Source: Jimgerdemannia flammicorona
Lineage: Eukaryota
Length of the DNA stretch: 34,045 nucleotides
Direction of reading: 5' to 3'
Assembly (NCBI GenBank): GCA_003990765.1
Contig: RBNJ01000288.1
Coordinates: forward strand, 1-34,045
Each line of letters opens with the position of its first letter. Positions within the stretch are counted from its first letter, which is position 1. The translations under genes were made by a program, and so were the position numbers. The notes below the pieces were generated by a model. That model was not told where the DNA came from. It did not search any database and saw only the letters and a list, made by a program, of their open reading frames with translations. Shown in pieces: positions 1-34,045 of this stretch.

Positions 1-1471
1 ACTTCTCCCCCCCAACTACCTCTGCTGCCTGCACCGATTCTTCCTCTCCCTCCTTCCTCTCCTCAGTCCGCACAGACTCATCCCAACCATCCTCCGACAT
101 ATCCTCCAACTCCCCCTCTCCCACCTCGGGGACACCATACTGGACCCGATTGTCATCCACCATTGCCGTGTCCACTATCACCCCCTCCGGCCCCTGTCCC
201 CCATTCTCCTTAGCCTCCCCCTCCTGATTCCCAGGCCCCGCCCAGATGCTCGCACTTGCTCCAGTGCCCTCTGCCATAGCCCCTGTCTTCGGACCCCTAT
301 CCAAGTCGGCCAACAAATCCTTCTGCAGCTGTCGTCCCTTCGCCTTCTCCCAGAGCACCTTGTCCATTCGTACCTTCTTGCCCTCAATCACCTCCACCAC
401 CGTCCCAGCCTCATATGCCATCCAAGCCTTTCGCCTCCTCTCTACTGCCCCCACCAGGTCCTCAAGCGCCTCCAGCAAGTCCTCCTCATCTTCTGCCAAC
501 CCCTTCACTCTCGACACCTTGCACTCCACCGGTCCCCACTTCAGTGCCACTGGCCAGTCCCTGGCCTTCCTGGTATTCTCCATCCCAAACAACCGCAGCC
601 AGATGTCCACATCACCTGTCCTAAGCTCCGTCCCCTCCCAAACTCTAAAGCCAATATCGACCACCTTACCATATTCCTTCACCACATTGGTGACCAGCTC
701 CCTCGCCAGTTCCTTCTTCACTGTTGGCAAATCCGCAATCACCAGATGAACTACCCTGGGATCCCAGTGCATGCACCTCGCCATTGGCACCGCAATCCCC
801 CCAACCACCACACCCTTCTCCACCGCCTCCAGTAGCAAACCTTCCTCTTCAAACCCCACCTCGACTGCCTCCAGCTTCTTCAAGAACTTGACTGAGGCTG
901 CACCCTTCACCTCACTAGCCAGCAACCCTAGCACCATCTTCGCCGTCACCGCCAAGCCATGGAAGCACAGTGTAATGGCGAATTCCGATCTAGACTTCTT
1001 GAGTAACGGGGCCGCCACAAGGCCCGTCACACCATCAGCCAGGTCCCCAGACCTCGCGCCACACCCCTGTCCAGGTCCCTCATCAGCCGTCACATCTGGA
1101 TTTTTTTCCAGATTGCCCGTCACACCGCCATCAGCAGTCACAGCCTCAGCCCCTACTCCTCCAGCCCCCCTATGCTGACCCTCCAGTGGAGAGGCCTCCT
1201 TGCCCCTCGAGGTGGCAGTCGCCTTTCCAAGCTCCAGCCAGCCATCCAGCCCAGTCGCCTGTTTCCCCATCCTGACCTTGTCCATGAAGGTCATCCTCCC
1301 CTCTCCATGTGGCCTTGCATCTCCTCTGCCGCCACTCCCGGCCCTGCGCCCCCTCAATGAGGCACTCGGCATACCAATACCAGCACCTTGACCCCTCCTC
1401 ACATGCTGCCAGTCAAAGGCACTGGGGCCCCCCTGTCCAGTACGCTCACCAGAGTGTGTGTTGCTCGCTAT
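1..1471 (-). mobile_element. Non-LTR retrotransposon (LINE) ORF1, 5' part; the frame is open for ~490 codons and runs off the left window edge
   Basis: Manual minus-strand translation has no stop from 1471 to the edge; the ORF track misses it because there is no stop codon. It reads ..FDWQHVRRG..MTFMDKVRMG..VKFLKKLEAVEVGFEEE..VVHLVIADLPTVKKELARELVTNVVKEYGKVVDIGFRVWEGTELRTGDV..GASASIWA.., which resembles the RRM-like region of LINE ORF1 proteins. The start is ATA at 1471-1469 (possibly a mutated ATG); the first in-frame ATG is at 1372. No CCHC knuckle is visible. Confidence 0.65.
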
Positions 1472-1699
1472 GTTGATAGCACCAAGACTTGAAAATGTTG
1501 TCGAAAGTGTTGCCTGAAGTTTGTGTCACCCGAATGTTACCGGTGAAAGCCTCGGACTCACAGTTGGTTATCATTGCTCATCTTATATACTGTATGATCT
1601 TCTTATACTTCAATCTAGTAGCTTACAAGGAAAGACTATCTTCTGTGCTGATGTCATCATTCTGGGGTCACCATTATAGTATATATATTATTGTAAGTT

Positions 1700-3150
1700 A
1701 TATTATATGAGAGTTTTAAATTACTATATTTAGTTTTGAATTTGAATTAAATTTGGAATTCAATTCAAAATTTGAATATTGAATAGAATTTCAAATTCAA
1801 TTTATATAATTTAAAACTAATAATAGTAATATTATCTAAAAAATAGAGCTATATATAACTGCTTTTTAGATACTAAACTTTCAAATATTCAAATTAAATT
1901 AAATTAAACCTCAATTCAAATTGAGGTCTGATTCAATTTAATCAAAATAAATTGAAATCTGATTTGATTTGAAATATTTATTTCAAATTCAAAATATAAT
2001 AACTTAATAGAAATATATCTAAATTTAATATATTTTTATTATACTAGATTCTTTATTGTAAGATATATTAATAAGCTAAAATTTATTAAATTTAGATATA
2101 TTTTGATTGAGTTATTGAATTTTAAAAAATTAGATTTAAATTGAACTTCAAATTAAATTAGACCTTAATTTAATTCCAATTAAATTGAATTGAGTCTTAA
2201 TTTAAATTAGAGACAAATTTAATTTAATTTAATTTATTCTAAGCACTAGTAAAGTCTTAATACTAAGAAAGAATTTTTAAGTATTTAGAAGAGACTGAAA
2301 TATTGTAAAATATTCAAAAAATAAATAAATAAGAAAAAACTTAAAAAAATAATATAAAAATAGACTATAACTAAGCTATAATTAAGAAATTATTATATAT
2401 AAGATTAGATTTTTTTTTTTTAATAATTATATTAATATATATTATTAGATAAATTAATATCTAATTTTATACTTATATGTACTAGAGTTTAAGATAACTA
2501 ATAGTTTAATAGATTTTATGTATCTATTATTTTTTATAATTAAAAAATAAAGTATCTTAGATTACTATTTGTAAAATTAGATAAGATAAATATATATATA
2601 TATAGTTAATTATTATTATTATATTTTAACTTTAGAGATATAAATATAAATATCTTTTTATAAAGTAAAAAGTTGTATACTTTAATAGATGATCTAATAT
2701 TATTTATTATATTAAATAAATATTTATTTAAAATTTCTAAATATTATTTCTGACTTTTTTAAACTTTAGAATATTTAACTTTATAATATTTCAGATCTTC
2801 AAAGTTAATTAGTAATTTTTCAATCTTATTCTAATTTAATTACTAATTATTATACTGACTTCTGAATATATAATTCTAATAAGATTATAACTACTATCTG
2901 TTCTAAGTTTATTTCTTATATATTATAATACTGATAGTAGTTTGGGAGTTTTGGAGTTAAAACCCCATCAAACAAGAAGAAATTTATAGCAGTGAGTACC
3001 TTATATCTGAAAGCAGAATACTTGTATACTTTCTACATTAGATATTTTTATCTTCAGACTATAGATATTTTCAGGCTACTAATATATTTACTCAAATATT
3101 TACTTTTATCCATTCCATATCTCAAGAAAAATAAACAGTAATAACATAGT
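1700..3150. repeat. Extremely AT-rich, heavily mutated repeat relics
   Basis: Almost no CpG, strong G/C depletion, no ORFs, and repeated GAATTC/AATTTGAAT-like units; sharp compositional contrast with the GC-rich genes to the right. Confidence 0.6.
1883..2248. mobile_element. Old, degenerate palindromic MITE related to the element at 23231-23856
   Basis: Inverted arms 1999-2030 and 2084-2115 match at 29/32 nt. The right end AAGCACTA matches the young MITE end GAGCACTA. Internal AATAACTTAATAGAAATATATCTAAATTTAAT resembles AATAACTTGATGAATAATTATCCAAATTTGAT in the young copy. The left boundary is approximate. Confidence 0.55.
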
Positions 3151-3917
3151 AGTAGTGTTAAATAGTCATGATCAGGGGAGAGTGATAAAAAAGAAGCTTA
3201 GGTGGAAATATAGAAGCACTATGGCAATAGTTTTTTTTTTTTTTTTTTATGGCTTGGCAGTGACGAACAGTGTCTTGATAAGTGTGGACGCGGCTAAATT
3301 GAAGAATGCGGTCAGATTATCCGAGGTGTCTCCTAGGATGCAACGAAGTGAGGGTTTTGTTGGTTTGAGGGCCTTTGCGACAGCCTTACGAAACGTTCAT
3401 TTTTTTTTTTTTTCCAAGGCTGCCAACGCAGAGAGGGCGGTGATGGCCGCGAGAGTGCTGAAAGCAGCGAAAGCAACGAGAGCGATGGTGGTAACGATAA
3501 ATACAAATACAGATCTTCTCTTGGTCGTATATTTTATTTTTAAGTGCCTTCTCTCTCTCTTATGGTCTTATCTTCGCTTGTGTGTGCATAGGGTCTTACT
3601 TTCCGGAGCTTATAGTACTTAAGCCGTCGACTTCGAATGCCACTCACTTTCGCCTTAATACGAGTCCCCCCAGGTCCATACCGAACCCCCCTCCATATAT
3701 GTATATACGCAATCATGAATACGCTAGACATGCACAACGCATACCGCCGCACCCGGTCTTTTATTCCCTCGGATCAAATCAACGTATTTCACCACGGAAA
3801 TCCGAGAAAGAAAAAGTAAACGAGTGCGGTGTGACGCATTCTGAAACGGCGAACGAGAAAAAACACCCCCACATTACATGATGCTAATCGTGAAAGAAGG
3901 ATTTAGGCCCAGTCCAT

Positions 3918-4686
3918 TTATTCATCATGGTGATGCCCGGCGCCCTCGCCGTTGACCGCGGGGTTCCAGAAAAGGGTGTTCTCGCCCCAGGGGTAGCTCT
4001 GAGGGTCGGAGAATGATGGGAGGCAAGAGAGTTATTGGTAATGTTATTTTCGTGAAGTGTTTGCGGAGCTCACGAGTCATTGTGGTATAGGGTGTTGCTT
4101 ATCCACAGGGTCAGAAATTTAGCCTTTTCCACAAACACATTTCTCATCTCCCCACACAATCCGTCAAATCTCATTTCCATACATTGGCTCAAAGTCGGCT
4201 TCAGTAAAAACAAAAATGCCCCAGAGCCTATGTACCTTCTGGCGGATGTTCACGTACTCGTACTTGACGAATTGGCGCGGGTGTTCTTTCGCATGAGCCT
4301 GGTGCTTTTTCAGCAAGTAGTAGGCGTTGGCAGCGCTGGCGGGGATAACGACGATCACCGCAAAGTATGAGATTTTGAGCCAGGTAGCGCTGCTGGCTGG
4401 TTGGGAGCGAGAGTATGGAATTTGGATTTGAGAGGGAATTCAGTTGAGAAGAGCGATGCTAGTGGAAACGACGGAGAGAATGCGTTCGGGGACGAGGGTA
4501 TGCCGTGAAAATTAACAGATACACAGACACTGGCGTCGCATGTAACCTACTTGCGGCGTGCTCCCGGACGGCGGCGTGCTCGGCGGCGAAGGAACTCTGG
4601 CCTGCGACGGCCTCGGTGGTGTGGAAACGTAGACCGCGCTTTGCGACGGCGGCGAGGTGGGTGTTGAAGAAGGCGCGGCTGGCCAT
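3918..4686 (-). CDS. COX13: Cytochrome c oxidase subunit VIa (COX6A/Cox13), 3 exons: 4686-4551, 4396-4236, 3998-3918; 125 aa
   Basis: GT-AG splicing gives a mitochondrial presequence followed by EHAAVREHAATSSATWLKISYF..TM helix..KYEYVNIRQKSYPWGENTLFWNPAVN, the COX6A signature (YxYxNIRxKxYPWG..TLFWNP). Confidence 0.93.
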
Positions 4687-4855
4687 TGGCGGTGGAAGAG
4701 TGGTCGAGGAAGAGTTTGTTTACAGGTTACAGGAATCGGGTGATTATGCGTCATGTGATTCGGCCGTCGGTGGTAGGGCCCTGGTCGATATTGCTGGTGG
4801 CGGACATAGGCAATTCAAAGAAAATAATGAACTAATCCACTGTAGCAACTGTAGT

Positions 4856-4912
4856 TTCGTTCGTTCATTCGTTTATGTGTTCATTCGTTCATTCGTTTAT
4901 TCGTTCATTCGT
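4856..4912. repeat. Imperfect (TTCG/TTCA)n microsatellite in the COX6A-NDUFB7 divergent intergenic region
   Basis: TTCGTTCGTTCATTCGTTTAT..TTCATTCGTTCATTCGTTTATTCGTTCATTCGT read directly. Confidence 0.8.
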
Positions 4913-5071
4913 AATGGATTTTCCAAGTTCCATGGCATTGCCTTGGAGACACCTCCGAATCACCACAAAAATTTGGCCGGTCCCGAGCCAGGCCCGCAAT
5001 GGTAAACAAGCTGCCTTGAAATCATCCGCCGTCATTGACGACGACCTTTCGTGAACCCCACACACCCAGAC

Positions 5072-5796
5072 ATGGCCGACGCAGACGCACCAGGTATGTC
5101 CCCTTGCTTGCCCACTACCCGTCACGAACATGTTATTGTGGACGGCGCTTGTTTCACTGGAGAAGCAAAGGCACCCTCTGACCCTCCGAGCGAACCACTT
5201 CGGCTGACCTGACGGTCGCTTTCCAGTAGCAGCGACAGTCCCACTGAACTTCCTTCTCCCCTCCCGCAACCCCTAGTGATGCAGGTGACCCGGAAGCAGA
5301 TGGCCGACGCACGCATCCCGCTCGAGTACCGCGACTACTGTGCCCACCTCCTCATTCCCCTCAACAAGTGCCGCTACCAGACCTTCTACTTGCCGTGGAA
5401 GTGCGAGAACGAGAGGCATTCATACGAGAAGTGCCAGTACGAGGAGTGAGTACGGCCAATATAATTGGTTGGAAGGTGGCGGTGGAGCACCGGAGATAGG
5501 GAGGTGTAGGCATGATCGCAGTGGGAATATACCTGGATCGTGCGGAATGGGAGTCAGGTCGTGCTCGTGACCCTGGGACGGGATGAACTATTGAGGAGGT
5601 CACGTCGGATTCAGAATTCCAAGTCGAATCACTAGCTCTACCCTTTCCGGTTTGCTTCCTCTATCGTCTGCTCGACGTCCCTTCATCACGCACAACCGGT
5701 TCACTGACCATCCTGCGTTTCATCACTCCCAGTTACAAACGCCGCATGCGCGCCTTGAATAAGCAGCGCCTGAAGGAGGACCAGGAGAAGCACTGA
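5072..5796 (+). CDS. NDUFB7: NADH:ubiquinone oxidoreductase B18 subunit (NDUFB7), 3 exons: 5072-5093, 5277-5445, 5733-5796; 84 aa
   Basis: Spliced product MADADAPVMQVTRKQMADARIPLEYRDYCAHLLIPLNKCRYQTFYLPWKCENERHSYEKCQYEDYKRRMRAL.. carries the RDYCAH/CR/WKC/YEKC cysteine signature. Confidence 0.95.
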
Positions 5797-6347
5797 GGAG
5801 GCAAATGTGTGGGAACTGGTGGGCGGACGGTTGTGCCGTGCGAGCGACGATGTAAAGTGTACACGTGGAACGATGAAAGGCTTTATCGACGCGAAGAGAT
5901 ATTTAATAGAGCACTTGTGCTGGTAGTTTGTTTTTCTCCGAAAGCACCGGTATGGAGGATGAGGTTATGCGTGTGCATGTCCGTTCGAGAACGCAGAGGT
6001 GTGATCCATGGTGTGCGTGACGAGATGGTGGGTCGTGGAGGTGGAGTCCCCTTTTTGGCGCTGCCCTCGTCGGCTGCAGATCACGGGGCGGGATGGCGAT
6101 ACGAGCGGAGGTCGCAAGGCAGACGTGCCTGCGGCATGACGTGAGGTTGTGAAGAATTGTTGGAGTGAAGGGAAAGTGGCGGGTAAAATTTTAACAGTGG
6201 CCCACCGGTGATTGACGTAGGTCTGGATCCCGGAAAGAGCAGTCAAATCAGTGTGTGGTTTATTTCGTTTTTATGGATTGGGAATAGCCTTACAAAACGT
6301 CCGCAATAGCATGAACGGAGTATCTCAAACACGCACATCCTTCACAC

Positions 6348-7070
6348 TCACGGCAATGGCAAATCAAATACAACAGGCGGATTTAGGGGTTTGTACGTGA
6401 GCGTGCAGGTACTGGCATTGACGAACAATGTCCCCTCGGTCCCGTCCGCGGCCGTGCCAAATTCGTACCCGTACCCCTCGTGGATGTGGCCGAACACGTG
6501 CGCCCGCGGCCGCACCTGGCGTACTCGGTGAAGGAGGTCCTCGCACCCGACGTCGGTGTCGTTCATCGTACGCGCGAGATGGCTCCACGGAGGACCGTGC
6601 GTAATTAGGATGTCCGTGTGCGCGGGGATTTGGGCCCATTTGGCTTAGGAGGGGGAGGAGTAGGTGGAGAATGAACTCGAAATTCATTGCGAGGGCAAAA
6701 GAGGGTCTGTTCAGAAGGGAGACTCACCGGCAAGCTCAGGCCCCCTCGGCAAGTTGAATCCCCAATCGCAGAATTCGGGCTGCCACGGACTACCCCAGCA
6801 CCTCCACCCTCCATCTTCAGCAGGGAGAGTATACTCTTCGTCCTCAAGGTAGACGACGCCGTACTCATTCGCCTGTCGGTACAGAGTTTTGATCCGCTCG
6901 TGGTCCTCCTTGTTGCGGTGCCACTGATCCCAAGTTTTCTCGTAATGCGCCGTGTCGAACGTCAAGTCGTGGTTACCTGCAATCACTAGCTTCGTGCTGT
7001 GCGAGGGACACGGGTATTAGAATCGTGCGTATGGGACATGAGGGGAGGGAGGAAGGGAGGGAGAGGGGGG

Positions 7071-7127
<57 letters not shown>

Positions 7128-7473
7128 AGATGGCATACCGGTGTGGGAGGTCCTTGAGCCAGGTGAGCGTACGTTGGCAGTCCGAGAGTGTGCCCGTACG
7201 GGTGAGGTCGCCGGCGTGGACTGGTGGAGAATAATGATTAAATAAGCTTGGTAGTTAGGACATCCCTTTCAATTGAATAGCAAACCAAAAATTTAAATTC
7301 CTTCATGTTTGCAAATACTCACTGAACACATCTCCATCGGGAATCTCAAAATTGTACCGGATGTGATTATGCGTGTCGCTCATGCACACGAACCGCGTCA
7401 TTCCGGGCGGCTTTGGCGGCAGAGGTAGCTCTGTGTCAGCGTAAACGGCGAAGGGTTGTGTGGAATTGGCCAT
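6348..7473 (-). CDS. Calcineurin-like metallophosphoesterase (MPPED/239FB-like), 4 exons: 7473-7323, 7220-7139, 6996-6728, 6643-6348
   Basis: All metal-binding motifs occur in order: SDTH, HAGD, IAGNHD, GSPWQPEF, LITHGPP, HVFGHIHEGYG, FVNAS. GT-AG introns keep the frame. Confidence 0.9.
7074..7126. repeat. 53-nt G homopolymer (poly-C on the gene's sense strand) inside intron 2 of the metallophosphoesterase
   Basis: Uninterrupted G run preceded by GGGA repeats. Confidence 0.85.
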
Positions 7474-7647
7474 TGCTTCCGGTGAATGCTTGAGGAAGGG
7501 CCAGAGGATGAGGATTTAAATGAATGCAAACGATATCGCAGCGGACGATACCCGAAACATAAGCCACCGCCACTGATTTCACGGGTATGCACCAAGAAAA
7601 TAAAGGATTCCCGAAACGCTCTTAATTCCGTTAGCACGCTCTCATAT

Positions 7648-10219
7648 ATGCATGCAATACATCTGTCGAGGCTCGGTCGGGTGGCGTTGCACACATCGAG
7701 CGTTCGTGGCGCGAGGGCCGTGAACAATGCGCCGCGCGCCCTCGTCAACGGGAAGTGGGAGGCTGTTGTGGGGCTCGAGGTCCACGCGCAGATCGACTCG
7801 CGGACGAAGTTGTTCTCTGGTAAGTGGGCATACAAGTGTGTCGTCGGGAATTATGCAACAAAAGACGTAAATTCTTTGGTTTCACTCGTCTCGGTGTTCG
7901 CCCTAAGCATCCCCGACATCGTTCAACGAGCCTGTGAACACCAATGTGTCCGTTATCGACGCAGCGTTCCCCGGCGTGTTGCCAGTGAGTGTCATGGTCG
8001 TTCGATCCGACGTTCCACGTGCTGAATAACAAATTATCTTTCTCTCCGGCTCTCGCCAGCGCCTCAATGCCAGGTGCGTCGACCTTGCCGTCATGACCGC
8101 TCTGGCCCTCAAGGCTGACGTGCACTTGCGCTCCTCCTTCGACCGCAAGCACTACTTCTACCCCGACCTGCCACAGGGTTATCAGATCACCCAACACTAT
8201 GGTAAAGCTCTCCTCCCCCATATTCCTATCTACATCAATGCGAAATCTCATCCCACGCCCCGCACCTTACAGAACCCATCTCGACGGGCGGCCTGATAGC
8301 GCTAACAGAGCTGGATGGTGTCTCGTACCCACTCGAAGTACGCGTCGAGCAGCTCCAGCTCGAGCAGGATACGGGCAAGAGCCTGTACGACATGGTGCCT
8401 GGAATCACGCTTGTGGACCTCAACCGTGCGGGAACGGGGCTCATGGAGATTGTCACAAGGCCGGATATGAGGTGCGTGATGTTTTAAAGAGGGTGAGGGG
8501 TTGGTTGGTTTGGGATTCCTCGTTGTTTGATGAAAGTGTTATGGTTATCCGTGTTTAGATCGTCGTTCGAGGCGGGATTGGTGGTGAAGAAGATGCAGGC
8601 ACTGCTGCGGTGTGTTGGATCGTCGAATGGGAATATGGAAGAGGTGGGTGCGCATTTGTGACGATCGGTTTAAGAATTGGCTGTAGCGTTGTATGTTGAC
8701 ATACCATGTTCTATCCTCGCAGGGCTCCATGCGTTGCGACGTCAACGTCTCGGTGCACGAGGTTGACACGCCTTTTGGAACGCGATGCGAGCTCAAGAAT
8801 CTTAACAGCGTGAGGTTCCTGACCATGGCGATAGGTGAGTGGAGTTTGGGATCTGGCAAATTGTGGGAGGGGGAAGAGGGCTGGATTACGATTGCTCTCA
8901 CTGCACCAATCTTTGTCAGACGCCGAGGTCCGACGACAGATCGAGGTTCTCGAGCAAGGCGGCACGGTGATGCAAGAGACGAGGGGTTACGATGTCGTGG
9001 CCGGCAAAACGTTTCGACTGAGAAGCAAAGAAACCGCGCCGGATTATAGGTGGATTCAGCGATTATTTACGTTATCCTTATTTGCTGGTAACGAAAATTT
9101 ATCGGAAATTGTCTCTGCCCGTCTCCGCGCAGGTACATGCCGGAACCCGACCTACCGCCACTGATACTCTCACAGGTTTGCCGACGCGTTCTCGTAATTC
9201 GTGGTTTAGTTCGTATCCTCTCTTGGATTGTCTAACAATTGGCATCATGACCCCGCGCAGAGCCATGTCGACTCCCTCTGCGCCGCCCTGCCGGAGCTCC
9301 CGGACGACCGCCGTGAGCGCGTCATGCGCCAGTACGCGCTAGGTGCGCACGACGCCAGCGTGCTGCTGGGGGAGGCGGGAGGGGTGGAATACTTTGAGGA
9401 GGTGGGTGGGGATGTGGGCGTTTTGTGGCGCGGGGGAGATGGTTGTGAGATGGGTCGGTAAATGATCCGTTGTGATCGATGAAATGTGAACTTGCGCGAT
9501 AGGTGTGCGAAGGCCGGGACTCGCGGAGCGTCGTGAACTGGTAGGTGGACCTGATGATCGGTTGCGTTGAATCTTGCGTGGTGCAATCGTCAGTCGCATA
9601 CTGAGCCACCGACATCATAGGATGACGCATGAGCTCTTTGGCCAGCTGGCCACCCGCGCCATCCCCTTCCAGCGCTGTCCCGTCCCCCCGCGCCAGCTCG
9701 GCTCGCTGGTCGATGCCGTAAAGGGCGGGATGATATCCAGTGGGTCTGGGATGCTGGGTTGAATCGTGGCTGGGAAACCTTATATTTTTTGTGACTGAAT
9801 TTGTATATATATATAGGTAAGATTGGCAAGGACGTGCTCGCGGTCATGATCGACGGCGATGTGCGCCCTGCTGCAGAAATCGTGGAGGAGAAGGGGTGGC
9901 ACGTGGTCGGGGATGCGGCCGAGCTGAGGAAGGTGTGCGAGGACTTGGTGGCAAATAATAAGGATAAGGTGAGTCGTTGTACTTTCTTTACTTCTGCTGG
10001 CTTGGTTCATCCCTGCGCTCGTTGTTTGACCTCTTTCCGAAAACCTCGTCTCATTCGATAATGCAGGCAGACATGATCCGCAACGGAAACACCAAGCTGT
10101 TCATGTGGTTCGTCGGACAGGCGATGCGCGAGACAAAGGGGAAGGCCGACCCTGTGGTGCTGAATGGGCTATTGGAGGAGGTGCTTGGGGTAGGGAGGGA
10201 TGGGAGGAAGTTGTCGTGA
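7648..10219 (+). CDS. PET112: Mitochondrial glutamyl-tRNA(Gln) amidotransferase subunit B (GatB/Pet112), ~13 exons: 7648-7819, 7908-7984, 8060-8201, 8273-8471, 8559-8643, 8723-8834, 8920-9049, 9133-9175, 9261-9401, 9503-9540, 9621-9739, 9817-9968, 10067-10219
   Basis: [96 protein letters not shown], and the C-terminal [15 protein letters not shown] (YqeY-like) motifs. Confidence 0.95.
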
Positions 10220-10506
10220 GGGGTTGAATTGAAATAGAGTGATTGAAATAGAGAGAGTCGTAGTTTGTTTCATCGATTGGCTTCCACGGGGTTGAGGGGT
10301 TTGATTGATGGGTTTGAACGAAAGATGAGGAATCGCGGTAGGTGGAGTAGGCTCCCTTGTGGGAGCAGTGTTTGGGTACTTGGCGTGGACCAATTCAGGA
10401 TTTGGGAAACGGTTGAAGAAAATGATTCTATTGATTTTCGGCCTCTTGACCTTGATATATATTTCGGATGGAGGTTGAAAGCCCTGACAAGAATATTTGC
10501 TCCCAC

Positions 10507-11342
10507 TCATACCTCTCCACACCCAACCACAACCACATCTACCAACGGTGTCTCCCCCTTCACCTCTACCTTGTCAATCTCATCCAGCACCTCCAATCCT
10601 TCAACCACCCTCCCAAAAACAACATACTTCCCATTCAGTTTCTCCAGCTTCCCCACATCGTCCGTCAGCGTCACAAAGAATTGGGACGTGTTACTGTTCT
10701 TGCCCGAGTTCGCCATCGCCACCACGCCGCGTCCGTCGAACCGCGGCGCCAACCCTGGCTTCTCGTCGTTGAACTTTCCGCCCGGGTAGATCGAGTCACC
10801 ACCGGACCCGTCACCGCGCGTCACGTCACCACCTTGGGCGACGAAGCCCGGGACAACGCGATGAAGACGTGTGTGAAGGTAGTGGAGAGGCTTTTTGCTC
10901 GACCTGCCAACCTTTCCACCTACACAGAGAGCGCGGAAATTGTTACAGGTCTTGGGACAATCGGTTTGGTGGAGGTCGATGATAAGCCGGCCGCCACGGA
11001 GAGGATTGGGCGGAGTGAGGAGGATGGGACCCTGGTCGTTGGGGAGGATTAATATTTATTGTCGAAAAGAAAAGTTCAACTTTAGATCCAAATTGATAGC
11101 ACGTATAGGAACTAGTATGAGTCATGGGCTAAACTTGCCTGAGCCGCAAATGTGGGATTGCCCTCATACAAATCCTTCACTGTATCACGCTCCTCGTCCG
11201 ACAGCGCCTCGAGCAAGGAGAACCCGTACGTTGACCCGTGGATTTTGATCCACTCGCTGGCGCGGTCGTAGGAGGCTTGCTGTGCGGCATGTGCCTCGCG
11301 GTTGCCGATGGCGATGTCGAGGAAGACCTTATTGGAAGACAT
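10507..11342 (-). CDS. Cyclophilin-type peptidyl-prolyl isomerase, atypical; 2 exons 11342-11139 and 11031-10507 joined by a GC-AG intron; 242 aa
   Basis: KVFLDIAIG..GRLIIDL..CPKTCNNFRALC..HRVVPGFVAQGGDVTRGDGSGGDSIY..VAMANSGKNSNTSQFFVT..LNGKYVVFGRVVEG. The phase-0 donor CAG|GCAAGT joins the two frames. Confidence 0.9.
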
Positions 11343-11447
11343 CTACGACATGTGCGCAGCAGCGCGTTTGGGATTATTTAAGTGTGCGTGACGGTCTTTC
11401 GTAACACGCGCCTCCTCTACACCACAGACGATTCGCTGCATCTAACT

Positions 11448-16519
<5,072 letters not shown>

Positions 16520-17910
16520 GGAATTGTGCCGCGTGGCCATTGTTTAATTATGTACAGTATGTGTTTTCCTTTTGTCTTTGCATGAGGTGCGGTTGCCATT
16601 GTGTCGTGGCGCGAGAATCTGGAGGAATTATTCCACTATAAATATAAATAGCACACCATTATCTCAGCCATAGAATAGAGTGTATTCTATGTAACTTTGT
16701 CATTCCCAACGTAAAAATTTAGATTTGTTGAATATGATAACCTTGTGATCCAGTTCGATGTGTGATGATACTTGGTGACCTTGGCCGCTTATCCCAACCA
16801 CTTTTAGACGATATGTGATGTTGATTTTGATTAGTGCTAAGGGAGTCATGTGAATCTCTGTTATGAAACGAATCTGGTTTCATTGCTTGGTCTGTGTACG
16901 AGGTTTTTTTTTAAAAAAAGGTTGACTCCTTAGCATTGCAATGCCTATATTCCGTTTGTTGGTTCCATCAGTGTTTCCAAGAATAAAGGGACATTGGCTA
17001 CCAGATGGTCGACACAAAGAATAAAAGACTGGGGCATGGAGACACTACATGAGGGCCTCGACCTTCTTTGACAGCATATAGGAGACTTGAACTCGAAGGA
17101 TATCTCCCTTTTTTTTCATTCCCACTCATCCCCTCCCCTGTGACAACTACCAGGCGCAAGAAGGAACATCAAAACTAGCAAGTGTCCCGGGTACCTACCG
17201 ATCAAATGTCCCTCGTGCTGTTCAACCGGTGGCTGGAGCTGGTTATTATATATACTTGCGATAGGATACAGCAGAAACGAAATTTTGGCCCAACCAACTC
17301 TGCATTCGCGAACGCCAACGATTCGCTATCACGGAGCAATGCATTCCTCGGTGTGCGTCGTCCGCCGATGTTGAAGCAGGCCGCTGTAGCTAGAGTGCCG
17401 GAACCTGCGATAGCACCTCGTGCTGAAGTTGCGACGTCGGAACGGCCAAGGATGGGGGTTTGCGATGGCCACTCGCCGCAAACTTTTCATCGCAGGCCTA
17501 ATAGTGTGGCTCGAATACATGAACTCACCAACTGAAAGAGTTCATTGAGTCATAATGACACTTTACGCCCAAAAATACAAGCCTCGCTATGCCCATTGAC
17601 TACGACGTCGAGTAGAGTAGAAATGGTCGAGGGCCCTCAAAAAAAAAAAAACGCGTCGGCGCTTATCAGAGACAGAGAAACTATGCACGACGGGAAATAT
17701 ATTCCTAAATTGTTACAGCAACACAAATGGCTATGATCGGTTTTTGCTACGTAAATACAACTTTTTTTTTTATTCACAAAATTAAATACTTATATCATTT
17801 AACACGTACAAATTTGTGAATTACAAATGCACATACAGAAAATTTACAACAACATCGTTAAAAGTGAGTGGAGTATTAAAAAAAAAAAAAAAATACGACA
17901 GGGAAGGAAA

Positions 17911-19386
17911 TCACTCGCGCATTCTCAGACGATATCTAGCTTGCGGGAATAAAGTAACAGCAGGATATACGTACTTTAGGAAACCACGATAAATCACACC
18001 ATAGTCAGTTCCGTTAATCGAAACGGCGCATGAATTCTCGTCTAGGTTCATATAGAAGGAAATAACATCGCCGCTACCAAAAGGTCTTATACAGACATTA
18101 TCATGAGTATCTAATGTACCTGCATATTTGAGTGTACTACTGAAGCCATTGGATTTTAATGCGCTCGAGAATTCGACCGCCAACACGTCTCTCTCCGTGT
18201 CAAAGGTCTCTCCTATTATGGTTTCTCCTACCATTCCGATCGTGTCTCGACCCAAGTTATCCACGACGCCTGTTGATTCAATAATAATGTCCCACTCACA
18301 AATGCCACCACCGCTTATAATGATCGGTTTGACTAGTAGCGCGCTTCTCGCTTGGGAGTTCGATCCAGGTTCGCCTTTCGGGTACTCTACCACCGTGTCA
18401 TTCTCGGAGAGGACAAGACCAGAACCGAGCTTCTTCGGATTCCAGCTATTTTGAGGTTTGCCACGGAATTCCGTCGGGTGACCTGAAGGACAGTGAATAC
18501 TTGTGCCGTAATGGCCGAGGAATACGAATTTTCCAATGATGTCATACATGCCGTCGATCGACTCCATCAGGCGTGCTAGGCGGTGAGCGCAGATGAGGCG
18601 AACGTTGATGTGCTGCATCATCCTTGATACGGAGTCTTCATTTTGGTCGTCAATCGGGTAGAGCTTTTTGTTCGGTTTAAGCGCAACGCTCTTTTCAATC
18701 ATGAAAGCACCGAGGGCTTTGTGACGCTCTTCATGATCTGATGTGTTTTCGCTGCTGGCCCAGGCCCATTCTATGACACATAGCAGCAAGTCGTTCTCCG
18801 ATGTTTTGAATTGAAAGTCGTTCGAGTCTAGCGTGGCCTTAAGTAAGAACTCGAGCGCGTCAGCGGAAAGCCCATTCAAATCACCAAGGACAAGCCGCCG
18901 AATGCGAAATGGTTTCAGGAGGATGTTATAAAGATCAATATTATGTTCGTTGGGATGCACGGCGGCAACAGCTTCATTTATCAACGAAGCCACCATATCA
19001 AGCTCTTTTGTCTCTTCCGCTTTCTCCATAACCAGCTTCATCAAGTTGGGCAACAGAAAAAAAGTCGCTGCACGATATGTTTGGATGACCAACTCGGGTG
19101 GCATTGGAAGGGCGGATTCGATCTCGCCGGTGTAGATGAATAGGAGAACGACACGAAGCGCGTCAGACTTGATCTCCCGGAGAGCGACCTTGTCCGCGTC
19201 CCGCTCACGCATTTCACCATAGAGCATCACGCTGAAGACCGCGCACCGCGCCGCGAGGACGCTACGCGTGGCGCCGAGCTCTACCCCGTCGGAGCAGATG
19301 AGCGTCACATCGTGGAACCGCGAGTCGTTAAGGAGAAGAGCCAGGTCAGCGCCGAGGTTGGTTCCGGGGTTGGTCGAATCAGGCAT
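17911..19386 (-). CDS. Intronless BTB/POZ protein with a C-terminal SPRY/B30.2-like beta domain, 491 aa
   Basis: N-terminal BTB (LLNDSRFHDVTLICSDG..ATRSVLAARCAVFSVMLYGEMRE..LLFIYTG), a BACK-like helical middle (SENDLLLCVIEWA), and a C-terminus CEWDIIIE..GDVISFYMNLDENSCAVSINGTDYG..VYPAVTL typical of SPRY-like folds. Confidence 0.85.
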   Translation of the reverse strand: MPDSTNPGTNLGADLALLLNDSRFHDVTLICSDGVELGATRSVLAARCAVFSVMLYGEMRERDADKVALREIKSDALRVVLLFIYTGEIESALPMPPELVIQTYRAATFFLLPNLMKLVMEKAEETKELDMVASLINEAVAAVHPNEHNIDLYNILLKPFRIRRLVLGDLNGLSADALEFLLKATLDSNDFQFKTSENDLLLCVIEWAWASSENTSDHEERHKALGAFMIEKSVALKPNKKLYPIDDQNEDSVSRMMQHINVRLICAHRLARLMESIDGMYDIIGKFVFLGHYGTSIHCPSGHPTEFRGKPQNSWNPKKLGSGLVLSENDTVVEYPKGEPGSNSQARSALLVKPIIISGGGICEWDIIIESTGVVDNLGRDTIGMVGETIIGETFDTERDVLAVEFSSALKSNGFSSTLKYAGTLDTHDNVCIRPFGSGDVISFYMNLDENSCAVSINGTDYGVIYRGFLKYVYPAVTLFPQARYRLRMRE

Positions 19387-19401
19387 GGTGTTGATGTTGG
19401 A

Positions 19402-19495
19402 AAGATGTGGAAGATGTGGAAGATGTGGACGTAGTTGTGAGTAGTTGTGAAGATGTGGAGGTAGTAGTTGTGAAGATGTGGAGGTAGTTGTGAAG
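19402..19495. repeat. Short compound tandem repeat (AAGATGTGG / GTAGTTGTGA units) immediately 5' of the BTB gene start
   Basis: AAGATGTGG x3 followed by alternating GTAGTTGTGA(AGATGTGGAG) units. Confidence 0.75.
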
Positions 19496-20268
19496 CTGCT
19501 GCGCCGCTCCTGCTAATTAATTACATGTATTACATGTCAACATTCTGGATGCGTCACATGACGCACCATTCTTAGTTACATCGTATTGTTGGCTATTATA
19601 GTTCAATGTTCAATGTAAGCATGAAGAGACGTAAAAATATTATGGTTGAGCTTCTAAATATATCAGTCAGATTTAACTAAGTCTAGTGTTCTGAATTCCA
19701 ACCCTGAATGACCCATGTCACGAAATGTTTTCTAAATAAAACATATTTTTGATCCAGAGAAAAGCAGTGATATTTAGAGATCAGAAATTGGTTGGAAAGG
19801 AGGGAGGTTCGGCAGACTTTAGTGAAAGAGGTCGTAGGCATTCTCCTTTTGGATTTTGAGATCAGGCAGATTTTTCGTCGATGGTTCCAGTGAGATTTTT
19901 TCAATTTTTTTATTGGAATACAGCAAAAGCTGTAAAAAAAAAAAAAAAAAAAAAAAAAGTTGATGCATACTCAAGGAATTCACAGTTGGCATTTGAATGA
20001 GATATACTAAGATCAGCCCAAGGGTTCACGGGGTTGACACCTAAGGCCTTAGAGAAACGGAGGTTGAACGATCAATGGGAGCTCTGTCAAATCCAAGATA
20101 GGGGGTCCTCTAGGTGTGTAGGATTGCCTCCTCCCTTCAAGCATTCGGTTTCCTTGGTGGAGAGGCGAAAAGTAGGTTATGAGTTTGAGACGGTTCTGCC
20201 TTAGCTTGTGTAGTATATATATACAAAATTGATTTCTATTTATATCTCCATTTATATATAGAAGCTCA

Positions 20269-20308
<40 letters not shown>

Positions 20309-20851
20309 GTCTCATAGTCCCATGGATTTTTATTTTAATAGAACCTATACTATATATTCCAAATCCCTCCTCCACCTCCCTCTTATTTATTTCCCCTCTT
20401 TTTCTTTTTTTTTTATATTATCCAGCAGTCCCACCACTCTAGCTATGTCTGTCAAACACCGGCTATATCAACCCCCATAATATAGAATAGACTTGTCTGC
20501 TCACCAGGGCTGGATCATCATTTACACATGAGAGCACACCTACATGTTGGATCTAGCAGTGCTGGGACTGAATAAAGAATAGCCCTCTGAACCCCAAAAG
20601 AAAGCCCAAGGCAAAGAAAAAACCCCCCAACCAACTAATAGAGAGTAAAGTAGATTTAAAGTAGGTGAGTAAAGGACTTACATATAGCACCTTCCTCAAA
20701 GGACTTATATATGGGCTAGGGCCTGAAGAGACCCCACTCTTACTCCTCAAGTCTGTGGGCCTCAATTACATTACCATGTCAGCTCCCGGTTCCAGTCAGG
20801 TACTGCTAAATGAGGAAGGTCCCACTCTCCAAGCCTGTGAGCCTCGATTGC

Positions 20852-22906
20852 TGTAAGAGAGTTGTTTTTTAGGGTAACTGTTATGTAGTTCTAGAAGGGT
20901 TTTCTAGAAGTTCTGGATGTTCTAAAAGACTGTTTTCTTATAGTCAAGATCAATTTTGTATAGAGTACGTCCTCTATGCTTATTGATTTCAAGATCAGGT
21001 TGACATCTCAACCAAAGTCCTTTTTTGGACTAGTTCTAGATATTCAGAATTTTCTGTATTTCAGGAAGTTCAAGAAACTAAGACCAGCTTAGTTGAATTG
21101 ACATATCGCTGCAGACAATATCTAATTAGAAAATTTCATAATGGGGTTAGGAGTGGGACCTAACAGGGAGTAGATTTACTTAAGAGTGGTTTGTGGATTA
21201 TTATATAGGTTTATTTGTTATTTATGATATTACTATACTAGGAGTAGTTGTGTAAAGGGATATTGTGGAGAAGTATTTAGGAGTGTTCAAGTCTGAGATT
21301 CTGAGGTCTGGAGTAGGGGGTATTTATACTAGTGAGGGGCTATCTGGACTATGCTGAATATAAATGTAGCACTAAGTACCTTGCTGAGTCAGAATGCAGT
21401 CACATAGTATAAGAGTGATCTGACATGTCAAGAGATTGTTTGACTGCTGAGTCAGTTCACAGTCATGTTGTACAAGACTAATCTAACTATACTATGACTG
21501 CTAGGCTATTTATGATTTAGGCATTGTCTGGATAGTCTTCAATAACATCACCATTGATGATATCATCTCTGATGAAGTAGTTGTCTAGGAAGAGTGGTTC
21601 ACGGATTACTTCTTCTTGTTGGCTGAGGTAATAATACATTGGAACTTCATCTCTATTCCACAGAATTGTATCATCTGTTTTGCATGCTGGATAAGGTGTT
21701 GATGAGTGAAGGAGTGGTGCATCATCTTTGCTTTCATTGGTTTTGCTATCTGCATACCTTCTATAGGTTACAGCACTATAAGTTGCAGAGTTATAGTATA
21801 CTGGTGGCTGTGGTTCATATTGCTTATACTTGGATGGTAGAGTGGTTAGTTCAATCTTGAGGGTTGTCTGAAGATACAGGTTATATTCTCCAGTCTCTTC
21901 ATTGTAGTTGAAATAATCAGGCATAAATGCGGATTAGTATTCATACCAATGGTCATTATCTCAATAGGTCTCGTATGTGGTTATAAACTGTTGTAAGTTT
22001 ATTGACAGAATTGACAGCATGATCAGGGTTGGTAGAGATTCTTGGCTTGAGGTCATATCAGCATTAGAGAGATCATTGTCTTCTGCTTCATCTTCATCAA
22101 AGTAGATTATATCATAGACGTCCTTCATGGTATATCTGACTTGGGGCATTTGTAGGATATGATCGTTGGGGTGTGAGAAGGTTCTGTCTGTGGTTTCAAC
22201 ATACTTGAGGTACTTGTGATTGAGTTCTTATACATATCATATCATCAATTTGGCCATAGGACAGGGTAGCAACTATTTCAGCTGTAGTAACTCAGAGGTG
22301 GGGAATAACAGTGCTATACTTATAGAAGAGTTCTCAGTATTTGTGGGCAATGAGCTTCTGGTGTTGAGATATCTGGGTAATGTCTGTATCATAGTGATGT
22401 TCAACTATGTCTTCCAGGAGGTAGCTGATCTGGTAGTAGCTTGAGATTTGTCTGATTTGATAGACCTTATTAAGCATGTTCAGGGCATTCTATTGGGCTT
22501 CTATGAAGTAGAGGGGTGCTAGGCTATGGATATTCATGAGGGGTAGAGGGGGTGTGGCTTGGTTGACAATGGCATTCCAAATGTCAGTGTGGATGCAGTT
22601 ATAGATCTCAGTAATCATATTTGTATGTTTGGAAGTTGTAGTTGTTATTTGTTTTAGTTCTCTGTTTTGACATATCTTGGGGCTCAGTATATATACATTG
22701 GGTCCTGATTGGTAAAATTTTGTTTATGTGAATCTTGTGTTCTGTGACTTTGTATTGACTCAGCTTTGTGCACTGTAACTTCGGTTTGACTCAGCTTTGT
22801 AATTAAGCAGGTGATTTCCAGATTTGTTTGGAGGTTGCATGTGATTTCAGTAGCTTGTTCAGAGGGTGACATGTGATTTTAGTAGCTTGGAGGTTGTGTG
22901 CTTACA
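20852..22906 (-). repeat. 3' LTR (2,055 bp)
   Basis: Direct repeat of 29733-31793 with TG..CA ends. It differs mostly by transitions, plus a 10-nt deletion near 21288 and a 4-nt insertion near 22230. Confidence 0.95.
21517..22618 (-). pseudogene. U3-encoded accessory ORF, 3' LTR copy (stops plus a 4-nt insertion)
   Basis: ORF-track fragments 21961-22149 and 21517-21924 are collinear with the 5' LTR copy; ATG at 22618. Confidence 0.75.
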
Positions 22907-22921
22907 ACTCTCCTCTTCTTA
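22907..22921 (-). other. Polypurine tract
   Basis: Minus strand TAAGAAGAGGAGAGT directly abuts the TG of the 3' LTR. Confidence 0.85.
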
Positions 22922-23044
22922 GCTTTTGACGTCCTTGTTAGGACCATCTTATTTTGTTTGAGTTCTTGATTTCATTTGTGATAATTATAATGTTCAGGAG
23001 GGTAATATATAGTATATACTGATAGGTATTGGAGTATTCAGATT

Positions 23045-26000
23045 TCAGTTGTTCAAGAAATCATATTCCTGAACTAAGTTGGTGGCATTCTGGAGATTGG
23101 TGTTGGGTTCCTAGGTTGCATCATGGATTGGGTAACCTTTCCATTTAACAAGGTACTCAGGGTGGTTCTTGTGGCCATGTTTGTTGAGAATTTGTTCAAC
23201 TTTGTACTCTTCTTGGTCATTAATAATGACTAGTGCTCCTAATGAGTCAATTTAATCCGGATTGGATTTGGATTGATTCTGATTGAATCCCATCCGGATC
23301 AACTCAGATGGGATTCGAATCCCATCCGGATGGGTTCGAATCAGATTCGAATCAGATTCTAATCGGATTCGAATCAACCATTGTTTTGGTTTCCAAATTA
23401 GACAATTAAATGTTTACATCAATAACTTGATGAATAATTATCCAAATTTGATGATCTTGGTGTCATTTGAAAGCCCTTAATAAGGCCTATCTAATGATAC
23501 CAAGAACATTGAAATCCGATCATGCGTTGCTGATTTATAAAGGAAAACGTCTGAATCGCCGATTTTGGAAATTCTTTGATTTGCCGATTTTGGAAATTTC
23601 GTCAAATGGAACGTTTTCCTTAATATCTCGGCAACACGTAATCCGAATTTAATGTTCTTGGTATCATTAGAAAGGCCTTATTAAGGGCTTTCAAATGACA
23701 CCTAGATCATCAAATTTGGATGATTATTCATCAAGTTATTGATGTAAACATTTAATTGTCTAATTTGGAAATCAAAACAATGGTTGATTCGAATCCGATT
23801 TGAATCCGATTCGAATCCATCCGAATCCCATCCGGATTGACTCGTTCAGAGCACTAATAATGACAGGTGCAGGTGGTTTGGTAGTTCGGTTCAGAAACAG
23901 TTCATAATCATTTTCATTGTATTGCTTGAGTCATTGAACATTAAAGACTGGGTGAATCTTAATGGTGTCTGGTAGTGCCAATTTGTAGGAGGTCAGAGAG
24001 ATTTGTGCAATGACTTCAAATAGTCCAATGAACTTACTGTTCAGCTTTGTAGATGGTCTGTGCTTGAGGTTGTCAACTCAGTATCCTCAGATGTCTAGTA
24101 GAACTTTTTCTCTAATATTAAAGGTTTCTTCTTAGCTGTATTGGTTAATATACCATGACTGTTGTTCTTGAGCTCATGATAAATTCTCAATTGTGATTTA
24201 GCTTAGATTATGCATTCGGAGCAGAAATTCTTCAACAGCTTCGACTGTAGAGGGTTCTTTGGTAGTTCAGATGAGTGTCAAAGGGGTGTTTGGGTTTTGT
24301 CCAGTATTGGTAAAGAATGAGATCATTCCAAGAGAGGCTTGCTTATTGTTGTTATAGGCAAACTCGACTGCGGTGAGGTGTTCATACCAATTATCTTGTA
24401 AATATAGTTCCTTAGCATTTGTTCCAGAGTTCAGTTCATTCTTTCAGTTTGGCCATCAGTTTCAGAGTAAAAGGCTGTAGATAGTACAAGTTTTGTTCCA
24501 AGATATACATAGAGAGCTTTCCAAAAATGGCTTGTGAATTTTGGATCTCAGTCACTAATATTGATCTTAGGAAGACCATGATAGTGAAAGATGTTGTCAA
24601 ACAAGAGTGTGGCTATATCTGGTGCTGTTGCAGTAGTGGTGGTTGGTACAAAGTGGGCTTGTTTGCTGAGATAATCCATGAAGATAACAATTGCATTCTT
24701 TCCGTTCTTGGTTCAGGGTAGTTATACAATGAAGTCTATAGAGATTTGTTCCCAATTAGTGGATAGTACTGAGATAGGGTGGAGTAGACCAGGTTTTGCT
24801 AGTGTTGAGGACTTGTTTCATTAGCAGGTATTACAGAAAGTGATATAGCTCTTGAGCTGATCTGCCATGCAGGGCCAATAGAAGTTTCAAGAGATAACTT
24901 CATAACATTTATCAAATCCTAAATATCCAGCTATAGGAGTATCATGACATTCGAATAGGATAGTCCTTCAGAGATCTCGGTTGTTTGGAACATACAGTCT
25001 GTCCTTATAGTAGATAGTATTGTCCTTTAGTTGGTATTGATGATACTGTATATGCTTGTTGGCATCATCACTATTCAGGATTTCTCAGAGTGCTTGAGCT
25101 TCTTTATCATCAGTATATGCTGTGATAATTTATTCCATGATGGAGTTTGTAATCAAGGTGAGGGTTTGGATAACTTCTTCGATTGGTGGTCTGGAGATTG
25201 CATTGGTGACAATGTTTTCCTTGTCAGGGTGGTACTGGATTTCATAGTCAAAGTTGGTGAGGACTTTTATCCATCTGGCTTGCTTTCAAGAAAGGGTAGT
25301 CTGTGTCTTGATGTTGACTAGTGACTTGTAGTCAGTCAATATAGTGAAGTGTGCTCCTTTTAGGTATAGTCGCCATTTGATCAGAGTATCTACAATGGCT
25401 AGCATTTCCTTCTCATGAGTTGCATAGTTGGTTTTGGCATCATTGAACTTGTGGGAGTGATAGGCCACAGAGTGTCCTTTTTGCATGAGTACTGCTCTAA
25501 GGGCTAGATCAGAGGCATTAGTAGTGACTTCATATGGTAGGGCAGGATTGGCTGCCTAAAGTATTGGAGTGGTTATCAAGGTATCTTTCAATACTTGAAA
25601 GGCTGTATCTTGTTCAGGTCCCCAATTAACAAGATTGTTGAAGTCTTTCTTGCTGTACTTGATTATTTGGGTGAGAGTGGTAGCGATTTTAACAAAGTTG
25701 GCAACAAATCACCTGTAATAGTTTACTAATCCCAGGAATGACTGGAGGTCTTTCAGCTTCTTGGGTCTGGGCCAATCTTTAATAGTAGAGATTTTGCTGG
25801 GGTCCACTTTAATTCCATTTAGTATGACAATATGTCCAAGGAATTGGATTTCTTTTAGGAGAAATTCACACTTGCTGAGTTTTACAAAGAGTCAGTTTTC
25901 TTAGAGTTTCAGTAGTACTAGTTCAAGGTGTTTGAGATGTTCCTCCAAGGGTTTGCTAAAGACTAGGATGTCATCAATGTAGACAATAACGAATTTGTCC

Positions 26001-27196
26001 AGATATGGGTGCAGGATAGTATTCATCAGGGTCTGGAAGGTTGCAGGAGCATTAGTTAGGCCAAAGGGCATAACCAGGAACTCAAAGTGTCCATAGCGAG
26101 TTTGGAAGACTGTCTTGTAGATGTCTTCTTCTTTCATAGCAATTTTCTAGTAACTATTTCACAGGTCAAAGGAGCTCATAAATTGTGGGTTGGTAAGTCT
26201 ATCAAATATTTCATTGATTCTCGATAGTGGGCAACAGTTCTTGATGGTCTGTTCATTGAGGTCACAGTAATCAATGCACATTTGCAGGTCTCTTCCTTTC
26301 TTGACAACAAAGAGGACTAGTGTACCATAGAGTGATATACTGGGTCTAATGAATCCTTATTCTAGGAGTTTGTCAATTTCCTTCTTGAGTGCATCAATTT
26401 CTCTCAGAGATATGTGGTAGATTGACTTGAAGGCTGGTTTGGCATCTGGGATAGTCTTGATAGTATGGTCTACTGCTTGTTTGGGAGGTAGGCCTTTCAG
26501 GAGCTTCTTTGGGAATATGTCTTGGAATTTCTGGAGTAGTGGTCTGATACAGCTGTCCACTTTGGAAAAGTCTTCTTCAGAGTTTTCGGGTTCTCCTTTG
26601 GATGGGCAGATGGAGATGGCAAAAAGAGGGCATTTCTTGGCTAATTTCTTGAGTTGTAGCTTATTGATGTGGGTGATCTTTGGTCTAGGGTCACTAGAGT
26701 TGAGTGGGTCCTTTTCACCTTGCAGTTTGAAGTTGTGGTATCCTTTCTTGATGGTCAGGGAATGGTTTACCCAATCAATCATGGGGTTTTCTTGTTTTAA
26801 CCATGGAGTTCCAAGGATGATTTCATTGTCAGAGAGTGGTATGATCTGGAGGATAACATGTACTCGATAGTCACCAATTTGGAAGAGCAGGTTGCAGACT
26901 TCCTTGCTAATAACATGTGAGGTTCCATCAGCTGTAGCAACTGTTTGTGTTTGTTGTACTAGAGAGGTGAAGACCTTGAGTCTGTTGGCTGTTTCTTCAT
27001 TGATGAAGTTGCCTGAGGCACCACTATCTATCATAATCTTGACAGGTGCTCGGTTGACAAAAGCTTTGAGTATAAGCAGTTTGTCCAATCCAATGGTGGT
27101 GATTTCAGTTGTAGGAGTTTTCCTTCTGTTAGTTCTTCTTTGGGCCAGTTCATTGACACAAGAGAAGTAATCATCAATCATTTGGAAAGAGTACAT
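23045..27196 (-). pseudogene. Degenerate pol: aspartic protease, reverse transcriptase, RNase H, integrase, chromodomain
   Basis: PR IDSGASGNF (DSG 27028-27020). [26 protein letters not shown] (YIDD 25981-25970). RH TTNASD..NYATHEKEMLAIV..TDYKSL. IN ECHDTPIAGYLG..YWP..CNTC and WEQISIDFI. Chromodomain PPAPVII|NDQEEYKVEQIL..EYLVKWKGYPIHDAT*EP. Many in-frame stops are explained by CGA/CAA/TGG transitions. Confidence 0.95.
23231..23856. mobile_element. 626-bp palindromic non-autonomous DNA transposon (MITE), hAT-like, inserted at the start of the chromodomain
   Basis: TIRs TAGTGCTC..GAGCACTA; perfect 8-bp TSD ATAATGAC at 23223-23230 and 23857-23864; inverted arms of ~250-300 bp; subterminal GATTCGAATC/CCGGAT repeats. 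An 8-bp TSD with TAG termini is typical of hAT elements. Confidence 0.92.
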
Positions 27197-27297
27197 TCCA
27201 ATACCATGGGGTATCAGCCACTTGGTACATATCCATCTTTGATTTTCTTGTAGAATTGTTCTTCTTTATTCATAGTAGGTTGGGCTGGAGCCTTATT

Positions 27298-27708
27298 TGA
27301 TAAGCCAAATCCTTTGGATCCTCAGATGGTAGGTAGTAGTTCAGGGACTTCCTTGACTGTCAGGGTTGACTTAATTTTTTCAAATAGAATCTGGGCGATG
27401 CAGAAACCAATAGGGATCTTGAAGGGCATCTAACTGTGGTTTTGGATGAGAACAATAATTTCACCTGTGTAATCTTCATCAATGACTCCTCCTTCTACTG
27501 AGAGTCCTTTTAATGCTAGACTGCTGTGACAGCATATTCTTCCAATATGTCCTTCAGGGATTTGGATACTGATTCCTGTATAGACTTGTTTGACTTCTCG
27601 GTTGGAAACTGTAGCTTCTTCAGCTGCATACAGATTATATCCAGCTGCTTTTTGACTTTCTTTGGTTGGGGCCTTAGCAGTTTGTCTTAACTTAACAAAG
27701 TTCAGTAT
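27298..27708 (-). pseudogene. Trimeric-type dUTPase domain in the gag reading frame
   Basis: ILNFVKLRQTAKAPTKESQKAAGYNLYAA..TGISIQIPEGHIGRICCHSSLALKGLSVEGGVIDEDYTGEIIVLIQN..FCIAQILF..I*GSKGFGLS. All five dUTPase motifs are recognisable, with transition-type damage (D>N, R>H, R>C, R>*). Confidence 0.93.
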
Positions 27709-27779
27709 TCTGGTGGTCAGGTTATTGAGGTGGTGCAGGGTGGTAACAGTTACTCATATTGCTGTTCAGGGGTTTCGGT

Positions 27780-30060
27780 TAGAGCAGGTACTGGCCATGT
27801 GTCCTGTCTTTCAGCAATAGAAGCATGCTTGGCTTCTTTGAAGTTCATTCCTTTCGCCTTCAGTGAGTTTCTTGAAGGTACTTGGCTGGGTGGGTTTATG
27901 ATTTCTGGGTGTCCAAGAGGTGGATGTGGAGGGAGCTCAGGATGCTTCATGCTTGGGTTCTTCTTTCTTGGTCTAAGTCTTTTCCTTGTTGTTGAATTGT
28001 CTTCAGGGCAGAATTGGTCCAGCTGTTAGGATTTGCTTGACCATAGTCTTGATTCTTACTAGGCACCATTGTTGGTGATCACAACCAACTGGGTGGCCTT
28101 GTTCATGGATTTTTCTAGTAAGCCATTCAGGCAGGGCATTGAATAAATGGTCTGCTCTTATACCATTTCGTATTTCATCATTGGTGATATATCCTAAGCC
28201 AATGGTGTTCAGGAGTGACTTGAGTTTTGTACAGAAGGTTTCGAATTCTTCTTTGCCATGTACATTGAATTTGAGGTTGCGGAGTTTTATTTGGGATTCA
28301 GCGATCATAGTTTTGCTGTGGTATTGAGCAATCATAAGTTGTTTGAGTCCAGTGGCTGCAGGATGGGCTCTATATCCTGGGGCATTGTTTGCTGCATTCT
28401 GAGCAACTACTGCAGGTTGGGTGTCCTATGTGAGGGGTTTTTCAGAAAGGGTTCACCACTATTCTTCAGCAGGTCCTCAGAAGAATGTAACAACTCAGCG
28501 GACATAGGCTGTGGTGGTAGCAAAGAGTTATTCCAGAGTGTGGTCTTGATTGTTTATTAGAATGCAGTCCACAACTTGCTCATTGGTCCATTGATTGGCT
28601 TCAAAGTTGGTATTGACTACACTAATGAAGCTTTGGATTTCTTTTGTGGTACTATTGAAGATAGGTAGGCTCAGATTTTTGGTAGGTTGGGTCTGTTCAG
28701 CTAAGGTAGTAATAGTTGCTACTATTATTGCTACCTGGGCTATAAGGTCTAGAATCTGTTGGTTTGCTATATTGTTTACTGGAGGTGGTTGAACTACTGA
28801 TAGTGGTATTACTGGTACTACTTGAGATACTAGTGCAGAGTGTGATAGGGTTCTTTGGGTCTGTATAAGTTGCTAGAGTAGTAGTTGTGGGTCTGGAGTG
28901 AGGGCTTGATAGATAACTGTTTATTGCTGTGTAGGTGTATTCTGTTCTGATGGAGGTACTTCTCCTTCAGTAGTATATCCAGGATCAAATTCACTGAGAT
29001 ACTCCTCCTCCTCTTCAGTTTGGTCCCCATGTAATTGGGTTTGCTTGGCGTCGAAGTAAACGGAATCAGTTATATATCTGATTTCAGATGGACTTAATTC
29101 AAAGTCAAGTTCTGGTTCAGTATTGGTTTCAGATTCAGGTAGGGCTGTAGCAGGGCCTACTTCAGGTTCAGGGTCAGGTAGTTGATGAAGAGTTTCTCTT
29201 ACTTCTTCTTTAAGAATATGGCAGGTCTTACTGTTCTGGAATTGGTAGTATAGTGTGGTCTTGGTTCTGGTATAGTGAAAGTTGGTAGAGTTGAGCTACT
29301 TGGCTATAGAGGCTTGGGCTTCATGAGGAACTAAGGCTAGAAAGACTGCTGCTGATTGTCCTAGGTCGCTTGGATTTGTAGAGCTGATAAAACTCTTATT
29401 GAGAAGAGTAAAGAAGGTTTCAATAAGACCTTCTTCATCTTGACTTGCTGGGTGTAGTGCAAGGAGTTCAGTAAATAGGGTTTCACCTATTTGTTGATTT
29501 AATTGGAGTACTTCTTTCTTTGAATGAAGTTTGTCTCACTTGTTGTAGATGTGAAGGTCAAATTGTCCTTATACATTAGGTTCAATTCTCTCCAGATTGT
29601 CAGATAGTTCAGGATAAATTTCAGTTCAGAGGTTGGGCTTTATACCAACTTGTAGGAATTCACAGAGGGGTTTGTAGCAGGGTGAGGAAGCATCTTGAAG
29701 CAGAATTGGATTGTAAACCACTGCTACCAAGTTGTAAGAGGATTGCTTTTTAGAGTAACCATTATGTAGTTCTAGAAGGGTTTTCTGGAAGTTCTGGATG
29801 TTCTAAAAGACCATTTTCTTATAGTTAAGATCAATTTTATATGGAGTACATCCTCTATACTTATTGATTTCAAGATTGGGTTGACGTCTCAATCAAAGTC
29901 CTTTTTCAGACTAGTTCTGGATGTTCAGGATTTTCCATATTTCAGGAAGTTCAAGAAACTAAGACTAGCTTAGTTGAATTGGTGTATCACTGTAGACAAT
30001 ACCCAATTAGGAAATTTTGTGATGGAGTTAGAAGTGGGACCTAATAGGGAGTAGATTTAC
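27780..30060 (-). pseudogene. Degenerate gag with a long N-terminal extension and a CCHC zinc knuckle
   Basis: One frame (codon starts at positions divisible by 3) runs from inside the 5' LTR through KNLSLPIFNSTTKEIQSFI..FEANQW, the 28335-28003 ORF, and KKLTEGERNELQRSQACFYC*KTGHMASTC (27825-27784). Stops are consistent with transitions. The 5' start is uncertain. Confidence 0.75.
29718..29729 (-). other. Primer-binding site, initiator-Met-tRNA-like
   Basis: Minus strand TGGTAGCAGTGG begins 3 nt after the 5' LTR. TGGTAGCAG is complementary to the ..CUGCUACCA 3' end of many eukaryotic tRNA-iMet. Confidence 0.75.
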
Positions 30061-30211
30061 TTAAGAGTAGTTTGTGGGTTATTATATAGATTTATTCGTT
30101 ATTCATGATATTACTATACTAGGAGTAGTTGTGTAAAGGGATATTGTGGAGAAGTATTCAGGAGTGTTCTTGTGTATTCGAGTCTGAGATTCTAAGGTCT
30201 GGGGTAGGGGG

Positions 30212-30219
30212 TATTTATA
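30212..30219 (-). promoter_or_regulatory. LTR TATA box (TATAAATA), putative genomic-RNA promoter; same motif at 21321-21328
   Basis: Identical in both LTRs, ~480 nt upstream of the LTR end and ~190 nt downstream of the U3 ORF stop. Confidence 0.6.
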
Positions 30220-30407
30220 CTAGTGAGGGGCTATCTGAACTATACTGAATATAAATATAGCACTAAGTACCTTGCTGAGTCGGAATACAGTTACATAGTA
30301 CAAGAGTAATCTGACATATCAAGAGATCATTTGACTGCTGAGTCAGTTCACAGTTACATCATACAAGGCTAATCTAACTATACTATGACTGCTAGGCTAT
30401 TTATGGT

Positions 30408-31505
30408 TTAGGCACTGTCTGGGTAGTCTTTGATGACATCACCATTGATGACATCATCTCTGATGAAGTAGTTGTCTAGGAAGAGTGGTTCGTAGATTAC
30501 TTCTCCTTGTTGGCTGAGGTAATAATATATTGGAACTTTGTCTCCATCCCACAGAATTGCATCATCTATTTCATATGCTAGATAAGGTATTGGTGGGTGA
30601 AGGAGTGGTGTATCAGCTTCGCTTTCATTGGTTTCGCTATCTGCATACCTTCTATAGGTTATAGCACTATGAGTCACAGGGTTATAGTATGCTGGTGGCT
30701 GTGGTTCATGTTGCTTGTACTTGGGTGATGGAGTGGTTGGTTCAATCTTGAGGGTTATCTGAAGATACAGGTTGTATTCTCTGGTCTCTTCATTATAGTT
30801 GAAGTAATTAGGTATAAATGCGGGTTGGTATTCATACCAATAGTCAATGTCCCAATAGGTCTTGTATGTAGTTATAAACTGTTATAAGTTCATCAGCAGG
30901 GTTGGTGGCATGATCAGGATTAGTAGAGATCCTTGGCTTGAGGTCATATCGGCATCAGAGGGATCATTGTCTTCTGCTTCATCTTCATCGAAGTGGATTA
31001 TATCATAGACATCCTTCATAGTGTATCTGACTTAGGGCATTTGTAGGATATGATCATTGGGATATGGGAAGGTTCTGTCTGTAGTTTCAATGTACTTGAG
31101 GTACTTGTGGTTGAGTTCTTGTATCATATTGTCGATTTGGCCATAGGACAGGGTAGTAACCATTTTGGCTATAGCAACTTGGAGGCGAGGAATAACAGTG
31201 CTATATTCATAGAAGAGTTCTTGGTGTTTGTGGACAATGAGCTTCTGGTGTTGAGATATCTGGGTAATGTCTGTATCATGGTGGTGTTCAACCATATCTT
31301 CTAGGAGGCAGCCAATCTGGTAGTAGCTTGAGATTTGTCTGATTCGGTGGGCCTCATTAAGCATGTTCAGGGCATTCCATCAGGCTTCTATGAAGTAGAG
31401 GGGTGCTAGACTATGGATATTCATGAGGGGCAGAGGGGGTGTGGCTCAGTTGACAATGGCATTCCAAATGTTAGCATGGATGCAGTTGTAGATCTCAGTG
31501 GTCAT
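30408..31505 (-). pseudogene. U3-encoded accessory ORF, 5' LTR copy; 365 aa when repaired; unknown function
   Basis: ATG 31505 to TAA 30408 is 366 codons with no indel. Its four internal stops (31448, 31382, 31034, 30884) are all CAA in the other LTR. Confidence 0.8.
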
Positions 31506-32509
31506 ATTTGTGTGTTTGGAAGTTGTGGTTGTTATTTGTTTTGGTTCTCTGTTTCGACACATCTCAGGGCTTGGTATATATGCATTTGGTCCTAATTGGT
31601 AAGATTTTGTTTATGTGAATCTTGTGTTCTGTGACTTCATATTGACTCAGCTTTATATACTATGACTTCGGTTTGACTCAGCTTTGTGATTAAGCAGGTG
31701 ATTTCCAGATTTGTTTGGAGGTCGTATGTGATTTCAGTGGCTTGTTCAGAGGGTGATATATGATTTCAGTGGCTTGGAGGTTATGTGCTTACAATCACGT
31801 TGTCGTATCAGCTCCCAGTTCCAGTTGGGTACAGTCAGGATGCCGGCCCCTGCACCACTTCACCCCCCACCAGTCAATCAAAAGGCCTCACCAAAATATT
31901 GTCCACCCTAGCCCCAATGACCACCTCCAGCCTGGCACCCTACTGGTTCACCATAATCACCCTTCCTCCTATCTATGATGGCCATCTCCCCTCTCATCCT
32001 GATATCACCTGAAAAACAGTCACCTATGCCAGAACTGCACTTGCTGGGAAGCTCACTAAAGCCAGAGGGCCCCACCACAGGTACCGAAGACTTGTAGGTA
32101 ATCTACACTGAGCACTTGATGCCCAAGGTCGACCGACTCTCTACGTAGCCCAAGACACACCAAGACAGCACCTTATTAGTGATAGCAAAAGGAAGAAGGC
32201 ACTGCACCAAAATGGATGCACTCCAGATATAGCCGAAGATACCAGAAACCATGAAAAAGTGGAGAAGACACCAATCTGACACTGATAAAGGGGTAACTCA
32301 TCACCATTGCCCTCCTCCCACCATGCCCATGCAGGCACAGCAAACCAACCCAAGGTAGAGGGGGTAATAATAGGGGAAAGGGGACTTGGAAGGTCACCTA
32401 CCAAACCTTGTGACTGGTAAGGTAGTGGAGAAAGGAGCCTATAGAAGCTCACTCATTCAACCCATTTTACCGTCAGACAACACTGCATTCTCATAATGTC
32501 GTTATGTAG

Positions 32510-34045
32510 GTCATGTCGGCGAATCACATTCTGAAATTGCGAAATCCTAAGTGGGCATCGCATGAAGCACGGCATCACCCTTTAGTAAGGCAAATATGTG
32601 AAAAGCACAAATGTGCAGATGAGATCGAACGGACGCTTTTGGAGGTATATACCTATTATTTTTTTGGTTTTCGGAGTGGCAATCGTGCACGATATTCATG
32701 ATTTCCATTCCATTTGCAGGATTTGGTGGAGTATGCGGTACTGGTCGCCTATTGCAAAGCGGCAAATGATGCGCAATTACCGACCTGGGAAACAGACCTT
32801 AACTTGAAAATTGAGGCCGTATCCAGTCAATTTCTGACACGGTTCGCACTTCCCTTCCCTTTTTCTTTTCATTTAATACAAGTATTCTGCTCTCCATTAT
32901 TTATGTCTTTTTATACGAAGTGAGCAGATGAAGCCCTTGATCGACCTGGGAGATTGTCTTGTCAAGGCCACAAGAGATCTTGCCGATAATCCGGAAGGGG
33001 TTAATTATGATGTTGACAAGTTACTGGGAACCAACATGCAAGTTTTCAGCATCCTTGGTCCTCACACTGGTACGTATAATGGTGATCTGCCTCTTTTCCT
33101 TTAAATATTGGAGCCATAATAATCGTGATAATTGTATATAGGTTACTACTATGGTGATATTATATTACTGTTCAAACCGGATATTATGAATCATCCACAA
33201 TCGAACGTTTCACCAAACGCTGCTACGGCATTTTGGCCCGGAAGGTGCGCCTCCTAGCCATCAACCATTATTGTCCCTTTAGTGATTTATGTCTATGTGA
33301 TAATCATTGATTACGGGATTGAACGTTAATCATGCAGAGAGGCCAATAATCGACCATTCATGCCAAGAGGCAAACCACAGTCCACAACTCAAAAATGCAT
33401 CCTAGCTGCAGCAATTGGGAAAAGCTGCTGCCGCCGATATTTGCGCCCAGGTAGGTTTTTCAAGCTATACATTGAGTACAGTATTTTAGTCTTTATGCAA
33501 GCCTGCCAGAAGATCTTACAAGTCATTTTTATTAAACCAAAGATTATGGAGACCACAGGGAAAATAGAACTTTCGTTGAGTGATGTAAAAAGCGAGGCGC
33601 ATTTGCCTAGTCTGATTCCACTCTCATTTGTTGACAAGATCATTATTCCAAAAGTAAGATGTTCAAGCATCATTTTTATTTAAGCATTTTTGTAGAGTAA
33701 TCCGAGGGATTAATTGAATTTTTTTTCTGGAATATTTGGGATAACAATTTGACAGCGGCCGATAAACAACAGTTTCGGAGACCCGAACAACGATGTCATA
33801 GTATACTGTGATCCAGTTGGAGGAGATGTCGATGGACGTCTCGATTTGACCGACGATCGGAGAAAGCTCACAAACACCGCCTTGGAGCACTGTTCGTCGC
33901 CGAATGCTACCACCGGGTCTGTCCACCGACCTCTCGGCATGAGCGTTACTCTGGAGCGTGGAAATGGTGCCATCCTCCCCCTACCGTTCCGTTTTCGCGT
34001 CGCAGGCGATGGAAACATTTACTTCCGTGCCAAGGGCAGCGAATT
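32510..34045 (+). pseudogene. Spliced gene of unknown function, probably disrupted; continues beyond the window
   Basis: In-frame GT-AG exons 32510-32644, 32720-32841, 32921-33069, 33142-33244 give ..NPEGVNYDVDKLLGTNMQVFSILGPHTGYYYGDIILLFKPDIMNHPQSNVSPNAATAFWPG... The exon at 33338-33450 seems to need frameshifts (HNSKMHPSCSNW / KAAAADICAQ). Later segments encode SEAHLPSLIPLSFVDKIIIPK and an open frame from ~33755 to the end. Confidence 0.6.

Follow-up and report, generated by a model that had tools for sequence, protein, structure and literature searches.

Structure of the element

The DNA analyzed here, a stretch of 34,045 nucleotides referred to as the window, harbors one Ty3/gypsy LTR retrotransposon, which occupies positions 20852-31794 on the minus strand. 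The element is bordered by two LTRs of 2.06 kb (20852-22907 and 29733-31794), which are 88.3% identical over 2066 alignment columns. On the sense strand each LTR starts with TGTAAG and ends with CTCTTACA; under the TG..CA convention the LTR starts are located one base further in, at 31793 and 22906. The features of the element, all given for the minus strand, are as follows:

20852..31794, minus strand: whole copy of a Ty3/gypsy chromovirus, heavily mutated from C to T and from G to A (LTR alignment, Pfam, flanks)
29733..31794, minus strand: 5' LTR, with TG at 31793-31792 and CA at 29734-29733 (LTR alignment)
29729-29718, minus strand: PBS-like TGGTAGCAGTGG, directly after the 5' LTR (motif)
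27750..29541, minus strand: gag-like frame of about 597 codons, containing stops, with a weak CCHC knuckle near its end (Pfam)
27430..27753, minus strand: dUTPase domain, upstream of the protease (Pfam, E 2e-21)
25130..27265, minus strand: protease, reverse transcriptase and RNase H in a single 712-codon frame with 9 stops, the last codon included (Pfam)
22910..25137, minus strand: integrase (zinc-binding, core and Tf2-type SH3 domains) with a C-terminal chromodomain, spread across shifted frames (Pfam)
20852..22907, minus strand: 3' LTR, with the polypurine tract AAGAAGAGGAGAG just before it (LTR alignment, motif)
31798-31794 and 20851-20847, minus strand: 5-bp target duplication, GTGAT and GCAAT, two transitions apart

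The Pfam domains of pol are present in the order PR-RT-RNase H-IN, with E-values of 4.5e-11 for the protease, 2e-28 for RVT_1, 5e-28 for RT_RNaseH and 2e-14 for Integrase_H2C2. At the C-terminus of the integrase, the Chromo family is matched at E 8.2e-13 (48.5 bits as opposed to a cut-off of 25.1). Because this set of domains (protease, reverse transcriptase, RNase H and integrase) ends in a chromodomain, the element is a chromovirus, in line with the original prediction. The zf-CCHC match in gag, a mutated frame, reaches E 0.016 and 15.7 bits, which is below the cut-off of 20.8. The dUTPase is a feature shared with PosPlaTy3-3 of Postia placenta, likewise a Gypsy element with a chromodomain, in which the dUTPase is located N-terminally in Pol; according to the available text of the study concerned, this arrangement also occurs in Phanerochaete and Tuber (PMC2864245). 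Rfam gave no matches in the window. The window further contains an AT-rich tract of about 15% GC, which lies beside genes of 50-56% GC. As regards the host, this tract and the C-to-T mutation pattern described below would fit an ascomycete with RIP as well as a member of the Mucoromycota or Glomeromycota.

A reading frame within both LTRs

Both LTRs carry the same sense-strand open reading frame, referred to below as the LTR ORF:

30408..31505, minus strand: LTR ORF, 5' copy, 365 codons followed by TAA, with the frame kept throughout (translation)
21517..22618, minus strand: LTR ORF, 3' copy, with six stops and a frameshifting 4-nt tandem duplication after codon 127 (codon alignment)

The ATG is located 290 nt into the LTR, past the polypurine tract, and the stop of the ORF is nucleotide 1387 of 2062. 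An additional in-frame ATG at 31562, 19 codons upstream of the ORF, occurs in the 5' copy only. Searches by tblastn and blastn identified no third copy in the window, and no likeness of the ORF to the gag of the element or to other sequence of the window was found.

The original prediction had placed a complete gene in both LTRs. The presence of the same sense ORF in each of them is borne out by our analysis; completeness is not, as both copies are broken here and the 3' copy is frameshifted in addition. The 5' copy contains four internal stops (TGA at codons 20 and 42, TAA at codons 158 and 208), and the stops of the 3' copy are located, in the register of the 5' copy, at codons 43, 95, 109, 129, 218 and 227. 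The reading of the 3' copy as one ORF from 22618 to 21517 had to be abandoned, since this segment comprises 1102 nt, which is no multiple of three, and its 4-nt duplication breaks the frame (GATATGATATG, compared to AATATGA----TA in the 5' copy). As the indel arose by tandem duplication within the 3' copy, the open 5' form is the older one; a slippage event of 4 nt would have further broken the 3' copy.

At all ten internal stops, the other copy has a sense codon. All four stops of the 5' copy read CAA in the 3' copy, as had been proposed, and the same agreement holds for the 3' copy, in which all six stops correspond to TGG or CAA in the 5' copy. The accompanying notion that the two copies repair each other is therefore correct in that each stop is sense in the other copy, but not for codons 20, 42, 95 and 109, which are most likely mutated in both. 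These four codons read TGA in one copy and CAA in the other. A related protein from the databases, P0004 (see below), has arginine at all four positions, and the original codon was for this reason most likely CGA, with opposite strands mutated in the opposite copies.

Hypermutation of the element

Transitions account for 242 of the 263 substitutions between the LTRs (in an alignment extended on either side by 30 nt of unrelated flank). With C or G assumed as the older state, the two copies differ at 78 of 100 CpG, 98 of 318 CpA and 43 of 215 CpC sites, as opposed to 5 of 265 CpT sites. Only 18 and 10 CpG are left in the two LTR copies, compared to 76 and 72 expected. Judged by this pattern, both LTR copies have been struck by C-to-T hypermutation of the RIP or methyl-cytosine type. 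A process changing C to T and G to A, with a preference of CpG over CpA over CpC and far over CpT, would have created every stop in the LTR ORF and would likewise have riddled gag-pol, thus explaining the stops in the latter (9 in the 712-codon pol frame). It also follows from the hypermutation that the divergence of the LTRs is uninformative with respect to the age of the insertion.

Evidence for a coding function of the LTR ORF

The 1098-nt stretch contains 5 stops in the frame of the ORF, the terminal one included, whereas the two remaining sense frames have 23 and 33. The density of stops within the ORF (4 in 365 codons) is about equal to that in pol, where 9 occur in 712 codons. On its sense strand the LTR consists of 36% A, 25% C, 14% G and 25% T, a composition rich in A and C and poor in T which lowers the frequency of stops, and an open frame might accordingly have arisen by chance. 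In 2000 dinucleotide-preserving shuffles, however, the best of the three frames had 20.4 stops on average and never fewer than 9, so that a value of 5 or less was obtained in none of them. Together with the stop counts of the other frames and the existence of an open relative with 60% identity, described in the following, this renders a chance open frame extremely improbable.

When the ORF protein was compared exhaustively by HMMER with 1.84 billion representative proteins, three matches were obtained, P0002, P0004 and P0005. The last of these, a bacterial repeat protein of 1598 aa, was rejected as spurious, since a low-complexity stretch of 45 residues was matched through 9 repeats. Word-index searches for further relatives returned P0002 and P0004 only. 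P0002 and P0004 stem from short contigs of 998 and 1180 nt, respectively, and each is the sole member of its cluster; scans of metagenome, genome and viral contigs found no loci encoding them.

P0002 (247 aa, from a different source) aligns with residues 115-364 of the ORF, with 150 of 250 positions identical (60%) and 203 of 250 similar (81%). The alignment includes two gaps of two residues each and no stop, the C-terminal end is the same as that of the ORF, and glutamine occurs in P0002 opposite both ORF stops within the aligned stretch. P0004 (128 aa) is 82% identical to residues 1-128 of the ORF. Its differences from the copy of the window mainly consist of arginine in place of cysteine, histidine or glutamine, which is the signature of CpG decay in the latter. 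P0004 ends right before codon 129, which is CAA in the 5' copy and TAA in the 3' copy of the window. Because the protein ends at exactly this position, P0004 is probably another partly decayed copy. An intact full-length ORF was seen nowhere among these sequences, as P0002 begins at M115 and P0004 stops at residue 128.

As a neutral reference, codons 115-365 of the ORF were mutated randomly to 60% identity, with the share of transitions set to between 0.5 and 0.9, in 4000 runs. The simulated sequences acquired 3.8-5.5 new stops on average, and 0.5-1.8% of the runs remained free of stops; in this comparison, the open frame of P0002 is in part a matter of ascertainment, since protein databases contain open frames only. 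The simulated similarity averaged 70-72% and did not exceed 78% in any of the 4000 runs, as opposed to the 81% observed for P0002, an excess which is real but modest. This degree of similarity, the gaps that keep the frame and the shared stop thus point to purifying selection on the protein encoded by the LTR ORF. Taken as a whole, the comparisons make it well supported that the LTR ORF is a real coding sequence.

The family in public sequence runs

Parts of the LTR are present in six of seven listed public runs, at shares of 0.05-0.19. The six runs, which belong to five studies, comprise five soil metagenomes and one coded organism, and the best-matching run may be the source of the window itself. 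Contigs of four runs (soil or other) were aligned to the LTR at 80% likeness, yielding 2886, 330, 554 and 361 aligned contigs per run; these are short assembled contigs and the numbers do not represent a census. All 30 bins of the LTR were covered in each of the four runs.

On the plus strand, most differences between the runs and the window are A>G or T>C, indicating that it is the copy of the window which has decayed. Among 40 listed of the 510 differing places, 22 are majority differences within the ORF, none of which creates a stop. At position 31034, the majority letter restores CAA at the stop of codon 158 in most contigs of all four runs, and the majority letters at codons 126, 199, 220, 262, 264, 282 and 293 shift the ORF towards P0002. 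Among the 12 listed of 15 indel rows, the only indels inside the ORF are pairs of -1 and +1 within 5 nt of each other, at 31166-31171; the others of these 12 are located before the ATG or after the stop. No joint that removes or skips the ORF is among those listed for the four runs.

These data also bear on the question of whether the ORF might be a passenger, i.e., a foreign or host coding piece which was caught in the LTR and is neither useful to the element nor expressed from it. LTR retrotransposons are known to capture genes, and captured genes usually occur in one or a few copies, as stated in the available text of a review on the subject (PMC7264820), whereas the present segment is covered by thousands of fragments of the family, in all four runs. 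That no intact full-length copy has been seen would agree with a passenger. In contrast, no homologue beyond two element-like fragments exists among the 1.84 billion representatives, and P0002 has diverged more conservatively than under neutrality, with in-frame gaps only and a shared stop. We therefore consider a passenger improbable. The best explanation overall, and in our view a rather probable one, is that the 2-kb LTR of this chromovirus family holds a real gene of about 365 codons for an accessory protein. So far, the location of this ORF inside an LTR is demonstrated for this family only.

Position within the LTR and putative expression

Several candidate signals for transcription and RNA processing were identified by motif searches and comparison of the two LTRs:

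30212..30219, minus strand (3' copy 21328-21321): TATAAATA, candidate promoter of the genomic RNA, identical in both LTRs (motif)
30091..30096, minus strand (3' copy 21215-21210): AATAAA, candidate poly(A) signal, present in both LTRs (motif)
31506..31794, minus strand: LTR stretch upstream of the ORF, with two tandem repeats of about 31 nt (31/32 nt) (repeat search and LTR comparison)
31580-31575, minus strand: TATATA, about 70 nt before the ATG, present in both LTRs (motif)

The TATAAATA motif is located 189 nt past the stop of the ORF, in the best-conserved block of the LTR pair, and AATAAA follows 116 nt downstream of it. Because the ORF follows the polypurine tract and precedes the conserved TATAAATA by 189 nt, its placement in U3 is plausible. 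If TATAAATA and AATAAA serve the genomic RNA, U3 would comprise about 1.6 kb, R about 0.1 kb and U5 about 0.34 kb. One of the tandem repeats contains TGAGTCA twice, at 31680-31674 and 31649-31643, and both sites, which we take to be of the AP-1/Gcn4 type, are kept in both LTRs. The other tandem repeat contains CCACTGAAATCA twice in the 5' copy. A further candidate for a promoter of the ORF, TATATAAAG at 31659-31651, was discarded as a decay artefact of the 5' copy, since the 3' copy reads GTGCACAAAG at this position.

Based on this arrangement, the ORF would precede the start of the genomic RNA, which is expected past the conserved TATAAATA. It would accordingly form part of U3 and be located at the 3' end of the genomic RNA, behind pol. 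Owing to its position after the polypurine tract, reverse transcription would place the gene into both LTRs in every cycle, and it would persist in solo LTRs. The protein would have to be produced from a separate message. We favor a short mRNA that starts behind TATATA and ends at the AATAAA of the LTR, driven by the TGAGTCA-bearing tandem repeats at the start of the LTR; by this route each LTR would form a self-contained transcription unit. A spliced subgenomic RNA would be our second choice.

The same signals may be read differently. If the start of transcription followed the tandem repeats and the TATATA at 31580 but still fell among the first 250 nt of the LTR, the ORF would remain coding but would reside in a very long R or 5' leader. 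It would then open the genomic RNA as its first cistron, an 'ORF0' ahead of gag, and TATAAATA would be irrelevant or secondary. The enhancer-like TGAGTCA repeats are indeed located at the 5' extreme of the LTR, about 1.4 kb from TATAAATA and 140-290 nt from the ATG, and the TATATA some 70 nt before the ATG has been kept in both copies. However, R would need to span about 1.5 kb between the start site and the AATAAA at 30096, a length that to our knowledge far exceeds that of R in any known LTR element. In addition, the block around TATAAATA is the best-conserved stretch of the LTR pair, and gag would be separated from the cap by 2 kb that include a long ORF. We thus regard a leader of this kind as unlikely and favor the placement of the ORF in U3.

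Under the latter reading it might be speculated that every LTR, solo LTRs included, represents a gene of its own, complete with enhancer repeats, promoter, ORF and poly(A) signal, the acidic product of which acts in trans, e.g., by activating LTR transcription or by blunting silencing or hypermutation by the host. We put this forward as a possibility with rather less than even prospects.

Predicted properties of the protein

The original prediction described the product as an uncharacterised protein, and this description stands: no Pfam family matched the ORF protein at E-values up to 1. A profile search against the PDB returned no solved structure for it; its best match, a phage tail fibre, was rejected at E 0.62. 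Within the ESM Atlas, P0002 had no usable match (its own Atlas model has a score of 0.39), and P0004 matched unnamed or unrelated clusters only, at 0.90-0.93 and with a low count of shared features. Structural modeling by AlphaFold2, based on an alignment of three rows, resulted in a mean pLDDT of 32.5, with helices over residues 2-141 and little structure beyond. Thus, the N-terminal portion of about 140 residues is predicted to be helical; it is near-neutral and is followed by an acidic linker. The C-terminal half is strongly acidic and rich in aromatic residues and proline; it has conserved motifs but no predicted fold, and may be disordered.

The composition of P0002, which covers this half, is in agreement: with a pI of 4.05, its 247 residues include 46 D+E compared to 10 K+R, 36 F/W/Y (14.6%) and 24 prolines. 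The richness in aromatic residues and proline is in part due to the A/C-rich strand. Conserved blocks such as EPLF-DNYFIRDDVI at the C-terminus, on the other hand, speak against an effect of composition alone.

The best 19-residue hydropathy window, residues 194-212, reaches a score of 1.65 and contains two prolines; the same stretch of P0002 includes three prolines and one aspartate. As this is the only hydrophobic window, and as it is interrupted by prolines and, in P0002, by an aspartate, there is no credible transmembrane segment, and the earlier conclusion that the protein is not an Env holds.

The original prediction had named anti-silencing, transactivation and copy-number control as candidate roles. 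Retroviral transactivators encoded at the 3' end feed back on LTR transcription. A helical domain followed by an acidic, aromatic tail is reminiscent of activation domains. From composition alone, our leading guess for the LTR ORF protein is therefore a regulator that acts in the nucleus, has a tail of the activation type and feeds back on transcription from the LTR; it is offered as a tentative and rather doubtful proposal.

Comparison with known systems

The closest parallel is provided by betaretroviruses of the MMTV type. According to the available text of a study on these viruses, sag is located in the LTR and hence survives in solo LTRs, and it serves as a coding marker by which the evolution of betaretroviral LTRs is traced (PMC4667437). 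Similarly, the chromoviral frame is a whole sense ORF in the size range of about 320-370 codons which is located inside the LTR and duplicated with it. The likeness does not extend to the proteins themselves. Sag is a membrane glycoprotein, whereas the LTR ORF protein is acidic, soluble-looking and lacks a transmembrane segment; it has no Pfam match, the Sag family included, and no Sag-type relatives among the 1.84 billion representatives. In addition, the carrier is not a retrovirus but a fungal chromovirus without env.

Other retroviral genes overlap the LTR in part. The nef gene of HIV and SIV and bel/tas of foamy viruses overlap U3 and start in the internal region. They have in common with the LTR ORF a location behind pol, at the 3' end of the genomic RNA, which for the latter is suggested by the motifs described above. 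A comparison with foamy-virus Tas would also suit an acidic C-terminal tail and a possible feedback on the LTR. In contrast to nef and bel/tas, however, the whole ORF and the preceding 290 nt are located after the polypurine tract, and no homology to these genes was found.

In LTR retrotransposons, additional ORFs (aORFs) have been described at internal positions, either upstream of gag or in the interval from pol to the 3' LTR. As listed in the available text of a review, they include env-like sense ORFs and the antisense ORFs of Grande, RIRE2 and Retand, and Boty of Botrytis is cited as well (PMC7264820); brtn of Boty is also named in the available part of PMC8365987. Like the aORFs characterized in the review, the LTR ORF is an extra, family-wide ORF of no known function and without a homologue outside of elements (PMC7264820, as far as available). 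It differs in being located within the LTR itself, in sense orientation, and in having no transmembrane segment. Sense env-like aORFs in particular are internal, between pol and the 3' LTR, whereas the ATG of the LTR ORF is located 290 nt inside the LTR. The available text of the review contains no wording that places ORFs in, within or inside an LTR (PMC7264820).

Bdelloid elements have captured varied ORF3s, which are internal according to the available text (PMC5408684). For the elements of Postia placenta, an 'add. ORF' is mentioned in a figure legend only, and the main text, as available, has no LTR-borne ORFs (PMC2864245). The element crapaud of Podospora has variable LTR halves, which are not described as coding in the part of the source that was available. 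Phrase searches of the main text of open-access papers returned no description of an entire ORF within the LTR of a non-retroviral LTR retrotransposon; judged by titles and the opening lines of abstracts, the papers retrieved deal with retroviruses, miRNAs of foamy viruses or generic statements.

If every LTR is a gene of its own with a product acting in trans, as speculated above, no sag-like gene borne by the LTR of a non-retroviral LTR retrotransposon would have preceded it, and its dosage would increase with each insertion and outlast the loss of gag-pol. A selected gene wholly within the LTR would extend the MMTV-type arrangement to a fungal retrotransposon. It would be copied twice per insertion and would withstand the loss of gag-pol through LTR-LTR recombination, so that its dosage would track the whole history of the element. 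The LTR would hence lend itself to encoding a trans-acting factor, either one that benefits the whole family or one that hinders host defences or competing elements. That the LTRs of retrotransposons are control regions without coding function is assumed by annotation pipelines, by counts of solo LTRs and by LTR-based dating. Beyond this, the ORF would provide a long, alignable coding marker for tracing the evolution of the LTR. The family is abundant in soil metagenomes, and thus material for testing this reading exists.

Additional features of the chromovirus copy

In the 5' LTR of the element, a Ty3/gypsy chromovirus copy, an in-frame ATG lies 19 codons upstream of the start of the LTR ORF, the 365-codon sense frame found within both LTRs. 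The corresponding codon of the 3' LTR reads ATA, and the encoded protein may begin earlier than 31505.

31562-31506 (-), additional in-frame ATG of the 5' LTR (at 31562) and extension
27430-27753 (-), dUTPase domain (Pfam, E 2e-21)
23344-23817, almost perfect palindrome with a pair of 207-nt arms (92% complementarity) and a 60-nt spacer

The dUTPase domain precedes the protease and lies at the N-terminus of Pol, a placement also reported for a Postia placenta element (PMC2864245). The palindrome also resides within pol, flanked by the integrase SH3 domain on one side and the chromodomain on the other. It is bordered by 11-nt tandem repeats and resembles an inserted hairpin or MITE-like sequence.

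Neighbouring genes, reading frames and base composition

The window also holds gene fragments and long reading frames outside the element.

2-1525 (-), 508-codon frame, open up to the window edge
11662-16519 (+), fragments of the gene for the second-largest subunit of RNA polymerase (Rpb2 domains 1, 3, 6 and 7)
17911-19512 (-), 533-codon frame without introns, BTB/POZ domain (E 8e-16)

The Rpb2 domains are distributed across several frames, indicating that this gene has introns; its sequence could be used in placing the host. The BTB/POZ frame is situated about 1.3 kb from the 3' end of the chromovirus. The 508-codon frame, which has no Pfam match, lies in GC-rich surroundings with a strong C skew.

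An extremely AT-rich tract at about 1900-2950 (GC 0.148 across 2001-3000) adjoins genes with 50-56% GC, and could be a relic ruined by the same C-to-T hypermutation that damaged the element. Two homopolymer runs are present as well, one of 62 G at 7065-7126, with a purity of 96%, and one of 33 T at 20272-20304.
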